64,000 nucleotides of DNA from Mobula hypostoma (lineage: Eukaryota): contig NC_086103.1 in assembly GCF_963921235.1 (NCBI RefSeq), positions 135,718,001 to 135,782,000 on the forward strand, read 5' to 3'. The notes below the pieces were generated by a model. It had not been told where the DNA came from. It searched no databases and saw only the letters and a program-made list of their open reading frames with translations. The position numbers and the translations under genes are program-made. How positions within the stretch are numbered: the first letter of the stretch is position 1; every line of letters begins with the position of its first letter. Below are positions 1-64,000 of the stretch, piece by piece.

Positions 1-224
1 AGTAAGGATAGCAAAGCATAAAGGGAGAAGACAGGAGAATGGTGTTGAAAGGGAATAAAATCAGCCATGATTGAATGGCGGAGCAGGCTTGTTGGGCAAT
101 ATGGCTTAATTCTCCTCTGTCTTATGATCTTATTTCTCATCACGTTTTTGGTGATATTTATGCATTGATAATGGCTTGAGATTGATTTCAGTCAGAAGAA
201 ATTATCTTGCCCCATCAACTCTGT

Positions 225-1045
225 TGTCTCTTTTACTGTAGCAGGAGTGAGATATACCAGCTAGTGGTGTCACAGCAACAACCTTGTGCTCGATGTCAGT
301 AAGATGAAAGAGCTGATTGTGGACTTCAGGAAGGGCAAGACGAAGGAACACATACCAATCCTCATAGAAGGATCAGAAGTGGAGAGAGTGAGCAGTTTCA
401 AGTTCCTGGCTGTCAAGATCTCTGGACCTAATCTGATCCCAATCGATGCAGCTATAAGGAAGGCAAGATGGTGGCTATACTTCATTTGGAGTTTGAAGAG
501 ATCTGGTGTGTCAACAAAAACCTCTATAGATGTACTGTGGAGTGTATTCTGACAGGCTGCATCAGTGTCTGGTGTGGGGCGGGGGAGACTTCTACACAGG
601 ACTGAAGGAAGCTGCAGAGAGTCGTAAATTTAGTCGGCTCCATCTTGGGTACTAGTCTACAAAGTACCCAGGACATCTTCAAGGAGCGGTGTCTCAGCAA
701 GGCAGTGTCCATTATTAGGGACCCCCAGCACCCAGAGCATGCCCTTTTCTCACTGTTACCAACAGGTAGGAAGTACAGAATCCTGAAGGCACACACTCAG
801 TGATTCAGGAACAGCTTCTTCCCCTCTGCCATCCGATTCCTAAATGGACATTGATCCCATGAACACTCTCTCACTTTCTTTTAACATGTATTATTTCTGT
901 TTTTGCACAATTTCTAATTTCAATTTGCATATACAGTAATTTATTATTTTTTTCTTCTATACTATGTATTGCATTGAACAACTGCTGCTAAGTTAACAAA
1001 TTTCACGACACATGCTGGTGATAATAAACTTGATTCTGGTTCTAA
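225..1045 (+). mobile_element. Rex1/Babar(L2-like) LINE 3' fragment, degenerate
   Basis: ORF 286-552 KMKELIVDFRKGK...VERVSSFKFL is typical of the C-terminal part of the RT ORF of this clade. It is followed by the HPxHALFSLLP-GRxY region and a 3' UTR ending 'ataataaacttgattctggttct'. Confidence 0.75.
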
Positions 1046-1574
1046 ATGAAGGAGTTTGTTTTCTATGGCTCATTTTGTAGTACTCAACTTTGATTTATAA
1101 ATTGATTAGATAAGTTGTAGACTTTTCAGCACAGAAATAAATCTAGGATGTCGCTGCCATACATTACTCATGGAAGTGAATTTATTAATTTTTCATAAGA
1201 AATATCAAACACTTGATTCTCTCAGATATAGAAGTTCTTTCAGACAATTATTTCCTGGAGATCTAGCTGATGCTTATTGCATTGCTGTTAGTACTAAAAC
1301 TATTTATTGGTTGTTTACAGGTTGATATGAGCCATAAAATTCACTGTATTTCCTAAGTTGCCACAGTACTTCATTTGGGTACTTTAGGATATCCTGAATT
1401 ATGAAAGACTGTAAAACTGCAAGCTCTTTGTTTGTCCATGCTTGTTCATACTGAGCCACAGTTCCCTGCCTTTATCATCCAATTGAATCCACTCTCTGGT
1501 CACTCTGTCAGTACAAGGTTACATTTTGTTATGGTGAAACCTAATCCAAGTATCTGTGTGGGTTGTCTAATTCA

Positions 1575-2135
1575 TTGTTACTGATCTAATATTGAACTCA
1601 ATTGTTCCTATTCTAGAGTCTGGAATTCTAGGGATCTTGTTCTTATATATTTTTGGCTTTCACTTTGGTGTATTTTTTTTTTGTTCTTTTATTGCCAGAA
1701 TGTATTATTTCACAAGTTATCCACATTAAACACAACAACCACTTCTCTCTCCATTTTGCTAAATTCTATTAGTCTTCGTAAGATAGTGTTCAGTTTCTTT
1801 GTTATTTACCAAACCTTATACTTATGTATTGTCAGAAATTTTGACTTTTCTAAATCCATACATGAACAAGCATGAGTCCAGGTCTGACATTGTGTGGAGG
1901 CAGGGGAATATGTCACTTCCGTATAAGTAGGGCTTGACTTAAAAACCAGAAAAGTGGATAACTTGTGTAGACCTAGTTTTCCCTACCTTAGAAGACTATC
2001 TCAGTGTAGAGAAAGATCACCGGATTGATTCTGAGTACTGAGGGGGGATACTCAGTCCTATGAGGAGAATAAGCATACAGCCTTCTCTCTAGAGTTGAGA
2101 AGAATTGGAGCTTATTTCACTGAAGCATACAAAAT
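1575..2135 (+). repeat. Diverged direct duplicate of DYNC2H1 first-intron segment ~14320-14870
   Basis: Colinear shared blocks, e.g. caacaaccacttctctctccattttg, tattgtcagaaattttgactt, ggtctgacattgtgtggaggcag, actatctcagtgtag. Confidence 0.85.
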
Positions 2136-2436
2136 GGGGCACCATGATAGCATAGCGGTTAGCACGAGACTATCACAGCTCAGGGCTTCTGAGTTCAGAG
2201 TTCAATCTCTTCATCTCATGTTCTTTATATTTGTTGTTTATTTACTTATTATTATTATTAGTAGTAGTAGCAGTTTTTCTTTTGTATTTGCAATTTGTTG
2301 TCTTTGCATGTTGGTTGTTTGTCCACCCTGTGGACCCTGTTCATTGATTCTATTATGGTTCTTGTACTTACTGAGTATGCCTGCAAGAAAACATATCTAT
2401 AGTGACATATGTACTTCCATAATAAATTTACTTTGA
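2135..2436 (+). mobile_element. tRNA-derived SINE head with LINE-derived tail
   Basis: Head 'tagcatagcggttagcacgagactatcacagctc...gagttcagagttcaatc' matches SINE heads at ~32370 and ~36040. Tail 'aataaatttactttgaa' matches the Rex-like 3' UTR (reverse copy at ~12635). Confidence 0.6.
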
Positions 2437-2715
2437 ATGTGAATTCAAATATAGAATATATTACCACAGTATATATTAATATAAACAAAATGTTCATGAA
2501 TAGTGATTCATATGTTTTTTTCATTAAAACAATATAGTCTGAAAGTATCTATCGTGTTCATTTCTATTCCATTTAACACATGAAATGTGATCAATAATAC
2601 AATACAAACATTTTATTTATGTTTTGAAAGGAATTCTCCAACTCAGTGACGGGCAGAAGTTGCTGTAAGCAGTGGTGAAACAAGTAAAAGAGAACCTCAA
2701 ATGAATCTTTTTTCC
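2437..2715 (+). pseudogene. Decayed duplicate of DYNC2H1 coding exon 4 with upstream intron flank
   Basis: Aligns with ~44518-44790. Acceptor atttatgttttgaaag|gaattc is kept at 2630/2631, and gggcagaagttgctg(t/c)aagcagtggtgaaac is shared. A 13-nt deletion causes a frameshift. Confidence 0.85.
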
Positions 2716-2731
2716 AAACAGCATCCATATA

Positions 2732-3508
2732 CAGTGCACTCATCACATCAGGACAAGTACGTTTTGGTCCAATTAAGCAGCTGCTGCAATTAGCCAAAGT
2801 TTTATGGAAATAGTTTAAAAAGCAACAAATTATGTATTTAAATGGAATACAGAATAAATTAGAACAGTAACAAGACTATTAGAGAACTATAAAACTGTAT
2901 TAGTTGCTAATAGTTATCAACGGAGGAGTTCATTCAGTGTTCACTGATGTTCTTTGATTGACTATAAGTGAACAAAATGAATGCAGGCACCTAGTGCAGA
3001 TAGTGGACTGCTTTCAAACAGTGCTTTTGATGATTACATCTTCCAAATCTTCATTTTAATTGAAACATTCAAGATGATTGTCGATACCTTCAAAATTCTT
3101 CATAGTTTCTAATTGTTTCATTTTCACTCGGCTATTTTTGGTATCTCCAAGCCTGAATACTTGCAGTGAGCTTAAAAGTTCTGAATTGTCTTATTGCTCA
3201 TTTGTTTTCAACTACCAGTGACAAAAGAACATTGCTTTTTGAACACAAATACATGCAACTGAAGCTATTTCAAAATTGTTTGCTCTCAGCACAGTGTAGT
3301 GTCTAACGGCCACACAAGTGATGGCACATGACTGATGCTAGTTGGAAACTGTTCAGCAACAGTCTCCTGGGTTAATTAAGCAGCATAATATCTCAAATAA
3401 ACAAAGGGAATCCTGGCTATTTTCTTGATTAGTTAATGTTCTTTAAGAGCTGTCCCAAATAAGTGGCTGGCCAGATTAAACAATGACCTGATTAATTGAA
3501 ATTCACTG
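2732..3508 (-). mobile_element. Non-autonomous Tigger/pogo deletion derivative (same family as 3982-6020)
   Basis: TA|CAGTG...CACTG|TA ends. The interior aligns to both ends of the TIGD element, with two internal deletions. Confidence 0.8.
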
Positions 3509-3981
3509 TATACCCAATGGATGTGCAGGCAGAACTGGGAACTCAATTTGCTTCAGCACAGTACAATAATAGATCACAAGTAATATATTTGCCAATATTA
3601 ACTGGTTCATTACAAACCTCAGAATTACCTGGAACCTTCCTTTACAATATAACTATTACTTGTACGGTGCTGCTGCTGCTGCTGCAAAAAAGCTAATGTT
3701 CATAGCATTTATGCCCTGTGCCTTACAGCAGTAAATTTGAAAAGTTTAACGTAGTACAAGTACAGATTTATGACATCAGTTATCGTAGCTAAGCTTCTTG
3801 TTTTTTTTTTTAGCTGTGTTCAGGAAATAACCCTCACCCATTCAAAAATTGTGCAGACCACTAGAAAATGAAACATTCCTAATTATAAAATGTAGTAAAT
3901 GTATATTCTGTTATAATGTGTTTAACCATAAACAATTATTGACCTAATTAAGTCAGGGGGCAAACTATTAAAATGGCAATA

Positions 3982-6020
3982 TAGTGGATTCTGGTTAATT
4001 GGGGCAGTACAGTTAGACAAATTAAGCTGGTTTCATGGAAATAGTTAAAAAGGTATAAAAAAGTCAAATGACTGTTTAACTGAATAACTAATTATATATT
4101 TAAATGAAATACAGAACAAATTAGAACACTAGCAATACTACTACAGTACAATAAAACTGTATTAGTTCCTAATAGTCATCGACGGAGAAATTCGTCCAGT
4201 GTATGCAGCCGTTTTCTTTTGATTGACTGTAAATGAACAAAATCAGCACAGACACTTAGTGCAGATAGTGGACTGCCTTCATTGCCTTCCTGCATGAAAT
4301 AGCGTTGTAATCCAACAATGAATTTCCTGGCATCCTGTGTAGTCACTAGCTCAGGTTCAGATGTGTCATCTTGATCACTTTCCTCATCTTCATATTTCCC
4401 ACCTTGGTTTATTGATACAATGCTTTCAACGATTGCATCCTCCAAATCTTCGTTTTCATTGTAACATTCAAGATGATTGTCGATAACTTCAAACTCGTCG
4501 TAGTTCCCAACCTGAAGGACTGAAATCGTTTCATTTTCACTCCCGGCCATTTCTGTCATCTCAAAGCCTGAATGCTTGAAACCGCAAAGAGCAAAACAGT
4601 TCTGAATTGTTTTACTGCTTATTTCTCGCCAACTATCAGTGACAAACTGTATTGCCTGTAAAAGGTTAACCCTTGCACACACTTCCTTGGCTGTTGCAGA
4701 AGATGTCAGTAGATTTTCTTCAATTGCTTCCAGAATGTGGTTCACCAATTTTCTGCGATACAGTGTCTTTAATTTTTTTATGATCCCCATGTCCATTGGC
4801 TGTACCAAGTATGTTCTACTGGCAGGCAGAAATTCCAGCTGAATGTTCTTCAAACATTCTACATTAGGGTATGCTGCACAATTGTCAAGAAGGAGAAGAA
4901 CTTTTCTTGATTTCCGCTGTAGCTCCATATCCCAACTCATCAGCCAATTCTTAAAAATGTCAGATGTCATCCATGCATTCTTATTAGCATAGTATTCGAT
5001 TGGTAAACTATCCATTCTTAGCCCCTTAAAGCACCGAGGCTTAACACTTTTTCCAATAACCAACAGTTTCTTTTTATCAGTCCCCGACATATTTGAACAA
5101 CACAAGACAGTTATGTGATCTATTGCTTTCTTTGTACCTGATAGTACGGCACGATAAAAAAGGCCCGTTTCGTCAGCATTGTAGATATCATCTGCACAAA
5201 AATTTTGAAGCAAATCTGGCAGTTTTGTAGATTTCCATGCCTCTGCATTTAAAGCATCAGAACCACTTTTCTCTCCATGTGTTTTCTTGAATTGAATGTG
5301 ATGCCTACACTTCCATCGAGATAACCAACCATCTGTTGCTTTAAAATCTCTGTGGCCCAGCTTCTTAGCCAACTCCTCTGATTTGTTTTTTAACATTGGT
5401 CCACTGACTCTCACACCTCGTCCGGTTACCACGGAAAACCATTGATTGAGGGCCTTTTCAACATCTGGGTTCTTACCTTCACGCTTTCGTTTTTGGGATG
5501 TTCCCTGCTGTCCCTCACATAATGCCCATTCTTCTCGCAGTTTATCTTGCTGTTGTATCAAGCGTGCAATTGTAGATTTTGGCACTCCAGTTATCACTGC
5601 CAGCTGACGATGGGTGGTGTTAGGCGGATGGCTTTTAATTTGGTCCAGTACCGTAATTTTTTCGGCCAGGGTCAAATCCTTTCTTGGCATCTTGGCAAGG
5701 GTCTGAAGTTTTTTAGACATTAAACAAAGAAAATGATCAAAAATCACTGCTTTTTGAATCAGCGTCCGTCGGCCCATTTAGATAACGCAAGGGCACACAA
5801 CTGAAGCTATTTAAAAACTATTCGCTCTAAGCACGGTGTAGTGTCTTAACAGCCACCATTGAACGCGACCGATGCTAGTTAGAAACTGTTCGGCAATCTG
5901 TCTCCTGTCCCAATTAATTGCTATAGTGCCCAAATAAACGAAGAGAGTTGCAGCTAATTTCTCGATTAAATTTTGTTATTGTCCCAGATATTAACCGATG
6001 GCCCAAATAACTGGAAATCT
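3982..6020 (-). mobile_element. Near full-length Tigger/pogo DNA transposon
   Basis: TA + TAGTGGATTCTGGTTAATTGGG at 3980-4003. The opposite TIR is degraded (GGCCCAAATAACTGGAAATC, 6000-6019). It encloses a transposase ORF. Confidence 0.8.
4176..5690 (-). CDS. Tigger transposable element-derived (TIGD4/6-like, CENP-B/pogo family) protein, ~504 aa from MPRKDL (open frame extends to 5777)
   Basis: N-terminal HTH (LTLAEKITVL...GVPKSTIARL), CENP-B HTH (VEKALNQWF...VSGPML...FKATDGWLSRWK) and DDE_1 domain (YNADETGLFY, LLLLDN, QPMDMG). No stops or frameshifts. The ATG sits in a gccaagATG context. Confidence 0.85.
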   Translation of the reverse strand: MPRKDLTLAEKITVLDQIKSHPPNTTHRQLAVITGVPKSTIARLIQQQDKLREEWALCEGQQGTSQKRKREGKNPDVEKALNQWFSVVTGRGVRVSGPMLKNKSEELAKKLGHRDFKATDGWLSRWKCRHHIQFKKTHGEKSGSDALNAEAWKSTKLPDLLQNFCADDIYNADETGLFYRAVLSGTKKAIDHITVLCCSNMSGTDKKKLLVIGKSVKPRCFKGLRMDSLPIEYYANKNAWMTSDIFKNWLMSWDMELQRKSRKVLLLLDNCAAYPNVECLKNIQLEFLPASRTYLVQPMDMGIIKKLKTLYRRKLVNHILEAIEENLLTSSATAKEVCARVNLLQAIQFVTDSWREISSKTIQNCFALCGFKHSGFEMTEMAGSENETISVLQVGNYDEFEVIDNHLECYNENEDLEDAIVESIVSINQGGKYEDEESDQDDTSEPELVTTQDARKFIVGLQRYFMQEGNEGSPLSALSVCADFVHLQSIKRKRLHTLDEFLRR

Positions 6021-7800
6021 TACCAGTCAATTGTTGGTGAGATATCGGATAGTCCTCCAGTATGAGTCAGTCTCACTAGAAAACATTACAATGAGATAGT
6101 GTTAAAGACGGCTATCTGTGTACAAACCCTTACCTATAATGATGAAACAACACCTACATGCTTAAACGAAAATATAAAATGTATTATACAAACTCTGGCC
6201 TAGTTACGTTTTCGTACTGAATGCTGCAGAACAAATCGTGAGCGGAGAAGCAGAAAGAAGAGACAAGAAAAATAACACAGACCTAATACGAATTTAAATT
6301 GATTCGCGAATAAGGCAATGGTTCATTTGACTGCTTTTGAGATAATAACTCACAGACCCTGAGAGCAATATTTTCCGTTTTATATATAAACGCGACAAAC
6401 AAAACAGTAGAATTCGACATGAATTCTCTGAAAGCTTCATCAGCAATCCCCAAAATACTGTTCAATCTTATGATAAACTCTATGATGTTGACTAACTGCA
6501 CAATTTGTAATTGGTGAAGAGAAGGCACTAGATCCCACCAGGAGCTGCCGCCGGAACGGACCTTTGACAAGCTGCATCCGCTCCAAATGAGAAGGGGCAC
6601 CGTTTTGGAATAAATTATCTCACATTCGGCGGCCACCCTGAATGAGTGCATGACCTAGATTCAGATCGGAAAACAAAGTTCCAATAAGATTTCGCTCTGC
6701 ATCGCTTCCAGGATGTTTAACCGAAGACTTAAAGCTCCAGCAGTTACTGGGCAACATAACTGACCCCCGACACGAACTTCCGAGTAGCCACCGGGCCACT
6801 CTAATACTGGACAAGAAAGGAGTGGGTTTCGGGCGTTTGGGGCCGGGTCTGACAAAGAAATCGCCTTTTCGCTACGTGATCCCATCGCGCAGCGGATACA
6901 CCCCTCCCCCATAACCAACACTCAGAGCAGACCACCGAGTGAGAGGGCGGGCTGGGCTGGCCCGGGCCGTGCCGGGCAGGGCAGTGAGAGGACATGACGA
7001 GGCTCCGAACCAGACGCTCTGCTGTCAGAACCCGACCCGCTGCCTCGGGGGAAGCATCGACTAACTCATCAGCCAAGAGGGGACATCCGGGCCGGAATCA
7101 TGGAAAGCAGCCGACGGAAGGATAGCGGGCGACAGCCAAACGGTGGGTCGGACGGTGAGATGGCTGCTGCACCTGTCACCCCGCCGCTCCGGGCAGCCGG
7201 GAACACGCGGCGTTTATCCGCTCCCCGCGTTGCCTCTACAGTTCGGTCTCGGCGACTCCAACACCGACACCGCGATCACTTCCGGGGCTGAGGGACAAGG
7301 TCGGCGCAGCCACTGCCCGACAGCGCGCACTGTAGGGGGAGCGAGGGTTGCAACCGGGGCGCTGCTGAGACAAGCGCATTGAGTGGCAGGCCTGACACAG
7401 CCTGCATTGACCCTGTAGACTGAAATAACCCACGGCAGCAGAGAGCGGCCGCTGGTAATTGTCACCCCGCTGCAAACAAATCACTGCCCAAGGGGAAGAC
7501 ATTTCCCCATCTGGGATGCCGCCGCCAAGCGCAGGTTTCGGGCTGAACTCGCGCCACAGGAGCGGAGTTGGAGCCCAGAGCGATATTATTCTGTACATCC
7601 GACCGTCACCACACGCGCTGACCAACAGCTGCAGCACTCCCGTCAGAGCGACTGCGAGTAGTTACCATGTATCGCGCCCCGCGGTCCCTTATCTCGCTCG
7701 CCGGGGAGGGGAGGGCAGCGCCGTCGCCGACTCCCCTCGCGGCCGCTGACAACAGAGCGCGTGGTTTATCGCGGCGCAATGACGTTCCCTTGCTCGGCGA

Positions 7801-7814
7801 TGCGTCACTTCCGC
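7801..7814 (-). promoter_or_regulatory. Overlapping ETS/CRE-half-site motif (GCGGAAGTGACGCA)
   Basis: tgcgtcacttccgc on +. A second ETS site (cacttccgg) is at ~7277 and a TGACGT at ~7780. Confidence 0.55.
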
Positions 7815-8016
7815 TCTGCTGGGCCGTTGCCGTGTGGGGTAACCGTGGACGCTGTTTGTTGCCAACCGGGCGGGCTTGTGCTGATCGCCCGGCCAGGCGC
7901 TCGTCCCGCCAGCTCCTGCCTCCCAGTTCGGCGAGCTCTGGAGTTAGTTACCACCCATAACGCGGTAGTGCGGAGATTTGCCCCGTGGGGACGCAGAACG
8001 TCATGGAAACGGCGGG
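7815..8016 (+). other. DYNC2H1: Candidate non-coding first exon of DYNC2H1 (boundaries uncertain)
   Basis: Donor-like GGG|gtaggt at 8017 near the island edge. The ATG exon at 15638 has its own acceptor (tttaag|gaaaaacaacATG), which implies an upstream UTR exon. Confidence 0.35.
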
Positions 8017-8971
8017 GTAGGTTAGCACTGAGCTCAAGGAGCTTCACCCACTGTGCTCAGCGATCCAACGGGGTCCTTTCTCCCGGGATTAGTGATGGGC
8101 TGTTGTGTTAACTTCAGTGGAGCTGAATACGCTTCACGTGCTTTAATGCCGGATATTTTACAGTCCGTTTCAGTAGTATAATGTTAAATTAAATCACAGA
8201 AAAGTTATAGCATGGATGGATTCAACTGTTTTACGCAACAAAAACCTGGTCTGTGGCCCATATCTATAGTCCTACTTTTCTTTGTATCTTTTCAGAATTG
8301 TGCCTTTTATTGCTTTTTCTCTTTCACAATATGTTTCTCAGTATTGTCTATCGATCCATTCCATCCGCGTTTTCTTTTTACTGGAAACAACGCTGTGGGT
8401 CAAGGAAGGAATATTTTTTGCCTATTTCGACACTTTGCTGATGCTACAGTCTATTCTTGCACTTGTCCAACCAATCCTACTTTTTGCTGCAAGTACTTGT
8501 CTTAGGTGTGCACGCAGAGTTTAATTCGTGCAAAGCTTTAACTTGGAGATGCGCCAGGACATGTATTTCTGTGTGACGTTTAAATGAAATGGCATTGGAA
8601 AATGCTTAGGAGCAGAGGGAGCTTAGAGCTGGATATATATTTCCAAAGAGTATGCAACATGAAAAATAAAAATAATTTTGACCAGGGTTGATAATACATA
8701 GCAGGTACCTGAGGAACAGACAGAGAAATATGATTAAAATTGTTATATAGTATTTGAGAAATTAAAATCTTCATACTAACTGTGAGTACCTTGGCATAAA
8801 AGAGTGGGATTTGGAAGTGGATTCCAGGAGAGATTTTTTGAAGTTGCATGTAGATAGACCGATGAGGGATGGAACATTACTGGACCCCGTCTCCGGGGAA
8901 TGTAGTAGGTCAGTTGAAGGGATTGTCTTGGGGGAGCATTACGGAGATGGTGACCATAACTCCATATATTT

Positions 8972-9220
8972 CATAGTCATAGTCATACTTTATTGATCCT
9001 GGGGGAAATTGGTTTTCGTTACAGTTGCACCATAAATAATAAATAGTAATAGAACAATAAATAGTTAAATAGTAATATGTAAATTATGCAATAAGTCCAG
9101 GTCCAGCCTATTGGCTCAGGGTGTCTGACCCTCCAAGGGAGGAGTCGTAAAGTTTGATGGCCACAGGCAGGAATGACTTCCTGTGACGTTCTGTGCTGCA
9201 TCTTGGTGGAATGAGTCTCT
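8972..9220 (-). mobile_element. Short Rex/Babar-like LINE 3' end inserted in a CR1 fragment
   Basis: (CATAGT)n tail followed by a 3' UTR. The flanking CR1 endonuclease-region sequence (LGEHYGDGDHNSIYF...EKDK) is interrupted. Confidence 0.55.
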
Positions 9221-9274
9221 ACGGAAGTAGTGTCTAAGTAGTTACGGAAAAAGATAAATTAGACCAGGAATAAG

Positions 9275-11810
9275 GGTGCAACACAAAATACAATATTGAC
9301 AGACAGAAAATACCTCCCAGCCCCTAATTATTACAGTGTAATAATTGGAACTACGTATCTACTAAAATAGGAGACATGAAATCTTCAACGATAAACATCT
9401 TAGCATTTATGCAAATATACTTTTTCTTCTTTCACTCGTCATGTAACAGTTTTCAAGGCCTTGCCTTTCTTGTAGTTCACAGACCACCGTTCTTCCTTTA
9501 TCCTTGAGCAAATAGGGCAATTTCTTTATGGCAATGGACATATTGGCAGTCATGTCCAGCTCACACATGTACTGCACTACTTCTTCCATGGCAATGCAAC
9601 AGCCTCTAAGCCAAAGACTGTAGTCTTGAAGAACTTTCATGTCTTCAGATTTGATAGGTACCCAAGAAAGAGCGTTTTACATGTAGGCAATTTTCTGTTC
9701 AAACCAAAATGTTCCTGTCGTAAAGCCTTAGCTTTTACATATCCTTTCTTAGAGTTGACGTGCTGGCTGCTTCTGACAAGTTTGCTAGGGCAACCCCTAA
9801 TTCAAGGTAATCGAGGCAGTCACTATAGCTCTCAGTCTTGCCTTCAACACTATTTTCAAAAGCCTTCCAGAATGCATGGTACTGTAATAGATCGCCATTG
9901 AAAACTTGAATTTCTCTTAGACCAAGATGAAATAAGTTATTTTGTGCTATAACGTTCTAACATTTTGCTTCTTAATAATATCAATAATATGGATTTGACT
10001 TCTACTGTATGAAACAAGAGTATCTCCATGTTGTAAGTGAATGTCCCCAAGAGCCCTTTGAGCTGTTGGATATGACATAGGTTCAGAGTGCCTCATTAGT
10101 GCAGGCTGAGAGTAGCCCCTTAAACTACCTCTTGGGAGTCTTGTTCATATTTCACAGACACTGGAGGAACAAATGAATCAACATTAACATTGGGTGTTTT
10201 TGTTTTTCTCTGTGACTTTTCAATATAGGAACTCACACCATAGGACTGTCCGGTTGAAGAACTTTTAGCACTTGCCACAATTGATGCCCTTAGCATATCA
10301 ACTTTAGCCATATGTGCAGCTGTTTTTCCCTCTAACTTAAGCTGTTCCTTCCTTTTCTATTGCTCCATAGCAATTAATTGTTCCTCTCGCTCCTCCAGAG
10401 CACATTTGTCCTTCAGTAATAGTTGACGTGCCATTAATGCTGCAAAATCAGCCTCTATTTTACAGAGGATGTAGTAGATACAGAAGATTTTCTTCCTGCA
10501 GCAGAACTTTGAGCCCTGATATTTGATGCACTGTCTTTTTGTTTTACGTCATCCAGTGGGTCACCTGCTATATGCGTAGTCAAGCCATGCCTTGGAATTT
10601 GAGAATCATCATCTGCTGAAAGGTGAGACGCATATTCATTTGTTGCAGCAACATGACCTTCAATGTAACATGTTTGAGTCAACCATTGTTTCACATCCTG
10701 TAAGAATGCACTACTATACCTATCAATGTTTGTAAAAGATTCCTTCTGTTTTCTCTATTTATCCTTGGGAAGTAATGAAGACAGTGTTTGATGTTGCTTA
10801 GCAACAGCTTCACAGAGATTAGCCATGTCCTCAAGACAAGATTGCACTTGTAAGATAGTTTTCTTATTTTCGATAAAATCCTCAATTGGTGGTATTAAAT
10901 CTTTAATTTTGTTCACATTTGTTTTATACCTATTTTGAAGACTTTCAATTCTACCAGCTAAAGCTTTTACAGCAAGTTTAATTTCTTTTTTTCTAGCCCC
11001 AACATCAGAGTCGCTGATGTTAATTCGTTGCTTCAATTCACTCATGTTACTCTGTCCTTATTGCACCGCTTGCAATTAACTCATTGTTCCCTGCAGCACA
11101 TTCACTGGCGATATTCTGTTCAATGAATCCACAGTGCTTAGACCAGACCAAACAAACAGCATTCATTTCAAGTGTTGGCAAGCAGGACAATGTTTCAACA
11201 AAATAAAGTGATGAACCCTCAGGCAAACACCATACATTCAAGCAATGGTCCACAATGGACAGGCAGCGCTGACCATTCAAGACTCTTCAAACCACAAATT
11301 TACAGTATGAATCAGCAAACTGATCCAGTTTTCCCAACAGGTCTGAGGCAATTCTTTACTGTAGATTGGTGTTCGTTTGTTTAGTATAATTTTTTTTGTT
11401 GATGAAATATAGTGGTTACTTGAAAATTCAGACTGAGTATGGGAGGTGATGCTATATGACACTGAGTTCCAATTTGAAAAAAAGTATGTTCAATCCTTTA
11501 TTATGAAACAAGCAAAGATGAGCAATATTTTAACGATTAAAAAACTAACAAAACTAAATTAATGATGTAGTGAAATAAGCATAACTAAGTGTTCAAATTA
11601 ATATAATTAAGTGTAACTAAACGTAATTAGTGGTCAACAAAAAGATAGCAGCCCTGGCTCACTCCCTCTCAACTAAATTTAACTGACAAACGCATGAATA
11701 TGTAACTATACTCATTTGCTTCTACCATACTCCAACCCATGTGACAAGTTACCCATAATAAACATGAACACAAAAAGCAATACAGACAGAAAATAGATAT
11801 GGTTCCTACA
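9275..11810 (-). mobile_element. BEL/Pao LTR retrotransposon remnant: 5' LTR, degenerate gag, PPT and truncated 3' LTR; pol absent
   Basis: 5' LTR 11810-11360 reads TGTAG...CTACA and is followed by GTAAAG. Gag fragments include EADFAALMARQLLLKDKCALEEREEQ, AFENSVEGKT and LQDYSLWLRGCC...KKLPY. A PPT-like AATTAGGGGCTGGGA at ~9315-9329 is followed by tattttctgtctgt, matching the start of the LTR. Confidence 0.75.
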
Positions 11811-12039
11811 GGTCAACATCCATGCTGTATGACTTTGAATCTGCAATGTACTATGACAAGATGCTGTCATCCGTGCTAGGGTCCTCTTCCAATTAACATT
11901 GGTCAGCTCCTCCCTCATGCATATGTGGTTTAACTTTACTCAACTGTGATACCAATATATCTGACTTTAGCTTCTGCCTCTCAGACTGAAGTATTCACAC
12001 TGCATTATTGCAACACAGTGGTACAAACTTCAGCATCTT

Positions 12040-14285
12040 GCACAGAGAAATTAGTAAAAAATTGAAATGGAAGAGTAGAAGAGAGGCTAGAGTGGACATT
12101 GGACCACTGTAAATTGGCACTGGTGTTGTAGCAATGGGGAACAAAGAAATGGCAAACAAACTGATTGAGTGTTTTGCTTTTCTGTGGGAGACACCAGCAA
12201 AATGCCAGAAATTCGAGTCATGGTGTGGGGGTGGGGGGCGTGGTTGCAGAAATGAGCGTAGTCACTATTATTAAAGAGAATGTACTTGGGAAGCTGAAAG
12301 GGTTGAAGATGTATAACTCAGTTGGATTAGATGAACTATACTCCAGGATTCTGAAAGAGGAAGCTCGAGATTTAGGAGCCATTAATAGTGATTTATCAAG
12401 AATTACTAGAGTTGGGAATGGTCGCAGTGCACTGGAAAGTCTTTATGTCATTCTGCTCTTTAAGAAAGGAGGGGATAAAAGACAGGAAATTATAGGCCCA
12501 TTAGTCTGACTTCAGTGGTTGTTAGGGTTTTAGAGTTCATTACTAAGGATAAGAATTTAAGTTCTTTGGAAGCACATGATGTAGTGAGCTGAAGTTAGCA
12601 TGGATTCTTTAAGGGGAGATTTTACTAGACAATTCAAAGTTCAAAGTAAATTTATTACTTAAGTATATATATGTCACCACATACAACCCTGAGATTCATT
12701 TTCTTGTGGCATTCTCAATAAATCTATAATAGAATAATAAGCATAATAGAATCAATGAGAGATTGCACCAACTTGGCATTCAATCAGTGTGCAAAAGACA
12801 ACAGACTGCAAATACAAAAAGAAAGAAAGAATAATGATAAATAAATAAGCAATAACCATTGAGAACATGAGATGAAGAGTCCTTGAAAGTAAGTCCATAG
12901 GTTCTAGGAATATTTCAATGATGTGGCAAGTGAAGCTGAATGAAGTTACCCACACTGGTTCTAGAGCCTGATGGTTGAGCAGTAATAACTGTTCCTGGAT
13001 CTGGTAGTGTGAGTCCTAAGGCTCCTGTACCTCCTTCTCGATGGCAGCAGTGAAAAGGGAGCATGACCTGGACTGTGGGGGGTCCCTGATGATAGCTGCT
13101 GCTTTGCTGCGACAGCACTTTGTGTAGATGTGCTCAATGGTGGGAAGGGCTTTACCTGTGATGGACTGGGCAGTATCCAATACTTTTTGTAGGATTATAA
13201 AGACCAGTGTAGACAATGGAGTGTTAATGGATGTTTGTCTGGATTTTCAGAAGGCCTTTGGCAAGATGCTGTACATGAGACACATGCAATACCAAGGGCT
13301 CCACATTCAACAAGAAAGAGCCCTTGTTATTACAGGATAGGTACTAGCATGGATAGAGAATTGGCTGACTGGCAGAAGGCAAAGAGTGGGAATAAAGGGG
13401 GCCTTTTCTCCTTGGCTGCTGGTGTCTGATGGTTTTCTGCTGGGTTCGGTGTTGGACCTGCTACTTTTCAAGTACATATTAATGATCTGGATGATGAAAT
13501 TGATAGCTTTGTAGGAAAGTTTGCAGATGATACTAAGTCAGTCAGAGGGGCAGGTTGCATTGAGGAATTGGGGGTCTGAAAAAGGACTTGGTTAGATTGG
13601 TTAAATAGGCAGAGAGGTAATACAGTTTAGGGAGGTGTATGGTCATACACTTTGGTAGAAGGGATAAAGGAGTAGACTATTTTCTAAATGGAGAGATAAA
13701 ATTCAGAAATCATAGGTGCAAAGGAACTTGAGAGTCCTGGTGCACGATTCCCTAAAGGTTAACTTGCAAGCTGAGTCAGTGGTAAGGAAGGCAAATGCAA
13801 TGCTTGCATTCATTTCAAGAGGATTTGAATATAAAAGTAATGTAATGATGTGGCTTTATAAGCTGTCCATCAGACCACAACTGGAATACTGTGTGCAGTT
13901 TTGGGCTTCATATCTAAGAAAGGATATGCTGGCATTGGGGAGGGGCCAGAAGAGGTTTACGAGAATGATCCTGGGGATGAAAGGATTAACATCTGAGGAG
14001 AGTTTGTTGGCTCTGGGACTAAGGAAAATGAGGGATATCTCACTGAAACTTACCGAATATTGAAAGGCCTGGATAGAGTGGACATGAAGGGGATGTTTCT
14101 AGCAGAAGGAGAGTCTAGGATGAGTGTGCACGGCCAAAAGATAAAGACAGCCCTTTAGAACAGAGATGAGATGGAATGTCTTTAGCCAGAAGGTGGTTTT
14201 CAATGAAATTCTTTGCAACAAATGTCTATTGAGGCTAAGTCATTGGGTGTATTTAAAGCAGAGGTTGATATGTTTTTGATTAAAT
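12040..14285 (+). mobile_element. CR1 LINE ORF2 fragments, interrupted by an antisense Rex-like LINE 3' end (~12630-13195)
   Basis: CR1 RT motifs LDFQKAFGK, KFADDTK, KANAMLAFISRG and RPQLEYCVQFW, with multiple stops. Confidence 0.75.
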
Positions 14286-15647
14286 TCGCAAACCATATGT
14301 ACATATTTACATACTTCTTATTGTTATTGCTCTTATTTCAATGGTTCCATTTCTAGAGCTAGATTTCTTGGGATCTTGTTCTTATGATTTTTTTTTTTGC
14401 TTTTCCCTTTGGTGTATTTTTCCATTTTTTTTTGCCAGAATATTTTTCCTCATAAGTTATCCATATTAAACAACAACCACTTCTCTCTCCATTTTGTTAA
14501 CTTGTATTAGTGTTCAGTTTCCTTGCTATTTACCAAATCTGCTACTTCTGTATTGTCAGAAATTTTGACTTTGACCAAATCCAATTTATACATCAACAAA
14601 CAAATGGTCCAGGAGGTCTGACATTGTGTGGAGGCAGAGAAATGTGTCACTTCCATATAAGTAGGAATTCATTTAAAAACAAAAAAAAATTAATTACTTG
14701 TGCAGGCCTAGTCTTCCCTACTTAGAATACTATCTCAGTGTAGTGAGAGTTCATCAGATTGATTCAGAGTATCAAGGGGAAAGGCTTGTCCTACGATGAG
14801 AATATGCAGACTGAGCTTGCATTCCATAGTTGGAAGGATTGGAGATGATTTCATTGAAATATGCAAAGTATACAATGACAGGACTCGACAGTGATATTGA
14901 TGCGGGGATATTGTACTCCCTGACTTAGGTCACAGTTTCAAAATAAAGGTTCAGCCGTTCTGTATTGAGATGAGAAGAAACTTCTTAACACAGAGGGCAG
15001 TAGTCATAGGAGTTTTGTAGCCAAGGGGACTGTATATGTTCAAGACCAACATTTATAGATTCTTGGATGTTAAAGGAATTAAGGCATGTTGATTTTTACA
15101 GGAAAATGATGCTGAAGTAAAAGATCAGCTATGATCTTTTACTAAATGACAGAGCAAGTTTGAGGGGTCAAATGACTTGCCTCTTCTGCAGCTAAAATAT
15201 AATAAGAATTGAAATTGAAATTTATTACTATATGATATTTTATTATTTAATTTCCTTCAAGATTAGTTATGGATAAATTATGTGCTGCAGAACTCCAGTG
15301 AGGTCTTCATTGTAATATTTTTGCATTTAGTGGTTCCTTGAATACAATATTATTTCTAACTTGTTGAATGTGACTGATTAAGATCTCTTGAGGTTTAATT
15401 TCTAAGGGTCTTTTATTGTTGACCTTGGGCCTGCATTTCACAATTCTGAAATTCATTTCTGTTTGCATAAGAATAGTACTGGTTGTAATAAATTAGCATG
15501 TCTTTGAAGTATTTTTGTTGGAGTGAAAACTCAGGATGTATGCATTCTGGTTGATCTTTTATTTTTCTGTGCATTGTGTTATAAGCAATAAAATTTGTAC
15601 TTTGGCACTTAAAATTTTTTTAAAATATCTATTTAAGGAAAAACAAC

Positions 15648-15842
15648 ATGTCTGCAAATCTAGAAGATACAAGAAAATGTTTCATCCTCAGAACAGCAGG
15701 AAATTATTTTGGCATTGCCCCATCGGATTCTTTCATTTCATCACTGGGAGACAGGAAAGAATTGAACAATTTTCTGGATGATGGCAATGTGTTTGTTATC
15801 TCGTTGCAGAAATTGGGTGACCAGCTCGTTGTGTGTAATAAG
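15648..15842 (+). CDS. DYNC2H1: DYNC2H1 coding exon 1 (exon starts ~15638)
   Basis: MSANLEDTRKCFILRTAGNYFG...ELNNFLDDGN...CNK matches the recalled dynein-2 heavy chain N-terminus. 195 nt; donor AAG|gtatca. Confidence 0.92.
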
Positions 15843-17009
15843 GTATCATTTTATTTTACTTGGTGCTCAATGGCAGTTAGAGTTTCAATCTATATGTCCA
15901 CAACACGTAAGTGTCATTTAACTTAGTGCATAGTTGGTAGCCTGTGTTTCAAATGCATCTTCTAATGGAAATCGTATAATGGTGTACTATAGTGGTTGAA
16001 TAAAGCCTAATGATAGGAAATGTTAACTATCCAGCTCCCATTTCTTCAGGGAATGATTGATACCTATGTTGGATTACAAATGTGAAGGATGCTCTTGTTC
16101 CCTTGCAGTGCTGTTCCTTAGCTTGTCAACATAAATCCATGTTTATTTCTTTAAAAACAAAATAAAATAAATTTTAAAATAATCTTTTACTTTAATTAAA
16201 GTTAATTTAGTTATTGCTGACAATTTTTAAGCTGTAAATATTGTTTCAGATCTGAATCAGATGATACTGTACTAATTGTTCAGGACAAATTAACATTGCA
16301 GTTTGCATGAGCTGAACTAACACCGGCTGCAGGCCAGTCCTCAACATAAGAAGCAAGACTTTGGCTCTGTAGTTTATCTCTTATCCCGTTATTTTTCTGT
16401 TAATGGTGAAATTGGATGAACCTTATGGTTTGTATCTGTGTTTATATAATGATTACCAAATAATCCATTGGCTGGGGCAGGTGACAGTATTTCTCCTGTC
16501 AAAATCAAAATCCCTTTTTCAGAAACTCGTAAGTTTTTTCAGTCAACGTTTGGCTATGTATTTGAAATTAATCAGTATTTTCTGTCACTTCCTTATTGGT
16601 GGGAAAATATTAGAGATTCAATGTTTCATTATTGTATAAGAACAAACATCGCATAAGTTTGTATTGGTATTGCCAAGATGATGCTGCAATTTCATTGTAA
16701 TAATCTTACCTAGTTTACTTTTATTTATTCAACCTATGTTTTACGGATTTATTAAATCATTAAATGTATTGCATCTATAGGATGTAGTACATTATATTGG
16801 CTAAAAGTTCTTAACTAACAAATAATGAAATCTCATTGTAAACAGTAAATTATTGCCACAGAATAAATTTGACTTTTGTCAGTAGCATTGTTGCTCGTGA
16901 AAAATAGAATGTGAAGATTGGGAGGTATTCTGATTCAAAGTGTGTGATGCCTTTTAATTATATTTCATTAAAGAAATTTAAGGCTATCGAGACTTGTGGG
17001 ATCTGGACT

Positions 17010-17566
17010 AGCTGGAAAAATAGGTTGAAAAATTACAGATGAAATTTAATGCAGGCAAGTGTGAGGTGTTACACTTTGGGAGGACAAACCAGTGTAAAAC
17101 TTACGGAGTGAGTGGTAAGGCACTGAAGAGTGCGGTAGAACAGAGTGATCTGGGAATACAAATACATGGTTCATTGAGGGTGGTGTCACGAGTAGATGGG
17201 TCATAAAAAGAATTTTTAGAACATTGGCCTTCATGAATTAAAGTATTGAGTACAGGAGTTAGGATGTTCTGTGTTGTGCTAGACATTGTTGAGGCCTAAT
17301 TTGGAGCATTGTGTGTAGTTTTGATGGCCTACCTACAGGAAAGATATCAATAAGATTGAAAGAGTGCAGAGAAAATTTACAAAGATGTTGCCAGGACATG
17401 AGGTCCTGAGTTATAGGGAATTTGGACTTTATTCCCTCGAGCATAGGAAAATGAGGGAAGATTTGATAGAGATATATAAAATTATGAGAAGTATAGGTAG
17501 GGAAAGTGCAAGCAGGCTTTTTCCACTGAGGTTGGTGAGACGGGTGAAACTAGAAGTCACGGGTTA
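17010..17566 (+). mobile_element. CR1 LINE 3' region, left half (continues 23219-23490 after the Harbinger insertion)
   Basis: RKFTKMLPG...LIEIYKIMR. The sequence resumes with FKGNLRGVFFTQRVVRVWNELP after 23221. Confidence 0.8.
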
Positions 17567-17747
17567 AGCCTGATTTATACTTCTGCGTCAAGGCGATGCC
17601 ATAACCTATGCAAGTGTTTTACGTGCATTGTGAGCATGTATACTTGTGCGTTGGTGTGTCTGTTTCGCTCTGCAATTCACTGCCAAACCGCTAGTTGGCG
17701 GTAGGGTTTCTATGCCACTGCGTTGCGTTTCTTCGTGTTGAAACAAA

Positions 17748-18669
17748 ATGGCGACTGAGCGCATTGTGTTGGAGTTGGAGCTTATAAGTGTCAAACAAGA
17801 GTTACTTTTATTGAAATTACAGCAACGCAGAAAAGGGAGAAGACGTCGGAGGAGATGGTGTGTTCAACCATTGAACAGATTGAGACAGAAGGAGGGTGAA
17901 TTTGCTGTGCTTGTCCACTCACTGAGAGACATGGATGAGGAAACGCATTTTAAATATTTTCAGATGTCAGTAGGGAGTTGACAATTTGGTTCATCGTCTC
18001 CAACCATTTATTTCACATCAGTGTACGTACAGTATGCCTATAGACATTACTCAGAGACTGGCAATCACCCTCTGAGTTCTAGCTTCAGGTACAAGGCTGT
18101 AGCAGCTAGCTACAAACTGGCGTCAAGTACAGTGTCCTCCATAATTTCGGAGGACTGTACAGCTTTATGGAAAGCACTGCAGCCAGAGTTCCTTCCCTGC
18201 CCTTCAGTCGCCCAGTGGGAAGCTACTGCAGCTGATTTTTGGCGACTATGGAACTTTTTGAACTGTGTCAGCAGTCTTGACGGAAAACATGTGAACATCA
18301 AGGCACTGCCGCATGCCGGGAGTGACTACTACAACTACAAGGCCGCACACTTCATTGTCCTGATGGCTGTCTGTGACACCAGATATCGGTTTACCATGGT
18401 GGATGTGGGGGATACGGACGTGAAAGTGACGGGGGCATTTTCAGGGAGAGCAGATTTGGTTCTTTGCTGCTTGAACACAAACTGAACCTGCCCCCACCAG
18501 CCAATCTTCCAGGAACAGGAGTCAAAATCCCGCATGTAATCGTTGGTGATGCTGCTTTCCCCCTACACAACAATCTCATGCGACCATTTCCAGGTATGTC
18601 AGAGATATTTAATTCCATGAAAATTAATTTCATTTCATTTTTAGTAATACTGCTTGCTTTGTGTGATTT

Positions 18670-18721
<52 letters not shown>

Positions 18722-19095
18722 TATCCTTAAATGTTTGTAGCGATCACAGCTATGTTGGCACATAATAATTTGCTATTTATTAATACTGCGTTTTATCTTT
18801 TATGTTTTGCTACATAGGGATGAATATGACCATGGAAAAGAAGATGTATAACTACTGTCACTCCGGAGCTAAGTGGGTGATTGAGAACACATTTGGCATT
18901 TTGGTGGCAAGGTCACCTCAGCCAGGCGAGTGGCGAAGAGTGGTGGCAGGGAACACGAATCTTTTGGCACCTGTAGATCCTCATTACCTTTCAAGGCGCT
19001 GCTCCGCCAGAGCTGCTCTTGGTGTATGGAATGACCTGATGGCCTTCTTTCAATCACCACCTGGATCTTTGCCATGACAGAACAAAATAGTGTGT
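17748..19095 (+). pseudogene. Harbinger (HARBI1/ALP1-like) DDE transposase, frameshifted, one intron 18594-18817
   Basis: Motifs [24 protein letters not shown] and VIENTFGILVAR are split over several frames. The GT-AG intron contains (CA)n. Confidence 0.85.
18675..18717 (+). repeat. (CA)n microsatellite
   Basis: About 21 CA units in the transposase intron. Confidence 0.95.
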
Positions 19096-19287
19096 CATGG
19101 CCAACTTAATCAGTAAATTGTAAGGACATAAAATAAATGAACATATAAATAAAATGTAGCTGTTCGAATAAAAAAAAAAGACCTGTTATAAAGTCAAATA
19201 GTTATTTATTTGCAGTACTGTGCACAACATTATGCAAGGTGCAAAGTGTTACATGAAAAAAGATAACATAATAGATTGTGCAATTGT

Positions 19288-22200
19288 TTATTGTTTCTGC
19301 TGCTGCCTCTCAAAGGCGGGGTCAGAGGAGCAGGCGCGGGGTCAGAGGAGCTGGCGCGGGGGGCGGAGGAGCTGGCGCGGGGGTCGGAGGAGCTGGCGCG
19401 GGGGTCGGAGGAACAGGTGCGGGGGTGGAGGAGCAGGCGCGGGGGGGTGGAGGAGCAGGCGCGGGGGTCGGAGGAGCAGGCGCGGGGGTCAGAGGAGCTG
19501 GCGCGGGGGTCGGAGGAGCTGGCGCGGGGGTCAGAGGAGCTGGCGCGGGGGGCGGAGGAGCTGGCGCGGGGGTCGGAGGAACAGGTGCGGGGGTGGAGGA
19601 GCAGGCGTGGGGTCAGAGGAGCTGGCGCGGGGGTCAGGAGCAGGCGTGGGGTCAGAGGAGCAGGCGCGGGGGTCGGAGGAGCAGGCGCGGGGTCAGAGGA
19701 ACAGGTGCGGGGGTGGAGGAGCAGGCGCGGGGGGGCGGAGGAGCAGGCGCGGGGGCGGAGGAGCTGGCGCGGGGGTCAGGAGCAGGCGTGGGGTCAGAGG
19801 AGCAGGCGCGGGGGTCGGAGGAGCAGGCGCGGGGTCAGAGGAGCAGGCGCGGGGGTCGGAGGAGCAGGCGCGGGGGTCAGAGGAGCTGGCGCGGGGGTCG
19901 GAGGAGCAGGCGCGGGGGTCGGAGGAGCAGGCGTGGGGTCGGAGGAGCAGGCGCGGGGGTCAGAGGAGCTGGCGCGGGGGTCGGAGGAGCAGGCGCGGGG
20001 GGCGGAGGAGCAGGCGCGGGGGCGGAGGAGCTGGCGCGGGGGCGGAGGAGCAGGCGCGGGGGGGCGGAGGAGCAGGCGCGGGGGCGGAGGAGCTGGCGCG
20101 GGGGCGGAGGAGCTGGCGCGGGGGCGGAGGAGCAGGCGCGGGGGGGTCAGAGGAGCAGGCGCGGGGGCGGAGGAGCTGGCGCGGGGGCGGAGGAGCAGGC
20201 GCGGGGGGGTCAGAGGAGCTGGCGCGGGGGCGGAGGAGCTGGCGCGGGGGCGGAGGAGCAGGCGCGGGGGGGCGGAGGAGCAGGCGCGGGGTCAGAGGAG
20301 CAGGCGCGGGGTCGGAGGAGCAGGCGCGGGGTCGGAGGAGCAGGCGCGGGGTCGGAGGAGCAGGCGCGGGGTCAGAGGAGCAGGCGCGGGGGGGCGGAGG
20401 AGCAGGCGCGGGGGCGGAGGAGCAGGCGCGGGGGGGCGGAGGAGCAGGCGCGGGGGCGGAGGAGCAGGCGCGGGGGGGCGGAGGAGCAGGCGCGGGGGGG
20501 CGGAGGAGCAGGCGCGGGGGCGGAGGAGCTGGCGCGGGGGCGGAGGAGCAGGCGCGGGGTCGGAGGAGCAGGCGCGGGGGCGGAGGAGCAGGCGCGGGGG
20601 CGGAGGAGCTGGCGCGGGGGCGGAGGAGCAGGCGCGGGGGGCGGAGGAGCAGGCGCGGGGGCGGAGGAGCTGGCGCGGGGGCGGAGGAGCTGGCGCGGGG
20701 GCGGAGGAGCAGGCGCGGGGGGCGGAGGAGCAGGCGCGGGGGTCGGAGGAGCAGGCGCGGGGTCAGAGGAGCAGGCGCGGGGTCAGAGGAGCAGGCGCGG
20801 GGGGCGGAGGAGCAGGCGCGGGGGTCGGAGGAGCAGGCGCGGGGGTCGGAGGAGCTGGCGCGGGGGTCAGAGGAGCTGGCGCGGGGGTCGGAGGAGCTGG
20901 CGCGGGGGTCAGAGGAGCAGGCGCGGGGTCAGAGGAGCTGGCGCGGGGGTCAGAGGAGCAGGCGCGGGGGTCAGAGGAGCAGGCGCGGGGGTCAGAGGAG
21001 CAGGCGCGGGGTCCGAGGAGCAGGCGCGGGGGGCAGAGGAGCTGGCGCGGGGGTCGGAGGAGCAGGCGCGGGGTCAGAGGAGCTGGCGCGGGGGTCAGGA
21101 GCAGGCGCGGGGGTCGGAGGAGCAGGCGCGGGGGTCGGAGGAGCAGGCGTGGGGGTCGGAGGAGCAGGCGCGGGGGTCAGAGGAGCAGGCGCGGGGGTCG
21201 GAGGAGCAGGCGCGGGGGTCGGAGGAGCAGGCGCGGGGGGGCGGAGGAGCAGGCGCGGGGGTCAGAGGAGCAGGCGCGGGGGTCGGAGGAGCAGGCGCGG
21301 GGGTCGGAGGAGCAGGCGCGGGGGGGCGGAGGAGCAGGCGCGGGGGCGGAGGAGCTGGCGCGGGGGCGGAGGAGCAGGCGCGGGGGGGGCAGAGGAGCAG
21401 GCGCGGGGGCGGAGGAGCAGGCGCGGGGTCAGAGGAGCAGGCGCGGGGGGCGGAGGAGCAGGCGCGGGGGGGGCGGAGGAGCAGGCGCGGGGTCGGAGGA
21501 GCAGGCGCGGGGGTGGAGGAGCAGGCGCGGGGGTGGAGGAGCAGGCGCGGGGGGGTCGGAGGAGCAGGCGCGGGGGTCGGAGGAGCAGGCGCGGGGGTCA
21601 GAGGAGCAGGCGCGGGGTCAGAGGAGCAGGCGCGGGGGTGGAGGAGCAGGCGCGGGGGTCGGAGGAGCAGGCGCGGGGGTCGGAGGAGCAGGCGCGGGGG
21701 TCGGAGGAGCAGGCGCGGGGTCGGAGGAGCAGGCGCGGGGGTCGGAGGAGCAGGCGCGGGGGTCGGAGGAGCAGGCGCGGGGTCAGAGGAGCAGGCGCGG
21801 GGGGCAGAGGAGCTGGCGCGGGGGTCGGAGGAGCAGGCGTGGGGTCAGAGGAGCTGGCGCGGGGGTCGGAGGAGCAGGCGCGGGGGGCGGAGGAGCAGGC
21901 GCGGGGGTCGGAGGAGCAGGCGCGGGGGTCGGAGGAGCAGGCGCGGGGTCGGAGGAGCAGGCGCGGGGGTCGGAGGAGCAGGCGCGGGGGTCGGAGGAGC
22001 AGGCGCGGGGTCAGAGGAGCAGGCGCGGGGGGCAGAGGAGCTGGCGCGGGGGTCGGAGGAGCAGGCGTGGGGTCAGAGGAGCTGGCGCGGGGGTCGGAGG
22101 AGCAGGCGCGGGGGGCAGAGGAGCTGGCGCGGGGGTCGGAGGAGCAGGCGTGGGGTCAGAGGAGCTGGCGCGGGGGTCGGAGGAGCAGGCGCGGGGGGCA

Positions 22201-22973
22201 GAGGAGCTGGCTCACTACTTGATGATGATTCTGCACTTGAAGTTGGAATGTCTGGTGGTTGGTTTTCCTCAGCAACTGAGGAACTGGACAACCCTGAGGT
22301 TGAATCATTTCCATCCTGTGATTATGAAAGAAATTGCAAATAGTTTAAGTTAGTCTTTGTTATTATATATGCAGGTAATATATGCATTCAGTGTCTATAC
22401 ATGGATTGGCAGAGCTATGAAAATGAGAAAATGGCATATGCCTACATTGGCAGAATGCTGGTTATTGTGTTTGCTTTATGAGCAAGCCAGATACAATTAA
22501 AGCCTATTACATATTACATTTCTCTTTCACAGAAGAATTATCTATGCGCAAATCAATATGCCGTGTTTACAACTAGACAGTACTACTCGCTGCTAACTAG
22601 CCTAAACACAACAACAGAAAGGTTTATGATACAAAGAACATGTTATATTTACCTTGCTGTTGTCATAATTTGATTCTGTTTCCCAGTGCTTAATATGTGG
22701 TGCCAGCCAAGAAAAAGGCAAATAAAATGCCATTTTTTTTTCCCGGCTGGGTCCCCGCTCTTCTTGGTGAGTTTTTTCCGGGCTTGGACATACTTGTCCC
22801 TTAAGTTTTTCCATCTTTTTGTGCATTTCCGTGATGTCCAGACCCATGTTTTTGGAAATTTCATTCCACGAAATTGATGCCTTTTGGCAGTCTTTATAGT
22901 ATGGTGACAAGGAATCGTACAAATGTACATATTTTCGGACTTCGTCCATTAACCTCTCCTCGCTTTGATCCAT
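19288..22973 (-). pseudogene. Harbinger Myb/SANT-like (MADF) DNA-binding protein gene: exon 1 22973-22653, exon 2 from 22315 into the minisatellite
   Basis: MDQSEERLMDEVRKYVHLYD..SPYYKD...WNEIS...C.KRWKNLRDKY...FSWLAPHIK, with frameshifts. A phase-0 intron 22652-22316 (AAG|gtaaat ... cacag|GAT) leads to DGNDSTSG...EPAPLPPAPAPPT. Confidence 0.75.
19317..22212 (+). repeat. G-rich minisatellite, ~21-bp unit GGAGGAGC(A/T)GGCGCGGGGGTC, ~2.9 kb
   Basis: Continuous tandem array with G-run length variants (mostly 20-23 nt units). Confidence 0.97.
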
Positions 22974-24163
22974 TTTCCAAACTTCTCTCTCAATTCTGAA
23001 ATGGCGGAGAATACGCAACCGGAAATAGTAGGAGGAAATGCGATACTACCAAGTGGGTCAGTTACGGTTGTTATGGTCTGCGTTGCTGCGACGTGCAGTT
23101 ACATTTTGGGAGAGGTGTGCTTCAGGCTCTGGCGTAGGGATCCGCATCGGCTCTGTGTAGGGTTTGTGGTTACACAGTACTTACGGCGTCGAGTTGACAC
23201 AGAAGTATAAATCAGGCTTTAAGAGTACAAAGGTGAAATGTTTAAGGGGAACCTGAGGGGAGTCTTCTTCACTCAGAGGGTGGTGAGAGTGTGGAATGAG
23301 CTGCCAGCGGAAGTAGTGGATTCGGGTTTGATTTCAATATTTAAGAGAAATTTGAATGGATACATGAATGAGAGGGAAAAGAGCGCAATGGTCCAGGTGC
23401 AAGGCAATGGAACTAGGCAGATTAATATTTTGGCATGGACTAGATGGGTTGAAGGGCCTGTTTCTGGCTGTGGTGTTTTATAACTCTGGAAAATGTACTC
23501 AGTGGATGAATGCAAGTTAGGAATGTGTGGGTTTAATATAATAATGGACGATTAAAATTATTATTGTAAAGCAGTTATTAATACTGCAATCATCAATTTT
23601 TAATGCCTTATTCTCAGAATACTGCTGACACTGGCAATAACACATTTATTACTTGTGTTTTATTTTCTTTGAGGTGGTGGTGAGTGTTACCACTGAACTA
23701 ATTCAGTTCTTGTCATCTAAGTAGGGAATTATAGGATTTTGACTCAGCAACACTGAAGAAATGGCAAGATTTTACGAAGCCACAGTAGCATGTGAGGTGA
23801 AGATAATAGGCTTTCTTTGTATTGGCCAGATTGACCTATTGCGTTGTAAAGGTTGTGATTTGGGAAACGCTGTTGAAAAAGCCTTGATCTATGTTATGGC
23901 TACTGCACACATGTTGGACCACCAAATGAGTGAATGTTTAACTGTTCTGATCCATTTGATAGAAATGTTCTGTGTGGTATAAAAACCAAAGATGGTGGAG
24001 GTATTTAATTGATTCGGCAATATCTCTGAAGAGTGAAATAGAGTTGATGCTCAAGCATCATACCTTTCATCAGAACTGGGAAAAGTTAGAGATACAAAAT
24101 AGAACAAATTTCAGTGAAGATAGTGAACGCAGCAGGCCAGGCAGCATCTATAGGAAGAGGCGC

Positions 24164-24199
24164 AGTCGACGTTTCAGGCCGAGACCCTTCGTCAGGACT
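24164..24199 (-). ncRNA. Minimal type I hammerhead ribozyme motif (Penelope pLTR)
   Basis: Reverse complement reads AGTC-CTGACGA-AGGGTCTCGGCCT-GAAA-CGTC-GACT. Confidence 0.7.
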
Positions 24200-25749
24200 A
24201 ACTGAAGGAAGAGTGAGTAAGGGATTTGAAAGCTGGAGGGGGAGGGGGAGATGCAAAATGATAGGAGAAGACAGGAGAGGGAGGGATAGAGCCGAGAGCT
24301 GGACAGGTGATAGGCAAAAGGGGATACGAGAGGATCATGGGACAGGAGGTCCGGGAAGAAAGACGGGGGGGGGGTGACCCAGAAGATGGGCAAGAGGTAT
24401 ATTCAGAGGGACAGAGGGAGAAAAAGGAGAGTGAGAGAAAGAATGTGTGCATAAAAATGAGTAACAGCTGGGGTACGAGGGGGAGGTGGGGCCTAGCGGA
24501 AGTTAGAGAAGTCAATGTTCATGCCATCAGGTTGGAGGCTACCCAGACGGAATATAAGGTGTTGTTCCTCCAACCTGAGTGTGGCTTCATCTTTACAGTA
24601 GAGGAGGCCGTGGATAGACATGTCAGAATGGGAATGGGATGTGGAATTAAAATGTGTGGCCACTGGGAGATCCTGCTTTCTCTGGCGGACAGAGCGTAGA
24701 TGTTCAGCAAAGCGGTCTCCCAGTCTGCGTCGGGTCTCACCAATATATAAAAGGCCACATCGGGAGCACCGGACGCAGTATATCACCCCAGTCGACTCAC
24801 AGGTGAAGTGATGCCTCACCTGGAAGGACTGTTTGGGGCCCTGAATGGTGGTGAGGGAGGAAGTGTAAGGGCATGTGTAGCACTTGTTCCGCTTACACGG
24901 ATAAGTGCCAGGAGGGAGATCAGTGGGGAGGGATGGGGGGGACGAATGGACAAGGGAGTTGTGTAGGGAGCGATCCCTGCGGAATGCAGAGAGAGGGGGG
25001 GAGGGAAAGATGTGCTTAGTGGTGGGATCCCGTTGGAGGTGGCGGAAGTTATGGAGAATAATATGTTGGACCCGGAGGCTGGTGGGGTGGTAGGTGAGGA
25101 CCAGGGGAACCCTATTCCTAGTGGGGTGGTGGGAGGATGGAGTGAGAGCAGATGTACGTGAAATGGGGGAGATGCGTTTAAGAGCAGAGTTGATAGTGGA
25201 GGAAGGGAAGCCCCTTTCTTTAAAAAATGAAGACATCTCCCTCGTCCTAGAATGAAAAGCCTCATCCTGAGAGCAGATCTCCCAGTGGCCTCACATTTTA
25301 ATTCCACATCCCATTCCCATTCTGACATGTCTATCCACGGCCTCCTCTACTGTAAAGATGAAGCCACACTCAGGTTGGAGGAACAACACCTTATATTCCG
25401 TCTGGGTAGCCTCCAACCTGATGGCATGAACATTGACTTCTCTAACTTCCGCTAGGCCCCACCTCCCCCTTGTACCCCAGCTGTTACTCATTTTTATGCA
25501 CACATTCTTTCTCTCACTCTCCTTTTTCTCCCTCTGTCCCTCTGAATATACCTCTTGCCCATCCTCTGGGTCACCCCCCCCCCCTGTCTTTCTTCCCGGG
25601 CCTCCTGTCCCATGATCCTCTCGTATCCCCTTTTGCCTATCACCTGTCCAGCTCTTGGCTCCATCCCTCCCCCTCCTGTCTTCTCCTATCATTTTGCATC
25701 TCCCCCTCCCCCTCCAGCTTTCAAATCCCTTACTCACTCTTCTTCAGTT

Positions 25750-25785
25750 AGTCCTGACGAAGGGTCTCGGCCTGAAACGTCGACT
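25750..25785 (+). ncRNA. Minimal type I hammerhead ribozyme motif (Penelope pLTR), sense to DYNC2H1
   Basis: AGTC/GACT stem I, CUGACGA core, AGG/CCT stem II, GAAA, palindromic ACGT stem III, and a GUC cleavage triplet ending at 25781. Confidence 0.72.
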
Positions 25786-27439
25786 GCGCCTCTTCCTATA
25801 GATGCTGCCTGGCCTGCTGCGTTCACCAGCAACTTTGATGTGTGTTCCTTGTATTTCCAGCATCTGCAGAATTCCTGTTGTTTTCAGTGAAAGATGTTTA
25901 TATGGAAGAAACAAAATAGTTACTCGATGAAGAAAATTATGAATCTTACAAATGTGAGATTTAAATAGAGGAAACAGTATCTGAAACTGTTAAATTTTGA
26001 AATAGTTTAATGCAAATACAGAGAAGATGAGGTATTTTTCTCTAACATTGTTGGAAGTCAGAAGGAAGCCAAAGCATAAGATCAGGGCGGGAGTAGTACT
26101 CTGTAAGTTAAAAAGACACCTGACTGGAATCTTTGGATCAAGCTTTCAGAATGAACAGGGAGACATTCTTTTCATTGTCCATTGTAGAGGAGATCACAAT
26201 GAGAACAGCAGAAAGACTAGACAGGTTGGAAGAAGAGTAAGTAAATCGCTGTTTTATCTGTACAGAGGCACAGCTCCATCAACCTGAGTTTGACCCTGAT
26301 CTTTGCTGTCTTTGTACATGTGGAGATTACACGTAGTACCAGACATAACATGGGCTTCCCCTGGATGCTCTGGTTTCCAGCGATATCTCAATAATTTTCT
26401 GTTGTAAATTACCTGAATAGAATTTCTGTGAGTGCCTATATGGAGTTGGTGTGTTGAATGGTACCCATAAAGGCTACATCATAAATACGAGTGTGTTTAG
26501 GATCCTGGGCAAAGGACAGGAAGAAGTAAAAATGTAGGTCTACTGAGAAAGGAAGTCATTCTGGATAGAGATGCAATCTGTACAGTCCCAGAGACTGCAG
26601 AATACTAAAAGGTAAGAAGAAAGGAAATGTGGTGTCATTACATTGGATGAGTTGAAACGACAATGTGTTAGTCAAATGTGGTAGCAGGCGGAGTGGAAAA
26701 TGAGGACAAGGGGAACCCAATCCAGTCATTTTAGAGAGTGAGAGTGAGAGAGAGAATACATACGCAGGAAGCGTGGAAGGCATGATTGGCGTTTCGTCAA
26801 CAATAATGGAAGGGATTTTTTTTTAAGGAAACAGGAAGACATTTAAGGCATTGGTATGGAAGATGATGTTGTCAGAATAATTGTAATTAAAATGGAGAAA
26901 TAGAAAGAATGGAATATACCCCTTGGAAGAAAAGCCACTGACTGACTCATTCTATTTTTTTTTACTACTCTTCACTAGTTTGACACCATGAGACTCGTTT
27001 TGTCACCTCAACCCAGACAAATCATTGCTAACAATGAAAAGCTGTATTTCAGCATGGTGCTGGTGGCTTCTCTGCTGTTTCCACCATTGCTGGCTTTTCT
27101 GTGAGCCTTTAGGTATTTTCACCTTCTTATCATAGTAGTGCAACAGAACCTTCATGTATCACGGTAATTGCTGAATTTTTGGATCTCCTGCACTGTTCTT
27201 TAGGTTATGGATTTTCTGTTGCATCTCTTTCAGGCATCTGCATAGTTGTTCCTTTTCTCTTGTTGCTTCCAATGCTCTGGGATTAGAAGACTAAAATAAT
27301 ATAAATAAGGAGTTGCTGAGTCACACTCAAGGAAATGCCTGATTGCAGTAGCTTCAGAGTAATCTCCATACTGCTTGCAAAGGAAAATCCTTGCAGCTTT
27401 CCTCCTCAACCATTGCTAAATTATCACTGTAATATTCTC

Positions 27440-28830
27440 AGATTCAAGTTCAAGTTCGTTATCGTTCAACCCTTTACATGCTTTTTACCTGTACTGTTTT
27501 ATGATTTATGTATACTGCCAAATGAAACAATGTTGCTCTGGACCAAGGTGCAAAACATGGTACATATAACTCACAGAGGGTAAAGTAATATTACCACAAA
27601 TAAATTAACAAATAAGAACTTATAGTCCAGAGGACTGTCAGTTAGCATAAGATGTATTTATGACCCAAGTTAAAAAGTAGACAGTATAACTCTGCTGACA
27701 TGTGATGAGACATAGGTGGTGGCAGGGAGTTCAATTGGTTCATGGTTTGGGGGAAGAAGATGTTTCCCATCCTAACAGTTCTTATTCTAGTGCTCCGGTA
27801 CCTCCTGCCTGATGATAGGGGTCAAAGAAATTTGTGGGATGGATGGAAGGATCCTTGACAGTCCTAAGGGCCCTGTGTATGCATGATCCTGATAAATATC
27901 TCAGATACGTGGAAGAGAAACCTGATGATCCTCTCAGCAGTCCTCGCAATCCTTTGCAGGGTCTTGAGGTCTGATGCCTTGCAAATCCTGTAGCAGGTGG
28001 GTAGACTCAATGGTGCTTGTGCAAAAATTGGTTAGAGTGATGGTGGAGTGATGGTGGAGAGCCTCACTTCTGCTAATCTCCTCAGGAAGTGGAGAGCACT
28101 GCTGTGTTTTCTTGACTCAAGAAGTGATTTTGGGGGACCAGGTGAGATCGTCTGTCATGTACACTCCCAGAAAATCGTTGCTCCTAACTCCTCATGTACG
28201 AACTGTTTATATACTAAAGTCAACAATCAGCTCTCTTGGTCTGTACACGTTGAGACTTGAGCTGTTGTGCTTGCACCATTCAACAAGCAGCCCTTCTTTC
28301 TTTCTATGCTATCTTGTTGTCATCGTTGCTGAAACCCACCACTTTTGTGTCGTCAGCGAACTTGATGATTCGATTTGAGCTGGAACTAGCAGTGCAGTTA
28401 TGCGTCAGACACATGAACAGCAGTGAGTTGAGCACGCAGCCTCAGGGTGGTGGAGCGAGAAATGTTGCTGCCACAATGAACTGACTGTGGTTTTTCTGTC
28501 AAGAAATCCACGGTTCAATTACAGAGCGAATTGTTGAGACCCCCCCAAGGATGGGGACTGAGGGATGATTGTATTAAATGTTCATCTGAGGTTGATAAAC
28601 AGCATCTTGGGGTATGTGATGCCATCTTCCAGGAGGGACAGGACACAGTGAAGGGCAGAGGCTGGGGTATTGTCAGTGGACTGATTTGAGTGATAAGCAA
28701 ATTGAAAATGGTCTAGTGTAACAGGAAGATGGGATTTAATGCGATCCATAACCAGCTAGTCAAAGCATTTCATTATTGTTGATATCAGTGCCACTGGATG
28801 GTAGATGTTAAGGCAGGTTACTGTTGCCCA
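27440..28830 (-). mobile_element. Rex/Babar-like LINE 3' part, degenerate
   Basis: RT remnants (KFADDT-like, LSTAFNTI-like) and a 3' tail read on + as 'ttcaagttcaagtt'. Confidence 0.6.
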
Positions 28831-29698
28831 CTATGATAGTACATAATAGATAGCAATAACCATGCAGTCATACAAAAAAACTAGCCCAAGTCCCTGAGTG
28901 TCAAGTCCTGTAGATTCATGGTGCATGGCTGTTGTCGGCAATAACAAGCCCACAGAAATATGTAGACCAGTGCATTCCAGCTTGTCTTCCACCGAGCAAC
29001 CAGTGCAGGGCAGCACAGATGGGAGGGGCCAGTCTCCAACTCAGCATTGAAGGTGCGCCACATGGCCTCCAGTATCTCCTCTCCTGTGCATTTGCAACAG
29101 GAAACCCCGCAGCATGAGAGTCTAGTCTACACTACAACTCGCCATCTGTCTCGCCTGTGAAACAGCATCCAGCAGGATTGCAAGAAAATCACTTACACTG
29201 TTTTTCTTAGACTGCACTCTGTCTCCGCACACCAACTCTAACGCCTTTTGTAGCAGACAGCAACACACTCTGCACCAACTCCAGCTCCTCCATTATCGAG
29301 CAACTCACTAGTGGGTTAGATCTGCAGTTTTTGATGTTCTTAATATCCAGCAGTGGCTTGTGATCATAAAAAGGTAAAAGAAGAATCACGCCTTTATTTG
29401 GACCCAGCTAGGCCGTTGGCTGAGTGCACCACCATCTTACCAGCGGCAATTATTAAATTGAAAATGCTATCTGAACAGATATTATTTCTTTTGTAGGGAA
29501 GATGGCGAGGGACATAAGAATTAGAATTCCTGTTATTATGTGATAAGTGACAGTAAACCTTTTTTGTACATCTAGAAATGGAAAGATTTAAAGGGTCATA
29601 TTGTGAGAACAAAATAAAGTTTCATTAGCTGTTTCAAAAGGTAATATTGCTGCAGGTGGTTTGTAGTCACTCTGGAATTTTGTTTTTTTCAATGATAG

Positions 29699-29869
29699 GT
29701 TGAATCGGGGGATATCAAGGACAAAATTTTGGTATTTTTTAAGATACGTCCAGATGTTATTACTGAAGAAAATTTGCACACAAATATACTTGTGTCATCA
29801 ATGCTGGATTCACCCATAAGTGCTTTTTATCAAGCAATACGGCAAATATTTGCACCAGTGCTATTGAAG
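29699..29869 (+). CDS. DYNC2H1: DYNC2H1 coding exon 2
   Basis: VESGDIKDKILVFFKIRPDVITEENLHTNILVSSMLDSPISAFYQAIRQIFAPVLLK; tag|GTT...AAG|gtgagt. Confidence 0.95.
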
Positions 29870-30009
29870 GTGAGTTTGTGAACATTTCAAAAAACAACTT
29901 TACTGATCTGTTATCTGTTCCTTACTTTCAGAAGATAAATATTTTATGAAAGTTTATGCTGTTGTAGTTTTATGTCTATCTGTGCCCGATTAAATGTACT
30001 TCGCAATTA

Positions 30010-30846
30010 CAGTGGATTCGGGATAATTGGGCTATCAGTTACTTAAGACAGCTGCTTATTTGGGACAACTCTTAAAGAGCAAAAGCAAATCAGGAAAATA
30101 GCCAGTTTCCCTTTGTTTATTTGGGACATTATGCTTCTTACTTGGGACAGGAGACTGTTGCTGAACATTATCTAACTAGCATCAGTTGTGTGCATATCGT
30201 GTGGTAGTTAGACAATACACCATGTTTAAAGTGAATAGTTTTTAAGTAGTATAACTTACATGTTTGTATTCAAAGAACAGTGTTTTATTGTCACTGATAG
30301 TTGACAAGTAATAAAAAAATAAGACAATTCAGAACTGTTTTGCTCATGCGGTTTTAAGCATTCAGGCTTGGAGATGCCAGAAATGGCTGGGAGTGAAAAT
30401 GAAACGATTTTACTACTTCAACGAGTTAGGAACTACAAAGAATTTGAAAGCTTCAACAATCATCTGGAATGTTACAGTGATAACAAAGATTTGGAGGATG
30501 CATCGTTGAAAGCACTGCTTGAAGGCAGTCTGCTTTATGCACTAGGTGTCTGCATTGATTGTCATTTACAGTCAATCAAAAGAACACATCAGTGTACACT
30601 GGATGAATTTCTCCTTCGATAACTATTAGGAACTAATACACTGCTTTATAGTACTATAGTAGTTTTGGTAGTTTTCTGATTTATTTTGTATTTTATTTAA
30701 ATGCTCAATTTGTTACTCATTTAAATGGTAGTTTGTCTTTCTTTATTTGCCTTTTTCATTATTTCCATGGATCTTTGGCTAATTGTGCAGCTGCTTAATT
30801 GGGCCAAAATTGGTCCCGATGTGCCCTAATTAATTAAAATCCATTG
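30010..30846 (+). mobile_element. Non-autonomous Tigger deletion derivative (same family as 2732-3508)
   Basis: TA|CAGTGGATTCGGGATAATTGGG start. ORF 30368-30622 matches the TIGD C-terminus (EMAGSENETI...NHLECY). Confidence 0.8.
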
Positions 30847-31533
30847 CACTTAATTAAAAGCATATAATTTATAGGAAGGAAAATAGATTGCTTTTTTTTA
30901 GAAAGGAAGAATGTTTGAAGGTCACTTCAGTAATCAGAACATAATAGTTAAATTTAAACCAGATGTTACTATTTTTCCTGGATCTTATCATCTGCTATTG
31001 TCCTGCTGTGTGAATATTACAAAAATACCTGAAATTTTGCCACGTTGTGTAATATTTAAATCCCTCCTAATATTTATATGAAAATTGCATGGCTAATTAT
31101 TCAGCATCACACTGATTGCATTCATGTTTTTGAAGTAATTTACACTTATTTATGTTGCAGGTTAAGCTTGCTTTTAATTTAGATTTTCCCTGTTGTGTCA
31201 GTTATCAGCTGAAAGCTACCTTTTGATACTAGGATGATATTAATCTAATCTAATCTAATTATTTGGATATTGACTTTCGGCCCTATTTTCTGAAGTAATA
31301 ACAATCTTAAAATCTACTATCATCATCTCGTTGAAACAAATTGTGCTCCTAGGTTAAATATTTTGTTGAGAATCTGATAATCATTCGTGCCTCAAAATCA
31401 TAGATTTTAAATTGTAATGAACTTGAAATACAAAACCAAAGGAGAGAGAATGGCTAGGACATGACATTTGTTTTGAACTTCAAATTGATGGCAGAGTTTA
31501 TATGGTTAATGTAATTTCTGCTTTTCTTTTTAG

Positions 31534-31672
31534 GATGAGAAATGGAGTAAGAGTTTTGACCCTAAACTTCAAAATTTGTTGACTCAACTAGAAGCAGGGT
31601 TGGGGTCTATTGTAAGGCACTCAGATCAGTGTCACAGTGGAACAAGATTTGGAGGGGAAGAGGACACTTCAG
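31534..31672 (+). CDS. DYNC2H1: DYNC2H1 coding exon 3
   Basis: DEKWSKSFDPKLQNLLTQLEAGLG...EEDTS-G; tag|GAT...CAG|gtttga. Confidence 0.95.
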
Positions 31673-32369
31673 GTTTGAAATTTAAAGCTGGAGTACATTA
31701 TAATTAAATAGTTTTTCATCTTATTTTCCCTTCCAGTTCATTTATGATCTTTCTAATGTCATGAACTAAGATATGCATGATTGCTGTTAATATTCTGAAT
31801 GTTTCAAAACTTGATTTAAGCAGGATAGAAATTGGACTATTTCCTTGTATATAATTCTAATCTCATCCACACAGGATGGATTAAACTTAGCTAACTGAAT
31901 TAGTTGGGTATATTTCCCTTGTGTTTTAGAGACATAGAGCAATACAGCAGGGATACAGACAGTTCAGCCCATCCAGTCCATGAGGACCTGGGTGACCATG
32001 CACCTAGTCCCAATTTCTACTGTTTAGCCCATATCTCTCCATTTCCCGTCCTTCCATGTGCCTATCTCTGTACTGCTTAAATTGTATTATTGCATCTGCC
32101 TCAGTCACTTTTTCTGGCAGCTCATTCCATATACTGATCACACTCTTCATGAAAAAATTGACCCTCAGATCCATTTTAGTTCATTTTCCTCTCACCCTAA
32201 ACTTATCTACTCTAGTGTTGGAATCTCTAATCCAGGGGAAAAACTCGTTAGGATTCACTTTATCTTACTTTTATAATTATTGTATGTGCTCTTCTTTAAG
32301 GTTGCCACTCGTTCTCCTACAAACCAACTGCGCAACCTCTCCCAATAACTTAAGTCCTCTAGTCCTGGC

Positions 32370-32675
32370 AGCATGCCACAGTAGCCTAGCGATTAGCGCG
32401 ATGCTATTATTGCTTGGAGCATTCCAGAGTTCAGAGTTCAATTCTGGCACTGTCTGACGTAGTTTGTCTGTTCTCCCGTGACTATGTGTAGTTCCTCTGG
32501 GTAACCTGGTTTCCTCCCACTGTGCAAAGATGTATTTTAAAAATGTAGGTTAACTGGTCATTGTAAATTGTCCTGTGAGTAGGCTATTGCTAAATAGGTG
32601 GGTTGCTGGGTGGTGTGGCTCATTGGGCTAGAATGGCCTGTTCCACGCTATATCTCTACATAAAAATAAAAAAAT
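32370..32675 (+). mobile_element. tRNA-derived V-SINE (HE1-like)
   Basis: tRNA-like head, V-core ggtttcctcccac, and a CR1-like tail ggcctgttccacgctatatctcta followed by an A-rich end. Confidence 0.65.
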
Positions 32676-32870
32676 AAACATTCTTGTAAAAGGTGCAATA
32701 GGTGTTGTTCGTGGGATAAGCATAGAGATGGAGAGTTGAGAATGGCATTGGGAAGTTTAACTCCATGCATTGGAAGGACACAGAAGCCCTGTGTTACTGA
32801 CAGATGGAACATGCCACTCAACCCCATTCTCCTGTCTTCTCCTTGTAACTTTTGATGCCCTTACTAATCA

Positions 32871-35653
32871 CTACTACTACTACTACAACATCGACTCAGG
32901 CCTAGGGAGCCGGCATCAGGCACAATGACGAACTCTCCACTTCTCCCTCTCCCTCATCAGTGTGTTCAGTTCATCTATATTAGCCACACCGCTGTCTTCT
33001 AGGAGCGTGTTGACCGTTGTCTTGGGAGGGCGCCCAGGGTTCATTCTCCCGTGCTTGGGCTCCCATATGATGACTAGGCTGGCAGGTAGCTCTGGGTGGC
33101 ATAGAAGTGCCCCACTAGTTGCAGTCTTCTCGCCTCGATTTTAGTGGTGAGCATCGGTAGGTTGTTATAGAGCTTGACGTTCGTCATGTGCTGTTGACAA
33201 CTCACGTCAAGAGCCATCCGGAGCATTCGTGTATAGCAACCATCTAGAGACTTTAGCATCGTCTTGGTGAATGTCCATGTCTCGCATCCATACGTGAGAA
33301 TGGACTCCATGACTGCTATGAAAATCCTCTTTTTAAGCCCTCTGGTCAGGTTCGACTTCCAGATTTTCTTCATGTCATTCATAGCCTTTCACGCCAGTGC
33401 CTTCCATATCTTTATGTCCTTCTCTGAACTCATCATTCTTGACCCGAGGTACTTGTAGTCAAAGTCTTTCTTAATGGTATCATTCTCTATGGTCTTGAGA
33501 GTACCTTCGTCACAGTTAAATGCCATGTACTCTGTCTTTTTAGTGTTTAGGTGAAGTCCAAATTTATTGCACTCAGTTCCCACTTTTGTCAGTAGCTGCT
33601 GTGCATCCTCCATCTGGTCAGAGGGCAGGACTATGTTGTCTGCAAAATCGAGATCTGTGAGCGTAACTGGTCTGACCCTTTTGGTTCACCCTGGTTTTAT
33701 GGTAAAACCAAGCTTGTCATGATCTTTGGTAGCTTGACACAGAGCGTAATCAAGGACGATTATAAAGATTCACGGTGCCAGAGTGTCTCCTTGCAGCACA
33801 CCAGCTAGGAGCTCAAACACTGCTGTTTCTCCATCTGGTGATACAACTTTCGCCATGGTTTTGGTATAGCTGGACTCTATTGCTCTCAGTAGATGGTCTG
33901 GCACTCTGTAAGCTTTCAGGATCTTCAGCATTTTACCTTGGTGAATGGAGTCAAAAGCTTTGCGAAAATCGATGTAAGTAATCACAGCTGGTAGGTTGTT
34001 CTTCTTGACTTCCTCGATGATCCTATGGAGAGCAAGTATTTGCATTGCTGTTGTGCGCTTCTGCGGAAAACCATTCTGATTGAATCTTAGCTTAAGGTCA
34101 ATGGCGGTGCGAATCCTGTTCAAGATCATTCGATTGTTTAACTTTGCTAAGATGCAGGTCAAGCTGATATCACAGTAGTTATCTGTCTTTGTGAGGGATC
34201 CAGACTTGGGGACTGGGATAATGTTTGAGAGTTTGTCGCCTTTCATCAGTGCCGTATTACATATGTCCAGCAAGATGTCGTCCAGGTTGCAGTTCTTCAG
34301 GAAATCTGGTGGTATCCCATCTGGTCCAGCCTGTTTGAGTGCATATTTGGCCTTCTTCAGTTCCTCAATGGTGAATGGGCTGTCATCGATGTTGACTTGC
34401 ATTAGTATAGTGGGTATGTCCTCTTCTTCTTCTGTGATCATTGGAGGGCTTCCCAGCAGGTTCTTAAAGTGGGTAAACCATGTCAGGACACGGCCCTCTG
34501 CCGTTTTACCACTTATTTTACCTGATGGGGACTTCTGTCTATGGATCTCATTGACTAGGCGCCATGCTTCTCCATGCTGCATGTCTTCATTAGCAGCTTC
34601 TATCTCTCTAATCCTCTCAGCTAGTTCTTCTTCCTTCAGTCGGTCATAGGTGGCAAAGAGATTCTTCTTTGCTGTCTTGAACTTGTCTCTGAGCTCTTCT
34701 GTTTCACTCCTTCTAAGTTCGGCATGACAAGCATTGACTACACTTCTTGCTGCGACGACGTCAGGATGTTTTGAGATCTGACTCTTCTAGGTTCGCTTCA
34801 CAGAAGGCAAACCCTTTGTTGCATCTGTGTGCACGTCTATGAGCCGTTGATAGCCTCCCTGCCTCCCCCCTTTCCAGTGGGCCGAAGCGATTTCTCACTT
34901 CCACTGTGTACTGGGCTTGAAGAATAGGTTGTGAGGAGAATGCCTTCCAGTCTATCTTCTCCTTCGGACCTGTGGCTTTGGGTTGTGGCAGGCTCAGTCT
35001 CACTTGCATTGACACTACTCTGTGGTCAGAACTGATTGAGTTGAAGGTGCTGTAGGTTTCTGTGTTGATCACACAATTACGCCATTTTGTTCTTATGAGG
35101 ATGTAATCAAGCTGTTTCCTGTAGATGGAGGTTCTGTTTTCATACGTCCACAGTTTACCAGCTCACTACTTGAATTGTGTGTTGGTGGCAATGAGACTGT
35201 GTTCCTGGATAAAATCAACTAGATATTGTCCATTTCTGTTGGTAAAGTCTTGGTATGAGTATGGAACATCTTCTAGTCTGACCTGGGGATTAAAATTGCC
35301 GAGCACGGCCAGGAAGTTATGTGCCAGTATTGAAGTGACAGCTTCGTGAAGTTTACTGTAGAAGGCCTCCACTTCCTTCTCCTCGCTGCAGTTGTGCGGG
35401 GAGTAACAGATGATGACAGAGGTCGCCGGGTTTCCGTCGAATTCTGCAGTAAGGATTCTGTCACTGACTGAGACTACGCCCCTCAGTGCCTTCTTCGCCT
35501 TGCTGTTCAACATCACCCCTACTCCACCTTGTGCTGACATCTTCATCGGCTCTCTCCCTGCGGACGAGGTGATGAGGTGCATTCCTTCTACCTCTATGAA
35601 CCTTATCTCTTCGTCAGGTTGTACATGACCGTGTTCTTGGATCCCCAGAATGG
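32871..35653 (-). mobile_element. RTE-clade LINE, 5'-truncated and frameshifted
   Basis: APE fragment (35166-35582) and RT (NQNGF, IDFRKAFDSIH, GVLQGDTLAP, DFADNI). (TAG)n tail. TSD actaat(c/g)a at 32863 and 35654. Confidence 0.82.
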
Positions 35654-36034
35654 ACTAATGAAGAACCTCTTAACCTTCACTTTAAATATACCCAATGACT
35701 TGGCCTCCATGGCCATCTGTGTCAATGAAATCCACAGATTCACCACCCTCCGGCTACAGAAATTCCTCCTCATCTCTGTTCTCAAGAGGAAGTTGTACTA
35801 TTCCAAGGCTGTCCCACTTGGTCCCAGAGTCTCCCACTTCTGGAAACATCCCCTCTATGTCTACTCTATCCAGGCATTTCAGTATTCTGTAGGTTTCAAT
35901 GAGATTTCTTCTAAGTTACAGCAAGTATAGGCCCAAAGCCATCAAATGCTCCTCAGACATTAACCCTTTCATTCCCAGGAACTTTCGTGAACCTCCACTG
36001 GGACCTCTCAAATGCCAGTCTATCATGTGGATCC

Positions 36035-36330
36035 CATGCTGGCATAGCGGTCAGGGTGATGCTATTACAGATTGGGGTGGCAGAGTTCAGAGTTCAATCC
36101 CAGCATCCTTTGTAAGGTTTCTGTATGTCCTTCCCGTGGAATGTGCAGGTCTTATCTGGTTCTCTGGTTTCCTTCCACACCTCAATGACATATTAGGTAG
36201 GTTTATTGGTCATTGTAAATTGCCCAGTGATTAGGTTAGGGCTGAATTGGGGTTGTTGGGGGTTGCAGGGTGGTGATGCCTGAGGGACCAGAAGGGCCTA
36301 TTCCATGCTATATCTCTAAATAAATAAAGG
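36035..36330 (+). mobile_element. tRNA-derived V-SINE (HE1-like)
   Basis: Same head, core and tail as the 32370 copy. Confidence 0.62.
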
Positions 36331-36456
36331 TAAAGAAATAAATCCTTTCATAGATATTTGGCCCATAATTGCTCTTAGTACTCCAAATGCAGTCAGAGCA
36401 GTGGCCTCAGCATTACATTAGTGCTTTTATATTCTAATTCTCTTGAAGTGAATGCT

Positions 36457-39400
36457 GGGATTCTGCAGGGAGCGCTCATGGAGTGAGGTCGCTTCTGGCT
36501 TTGCTCCATTCCCGTTATCTTTTTTTTAACTTATGATCTCCCTTACTTAACCAATTTTTACCTACACCAGAAGATTTATTTTATCTTATTGATTTTTTCT
36601 TGAACTGCAACTCTGGAATCTGAAGAAATGAGTACAAGATCCAAAGCCAAAGACGGGAAAGATTCCGACGGGAACGGCGGAAAAAGAAAAGGTGATTCTA
36701 AACAAACGGAGCTATCCTATGATACTATGATGAAGTTTTTAAGAGGAAAAATTCGAGGAACAATGTCAAAATCTATCTGAAAGTTTATCTGATAAATTTG
36801 AACAACAACGTCAAAGTCTTAATGAAGACCTAAAATCAATCACGGAAACTCTGAAATCTCTGGATTGTGAAGTTCAAGAACGTCAAAGTAAAATCCCCGA
36901 ACTGGATATTAAATCTCAGAAGACGGATTCAAAAGTCGAGAACTTGGAGCAGAATTTAGCTTTGACCATTAAACAAATGCAACATTTTAAATCCAAAGTC
37001 ATCGATCTTGAAAATCGATCGAGAAGACAGAACTTACGTATAATTGGTCTACCCGAGGATGTTGAGGATGGAGACCCTTTAATATTCTTTGCTCAACTTT
37101 TAAAGGATATGTTCGACTCAGTATTTACCAACGAGCCTCCATTGCTGGACTGCGCCCATCGTATATCGCGGCCAAAGTCAGCATCCGCCAAATCATAACC
37201 AAGACCAATTATTCTTCGTTTCCATTACGTTAATGTTAAAGAACAGCTTCTCCAGACTGCTCGTCGGAAGAGATGATCAATTATCGTCAGCATTCCTTCA
37301 GAATAGTTCAAGATTACAGTCCTGAAGTGATGAAAGAGCAATTGACTTTTAAACCTCTGATGCCGGAATGTTATCAAAAAAATTTCAAACCGGCATTATT
37401 GTACCCTGCACGCCTAAGAATTTCTCTTCCTGATGGATCTCATCATGTCTTCCATTCCACAACCACTGCTCAAAGCTTTTTGGATGACAGCTACCCATCT
37501 GATACGGACACCGCCCTTTAATTAATGTTCTGTGCCCTCAGTATCAGCTTTTTTTTCTGGTGTTTTAGAAAAAAAATAAACTTTCTATTACCGTATGATG
37601 AAGGTTTTTTATAAGATCAAGATTTTTGTTTTGTGCTTAGTACAATAGATATTATTTTACAACTTATCTAAAAAAGTCTTTTCTTGCAAATAACATTACT
37701 TTTTCTTAGTTAATTTTTTTTAACTATTTGATTTCCGATATTATCACTAACGATTTGATCTGATGATCAATTTTAGTCATATGTTCTTTATTTTTGCTTT
37801 TGTATAATTAAAATGGCGGTTTGTTTTTCTTTTTGCATAATCTCCTTTGTTCTTTCTGGACACGCCATGTTCTTGCGTTTCTTCTTCCCATAATCCCCTT
37901 TCTTTTTTTTGGAAGTGATATTTTATTCACTTTCATTTATAATTAACTAATCATATGTACTGATACTAACTTTCTCTTATTTATGTACTTTAGAAATTAT
38001 ACTATGTAGATTATTGTAGTATAGTGTTTAATTTTTCTATATCGGTTTTCGGGGGGTCATCTATATAACATATATCTTTGGAGTTGCCTCCTGCAGAAAT
38101 GAGGTTAAACTTAGTGTTAGTTAGTTCTTTCTTCAGCCTTCTCTGGCTTAGTTCGGGGTTCTTAGGGGTCGCGGGTGGGGGAGTTTTTTTCTTTATTAAT
38201 TTTTTCTATTGGGCTGATTTAGTACTACAATGATGTCTGCAGTGTCAGGATTTCCAGTTCCTCTCTGATCTCATGAGTTTACATTATGGTTAACCCTTTA
38301 CACACCAAAGGGTTAATGTTAAATTATGGCTCACATTATTAATTTTGTCTTTTGGAATACAAATAGTTTAAACCATCCAATAAAAAGGAAAAAGATTTTC
38401 AAAGTATTCCAAAGACTGAATGCTCATATTATTTTTGCACAAGAAACTCATGTAAGGAAAGAGGATAATCAATGTTTCTTTAAGTTCTGGAAATTTTAAC
38501 AATACCACTCGAACTCCCAAGCCAAAGTTAAAGGCGTTTCAATTTTTATGGATCCCTCAATTACATTTATTCATCAAGACATTATCTCAGATCCTAATGG
38601 TAGATTCTTGCTAATTACTGGGTTACTTTTTAATAAAAAGGTTGTTATGGTTAATGTTTATGCTCCAAATGTGGATTATCCTGAATTTTTTAAGCACATA
38701 TTCACTTCCTTTCCTAACTTAAACGAGTATATGTTGATAATGGGCGGTGACTTTAATTTATGTTTAAATGCCATGTTGGACAGATCCATAGGTAGTCTGG
38801 TTTTACCGAATAAATTGGCTCCTCTTATTAACTCTTTTATGATTGATTCTGGGATTTCAGAAATTTGGAAATTTCTACACCCAAAGGACAAAGAATTCTC
38901 AATCTTTTCACATGTTTATCATTCTTATTCTCGAATTGGCTATTTTTTTATTGACTCTCGATTAATCCCATCTGTAGTTGATTGTAATTATGACGTTATC
39001 GCCATTTCAGATCATGCTCCAATGAAACTTTCTATCAGGTTAATGGATACTTCTTCTACTAATAGACAATGGCGATTTAACCCTATTTTGCTTCAAGACT
39101 TGGACTTTGTTAAGTTTATGATGGGACAGATTGATTTCTTTTTTTCAACTAATACTACGGAAGAAGTTTCCAATGGAACAGTATGGGATGCTTTTAAAGC
39201 TTATATCCATGGTCAGATTATTTCCTATTTGGCTGGTTTGAAAAAAACGTACTAAGAATGAAATACTCTTGTTAGTTGATAAAATTAAAGAAATTGATAA
39301 AAAAAATATGCTATTGCTCCTAGTAAGGAGCTGTATAAACACAGAGTTGAAGTTCAATTGGAACATAGTTTACTATTAACATCCTCAATCGAAAATCAAC

Positions 39401-42400
39401 TAATGGGAACTAAAAGTGAGTTTTATATTCATAGTGATAAATCAGGTAAACTATTGGCTAATCAATTGAAATTTGCTTCGGTTAAACGTCAAATTACTAA
39501 GATTCGTAAACATGATGATACTTTGACAGTTGATCATGATGACATAAACAAAACCTTTCAAGAATTTTATACCTCTTATATCACTGTGATTTTCCTCATG
39601 ATTTTAATATGCATGATCTTTTGAGTAAACTGAATTTTCTGAAATTATCACCTGAAGATTGCTTATCATTAGAAACTCCTATTACAGAGGAAGAAATAAT
39701 AACTGCAATCTCATCAATGAATTCTGGTAAAGCACCTGGTCCGGACGGGTTTACAGTGGAATTTTAAAAATCCTTTTCCTCTATTCTCTCTCTGTGGTTG
39801 TCTAGAATATTCAAAGAAGCAATCAGTTTAGGTAAATTACCGCAATTGTTTTATGAAGCCTCTATTTCCTTAATTCTTAAAAAGAATAAAGATCCTACTG
39901 ATTGTGCATCATATAGACCAATATTTCTTTTGAATGTAGATTCAAAAATTTTTTCAAAATTTTAGCAACAAGGTTAGAGAAGGTATTACCTCAAGTTATA
40001 TCTATGGACCAAACTGGATTTATTAAAAACCATTATTCATCTTTTAATATTAGGAGGTTAATGGATATTGTTTATACCCCCTCATTTAATACTCCGGAAT
40101 GTATTATCTCATTAGATGCTGAGAAAGCCTTTGACAGAGTTGAATGGCCTTATTTATTTAGTGTGCTGGAGAAATTTAATTTTAGTTTGATATTTATATC
40201 TTGGATTAAGTTGTTATATCATACCCCGGTAGCTTCCGTTTGCACTAATAATCAAAGATCTCCCTTTTTTTGTCTATTTCGTGGTACTAGGCAAGGATGC
40301 CCTCTTATTCCTTTACTATTTAATATCACCCTTGAACCTTTAGTAATTGCTATCCGTGACTCGCCCAATATTTTTGATATTACCCGTGGAAATGAAATAC
40401 ATAAATTATCACTATATGCAGATGATTTGTTATTATATATCTCTAATCTGGAGAAGTCAATTCCTGTTATTCTAGCTTTGTTGGCTCAATTTAGTAATTT
40501 TTCTGGCTACAAATTAAACCTTAATAAGAGTGAATTATTTCCCCTAAATAAGCAGGTACCTATTTATGGATGTTTACTATTTAAATTGGGTACTGACTCG
40601 TTTAAGGGATTATAATTACGAAAAAGTATAAAGATTTATTTAAAGCTAATTTTTTACCTTTAATTGATCAGATTAAACTTTTGTTTACTAAATGGTCACC
40701 AATATCTTTGTCTTTGATTGGTCGGATTAATGCTATTAAGATGATTATTTTGCCTAAATTTCTATATGTATTTCAATCGGTTCCGATTTTTATTCCAAAA
40801 TCTTTTTTTGATAATGTTGACTCAAAAATTTCCTCATATATATGGCAGAACAAAAATCCTAGGCTAAGTAAAAGGTACTTACAGAAATCTAAAAAGGGGG
40901 GGGGGGGCGGCTGGGGGGGTTAGCGCTCCCGAATTTTAGATTTTACTATTGGGCAATTAATATTCGATACTTAAAAGTTTGGTTACGAGATTTGGATGCA
41001 ACTTCAAGTCCACATTGGGTAAATCTTGAATGTAATTAATTACAAGGGTTTTCTTTGGGTTCAGTTTTAGGAACTTCGCTTCCTTTCATTTTTTCTAAAC
41101 TGTATAAACAAATGAATAATCCAATAGTTAAGCATACTTTACGTATATGGTTTCAATTCTCAAAATTTTTTGGGTTGAATCAATTTATTTTAGCAAGTCC
41201 TATTATATCTAATTTTCTTTTTCAACCTTCCACTATGTATCAAGCTTACTTTGATTGGAAAGTGAAAGGTATAGTACGATTTCGTGATTTATTTTTGGAT
41301 AATTGTTTTATGTCCTTTGATCAACTTTCTAATAAATATAATTTACCCAGATCTCACTTTTTTAGATACCTACAGGTTAGAAACTTTTAAATTACTGTTT
41401 CTCCTAATTTTCCACACTCATATCCAATGGATATTTTGGAAAAAATTTTAGATTTAAATCTCTCTCAGAAAAGTGTTGTAGCAATTATTTATAATATAAT
41501 TATGAGTTTATGTCCTGATGTATCTAATAAAATTAAAACTGATTGGGAAAGAGAACTTAAGATTATTATACCGATTGAAAAACGGGAAAAAAATTCTTCA
41601 ATTAGTTAATTCATCTGCTATATGTGCTAAACATGTGTTGATACAGTTTAAAGTAGTGCACAGAGCTCATATGTCCAAAGATAAACTATCTCGTTATTAC
41701 TCTTATATAAATCCTATATGTGATAGATGTCATTCCGAGATAGCTTCTTTAACTCACATGTTTTGGTCATGTCCTTTGTTGGAAAAATATTGGAAAGATA
41801 TTTTTGATATTATTTCAACGGTTTTGAGTGTAGACTTACAACTTCACCCAATTACTGCTATTTTTGGGTTACCAATGATAGAATCAAATCATTTAACCTC
41901 TTCAGCTCGTCGGATGATTGCATTTCTTACTTTAATGACTAGAAGATCCGTTTTGCTGAATTGGAAAGAGATTAACCCTTCTACTATATTTCACTAGTTT
42001 TCACTATGTTGTGTTTAAATTTGGAAAAAATTAGAAGTGTGGTTTATGACCCTTCCATTAAATTTGAAAAAACTTGGAGGCCATTTATTCAGCATTTTCA
42101 TATGATGTAATTTGACCATTTCCAAACTTATTTTACTTCTCTGTAGTGTTGGTTGAGAGGAATGGAGTCGACGACACTAAGGTTTTCTTTTTCCCATTTT
42201 TTACGATGTTAAAACAGCCCAGGTCTTTTTTTTAGTTTAGTTGATTAATCCTGTTTAGATTAGTTTTTTTTGAGGGGGTTATATATATATTTTTATTTTT
42301 TTTTCTTTCTTCATGATTTTTGTCTAGATTTTTTTTGTTCTGTATTATTCATTGGTATCCTATATGATTGGGAGTTTTGTCAATTATGTACTATTTGGTT

Positions 42401-42497
42401 CTATAATTACTCATGTTAAGTATAATAATGTATTCCCAATAACCTTGTACTATTATGTTTATATTTTATGAAACTAATAAAAAGATTGAAAAAGAAG
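36457..42497 (+). mobile_element. Full-length L1-clade LINE (~6.0 kb), inactivated
   Basis: ORF1 ~36628-37521 (DLENRSRRQNLRIIGLPE). ORF2 ~38326-42110 (APE: AQETH, NVYAPN, GGDFN, ISDH; RT: LDAEKAFDRVEW, GTRQGCP, LYADD; Cys-rich CDRC...HMFWSC). AATAAA and an A-rich tail. TSD gaa(g/a)tgaatgct at 36445 and 42498. Confidence 0.92.
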
Positions 42498-42784
42498 GAA
42501 ATGAATGCTAATGTTATATTTGCCTTCCTTACTACCAACTTGACCTGCAACTTAAGTTTTAGGAGATCCTGCTCTAGGAGCCTAAAGTCCCTTTGCACTT
42601 TCGATTTCTGAATACGTACGCACTTAGAAAATAGTGTTCACCTTTATTCGTTCTACCAAAGTGCATGACCATATACTTCTTTATACTGTATTCCATATGC
42701 TACTTCTTGGCACATTCTGCAGACTCTCTGCTTCCTCAACATTACCTGCCTCTCCACTATCTTTATATCATCCACAACATGAGC

Positions 42785-43580
42785 ACAGAGCCATTGATTC
42801 CTTTGTCCATTCATCCCTCCCCACTGATCTCCCTCCTGGCACTTATTCTTGCAAGCAGAACAAGTGTCACATTTGCCCTACACCTCCTCCCTCACTACCA
42901 TTCAGGGCCCCAAACAGTCCTTCCACGTGAGGTGATACTTTAAGTCTGTTGGGGTCATCTACTCCCACTGCTGTGCTCCTGTATGTCAGTGAGACTCAAT
43001 GTAGATTGGGAGATTGCTTCATTGAGCGCCCATGCTCTGCCAGAAAAAGTGGGATCTCTTGGGTGCCACCCATTTCAATTTCACTTCATGGGTATGTCAG
43101 TCCATGGCCTCCTCCAGTGCCACGATGAGGCCACACTCAGAATACAGGAGCAACATTTTATATTTGGCCGAGGTAGCCTCCAACCTGATGGCAGGAATAT
43201 TGAATTCTCGAACTTCCAGTAATTGCCACCCTCCCTTTCACTATTCCCCATTCCTGTTTCCTTCTTTCTCCTTTCTCCTTACCTGCCCATGACCTCCCTG
43301 CATGCTTCTCCTCCTCCTTCCCTGTCTTTCATGGTCTTGTGTACTCTCCTATCAGATTACCCTCCTTCAGCCCTTTATCACTTTCCCAGTTCTTCATCCC
43401 TTCCCCCTCTCCTGGTTTCACCTATCACCTGCCACCTTCCTCCCCTACCCCACCACCTTGCTCTGACTTCTCTTTCTTGCAGTCCTGAAGAAGAGTCTTG
43501 GCTTGAAACGTTGACTGTTTTAAAAATTTCCATAGATGCTCCCTAACCTGCTGAGTTACTCCAGCATTTTGTGTTTGTTG
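42785..43580 (+). mobile_element. Older Penelope-like 3' fragment with degenerate hammerhead (43480-43517)
   Basis: SSLPTDLPPGTY and EQHFIFGRGSLQPDG. Ribozyme-like cagtc-ctgaaga-...-gaaacgttgactg. Confidence 0.7.
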
Positions 43581-44696
43581 ATTCCATCGTCCACATCATT
43601 AATTATTCCCACTCTTTGCTTTCAACCTATCTTCTGCCATGCTACCATCTTTCCTGTAATACTGTGGGCTCTTACCTTGTTTAGAAGCCTCATATGCGAC
43701 ATCTTGTCAAAGGCCTTCTGAAAATGCAAGCAAATAACATCCACTGACTTGCCTTTGTCAATCCTGCTTATTACATCCTTAAAGAATTCCAACAGACTTG
43801 TCAGGAAACATTTGCACTTTAGGAACCCATGCTGACTTCGACTATTCTATCGTGTACCTCCAAGTACCCCAAAACCTCATTCTTAACACCATTTTACCAA
43901 CCACTGGCCTTTAATTTTCTGTCTTTTGGCTCCCTTCCGCCTTAAAGAGTGGAGTGAAATTGCAATTTTTCAGTCCTCCACAATCGAGTGAGACCTGAAA
44001 AATCACTACTGATGGCTCCACAATCTCATAAACTACCTCTTTCAGAACCCTGGGATGAAGGTGACATCTACTTTCAGACCTTTCAACTTCCCAAGCACTT
44101 TCTCCTTATTCATAGCAACTCTTCTCACTTCTTCCCCTTGATAGTCTCGATTTCTGGCATGCTGCAGGTGTGTTTTACACAGTAAAGATTGATGTAAGAG
44201 ACTTACTCAGTTCATCGGGTATTTTTTTGTTCCCCATTACTATCTCTCCAGCATCATTTTCCAGTGGTCTGATGTCTACTCTTGTCTGTCTTTTACTCTT
44301 TATATGTCTGAAAAATCTTTTGGCGTCCTCTTATATTATTGGCTAACTTATTTTCACAATTCATCTTTTCTTTCTTAGTTGCATTTTCATTTGCCTTCTG
44401 TTGACTTTTAATCACTTTCCACTAATTTTTGCTTTATTGTATGCCCTCTCCTTTGGTCTTATGTCTGCAGGGAAGAACCACAAATTGGTTTTCCAATTTT
44501 CCAATGCCCAACGTGATGGTGAATTCAAATTTAGGATTAATATGAAACAAAATCATAGTCACAAAAAATGAATTCACATTTATTTGTGGTTAAAATTATA
44601 TGGTCTGAAAGTCTCTAGCCTAGTGTCAGTTTCTAGTCTATTTAACCCATGTGAAATGTGACCATTAATACCATGCAAACATTTATGTTTTGAAAG

Positions 44697-44815
44697 GAAT
44701 TCTTGAACCCAGTGATGAATTTCAGTTCTGGGCAGAAGTTGCTGCAAGCAGTGGTGAAACAGCCAAAAGGGAAAGGGCTCAGCTTTTTCAAGAACTATTT
44801 AAACCAATTACACAG
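44697..44815 (+). CDS. DYNC2H1: DYNC2H1 coding exon 4
   Basis: (G)ILEPSDEFQFWAEVAASSGETAKRERAQLFQELFKPITQ; aag|GA...CAG|gtttgt. Confidence 0.95.
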
Positions 44816-46095
44816 GTTTGTTTACTGATGCAAAATTTTACAAGCTGAACTGTCAGTTAAGATGTTTTCTACTTTTCAGATCCGCTCCTACTGTCTAACC
44901 CCTTACCATAAGCCTTTAGTTGTAGGCACATATGCCAAAAGAAAAGGTTTCTTATTATGTGCCTATTTTATGTTCTTCATAATTTGATATACCTCATTCA
45001 GGTTACCATGAGCCTTCTCTGCTGCAAAGAAAACAAATCCAGCCTCTCTCATTTTCCCTCATAGCTGAAACAGTGCATTTCAGACAACATTCTGATGAAT
45101 CTCCGCACCCCTTCCAAAACTAGACCTAGCGTATCCCTGACTGACCAGGGTTGGGCTCGCGTGAGCCTGTTGGCTGCAGCCGGCTTGTCTGCCCTTGAAG
45201 GCAGGACTGGGTTTCCTGAAGGCTCCAGGTTACCCTGAACAGAATTCAGCCCCCTCATTGTGCACAGGTCTCAGGAGAGTCCGGAGGTCGGAACACCGAG
45301 CCGAAAGTATACCCTCTTGCAGTGAATGGACAGTGCCTTCCTTCCAGTTAACAGAAGGGTTATGCTGGGCTCTCATCCCCCAGGATATCTCAACCCCCTA
45401 GCGTGGGTTGAAACTCAATAGCAAAGTCGTCTGGTGACAGTCCATCCTGTTAAATCTTCATCAGAGCCTCGGCTGGCTCCGACAGGGTGATGGAACACCT
45501 TGCTCATTTTGGCTATGAATTCCTCTGAATCCGAGCAAACCTCCAACCTTCACTCCCAATGCAAGGTGGCCCAGGCCAGAGCTGTTCCAATCTGAAGAGA
45601 GATTATGAAGGCCAACTTTCCACGCTGCATCGGAAACTGGGACAACTGGAGTTTGAACACTAATGAGCATTGAATGAGGAAGCCACAGCAAGAGTCCTGA
45701 TCACTGTTGAATCACTCTGGGGTTGGAAGATGTACTGGCTACATAGTGGGACAGGCTGGCTCTCTGGAGTGACTCTGGCCTCTGCTTTGCAAAAGTTGAC
45801 CAATGGCCACCTGGAGGTTGTGAGTCTCTAGGCTCTGTCTGGAAATATTTTCACTGTGGCTGGCCATGGCGGGTGAAAGACTCTGATAGCTGTCACAGTC
45901 CATACTGGCTCAATCATACGGTGATGAGAGTCTTTGATGAGGGTGGCTGGGACCCAAATGCTGGAGTATCCGAGGCTAGGATTGACACATGGTATCAAAC
46001 TGGATCAAGAACTGAACACAATACAAATACGAGATGATATCACTAGTAGGGCTTACGACTGAGCAATGAGGCTCTGTTCAGGTGCTCTTTAATTA

Positions 46096-47717
46096 CAGGT
46101 TTCTCCCGCCATCCAAAGGTAGAGCGTTCCTATGAAACGGTTCGTAAGCCGGAATGTCATAAAGCGAAGAAGCAATTACCATTTATTTATATGGGAAAAA
46201 TTTGTGAGGGTTCGCAGACCCAAAAATAACCTACCAAATCATGCCAAATAACACATAAAACCTAAAATAACAGTAACGTATAGTAAAAGCCGGAATGATA
46301 TGATAAATACACAGCCTATATAAAGTAGAAATACTTCTCTACAATTATTGCCGCACTGTTCTCCGTAGCGAAAATCTCATGCAAGCGCTCTCAGCAGAAA
46401 CACTCTCTCCAGTAACCTTTAAGCTATGAAGCTGCCAAATCATACCAAATAACGCAGAAAAATACATAGCCAATATAAAGTAGAAATAATGTATGTACAG
46501 TGTAGTATCACTTACCGGAATTGGGAAGACAGCACTGAGCACACTGGTGATGGTGTGTTACGCTGAGTCGTCGGAGGTTTGGGTGGTGCAGTGGTCCCCA
46601 ACCTCCGGGCAGCCGACCGATACCGATCAGTGGAGAATGCAGCGGTAGCCGGGATGCACCCAGCACATCTTTAAGAAAAAAGCCGAAATAAACAAGCTAA
46701 TTAATTAGGTGCCACCCAACATTTACGTGCCGGGCGACACCTAATTAATTAGCTTGTTTATTTTGGCTTTTTTCTTAAAGATGTGCTGGGTGCGTCCCGA
46801 CTACCGCTGCTTTCTCCGCGGCAATGTATCGGTCCGCAGTCTGGGGGTTGGGGTGGTAGGATACTGGGGTGTCATCTCATCATCGTCTGTTTCCATCAGG
46901 GCAGGCAGGTCATCTTTTTCTATGTCTGCCTGCCTCGATGTTGAAGGTCGATGTTTGTTGTCTGCTGTGGCTGATGTGGAAGGCTTGAAAAACAACAGTA
47001 TGCTTGACTGCTTAGCCTTGCGCATTTTTCTATCATACAGTTCTTTGTAAGCACTCAAACCATCCTGCAAATACGCCCTAAACCGACGTACCCTTTCAAA
47101 ATTAAAGTCGTACTTTTCTGCAATCATTGCAGCGAAAATCTCACGCAGTTGCTTCACTTTCAGTTCCTGGACGACTTCACTTTCGGTCCGTTTGCTACTG
47201 CATTGGGTTTCGATTGTTATCCTTTCCTCTTCCAATTGCATCAGCTCTTCATCTATCAGTTCTTGGTCATGGGATGCTAAAACATCTTCAGCATCATTTT
47301 CGTCAATTTCCACAAGCCAAACTCACTTTGTCCTTGCTTCGTTCACCACAATCGAAACGTTTAATTATGTCTAGTTTTACGCTAAGTGTAACATCCTGAT
47401 GAGCTCTTTTAGGCTTTTCCGATACCTTAGAACTCATCTTTCTAACGGTTGCTCACAGGCACGTGTTTAAGCAATGCTGGCGAGAATGCAGTTCTGAATC
47501 CGGGGGAGGAGCTTGGCTGCTTGGGGTGCACTCTGCCCTTTTTTTGCGCGCTGCCTTTTATCGCGCGCTGCTTTTTCCGCGCGCTGCCTTTTTCACACGC
47601 TGCCTTTTTTCGTAACAGTGAAAACACCTTCTGTTAGTGAATACAGGTAACTAATGTAGGTCTTTCGTAACAGTGAGGTTTCGTAAAGCGAACGCTCAAA
47701 AAAGCAGGGGACACCTG
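46096..47717 (-). mobile_element. Second Tigger/pogo family, internally deleted (TIGD1-like C-terminal remnant 46801-47313)
   Basis: TA|CAGGTTTCTCCCGC...GGGGACACCTG|TA ends. Acidic EDVLASHDQELIDEELMQLEE and KQSSILLFF motifs. Confidence 0.78.
46595..46852. repeat. ~260-bp imperfect palindrome (near-perfect core arms 46639-46712 and 46737-46810)
   Basis: gcagcggtagccgggatgcacccagcacatctttaagaaaaaagcc...ctaattaattaggtg is mirrored downstream. Confidence 0.88.
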
Positions 47718-47864
47718 TACTCAATTCTCAGTGCCAAAACATGATTGCCAATTAACAGAATGGTCCTGAATCTTTAAAGGTGTTGCGCTAGCTATCCATA
47801 CTACAGAGGGTTATAGTGTCTAAACCCCGGAAGCTGGTGCAGTTGGTTGTGTGTCGTAACACTA

Positions 47865-48845
47865 CCAAGACGGAATATGAGATGTGCTCCTCCAGCCTGA
47901 GATTGGTCTCATCATGGCAGTAGAGGAGACCATGGACCAATATGTTGGAATGGGAATGGGGATTAGAATTACATTGGTTGGCCACTGGGAAGTTCTGCTT
48001 TCTGCAGATAGAGCAAAGATGCTTGACGAAGCAGTCTTCAAATCTACATCAGGTCCCACCAATGTAGAGGAAGTTGCATCGAGAGCACTGGCTACAGCAG
48101 ACAACCCCAACAGATTCGCAGGTGAAGGTTACCTCACCTGGAGGACATTTGGAGCCCTGATTGGAGATGAGGGAGGAAGTGAATAAGCAGGTTTAGCACT
48201 TCTTTCGCTTGCAGGGCTAAGTGCCAGGAGGAAGATTAGTGGGGAGAGACAAGTGGACAAGGGAATAATGGAGAGAGCAACCTTTGCAGAAAGCGGAACG
48301 TGATGGGGAGGTAAAGATGTGGTTAGTGGTAGGATCCTGTTGAAAATCATGGAAGTTGTGGAGAATGAACCACTGGATGCAGAGGCTCATGGGTTGCTGT
48401 TGAAGATAAGTGGAACTCTATCCCAGTTAAGGTGGAAGGTGGATGGGGTGTGGGCAGATACTCTGGAAATGAAGGAGATGTGAGTGAAGGCAGTGTCAGT
48501 GGTTCCCTGTTCTTTGAAGAAGGATGACATCTCTTGATGTTCTGGAAAGGAAAACTTCAACCTGGGAACAGATGAGGTGGAGACGAAAGACCTGAGAAAA
48601 GGGAAAGGCATTTTTATAGGATACAGGGTAGGAAGCGGTATAGTCAAGATAGTTGTGGGAATCAGTAAGTTTATTAAAGATATCGGTAGATAGTTTGTCA
48701 CCAGAGGTGGAAACAGAGAGGTGAAGAAAGGGGTAAGAGGTGCCAGAAATGGACCAAATGAATTTAAGGGCAGCGTGGAAGTTGGAGGCAAAGTTGAATA
48801 AATTGACAAGCTCAGTGTGAGTGCATGAAGCAGCACCAATGCACT
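47865..48845 (-). mobile_element. Older Penelope-like fragment
   Basis: HSNILVHGLLYCHDETNLRLEE and EMSSFFKEQG. Confidence 0.7.
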
Positions 48846-49193
48846 CATTTTTGTGTCAATTGCAAATTTATGAATCATGTCTCTTACATTTGCATTCAGA
48901 TCATTAATATATAGAAATAGCAAGGATCTCAGTACTGATTCCTGTTGCATACCACTGGTCACCGGCTCCCATTCAAAAAAAACCTTAACTGTCACCCTCT
49001 ACCTTCCAACCCTGGTCTATTTCCAGTTGAATTTTCCAAATTGTGCTAAATTCTATGAGCTGCTTTCTGATCAACAAATTTCTTCCCATAAGCAGCTCTC
49101 TTCTTTAGACACTGATTTAGTAATGCTATTGACCCTTAAAATCTCAAACTACTTTAAAATTCTTTTAATGTCTTTATTTTGTTTTCTTAACAG

Positions 49194-49335
49194 TACAACA
49201 ATTTGGATGCACTTTCTTTGGCTGATGTAGTGGATTTGGTTGAGACTACTCGTGATACTGTAGATGATATATGGAGGCAAACTGAGCATGATTTTTATCC
49301 GGAGTCACGCATGCACCATCTTCTAGATGTCATAG
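49194..49335 (+). CDS. DYNC2H1: DYNC2H1 coding exon 5
   Basis: YNNLDALSLADVVDLVETTRDTVDDIWRQTEHDFYPESRMHHLLDVI-G; cag|TAC...TAG|gtaccg. Confidence 0.93.
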
Positions 49336-50584
49336 GTACCGTGTAGAAAGAGCAGCAGTTTGCTAAAACACACAGTTTATAGAACTGTATCTATGTTTGG
49401 ATGTTAATTTTTATTTGTAATAAGAAATCCTATTCATACTGTATCTACAAGTTAGAAGTTTTGATAAAATTTCCCATTTATATTTAGATAAACAGTAAGA
49501 AATTGCTTGTTCCTAATATCTCCTTCCATCTTAATATTAATGTAGCTTGATGAAATATTGCTATAGTGTGGAATAGTTATGTGCTTTTATATTTCAAAAG
49601 CTTATTACATACTAAAATATGATTGAAAATATCTGTAATGTTGTAATTTTGTTTTAAAAGTAATTTCTAATTTTAGAAGGAGGTGTTTAATGATGAAGTA
49701 AGATTTAAAAATATGTGATTTGAGTCCTGAACAGAATTTTAAATGATGAGCATTCTTACATAACCATGTTATTCTGACACTTGATGTCATTTATTGAAAT
49801 GAAGATTTCTAGCCATTGTTGTGTGTTCCTGAGATCTAGTTGCTGCACAAACTGTCTGCTGAATATAAACTTTCAGTTTCTACAGAAGTTACATTTTATG
49901 CTGCTTGATGCTTAGCTTAGAAAACACATAAGATGTAATACTTCAGAAAACATGTTTAAGAGTGGCCTGGAAAGTTCCTCCGTTTTCCAGTTCCTTTATC
50001 TGTTCCTATTGACACTTCATCCAGGTATGCTTTTCATTATTCTTGAGTTTTACTAATCTCTTTAAGATGACACCACCATTACTTTTGCCATTCCTGCTTT
50101 TCATCCTTTCACTGACATTCTGTTATTCTCTCTCTGCAGCATTTCACCTATACTTTCTCTGCTCTGAAAACCTTAAACTCTTTTCAGTTTCAAATGGAAG
50201 GTCATTGAACTGAAACATTAACATTTCTCTCTTCATTAATGCTGCCTGACCTGCTGAATATTTCCAGCACTTTATGTTTTTATTTCCGATTTCTAACATT
50301 TTGAAGCAGAGAGGCATGGAGTCATACTGCATGGAAACATGTTATTTGACCCACTGAATCTGTGCTGACTATCAAGCAGACATTTACACTAATCCTGTAC
50401 ATCAACTCAGCCCATGATTTTGTCACTTGCGCCCAAGGGGAAATATACAGTGACCAATTAACTTATCAACCCATATGTCTTTGCGATGTGGGAGGAATCC
50501 AGAGCACTTGGTGGATATACATTTTAGCCACAAAGAGCATCAGAGGTCAGAAATGAACCCAGATCTCTTTAGCTATAGGAACCC

Positions 50585-51420
50585 CAGTCTCTCCTCCATT
50601 TCCCACAAATTTGCCCTCCTTAAAAGGGTTAGGGTTCCGCTTGTCTTCATCTACCACCCCATGAACCTCTGTATCCAGCGCATCATTCTCCATAACTTCC
50701 AGCATTTCCAACGGGATCCAACCACTAAACACATCTTTGCCTCTTCCTGCTCCACTTTCTACATGGCTTCCTTATTCACTCGCACCTCCCCACTGATCTT
50801 CCTCTTGGTACATTTCCCTGCAAGTGTAGCAAATGCTACACCTCCTCCCCCACCAATTTTGAGGGCCCCAAACACTCCTTCCAGGTGAGACTGTCAGAGT
50901 TATCTTTTGTATACAGTGCTCCCAACACAACTTCCTCTACATGGGTGAGACCCGATGCAGACTGTTGAACCTCTTTGTTGATCTTCTTTGCTCTGTCTGC
51001 CGCAGAAGGCGGGATCTCCCAATGGCTATCCACTTCGATTTGACTTCCTGTTCTCATTTTTATATGTCTGTCCATGCCTCCTCTACTGCCAAGATGAGTT
51101 TAAGCTCGGGTTGTAAGAGCAAAATCTCATATTCATCTTTGTAGCTTCCAACCTAATAGAATGAACATTGATTTCTCTAACTTCTGGTAATTTCCCTCCC
51201 CTTTCTGGTTATCCTCTCCCCGCTTCTCTTCTCATCACCTGCTCATCCCCCCCCCTTCCTTCCTTTCCTTTCTTCCATGGTCCACTGTCCTCTTCTATTA
51301 GATTCTTTCTTCTTCAGCCCCTTACCTCTTCCACCTATCCTCTCCTAATTCTTAATTCATCCCTCTACCCCACCCGTCCACCTTCTGCTTTACCTTTTAT
51401 CACCTATCAATCTTTTCCCC
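50585..51420 (+). mobile_element. Older Penelope-like fragment
   Basis: RVPLVFIYHP...ILHNFQHFQRDPTTKHIF and MGETRCRL. Confidence 0.7.
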
Positions 51421-51554
51421 TTGCTCGAGGTTCATTGGCATGTGGCTTGGCAGAGAATATGCAGGCAGTGATGTTTCCATGCATCCTCTGCACCTGTTGG
51501 TGGCAGTTGTTGTGAGTATGGGATAATAATATTACATTATTTTCTTTTCTTTAG

Positions 51555-51787
51555 GAAATGCTTTGGGTAGATTTGTACAAAAAACTCTAATGCAGTTAAA
51601 CTTATGGAGCGATGCTTTCCACATTGTGAAAGAAAACCTCAACTCTGGCATTATCATCTGTGAGCAGTGGGTGTCAGCATGTGATCACCTGACTGGACAG
51701 TTTTGGCGACGATATACGCCTCATCTATGGAAAAGTGAGAAATATTATCCAGAATTGTTGGGTAAACTTGCCAAAAGACTTGAAGAG
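51555..51787 (+). CDS. DYNC2H1: DYNC2H1 coding exon 6
   Basis: (G)NALGRFVQK...CEQWVSACDHLTGQFW...KRLEE; tag|GA...GAG|gtatag. Confidence 0.96.
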
Positions 51788-52499
51788 GTATAGTAATAAA
51801 TCTCTCTTTGTTGTTTTTGAAAATGGTATTACTTTGCTATTACTCTTGCACATTATTATGATTAGAGTGAACCACTATACGTAATGTTTAAATTAGCAAT
51901 CACGATGTAACACTGCAAATGTAGACGTAGAACTTGGTTTACCATGTTTTAAATCTGTTAAAAAATACTTTGCATTATTCTTGCATTTTTTGTGAAAATC
52001 TCATAAAAGATCAAAATGTTCATTGCAGGGTTTGCAGAAAACTACTGTCCAATTATGTAAGGCAATGAATTTTCAGCACAGCATGTTCTGTTGCTACAAT
52101 AGGAGTTCACATGCTGCCTGCGTTTTGTGTACTAGGAGTGATGTCTGCAGCCAGCTTTTAAAGGGACATAGAATAATTTAGGCAGCAGTGTTCTAGCCAC
52201 AAAGGAATATTCCTGTTTAATCTTTTGATGCTGTTCTATACGAGGGTATGAGGAATGCATAGACAACCTGAAGAGAGAGTATCTACAGGAGATTTGTTCA
52301 GGATTACTGCTTGATACTCCTGGTGGGGGGGTTATCAGATTGGGGTATTACACTGCAGAAGATAACAAATCTTAGTGAGGATAAAGTATGTGAGTGTTTA
52401 TCCTATAAATAGCATGGGTTTTCAGGGAACAAGGCAAGTCATATTTGGTTGTTCTATGAGTAAGTAACGGCTGTCAGTTCTGTTGAAGTCCTTTGGGGG

Positions 52500-54130
52500 T
52501 TAAGTTGGTCTCTACATGGTGCATGCACCTTCACCCTCTGACCTATCACTCTAGTTTCCATTCCCCTTCCAAACTAGTTTAAACCCACATCAATGGCTCA
52601 AGCAAGCCTGCCCACCAGGATATTAGTCCTGCTTGAGTTCAGGTGTAACTAGTCCTTTTTGTACAGGTTAAACCTTCACCAGATCCACAAATCTTAAATC
52701 CTGCTCCCTACATCAATTCTTCAGCCACACATTCATTTGCCAAAACATCCTATTTTTACCCTCACTGGTATGTGACACAGGCAGCAATCCAGGGATTACC
52801 ACCCTTGAGGTCCTGCTTTTCAGCTTGCTTCCTTGCTTCCTATATTCTCTCTTCAGTTCATTATCCCTTTTCCTGCTTATGTCATTGGTGCCAATATGTA
52901 CCATGACTTCTGGCTGCTCCCTCCCCCTCCCCTTTCAGAACACAGTGGACCCAATATGAGTCATTCTTGACCCTGGCACCTGGGAGGCAACCTATCTGGG
53001 AATCTCCTTCACTTCCACAAAATCTTTTGTGTATTCTCCTAACTGCTGAATTCCTTATCACTACCACTCTCCTCTTCATCTCCTTTCCTTCCAGACTCAG
53101 TGGCAGAGAACTGGTCACTGTGGCTTTTCCCTGGTAGGTTCATCCCTCCCCCAACAGTATCCAAAGCAGTATACTTGCTATTGAGGGGAACGGCGACAGG
53201 TGTATTCTGCACTTTCTGCCTATTCTCTTTCCCTCTCCTGATAGTCACCCACTACCTGCGTTCTGCAACTGAGATATGATTATCTCTCTGTAGCTCTTAT
53301 CTGTCACCTCCTCGTTTTCCTGAATGAGCTGAAGTTCATCCATCTCCAGCTCCAGTTCTTTAGCATGGTCTGTAAGGTGCTGCAGCTGGATACATTTCAC
53401 GCAGATCTAGTTATCAAGGAGACTGGAGGTCTACCAGATCTCCCACATTGGACATGAAGAGCATACCACTGACCTGGGATCCATTCTCGCTATTCTAGCT
53501 AGGCACTAATAGCCAAAGAAAGAGAAACTTGACAGAAACCTCAACCTAGCCTCTGCCTCTCCTAGCCGAAGCCTTTTGAGCCAATGCCTCAGTTCCCGGC
53601 TCTTAACTCTATCCCACTCCAACAATGGTCACTTCACTTATATCTAACTTTTTATTATAGGCCCTTGTCAAGTGCCTACTAACCCAAAGAATTTCAATCT
53701 CTGCAGAAAGTCCCAACAGGCCTTGCTCGTATTTTAAATTTAGTGCTTGAACTCCACAAGCAACTGTCTTCAATCTCCACAGAAAGTTCCGACAGGTCCA
53801 ACTCTTTTCCATCTCCCGTAATTTTTGATAATCTTCACAGTCCACTATACCACCTATTTTAGAGTTACCTGCAAACTTACGAACCAACATGCCTTGCACA
53901 TTTTTATCCATATTGTTAAACAGATGACATGCAGTCGTGTAACCAGAACCAACCACTGAGGCACACAACTTGTGAAACAGTTTCCACCTTCACCCTTTGC
54001 TTCATTTCATCAAGGCAATCATATATCCATTTAGCCAGTTCTCTCCGGATTACAAATAATCTCACTCTCCAGAGCCTACAATTTGGATTATCAAAGGCTT
54101 TACTGAACTCCATTAGGCTTTACTGAAATC
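52500..54130 (-). mobile_element. CR1 LINE fragments incl. ORF1 SGNH-esterase region
   Basis: VHIGTNDI, CLPGARV and VVIPGLLPV; RT remnants MEFSKAFD and KFAGNSKIGG. Confidence 0.7.
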
Positions 54131-54609
54131 ATGTGAAGTTGTGGAAAAAGTTATTTTCACACAAAGTCCATTTGGATAGCACACCATCCGCTAACCTATA
54201 ACATGAAAAGTCAATCATATTCTGTTTGGACTATTGCAGAAAACTTGGATCATGTAGATGTGAGAATCACTGTTGGTTATTTCTGGTGCAACTAGGTTGG
54301 TGAATGCAGAATTGGACTGGTATTCACTGAATTAAATCGCATACTCTCTGCTTTATATTGTACTCTTTGGGTCCTCAATCCACAGAACTGATCATGCCCT
54401 GCAATGGCTCCCTCTAATTTCCCCTGCCCAGTGTTTACACCCCTGCAACTCACTGGTCACCCAAGGTTCTGATCTCCACCGCACCTTTGAGCTCTGACCC
54501 TGTGAGCACAAATCTGTCCTCCACTGAGCCCTCTTGACCTTAGCACCAATAGCTTACTGAACAATTCAGTCCTAACCCCGAATGGTTTCCAGCAACTGGT
54601 ATTTTTGCT

Positions 54610-55325
54610 CTCCAGTCCAACAACAACCTTGCACTCAATGTTAGTAAGACCAGGGAATTGATTGTGGACTGCAGAAAAGGGAAGTCGAGGGAACACACAC
54701 CAGTCCTCATTGAGGGGTTGGCAGTAGAAACAGTGAGAAATTTCAAATTCTCAGAAGATCTATCCTGGGCCCAACATATTGATGCTATTTTGAAGAAAGC
54801 ACACTATTGTCTATATTTCATTAGGAATTGGAGAAGATTTGGTATGTCAGCAAAGACTAGCAAATTTCTCCAGATATACTGTGGAAAGCATTCTAACTGG
54901 TGGTATCACCACTGTCTGGTATCAAGGATTGCTCCATCATGGGTATTAGCCTCCTCACCATCAAGGGTATCTTCAAAAGGTGATACCTAAAAAAAAAGGT
55001 GGCACCCATCGTTAAGGGCTCCCATCACCCAGGACATGACCTCTTCTCATTACTACCATCAGAGGGGATACAGGAGTCAGAAGACATACATCCAATATTT
55101 TAGGAACAGCTCATTCCCCTCTGCTGTCATATCTTTGAACAAATAATAAACCCATGAACACTACCTCACCATTTTTGCTCTCTTTTGCATGACTTATAAA
55201 TTACAATATTATATATATATGTATTTATATTTCATATTGTAATTTATGGTATATTTTATGTATTACACTGTACTGCCTCCTCAAAATAAATTTTGTGACC
55301 TATGTAAATGATTATAAACTTGATC
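54610..55325 (+). mobile_element. Rex/Babar-like LINE 3' fragment
   Basis: ELIVDCRKGK...VETVRNFKF..DLSWAQH. Confidence 0.7.
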
Positions 55326-55599
55326 CTTTAGATCTTAGACCCAGCGGCATTTATGGTAATGCACTACAGTTTCTAAATCAATTTACTTCTTTGGAGGAGA
55401 AGTTGAAAAGGTCTGTTCCTTAGTAGAGATTTCAGTTTATATTTTCATAATGGTCATTTTGGTTTGGAATGGCTTTAAAAAAGGGGTAGCTTGTTTAGAA
55501 AATGGAGAGACATATGTTGATTACTTTATTGTAAAAGAAGCATCCACCAGTTGGGTTTGCTAGTCCAAGAGCAAAATGTCATCCTGGGGTTGCTTTTAG

Positions 55600-56385
55600 T
55601 ATCAGAATCAGGTTTATTATCACTGACTTATGTTATGTAGATTGTTGTTTTGTGGCAGCAGTACAGTGCAATGCATAAAAATTACTATATATTACAAGAA
55701 GAATATATAAAAAATAAATAGTGCAAAAAGAGAGCAAAATTGTGAAGTAGTGTTCATAGTTTATTTAAACATCTGATGGCCGAGGAGGAGAAGATGATCC
55801 TATAACTTTGAGTGTTCTCGTCAGGCTCCCGTACCTCATTGATAATGGTAATGAGAAGAGGGCATGTTGTGAAAAGTAAAAGTCATTCATGATGGATGCT
55901 GTCATCTTGAATCATCACCTTTTGAATATGTCCTTGATGTTGTGGTAGCTAGTGCCCATGGTGGAGTTGGCTGAGTATTCAACATTCTGCAGCTTTTTCT
56001 GATCTGTGCATTGGTGCCTCAACACCGATGGCAAGGCAACCAGTCAGAATGCTCTCCATGTACATATGAAGAAATTTGTCAGAGTCTTTGGTGACATACC
56101 AAATCTCCTCAAGCTCCTAGTGAAGTATAAACCACTAACATCCTTTCTTTGTAATTGCATCAATATTTGGGCCCAGGATAGGTCTTCAGAGATGTTGACA
56201 CCCAGGAACTTGAAGCTGCTTACCTTTCCACTGCTGACCCATCAACAAAAATTGCTGTGTGGTCTCGCGATTTTTCCCCTTCCTGAAGTCCAAGCTTGAC
56301 CTTACTGACAATGAGTGCAAAGTTGTTGTTGCAACCCCCCTTAACCAGATGATCTATCTCACTCCTGCATTCCTCATCACTGTCT
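55600..56385 (-). mobile_element. Rex/Babar-like LINE 3' fragment
   Basis: 'atcagaatcaggtttatt' tail on +, with RT C-terminal remnants. Confidence 0.65.
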
Positions 56386-56964
56386 GAGCACAGTAAATGT
56401 GTTAAGGAAAGTTTGCAATAAGGATTCAATATTGAATGCCACCGTTTAATTGTTTCTTGTTATAGTCTTATGTAAATTTATCCTAAATGTTCAATGAATT
56501 AAGAAAAATAAATGCAATTTACCCAGTCAATGGGTCTAATTTATTTACATATTTCATTGACCTTTTACCTACTTTTCCTTCATCAACCATTTTATTTTGG
56601 CTGAACTCCTGTTGTTTATTATTGTAGTACAGTTCTTATTTTTAGATTTAGTAGCTGAAATTTTTACCCTCTAAGAAGTTGTAATTGAGGTAAAGAATAT
56701 TTTATCATTCAGTGTTAAAATGAATGAAGTGAAAGCATAGAGGAATAAAAGTTCAGGATGGCAAAATACCCACTGGAATTATTTTGCCACATTGAGGAAA
56801 CTTGCAACAAATGGGGTGTGGTTGCTATTATAACTTGTAGTTTTAAGTATTCTGGACTAGATTCAAACTAATACTATACTCAAACAAAGCTTATAAAAAT
56901 CTAATTGGAAAACCAAAAGAAAACTAATTTTACTATAAACATGTTATTTTGTTTTTTTATGTAG

Positions 56965-57099
56965 ATACAAACTAATCGAAATGTCCATGAGAAGATTATG
57001 CGGCTGTTACCAGCTGGAGAGCAGCAATTGCTTCACAATGCCCAAGTATTTGAGCCTTTTGTTGGACTGAATCCAGTTCAGTATAATCCTTACACTGAG
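56965..57099 (+). CDS. DYNC2H1: DYNC2H1 coding exon 7
   Basis: IQTNRNVHEK...FEPFVGLNPVQYNPYTE; tag|ATA...GAG|gtttgt. Confidence 0.95.
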
Positions 57100-57183
57100 G
57101 TTTGTTATAATTCATCTCTTAATTTATACATGCTAAGTATTATTTTCATTATCCATATAATTTATAGTTATTCAATTTTGCAG

Positions 57184-57297
57184 CCACTTTGGAAAGCTGC
57201 TGTAACACAGTTTGAACGCTTACTTGCTCCATCAGAACAGAAGGTTGCAAACAAATTGAAAGTCTATATTGTGGAAGTTAAAGACAATCCCCAACAG
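57184..57297 (+). CDS. DYNC2H1: DYNC2H1 coding exon 8
   Basis: PLWKAAVTQFERLLAPSEQKVANKLK...DNPQQ; cag|CCA...CAG|gtaaaa. Confidence 0.95.
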
Positions 57298-58072
57298 GTA
57301 AAATAGTGAAACATTTACTAATTAATTCAAATTAATGTGAAACAGAAAGTGGTTAAAAAACAATTTGTTTTCTAATAATTTGCAACATCAAAGGACCACT
57401 AGTCCTGATTGTTTTTCTTTAATCTCTTACTTTTATTTACCTATCTAGCCTAATGTTAGCAAGAGAGTCTAACTTAACCTCTTATCCCTTTTTCACAACT
57501 TTCAATGTAAAGAAGTTTCTCTTATTCTGCCCTTTCTGTATCAACTATATTCTTCTGTTTCAGTTAGCATCTGACTTCTTTTGCCTCTTACCTTCGTGGA
57601 TTTATAGTTACCATACCAAGACTAATTGATTAATTTTATTCTTCAAGAGTGTTTTTCACTTTAAGAGGTGGAAATTTGCCACACATCTGGCAAGTTTTAA
57701 CATGTTTGGCTCTTCCACTCATGCATGCAAACTTGTCAACACCATTCCGGGGAAATACAAGTGGAACTATTGACATTTTTTCACAAAATAAGTTTCATTT
57801 CACACTCAAATTTCTAATCTAAAAGATGATTTTATCCTGTTTCTTTTCCAAAATTTAGAGATTTATAAGCTACTCTCATTAAGCAATAAATATTCTTGAA
57901 ACAATCTTGTGAACTCCCAGCACCTTCCTTGTCAATCAAATCTCACAATCATGCACTTTTAACTAACCTATCATTCTGCCTTCTTTCTTCTTTCTCTTGC
58001 ACATAAGAGGCTTTCTGCAGTGAGCATTTTTAACAGTGGACTGATGTATCATGTAGCTTATTTTCCATCAAG

Positions 58073-58184
58073 CTTCTGCAGGCATTTCAGAAATACCAAG
58101 AATTAGTCAAAAGGCCAAGTATCAGCGAGGAGCTACTTTCAGAGCGTGAAATGTTGTTGGCAAAACTTACAGAGTACATTAAAG
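58073..58184 (+). CDS. DYNC2H1: DYNC2H1 coding exon 9
   Basis: LLQAFQKYQELVKRPSISEELLSEREMLLAKLTEYIK-G; aag|CTT...AAG|gtaagg. Confidence 0.94.
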
Positions 58185-58278
58185 GTAAGGGAAGCACAAA
58201 CATTTCTGAAATACAAACACATTAAATAGTAATTGAATAGGAAATTGGTGTCTTCATTGATGTTACATTTTGCATTAG

Positions 58279-58403
58279 GCATCCACACTGATTTTGAGAG
58301 TCGGCGATGTGGTATTCCTGGAGAACCTTCAGGCCCTCTTTCAGGCAAAAATCTCCCTGAGGTTGTCAATAATATTGTTTGGGTTAGACAGCTAGAACTA
58401 AAG
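58279..58403 (+). CDS. DYNC2H1: DYNC2H1 coding exon 10
   Basis: IHTDFESRRCGIPGEPSGPLSGKNLPEVVNNIVWVRQLELK; tag|GC...AAG|gtaagc. Confidence 0.96.
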
Positions 58404-58526
58404 GTAAGCATTTAGTCATAGAGTGTTTACATTTTGCTTTACAAAATGTTAGATTAGATTACTTTAAGTGGGGAAAGAGGTAAGGCAAACTATATTGCAA
58501 ACATTAAACATGTTCTTTTATTTTAG

Positions 58527-58702
58527 GCTGCAGATACTGTAAAGGTTGCTGAAACTTTGCTGCATGACTTGTCAGGATTTCAATCATTTTGGCGAAATTG
58601 TAATGAACTTTTGGACCAGTTAAGGACCTATGAACAAGAACAGTTTGATGACTGGTCAAGGGAAATACAATCATCCATATCAGATCCCACATCTGGTGTC
58701 AG
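58527..58702 (+). CDS. DYNC2H1: DYNC2H1 coding exon 11
   Basis: AADTVKVAETLL...LLDQLRTYEQEQFDDWSREIQS...; tag|GCT...CAG|gtatta. Confidence 0.95.
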
Positions 58703-59767
58703 GTATTACTGTGTTGCATGCAAACAAAGTAAGATAGCACTGAATAGAGTAATAAAATAATGCCTTTTTTCTCCTTGCTGACAGTGACAAGCTATTCCAA
58801 AGTCAAAGTTTGTTTTTGCAAGTTGTTTGGCTTCCAGTTTTATTGTGTGGACAGAGGATTGTTCTTCTGATAAGAAACTTAAAAAAAATCACGTAAAAGC
58901 ACTTAACATAGTCAGGTTATGTGAGTGGTTTGCATCCCTGTAGTTATTTTCCATGTTTTTCCGACCATGATTAGCAGTTCCAGAGGATATGGAATATGTT
59001 AATATAACTTCCTGCTGAGTTTAAGCTCTCAATGGTGTAAAGGCAGCAGCAATTAGAAGAATTATAAAGGTTGATTCAATTTTTCATTGGGAAGAGATTA
59101 ATTTCACTGATTATAAATTTACCATTATTAGTCAATGCTTGCGTGTTTTAGAGTCATAGAGTCACTGTGTCAAAAAGCACAGAAATAGAAATATAAACAG
59201 AAAATGCTTGAAAATCTCAGCAGGTATAGCAGCATCTGTGAAAAGAGAAACAGTTAATGTCATAGGCCTGAGATTCTTCATTAGAACTAAGATATGACAG
59301 TAATAGACACTCAGGTGATGTCTTCCAGATCCAACTGCCCTCCAGTTGGAAAAAAAAATTCTTCCTCACATCTTGTCGTAATCTCTTAACCATTCTGTAA
59401 ACCTATGCTGTCTAATTTTAGGCACCTCTGTTTTGTGGAAAAGTTACCTGTTATCTATCCTAACTACACTCCTGATAATTTTGTATACCTTCATCATGCC
59501 ACTACTTCAGCTTCCTCTGCTCCAAGAGAATTTGTATAAAGTTAGTTATAAGTCTACAAGTTTTCTTTTCTGCATTAGTCGTATATGGCTTTAAAAATAC
59601 CAGTTTTCAACTTCTATAATTTATACAAATAGTAAGAATTTAGCTCCAGTTTATGAAATATTTCATTAGGGATTTTTTGTTGCTGTATAAAGGTGTATAT
59701 AAATGTGTACATATATACACATATATACAACATGTAACCATTGCCATTTTTATGTCATTTGTAATAG

Positions 59768-59963
59768 TTTACAAGCCCATGGTCGAATTATAGAGTTGGA
59801 TCACTGTGACGGGAAGTTGAAAATACATTACTCAGATCGCCTTGTTTCTTTGTTGAGAGAAGTACGCCAGCTTTCTGCTTTGGGTTTTGTCATTCCTAAA
59901 AAAATCCAACAAACAGCAAATACTGCTGAGAAGTTTTACAGACAAGCAGTTATTCTCAAACAA
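59768..59963 (+). CDS. DYNC2H1: DYNC2H1 coding exon 12
   Basis: LQAHGRIIELD...HYSDRLVSLLREVRQLSALGFVIP...QAVILKQ; tag|T...CAA|gttagt. Confidence 0.96.
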
Positions 59964-60118
59964 GTTAGTACTGCATTTTCTTGTTCGATTCCCTTTTACA
60001 GTCACCCTAATCATGCTTTCCTCTTTTTACCTTTTTCTTTTAACTGCTTTCTAGATAATTAAAAATTAGAGTGAGAATCCAAATTTTAATGTTAAATATG
60101 CTTTATTTTCTTTTACAG

Positions 60119-60214
60119 GTTGCGCACTTTTACAATACTATTGATCAGCAGATGATTCCTAGCCAGAGACCCATGATGCTAAACTCTGCTTTATCCTTTG
60201 AACAGATAATAAAG
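60119..60214 (+). CDS. DYNC2H1: DYNC2H1 coding exon 13 (gene continues beyond window)
   Basis: VAHFYNTIDQQMIPSQRPMMLNSALSFEQIIK; cag|GTT...AAG|gtgaga. Confidence 0.96.
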
Positions 60215-60394
60215 GTGAGAGAAAATAAGCACATAATATTTACCCATTAGTTACATACAGTACTTGCAAAAGTCTTAGGCATATATATAGATAGAGCTAG
60301 GGAGCCTTAGAGGTTTGTACAGTACTGTAGTAATTCTATGTTTTGCTCTGTACTACTGATGCAAAAAAAACTAATTTCGTGACCTTTGTGAATG

Positions 60395-61070
60395 ATTTTG
60401 ATATGGGCAAAAGGTAACAAACTGTGCAAATGCAAAAGGAAAGAAATAATAAACATAAATAAATAAGTAATAAATACCAGGTATATGAGATGGAGAGTTC
60501 TTGAAAGTGAGTCTATAGACTGTGAGAACATTTCAATGATGGAGTGAGTGAAGTTATCCCCTTTGGTTCAATAGCCTGATGGCTGAGGGTAATAACTGCT
60601 CCTGAATCTGATGGTGTGAGCGTTGAGGCTCCTGTACCACCTTCTTGAAGGCAGCAGTGAGAAGAGAGCATGCCCAGGGTGGTGAGGGTCCCTGATGGTG
60701 GATGCTGCTTTCCTGAGACAGCACTTCGTGTGGATGTGATCACTGGTGGGGAGAGCATTACCCATGATGGACTGGGCTATAGCTACGACTTCTTGTAGGA
60801 TTTTCTGTTCAAGGGCATTGGTGTTTCCATTCCAGGCTGTGATGCAGCCAATCAATATACTCTTCAATGCACATCTATAGAAGTTTGTTAAATTTTTAGA
60901 TGTCACGCTGAATCTTCGCAAATTCCTAAGAAAGTAGAGGCGATTTTTTTTTTCATAATTGAACTTTTGTGCTGGGCCCAGGATAGGTCCTCTGAAATAG
61001 TAACAATGAGGAGTTTAAAGCGGCTAACCTTCTCCACCTCTGGTCCTCTGAGGACCGGTTCATGAACAAA
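60395..61070 (-). mobile_element. Rex/Babar-like LINE 3' fragment
   Basis: LTNFYRCALKSILIGCITAW...IRDPHHPGHALFSLLPS. Confidence 0.75.
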
Positions 61071-62018
61071 TGGTTTAATGACTAACACTGCTGACTTACG
61101 AAAGAAAAGATACTGTGTCCTTTTGAGAAGAGATAGGGAGAAGAGAGAGGGATGGTGGTAGGGGGTGGTGGACTGAGGTGGAGGTTAAAGTGTGCTGTGA
61201 TGTACTTTGTACTTTCGGACTTGGGTGACTGAAGATGAGTATCATTGTGGAGTGGTACCCAGAGAATAGAATCTTGATTGGAGTAGGTGCAGAGGTAGGG
61301 GATAGAGTGGGAATAGTGGTGAGATTGCAGCTTGGGTTGTGAGATTGTTTGTGTTAGTAGATCATTAAGTAGTGGGATTTGGTGTAATTGAGGGAGTTTA
61401 GCAGAGCAGGTAAATAAAAGTCAAAAGAATGCTACCAGAGTTCATTCTCATCATTAAGTTGGGAAAATTTCAGTGCACCCTCGTTAAATAGTGCAGATGA
61501 GAACATAGTTTCTCTGGGAGTGCCTTCTGATGAATGCTTCTTGTAACATTGGGCTGGATCAACTGCCTTCTTCATGCCATGTGTTCTTCTACCATAGGAC
61601 ATGCAAGTTCATATTTACTTTCTGAGGCTGTCTAGTTGTCAATATCCTGCTGGTCTCATTGTGCTAACATGTTGCTGACTCACTGTTGGATGAGTTGAAG
61701 CGGTCCTTGAATGGATTCTGGGCCACAGATAGCAGAAGTGCAGCCTAGCCAACAGACAGGAAAGACATTTGGCACCTTGAACTGCCAGACACTTCTTTGC
61801 ACTTTCCTGCTCTTTCTGATGATATTTAGAAACACCTGAAAATATTTAATTAATTAAATTGAATCAAAGAAGAATTCATTCAAAATTAATTATTAACATT
61901 ATTATCAATTAAAATAAATTCATAAAAGAACTTGATTTCCATCACTCTGTAGATAGATAATTGGGCAGTAAAGGCATAGAGTGATACAGGCCGAATGCAG
62001 GCTGATGGGATTAGCATA

Positions 62019-62676
62019 CACTCAGTGGCCATTTTATGAGATATACCTGTACACCTTCTCATTAAAATGCAAATATCTACTCAGCCCATCATGTGGCACC
62101 AATCATGTAAAAGCATGCAGACATGGTCTAGAAGTTCAGTTGTTCAGGCCAAGCATCAGAATGGGGGAAAAATGTGATCTAAGTGACTTTGACCATAGAA
62201 TGAATGTTGGCATCAGATGGGCTGGTTTGACTATCTCAAAAACTGCTGATTTCCTGGGATTTTCACACACAACAGTGTGATGTTCACACAACAGAGAATA
62301 GTAGAAAAAACAAAAATCACCTAGTGAGTGGCAATTCTGTGGGTGAAAATGAGAGGGGTCAGAGGAGAATGGCCAGATTGTTTCAAGCTGACAGGAAGGT
62401 GAGAGCAACTCAAATAACCATGCTTTACCACAGCGGTACACACAACGTGCTGGAGGAGCTCAGCAGGTCAGGCAGCATCTATGGATGCAAATAAAGAATT
62501 GACATTTTTGGCCGAGGCCCTTTATCAAGACTGCTATCACAACTTACAACAGTGGTGTAAGAAGAGCAGTCCTGAATGCACAACATGTCAAACCTTGAAG
62601 TGGATGGGCTACAGCAGCAGAAGACCACAAGCATACACTCAGAGGCTACCTTATTTTTTACAGTGGCCACTGCATA
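62019..62676. mobile_element. Tc1/mariner-type non-autonomous element with nested Penelope pLTR fragment (~62437-62535)
   Basis: TA|CACTCAGTGGCCA...TGGCCACTG ends. Tc1-like N-terminal remnant MGEKCDLSDFDHRMNVGIRWAGLTISKTADFLGFS. Confidence 0.7.
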
Positions 62677-63061
62677 TAGATAGGCATCATGGTAGGTATG
62701 GACTGCTGGGCTGATTCCATGACAGTCCTTTTTTTACAGGAGGTTGGTAACCTCCATTGAAATGAATAGGGCTGCATTAGGTATGACTAACGTTAAGACA
62801 AAAGGCCAGATACTAAGAACTTAAGTGAATACCCCTGAGCTGAATGGAGGAAATAGCTCCATGCTATATATTAATATTTTTCAGCCTTTATGTTTTCAAA
62901 ATGTGATTTGTAGAATTGTGAATTATTTATTGTGTGATATTCGGAAAAGCTTTGCAGGCAGCATTATGTGTTAAGCTACAAAATCAAACTTGTTTTTTTT
63001 TGTATATATTCCTGCTGCTGATATTCACCAATATTGCAAGGACAGCCTGTTTTCTTTATGG

Positions 63062-63382
63062 TAGTGGTCGCCAACCTTTTTAAGCCCAAGGTCCCCTACC
63101 TCAGCCTTAGCGAAAGGCAAGATTGACCAACTAAATTGTTTAGTCACATTCATGGGCACCGGGCAGAAAAGACCGGAAGTAAAACCCCACAACCCGGAAA
63201 CAACCTCTCTTTACAAACAGCTTTCAGTAGCTGGAGTATTGCTATATTATCATTATCCTAATTAGTATTACTTATTTTTATAATGCTCACATTACAACAG
63301 TATTTGTGTATTTATTTATTTATTTATTTTTTTCGGGATCTACTGGGAAAGTCTCAAAAGATCGACCAGTTGGCAACCACTA
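63062..63382. mobile_element. hAT (Charlie-like) MITE
   Basis: TIR TAGTGGT(C/T)GCCAAC at both ends; 8-bp TSD ctttatg(g/t). Confidence 0.8.
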
Positions 63383-63419
63383 CTTTATGTTAACAGTGAT
63401 CAGTGAAAAGGTTGAATTT

Positions 63420-64000
63420 CAACAATGTTAATAAATAGCATAAATAATATCAATTTTCTTAGTGATGTTAACATAGATAAATATTCCAGCCTGCATCAAG
63501 GTAGCAATCTAAACAAAATTCATCGTTTAAAAGTAAGTGGATATAGGACCAGAAGATGTAGTATCGTTGTGGATAGAGTTAAAAAACTGGTAGGGGAAAA
63601 TGACCCTGATGGGATTTATATATACTCCTCCAAAAAGTAGCCAGGGTGTTGGGTACAAATTATAACACGAGATAGAAGTACAAATTATAACACGAGATAG
63701 AAAAGGCATGTGAAAAGGGCAATGTTGCAATCATCATTAGGGATTTCACTGTACAGGTAGATCAGGAAAATCAGGTTGGTGCTGAACTTCAAGCGAAGAA
63801 ATTTGTAGAATGCCTACGAGATGGCTTTTTAGAGCAGCTTGTGGTCGAGTCTGTTAGGAAAGGGCAATTTTGGATTGGGTGTTGTGTAATGAACCAGATT
63901 TGATTAGGGGACTTAAGGTAAAGAACCCTTAGGATGCAGTGATCATAATATGATAGAATTTAGCTTGAGAGGAAGAAACTAAAATCTTATGTATTGATAT
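63420..64000 (+). mobile_element. CR1 LINE endonuclease-region fragment
   Basis: GIYIYSS, FVECLRDGFLEQLV, AILDWVLCNEPD and DHNMIEF. Confidence 0.7.

What the first reader, a model, noticed from the sequence alone, without database searches (positions are those of the whole stretch)
4176..7814. Candidate domesticated Tigger transposase gene, head-to-head with DYNC2H1 on a shared CpG island
Every other full-size TE coding region in the window is broken or truncated, but this 1.5-kb ORF is fully open. Its TIRs have decayed: the 5' TIR ends ...GGAAATCTTACC instead of ...AATCCACTG-TA. An open ORF with decayed TIRs is the expected signature of domestication, as in the TIGD/CENP-B/JRK family. On the - strand a plausible acceptor (ttttctttgtttaatgtctaaaaaacttcag|ACCCTTGCCAAGATG, 5703/5702) lies 12 nt before the ATG. 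Donor-like sites lie upstream (CTG|gtaaga ~6023, ATG|gtaact ~7666 in the island), so a spliced mRNA from the ciliary-dynein promoter is plausible. Such a protein would keep CENP-B-type HTH domains that could bind the TIRs of related MITEs (two copies in this window), a possible lineage-specific regulatory system.
Basis: partly seen in the sequence, partly recalled or inferred. Interest (0 to 1): 0.75.

Follow-up and report, generated by a model that had tools for sequence, protein, structure and literature searches.

The report
Ray-specific domesticated Tigger transposase gene
An old "jumping gene" enzyme next to the ciliary dynein gene DYNC2H1 has been kept intact, low in copy number and apparently expressed as a normal spliced host gene in manta/devil rays and stingrays, which adds a lineage-specific member to the known class of transposase-derived genes such as TIGD and CENP-B.

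Summary
Window 4179-5690 (- strand) is an open 504-codon pogo/Tigger transposase gene with two CENP-B-type HTH domains and DDE_1. It lies downstream of a true CpG island (6700-8100, GC 0.63, CpG o/e 0.94). The same island carries the non-coding first exon of DYNC2H1 (about 7820-8016, +); the DYNC2H1 ATG is in exon 2 at 15648.

The domestication reading is largely supported.
- Intact genes 95-99% identical in protein exist in Mobula birostris and Hypanus sabinus, as two old paralogs (A and B). One lies next to DYNC2H1, and each has several annotated isoforms.
- Contigs of four runs from four organisms break at these exon ends and cover exons far more deeply than introns.
- Adjacent non-coding DNA is about 60% conserved when translated, against 95% for the ORF. 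Same-family MITE copies and fossil DYNC2H1 duplicates in the window are only 74-84% identical.
- All ray copies share an 11-residue deletion next to the first catalytic Asp and a lost conserved His.
- The nearest non-ray relatives (64-68%) are arthropod, fluke and reedfish transposases, not TIGD4.

This is an independent, Myliobatiformes-restricted domestication and a new member of a known kind. No formal dN/dS could be run, and the function is inferred.

The parts
4176..5690 (-). Coding sequence of the Tigger-derived gene: 504 codons plus a TGA stop at 4176-4178. Two CENP-B-type HTH domains (aa 1-136), a KRKREGK basic patch, a DDE_1 core (D173, D269, D300), an acidic region and a conserved C-terminal helix.
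5691..5702 (-). The 12-nt 5' UTR part of the last exon, between the acceptor (cag|ACC at 5703/5702) and the ATG.
   Evidence: Sequence. The Hypanus isoform X1 reads ...NNRL|TLAKM across this junction. Contigs stop matching at 5703 and 5707.
5703..6023 (-). Intron made of the transposon's own 5' end: the decayed 5' TIR and the 5' UTR. The donor GTAAGA sits on the mutated TIR tip.
6024..6075 (-). Small non-coding exon 2 (acceptor ttttctag|T, donor CTG|gtaaga). It is homologous to residues 61-78 of the Hypanus 586-aa isoform and carries a TGA in that frame in the window.
6562..7800 (-). First exon or exons, 5' UTR, transcribed from the CpG island. A donor CAAAG|GTCCGT lies at 6562/6561, and an alternative Hypanus-type donor CAG|GTGCAG lies near 7165. 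The 5' limit is approximate.
   Evidence: X4 record 24 and X13 record 8 both stop matching at exactly 6562. X6 covers 6610-7633 and the 7625-7821 bin. One search gives the Hypanus homology at 7379-7119.
6700..8100 (.). CpG island acting as a bidirectional promoter (GC 0.63, CpG o/e 0.94).
7820..8016 (+). DYNC2H1 exon 1, in the 5' UTR. It has an upstream ATG at 8003 in frame with the main ATG, and the donor GGG|GTAGGT.
   Evidence: all four runs cover the 7822-8018 bin and none covers 8019-8215. X21 record 16 matches 7820-8017 and then runs on for 152 unmatched letters. Sequence.
15638..15842 (+). DYNC2H1 exon 2 with the start codon at 15648 (MSANLEDTRK...NNFLDDGN...).
3982..4003 (-). 3' terminal inverted repeat of the founding element, 21 of 22 bases matching the family end, followed by TA. 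It now lies inside the 3' UTR.
   Evidence: (loose-end consensus)
2814..3469 (-). Internally deleted copy (MITE) of the same Tigger family, in the same orientation and 74-82% identical to the ORF copy. It lies in the gene's 3' UTR.
1574..2694 (+). Fossil pieces of DYNC2H1 downstream of the gene, remnants of a segmental duplication: an intron-1 piece at 1574-2133 matches 14320-14867 (76.5%), and an exon-4 piece at 2475-2694 matches 44536-44773 (74.5%) with a broken frame.

Best explanation
A pogo/Tigger DNA transposon inserted about 1.8 kb from the DYNC2H1 transcription start, antisense to it, in an ancestor of the myliobatiform rays. It was then captured as a host gene.

How it is expressed. 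Antisense transcription from the bidirectional CpG-island promoter runs through one or two non-coding exons. It splices from a donor that arose on the mutated tip of the 5' TIR (6024/6023), or from 6562/6561, into an acceptor 12 nt before the transposase ATG. The element's own 5' end is therefore removed as an intron.

What happened next. The gene was duplicated together with the 5' part of DYNC2H1, giving paralogs A and B. Most of their length has since been homogenised by gene conversion.

What the protein most likely is. It is a nuclear, sequence-specific DNA-binding protein that uses the two CENP-B-type HTH domains, which are almost invariant among the rays. It keeps the transposase fold and the DDD triad. 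It has probably lost the ability to transpose, because of an 11-residue deletion in the loop after the first catalytic Asp, a His-to-Tyr change in DNCxxH, and a change in the PPNTTSL motif.

Shown: the gene, its conservation, low copy number, shared island, splice sites and coverage pattern.
Inferred: the loss of catalysis, the DNA targets (probably the TIR and subterminal motifs of the abundant MITEs of the same family) and any host role.
For: Identity and domains.

Orthologs and paralogs:
- The 90% cluster holds only M. birostris A and B, Hypanus A and B (plus an isoform) and the window protein.
- M. birostris A lies 2548 bp head-to-head from DYNC2H1. The window gene lies 9958 bp from the DYNC2H1 CDS start, which is in exon 2.
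- In Hypanus, A and B are in tandem 8.5 kb apart.
- Seven A-type residues are shared by M. birostris A and Hypanus A. All other variable sites are species-specific, which indicates gene conversion.

Splicing: the Hypanus 586-aa isoform maps to window 7379-7119, then 6077-6024, then 5702 onward.

Reads:
- Contig depth is 95-230 on the ORF, against 3-12 on 6123-6559 and 0 on 8019-8215 in all four runs.
- Contigs break at 6562, at 5703 and 5707, and at 8017.

Constraint:
- The ORF differs at 19-26 of 504 residues between genera and has no stop in five genes. The adjacent non-coding translation is 60% identical.
- Same-family MITEs are 74-84% identical and DYNC2H1 fossils 74-77%.
- Neutral simulation gives P(open) of 0.008 at d = 0.086 and below 0.001 at d = 0.2, counting substitutions only.
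- The listed differences in the unique part of the ORF are 5 synonymous and 3 non-synonymous.
- The first 162 residues are identical between the window protein and M. birostris A, which otherwise differ at 13 sites.

Ray-specific changes in motifs that all 22 non-ray homologs keep.

Independence from TIGD4: the ray clade has 100/100 support and sits among scorpion, bee, reedfish and fluke transposases.
Against: - No formal dN/dS was possible, because the DNA of the other assemblies could not be fetched and only 40 of about 700 read differences were listed.
- For the closest species pair, the nucleotide divergence of the ORF (about 1.5%) is no lower than that of the laid flanks (about 1.5-2%). 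All five amino-acid changes between the window protein and M. birostris B fall on the window lineage. Constraint in this species could therefore be relaxed.
- The runs are only guessed to be RNA. Depth comes from contigs, and no spliced joint was among the 15 joints shown.
- The DDD triad and the 3' TIR (21 of 22) are retained, so residual activity is not excluded.
- In the AF2 models the deleted segment lies in a low-confidence loop, not a core strand.
- The window copy is B-type, yet it sits where M. birostris has the A-type copy. This is unexplained.
Confidence: 0.75

Rival explanations
1. A stationary but still functional autonomous transposase. The copy cannot move itself because its 5' TIR tip is lost. 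Its protein still mobilises, or until recently mobilised, the abundant MITEs of the family. On this reading it is kept by selection on the transposon or by chance, not by a host function.
For: The DDD triad is intact and the RNase H-like fold is predicted. The 3' TIR is nearly intact. MITEs of the family are very abundant in the runs, with depth in the thousands on the MITE-shared segments.
Against: - MITE copies in the window are 16-26% diverged from each other and from this copy, so there is no sign of recent mobilisation.
- A copy fixed at one locus cannot be kept open for the Mobula-Hypanus time span by selection among transposing copies.
- All ray copies lack 11 residues and a His that all 22 non-ray homologs retain.
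Confidence: 0.1
2. A neutral relic. The ORF is open only because elasmobranch DNA evolves slowly and the species compared are close. The gene models are automatic annotation of a transposon copy, and the transcription is read-through from the CpG island.
For: ORF and flank divergence are similar (about 1.5-2%) between the window species and organisms B and H. At d = 0.015-0.02 an ORF stays open in 28-38% of neutral trials. Five residue changes are specific to the window lineage.
Against: - The comparison with Hypanus, a different family, is not close. The adjacent non-coding translation is 60% identical against 95% for the ORF.
- Organism E shows 5.0% divergence in the ORF against at least 8.6% in flanks that were filtered for 85% or more likeness.
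- Five genes in three species, in two paralogs older than the Mobula-Hypanus split, are all open.
- The neutral duplicates made with the gene are 74-77% identical, while A and B differ at 8-15 of 504 residues.
Confidence: 0.08
3. An ortholog of a known vertebrate TIGD gene (TIGD4 or TIGD6), as the automatic names suggest, rather than a new domestication.
For: NCBI names the ray proteins 'tigger transposable element-derived protein 4-like / 6-like'.
Against: - The closest non-ray proteins (64-68% identity) are scorpion, bee, reedfish and fluke copies. The coelacanth TIGD4-like protein is 36-41% identical and falls far outside the ray clade.
- No other chondrichthyan protein appears among the top 120 hits.
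- The survey of pogo-derived vertebrate genes lists 12 genes, none restricted to rays. It places the origin of TIGD4 in lobe-finned fishes (PMC7386202).
Confidence: 0.03

Closest known systems
Mammalian and vertebrate pogo/Tigger-derived genes (TIGD2-7, JRK, JRKL, CENPB, POGK, POGZ; Gao et al. 2020, PMC7386202)
   Same: The gene derives from a complete pogo-superfamily transposase. It keeps the CENP-B-type HTH domains and the DDE_1 domain, stays at one locus in low copy number and is conserved across species. Some of the known genes also keep the DDD triad (JRK, JRKL, POGZ).
   Different: It comes from an independent capture and is found so far only in Myliobatiformes (Mobula, Hypanus). It is much closer to arthropod, reedfish and fluke transposon copies than to any TIGD-like vertebrate protein. 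It is present as a gene-converting tandem pair. One TIR is still recognisable, which under that paper's screening rule (TIR on one side means transposon) would have excluded it.
CENP-B
   Same: The N-terminal two-HTH DNA-binding domain matches the solved CENP-B(1-129)-DNA structure by sequence (9e-11) and by fold.
   Different: CENP-B has an unrecognisable catalytic triad and an added dimerisation and acidic architecture. Nothing ties the ray protein to centromeres.
SETMAR / Metnase (mariner transposase captured by splicing onto a host gene)
   Same: The transposase ORF is brought under a host promoter by splicing into an acceptor just upstream of the transposase start. The catalytic-domain fold matches (3k9k, 3f2k).
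   Different: SETMAR is a coding fusion with a SET domain. Here the upstream exons are non-coding and the protein is the bare transposase. The promoter is the antisense side of the DYNC2H1 CpG island.
Autonomous Tigger/pogo transposons of arthropods, reedfish and flukes (P0002-P0011)
   Same: 64-70% protein identity over the full length, with the same domain order and C-terminal motif.
   Different: The ray genes lack the conserved TPDGSLxYKxx segment, the His of DNCxxH and the NTTS motif. They have a decayed 5' TIR, sit at a conserved locus and use host exons.

Membership tests
pogo/Tigger transposase-derived (domesticated) host genes | Descent from a pogo-superfamily transposase: CENP-B-type/Tc5 HTH domains plus DDE_1 | tested here: met
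   Pfam HTH_Tnp_Tc5 at 6e-16 and DDE_1 at 6.5e-46. 1hlv matches at 9e-11. Foldseek finds Mos1, SETMAR, CENP-B and Sleeping Beauty.
pogo/Tigger transposase-derived (domesticated) host genes | Stationary at an orthologous locus in several species | tested here: met
   There is a head-to-head DYNC2H1 neighbour both in the window genome and in M. birostris. The Hypanus upstream exons are homologous to window 7379-7119 and 6077-6024. Caveat: the A/B types do not correspond by position between the window genome and M. birostris.
pogo/Tigger transposase-derived (domesticated) host genes | Single or low copy number, not a family of near-identical copies | tested here: met
   The 90% cluster has 6 members, which are 2 genes per species plus isoforms. 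The next hit is 68% identical. No near-identical fragments were found. There is only one full copy in the 64 kb window. The genome itself could not be searched at the DNA level.
pogo/Tigger transposase-derived (domesticated) host genes | Purifying selection on the protein (Ka/Ks well below 1) | tested here: inconclusive
   The proxies point to constraint. Protein identity is 95% against 60% for the adjacent non-coding translation. All five genes are open, while the neutral P(open) is below 0.01. Listed differences are 5 synonymous and 3 non-synonymous. A codon-based test needs the orthologous DNA, which was not obtainable.
pogo/Tigger transposase-derived (domesticated) host genes | Loss of mobility: TIRs and TSDs lost or decayed | tested here: inconclusive
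   The 5' TIR has more than 3 mismatches in 22 and its tip is now a splice donor. The 3' TIR still matches in 21 of 22 bases and has a flanking TA.
pogo/Tigger transposase-derived (domesticated) host genes | Expression as a host mRNA from a host promoter | tested here: met
   The Hypanus isoform spans the island exons and both splice sites. M. birostris has several mRNA accessions per protein. The contig depth pattern and break points fit in four runs. The runs are labelled 'RNA?' by guess, not by record.
TIGD4 / TIGD6 orthologous groups | Closest relatives are the vertebrate TIGD4/6 proteins, forming one clade with them | tested here: not met
   The ray clade (100/100) groups with scorpion, bee, reedfish and fluke copies. 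The coelacanth TIGD4-like protein is distant at 36-41% identity. Tetrapod TIGD4/6 proteins themselves were not in the tree.
Active autonomous Tigger transposon | Two matching TIRs, conserved catalytic-core motifs, multiple young copies | tested here: not met
   The 5' TIR is decayed. All ray copies have the 11-aa deletion, the His-to-Tyr change and an altered NTTS motif, although DDD is kept. Other family copies in the window are 16-26% diverged deletion derivatives.

The most novel reading that the evidence does not exclude
The A/B pair encodes lineage-specific DNA-binding factors that still recognise the TIR and subterminal motifs of the thousands of same-family MITEs spread through ray genes. 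That would make a Myliobatiformes-specific regulatory network wired by one transposon family. Its expression would be tied to the ciliary dynein-2 gene through the shared bidirectional promoter.
Probability: 0.12. Interest if true: 0.65.

Novelty: new member of a known kind. Interest (0 to 1): 0.45.

Why it matters
- Published surveys list about a dozen pogo-derived host genes in vertebrates, none of them specific to cartilaginous fishes (PMC7386202). This adds an independent capture that is comparatively young and still legible.
- The founding element's 3' TIR, its MITE progeny, the promoter capture, the splice donor born on the 5' TIR tip and the segmental duplication with gene conversion can all still be read in the DNA.
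- That makes it a usable natural case for studying how a transposase turns into a host gene, and which changes (here a loop deletion beside the first catalytic Asp) accompany the loss of mobility.
- It does not change any general principle.

Tried and rejected
- Orthologous DNA for a codon-based dN/dS. The look-up of encoding contigs returned gene neighbourhoods but no DNA for all three assemblies, because the files were too large. One protein (P0124) was not on record.
- Ray fragments from run assemblies that would carry DNA. A search with residues 120-340 found only non-ray proteins at 77% identity or less.
- Direct spliced joints. The single read-laying run showed 15 of 977 joints, all of them MITE deletion forms. 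Splicing is therefore inferred from contig break points, not from listed joints.
- Copy number from depth. The runs behave like RNA and depth is given per contig, so this was not used.
- The repeat finder did not recover the TIR pair, because the 5' arm is too decayed. The ends were compared by alignment instead, and that alignment is rough.
- The 533-aa reading from the ATG at 5777 was rejected. That ATG lies in the intron and no ortholog has the extension.
- The Hypanus 82-aa N-terminal extension was rejected as coding. The same frame has stops in the window (ETEL*, NN*L), so it is 5' UTR.
- The idea that the 11-aa deletion removes a core beta strand was rejected. In AF2 models of both the ray protein and a transposon homolog it lies in a low-confidence loop between beta1 and beta2.
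Full report
**1. The observation**

The minus strand of window 4176-5777 is open. The conserved start is the ATG at 5690, which gives 504 codons and a TGA stop at 4176-4178. Every annotated ray homolog begins at MPRKDL.

Pfam finds HTH_Tnp_Tc5 and a full-length DDE_1 domain. The first 129 residues match the solved CENP-B DNA-binding domain. An AlphaFold model built on 26 sequences (mean pLDDT 71.6) shows two HTH bundles, an RNase H-like core and a long C-terminal helix. Foldseek returns Mos1, the SETMAR transposase domain, the CENP-B DBD and Sleeping Beauty.

The region 6700-8100 is a true CpG island, with GC 0.63 and CpG o/e 0.94. Neighbouring DNA has CpG o/e of 0.19-0.56.

**2. The founding transposon**

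The 3' end of the element is still recognisable. Window 3982-4003 matches the family end (...CCAGAATCCACTG, then TA) in 21 of 22 bases. That family end was taken from the loose-end consensus of many family copies in the reads.

The 5' end is decayed beyond 3 mismatches in 22. Its tip now reads CTG|GTAAGATTTCC, which is a consensus splice donor.

Two internally deleted copies of the family lie at 2814-3469 and 30049-30769. They are 74-84% identical to the ORF copy and 76% identical to each other. The family is therefore old. The segments shared with these MITEs have contig depths in the thousands, so the MITEs are very abundant.

**3. Relatives**

The only close proteins in 5.8 billion clusters are from Mobula birostris and Hypanus sabinus. 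The next hit is 68% identical and comes from a scorpion, followed by a bee, the reedfish, a fluke and unnamed contigs.

The 90% cluster has six members:
- M. birostris P0001 (505 aa, called type A here) and P0121 (504 aa, type B);
- Hypanus P0125 (A), P0124 (B) and P0122 (a 586-aa isoform of B);
- the window's own protein P0123, from assembly GCA_963921235.1.

Variable sites:
- Seven residues between positions 345 and 428 separate A from B in both genera, so the duplication predates the Mobula-Hypanus split.
- All other variable sites are species-specific and shared by both paralogs of a species. This is the signature of gene conversion.

The window protein is B-type. It differs at 5 residues from M. 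birostris B and at 24-26 residues from the Hypanus proteins.

A maximum-likelihood tree gives the ray clade 100/100 support. It is nested among scorpion, bee, reedfish and fluke transposases, with the coelacanth TIGD4-like protein far away. The automatic names '4-like' and '6-like' therefore do not indicate orthology.

The survey of pogo-derived vertebrate genes lists twelve genes, none of them ray-specific (PMC7386202).

**4. Synteny and the duplication**

- In M. birostris, type A lies head-to-head with a 4313-aa DYNC2H1, 2548 bp from its CDS start.
- In the window genome, the DYNC2H1 CDS starts 9958 bp from the ATG. That places it at 15648, where exon 2 opens with MSANLEDTRK...NNFLDDGN behind an acceptor.
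- In Hypanus, A is followed 8.5 kb downstream by B on the same strand.
- Downstream of the window gene lie decayed copies of a DYNC2H1 intron-1 piece (1574-2133, 76.5% identical to 14320-14867) and of exon 4 (2475-2694, 74.5% identical to 44536-44773, frame broken). An earlier first-reader note, s1-144036, led me to these.

This fits a tandem segmental duplication of the unit [Tigger gene - island - DYNC2H1 exons 1-4].

One point is unexplained. By position the window copy should correspond to M. birostris A, yet it carries the B signature. Reads of the window species show a minor A-type base at 4409 (56 of 175), so an A-type copy probably lies outside the window.

**5. Transcription and splicing**

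The Hypanus 586-aa isoform has an 82-residue extension. It maps to window 7379-7119 (60% identity) and 6077-6024, and then continues from 5702. This requires:
- an exon of 6075-6024 (acceptor ttttctag|T, donor CTG|gtaaga);
- the acceptor cag|ACC at 5703/5702, 12 nt before the ATG.

In the window that upstream frame contains stops, so these exons are 5' UTR.

The single read-laying run used four runs of four organisms. The runs are labelled 'RNA?' by guess, but their depth pattern is that of RNA:

| Region | Contig depth |
|---|---|
| ORF | 95-230 |
| 3' flank 3405-3873 | 42-66 |
| 6123-6559 | 3-12 |
| 6562-7202 | 22-52 |
| 7822-8018 | 5-12, in all four runs |
| 8019-8215 | 0, in all four runs |

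Contigs stop matching the genome at these points:
- At exactly 6562 in two organisms, with 140 and 30 further letters. The site reads CAAAG|GTCCGT.
- At 5703 and at 5707. The latter contig has 64 further letters.
- At 8017, with 152 further letters. The site reads GGG|GTAGGT, and the extra G is shared with the first base of exon 2.

I read these break points as exon ends. On that reading the Tigger gene and DYNC2H1 start back to back at about 7700-7820 on one island. No spliced joint was among the 15 joints printed, so this remains indirect.

**6. Constraint**

A codon-based dN/dS could not be run, because no orthologous DNA could be fetched. The following proxies were used instead.

- (a) Between Hypanus and the window, the ORF is 95% identical in protein, while the adjacent translated 5' UTR is 60% identical.
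- (b) Organism E differs by 5.0% in the ORF (67 of 1333 bases). It differs by at least 8.6% in flanks that had already been filtered for 85% or more likeness.
- (c) Neutral simulation of this ORF, with substitutions only, keeps it open in 0.8% of trials at d = 0.086 and in none of 3000 trials at d = 0.2. The expected protein identity is 82% and 62% respectively. In fact five genes are open.
- (d) The neutral pieces apparently duplicated together with the gene are 74-77% identical. A and B differ at only 8-15 of 504 residues, and at 7-8 of 87 in the unconverted stretch.
- (e) The listed differences in the MITE-free part of the ORF are 5 synonymous and 3 non-synonymous.
- (f) The first 162 residues, which hold the DNA-binding domains, are identical between the window protein and M. 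birostris A. Those two proteins differ at 13 sites elsewhere.

Against this:
- For the closest pair of species, ORF and flank divergence are about equal (about 1.5-2%).
- All five differences from M. birostris B arose on the window lineage.
- One of those five, H192, is not seen in reads of the same species (99 of 106 read R). It may be a private allele or an assembly error.

**7. Changes in the catalytic core**

All 22 non-ray homologs in the alignment keep three features: a TPDGSLxYKxx segment right after the first catalytic Asp, the His of DNCxxH, and PPNTTSL. All ray genes lack the 11 residues, have Tyr in place of His, and read PASRTYL. D173, D269 and D300 are kept (DD30D).

In AF2 models of the ray protein and of a transposon homolog, the deleted segment lies in a low-confidence loop between beta1 and beta2. 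From my own knowledge of Mos1 and Sleeping Beauty, this is the place of the 'clamp loop', which holds the paired-end complex together. That equivalence was not tested here.

I infer that transposition competence has been lost while the fold and DNA binding are retained.

**8. Verdict**

This is a lineage-specific, Myliobatiformes-restricted domesticated pogo/Tigger transposase gene. It is one of a gene-converting pair and is driven by the antisense side of the DYNC2H1 CpG island. It is a new member of a known kind. The regulatory-network idea is untested.

Noticed in passing
window 1574-2133 and 2475-2694: Decayed duplicates of a DYNC2H1 intron-1 piece and of exon 4 (frame broken) lie just downstream of the Tigger gene on the + strand. 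This implies an old tandem duplication of the unit [Tigger gene - island - DYNC2H1 5' part]. They appear to lie within the gene's long 3' UTR.
   Followed up: partly
window 4179-5690 versus M. birostris and Hypanus loci: The window copy carries the B-type residue signature, but it occupies the DYNC2H1-adjacent position that the A-type copy holds in M. birostris. Possible causes are gene conversion, exchange, or an assembly or annotation difference.
   Followed up: partly
window 5116: The assembly has T (His192). Contigs of the same species read C (Arg192, 99 of 106 depth), and all other ray proteins have Arg. This is a private allele or an assembly error.
   Followed up: no
window 8003-8016: DYNC2H1 exon 1 contains an ATG which, after splicing to exon 2, is in frame with the main start at 15648 and would add 8 residues (METAGKNN). 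This may explain why the annotated CDS start differs between the two Mobula assemblies.
   Followed up: no
window 2814-3469 and 30049-30769: These are internally deleted Tigger copies (MITEs) of the same family. Recurrent deletion junctions appear in the reads (for example 4245 to 5726, and 4280 to 4415), and depth on the shared segments runs into the thousands. The MITE family is therefore very abundant and widely transcribed.
   Followed up: partly
window 5313-5683: Low-depth contigs of the window species are 10-13% diverged from the 5' part of the ORF (X4 records 21 and 22). They indicate further, older coding copies of the family elsewhere in the genome.
   Followed up: no
window 6562-7202: A contig of the window species differs from the assembly by 20 gapped positions and no substitutions inside the CpG island. 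This points to an indel polymorphism or a repeat-length difference.
   Followed up: no
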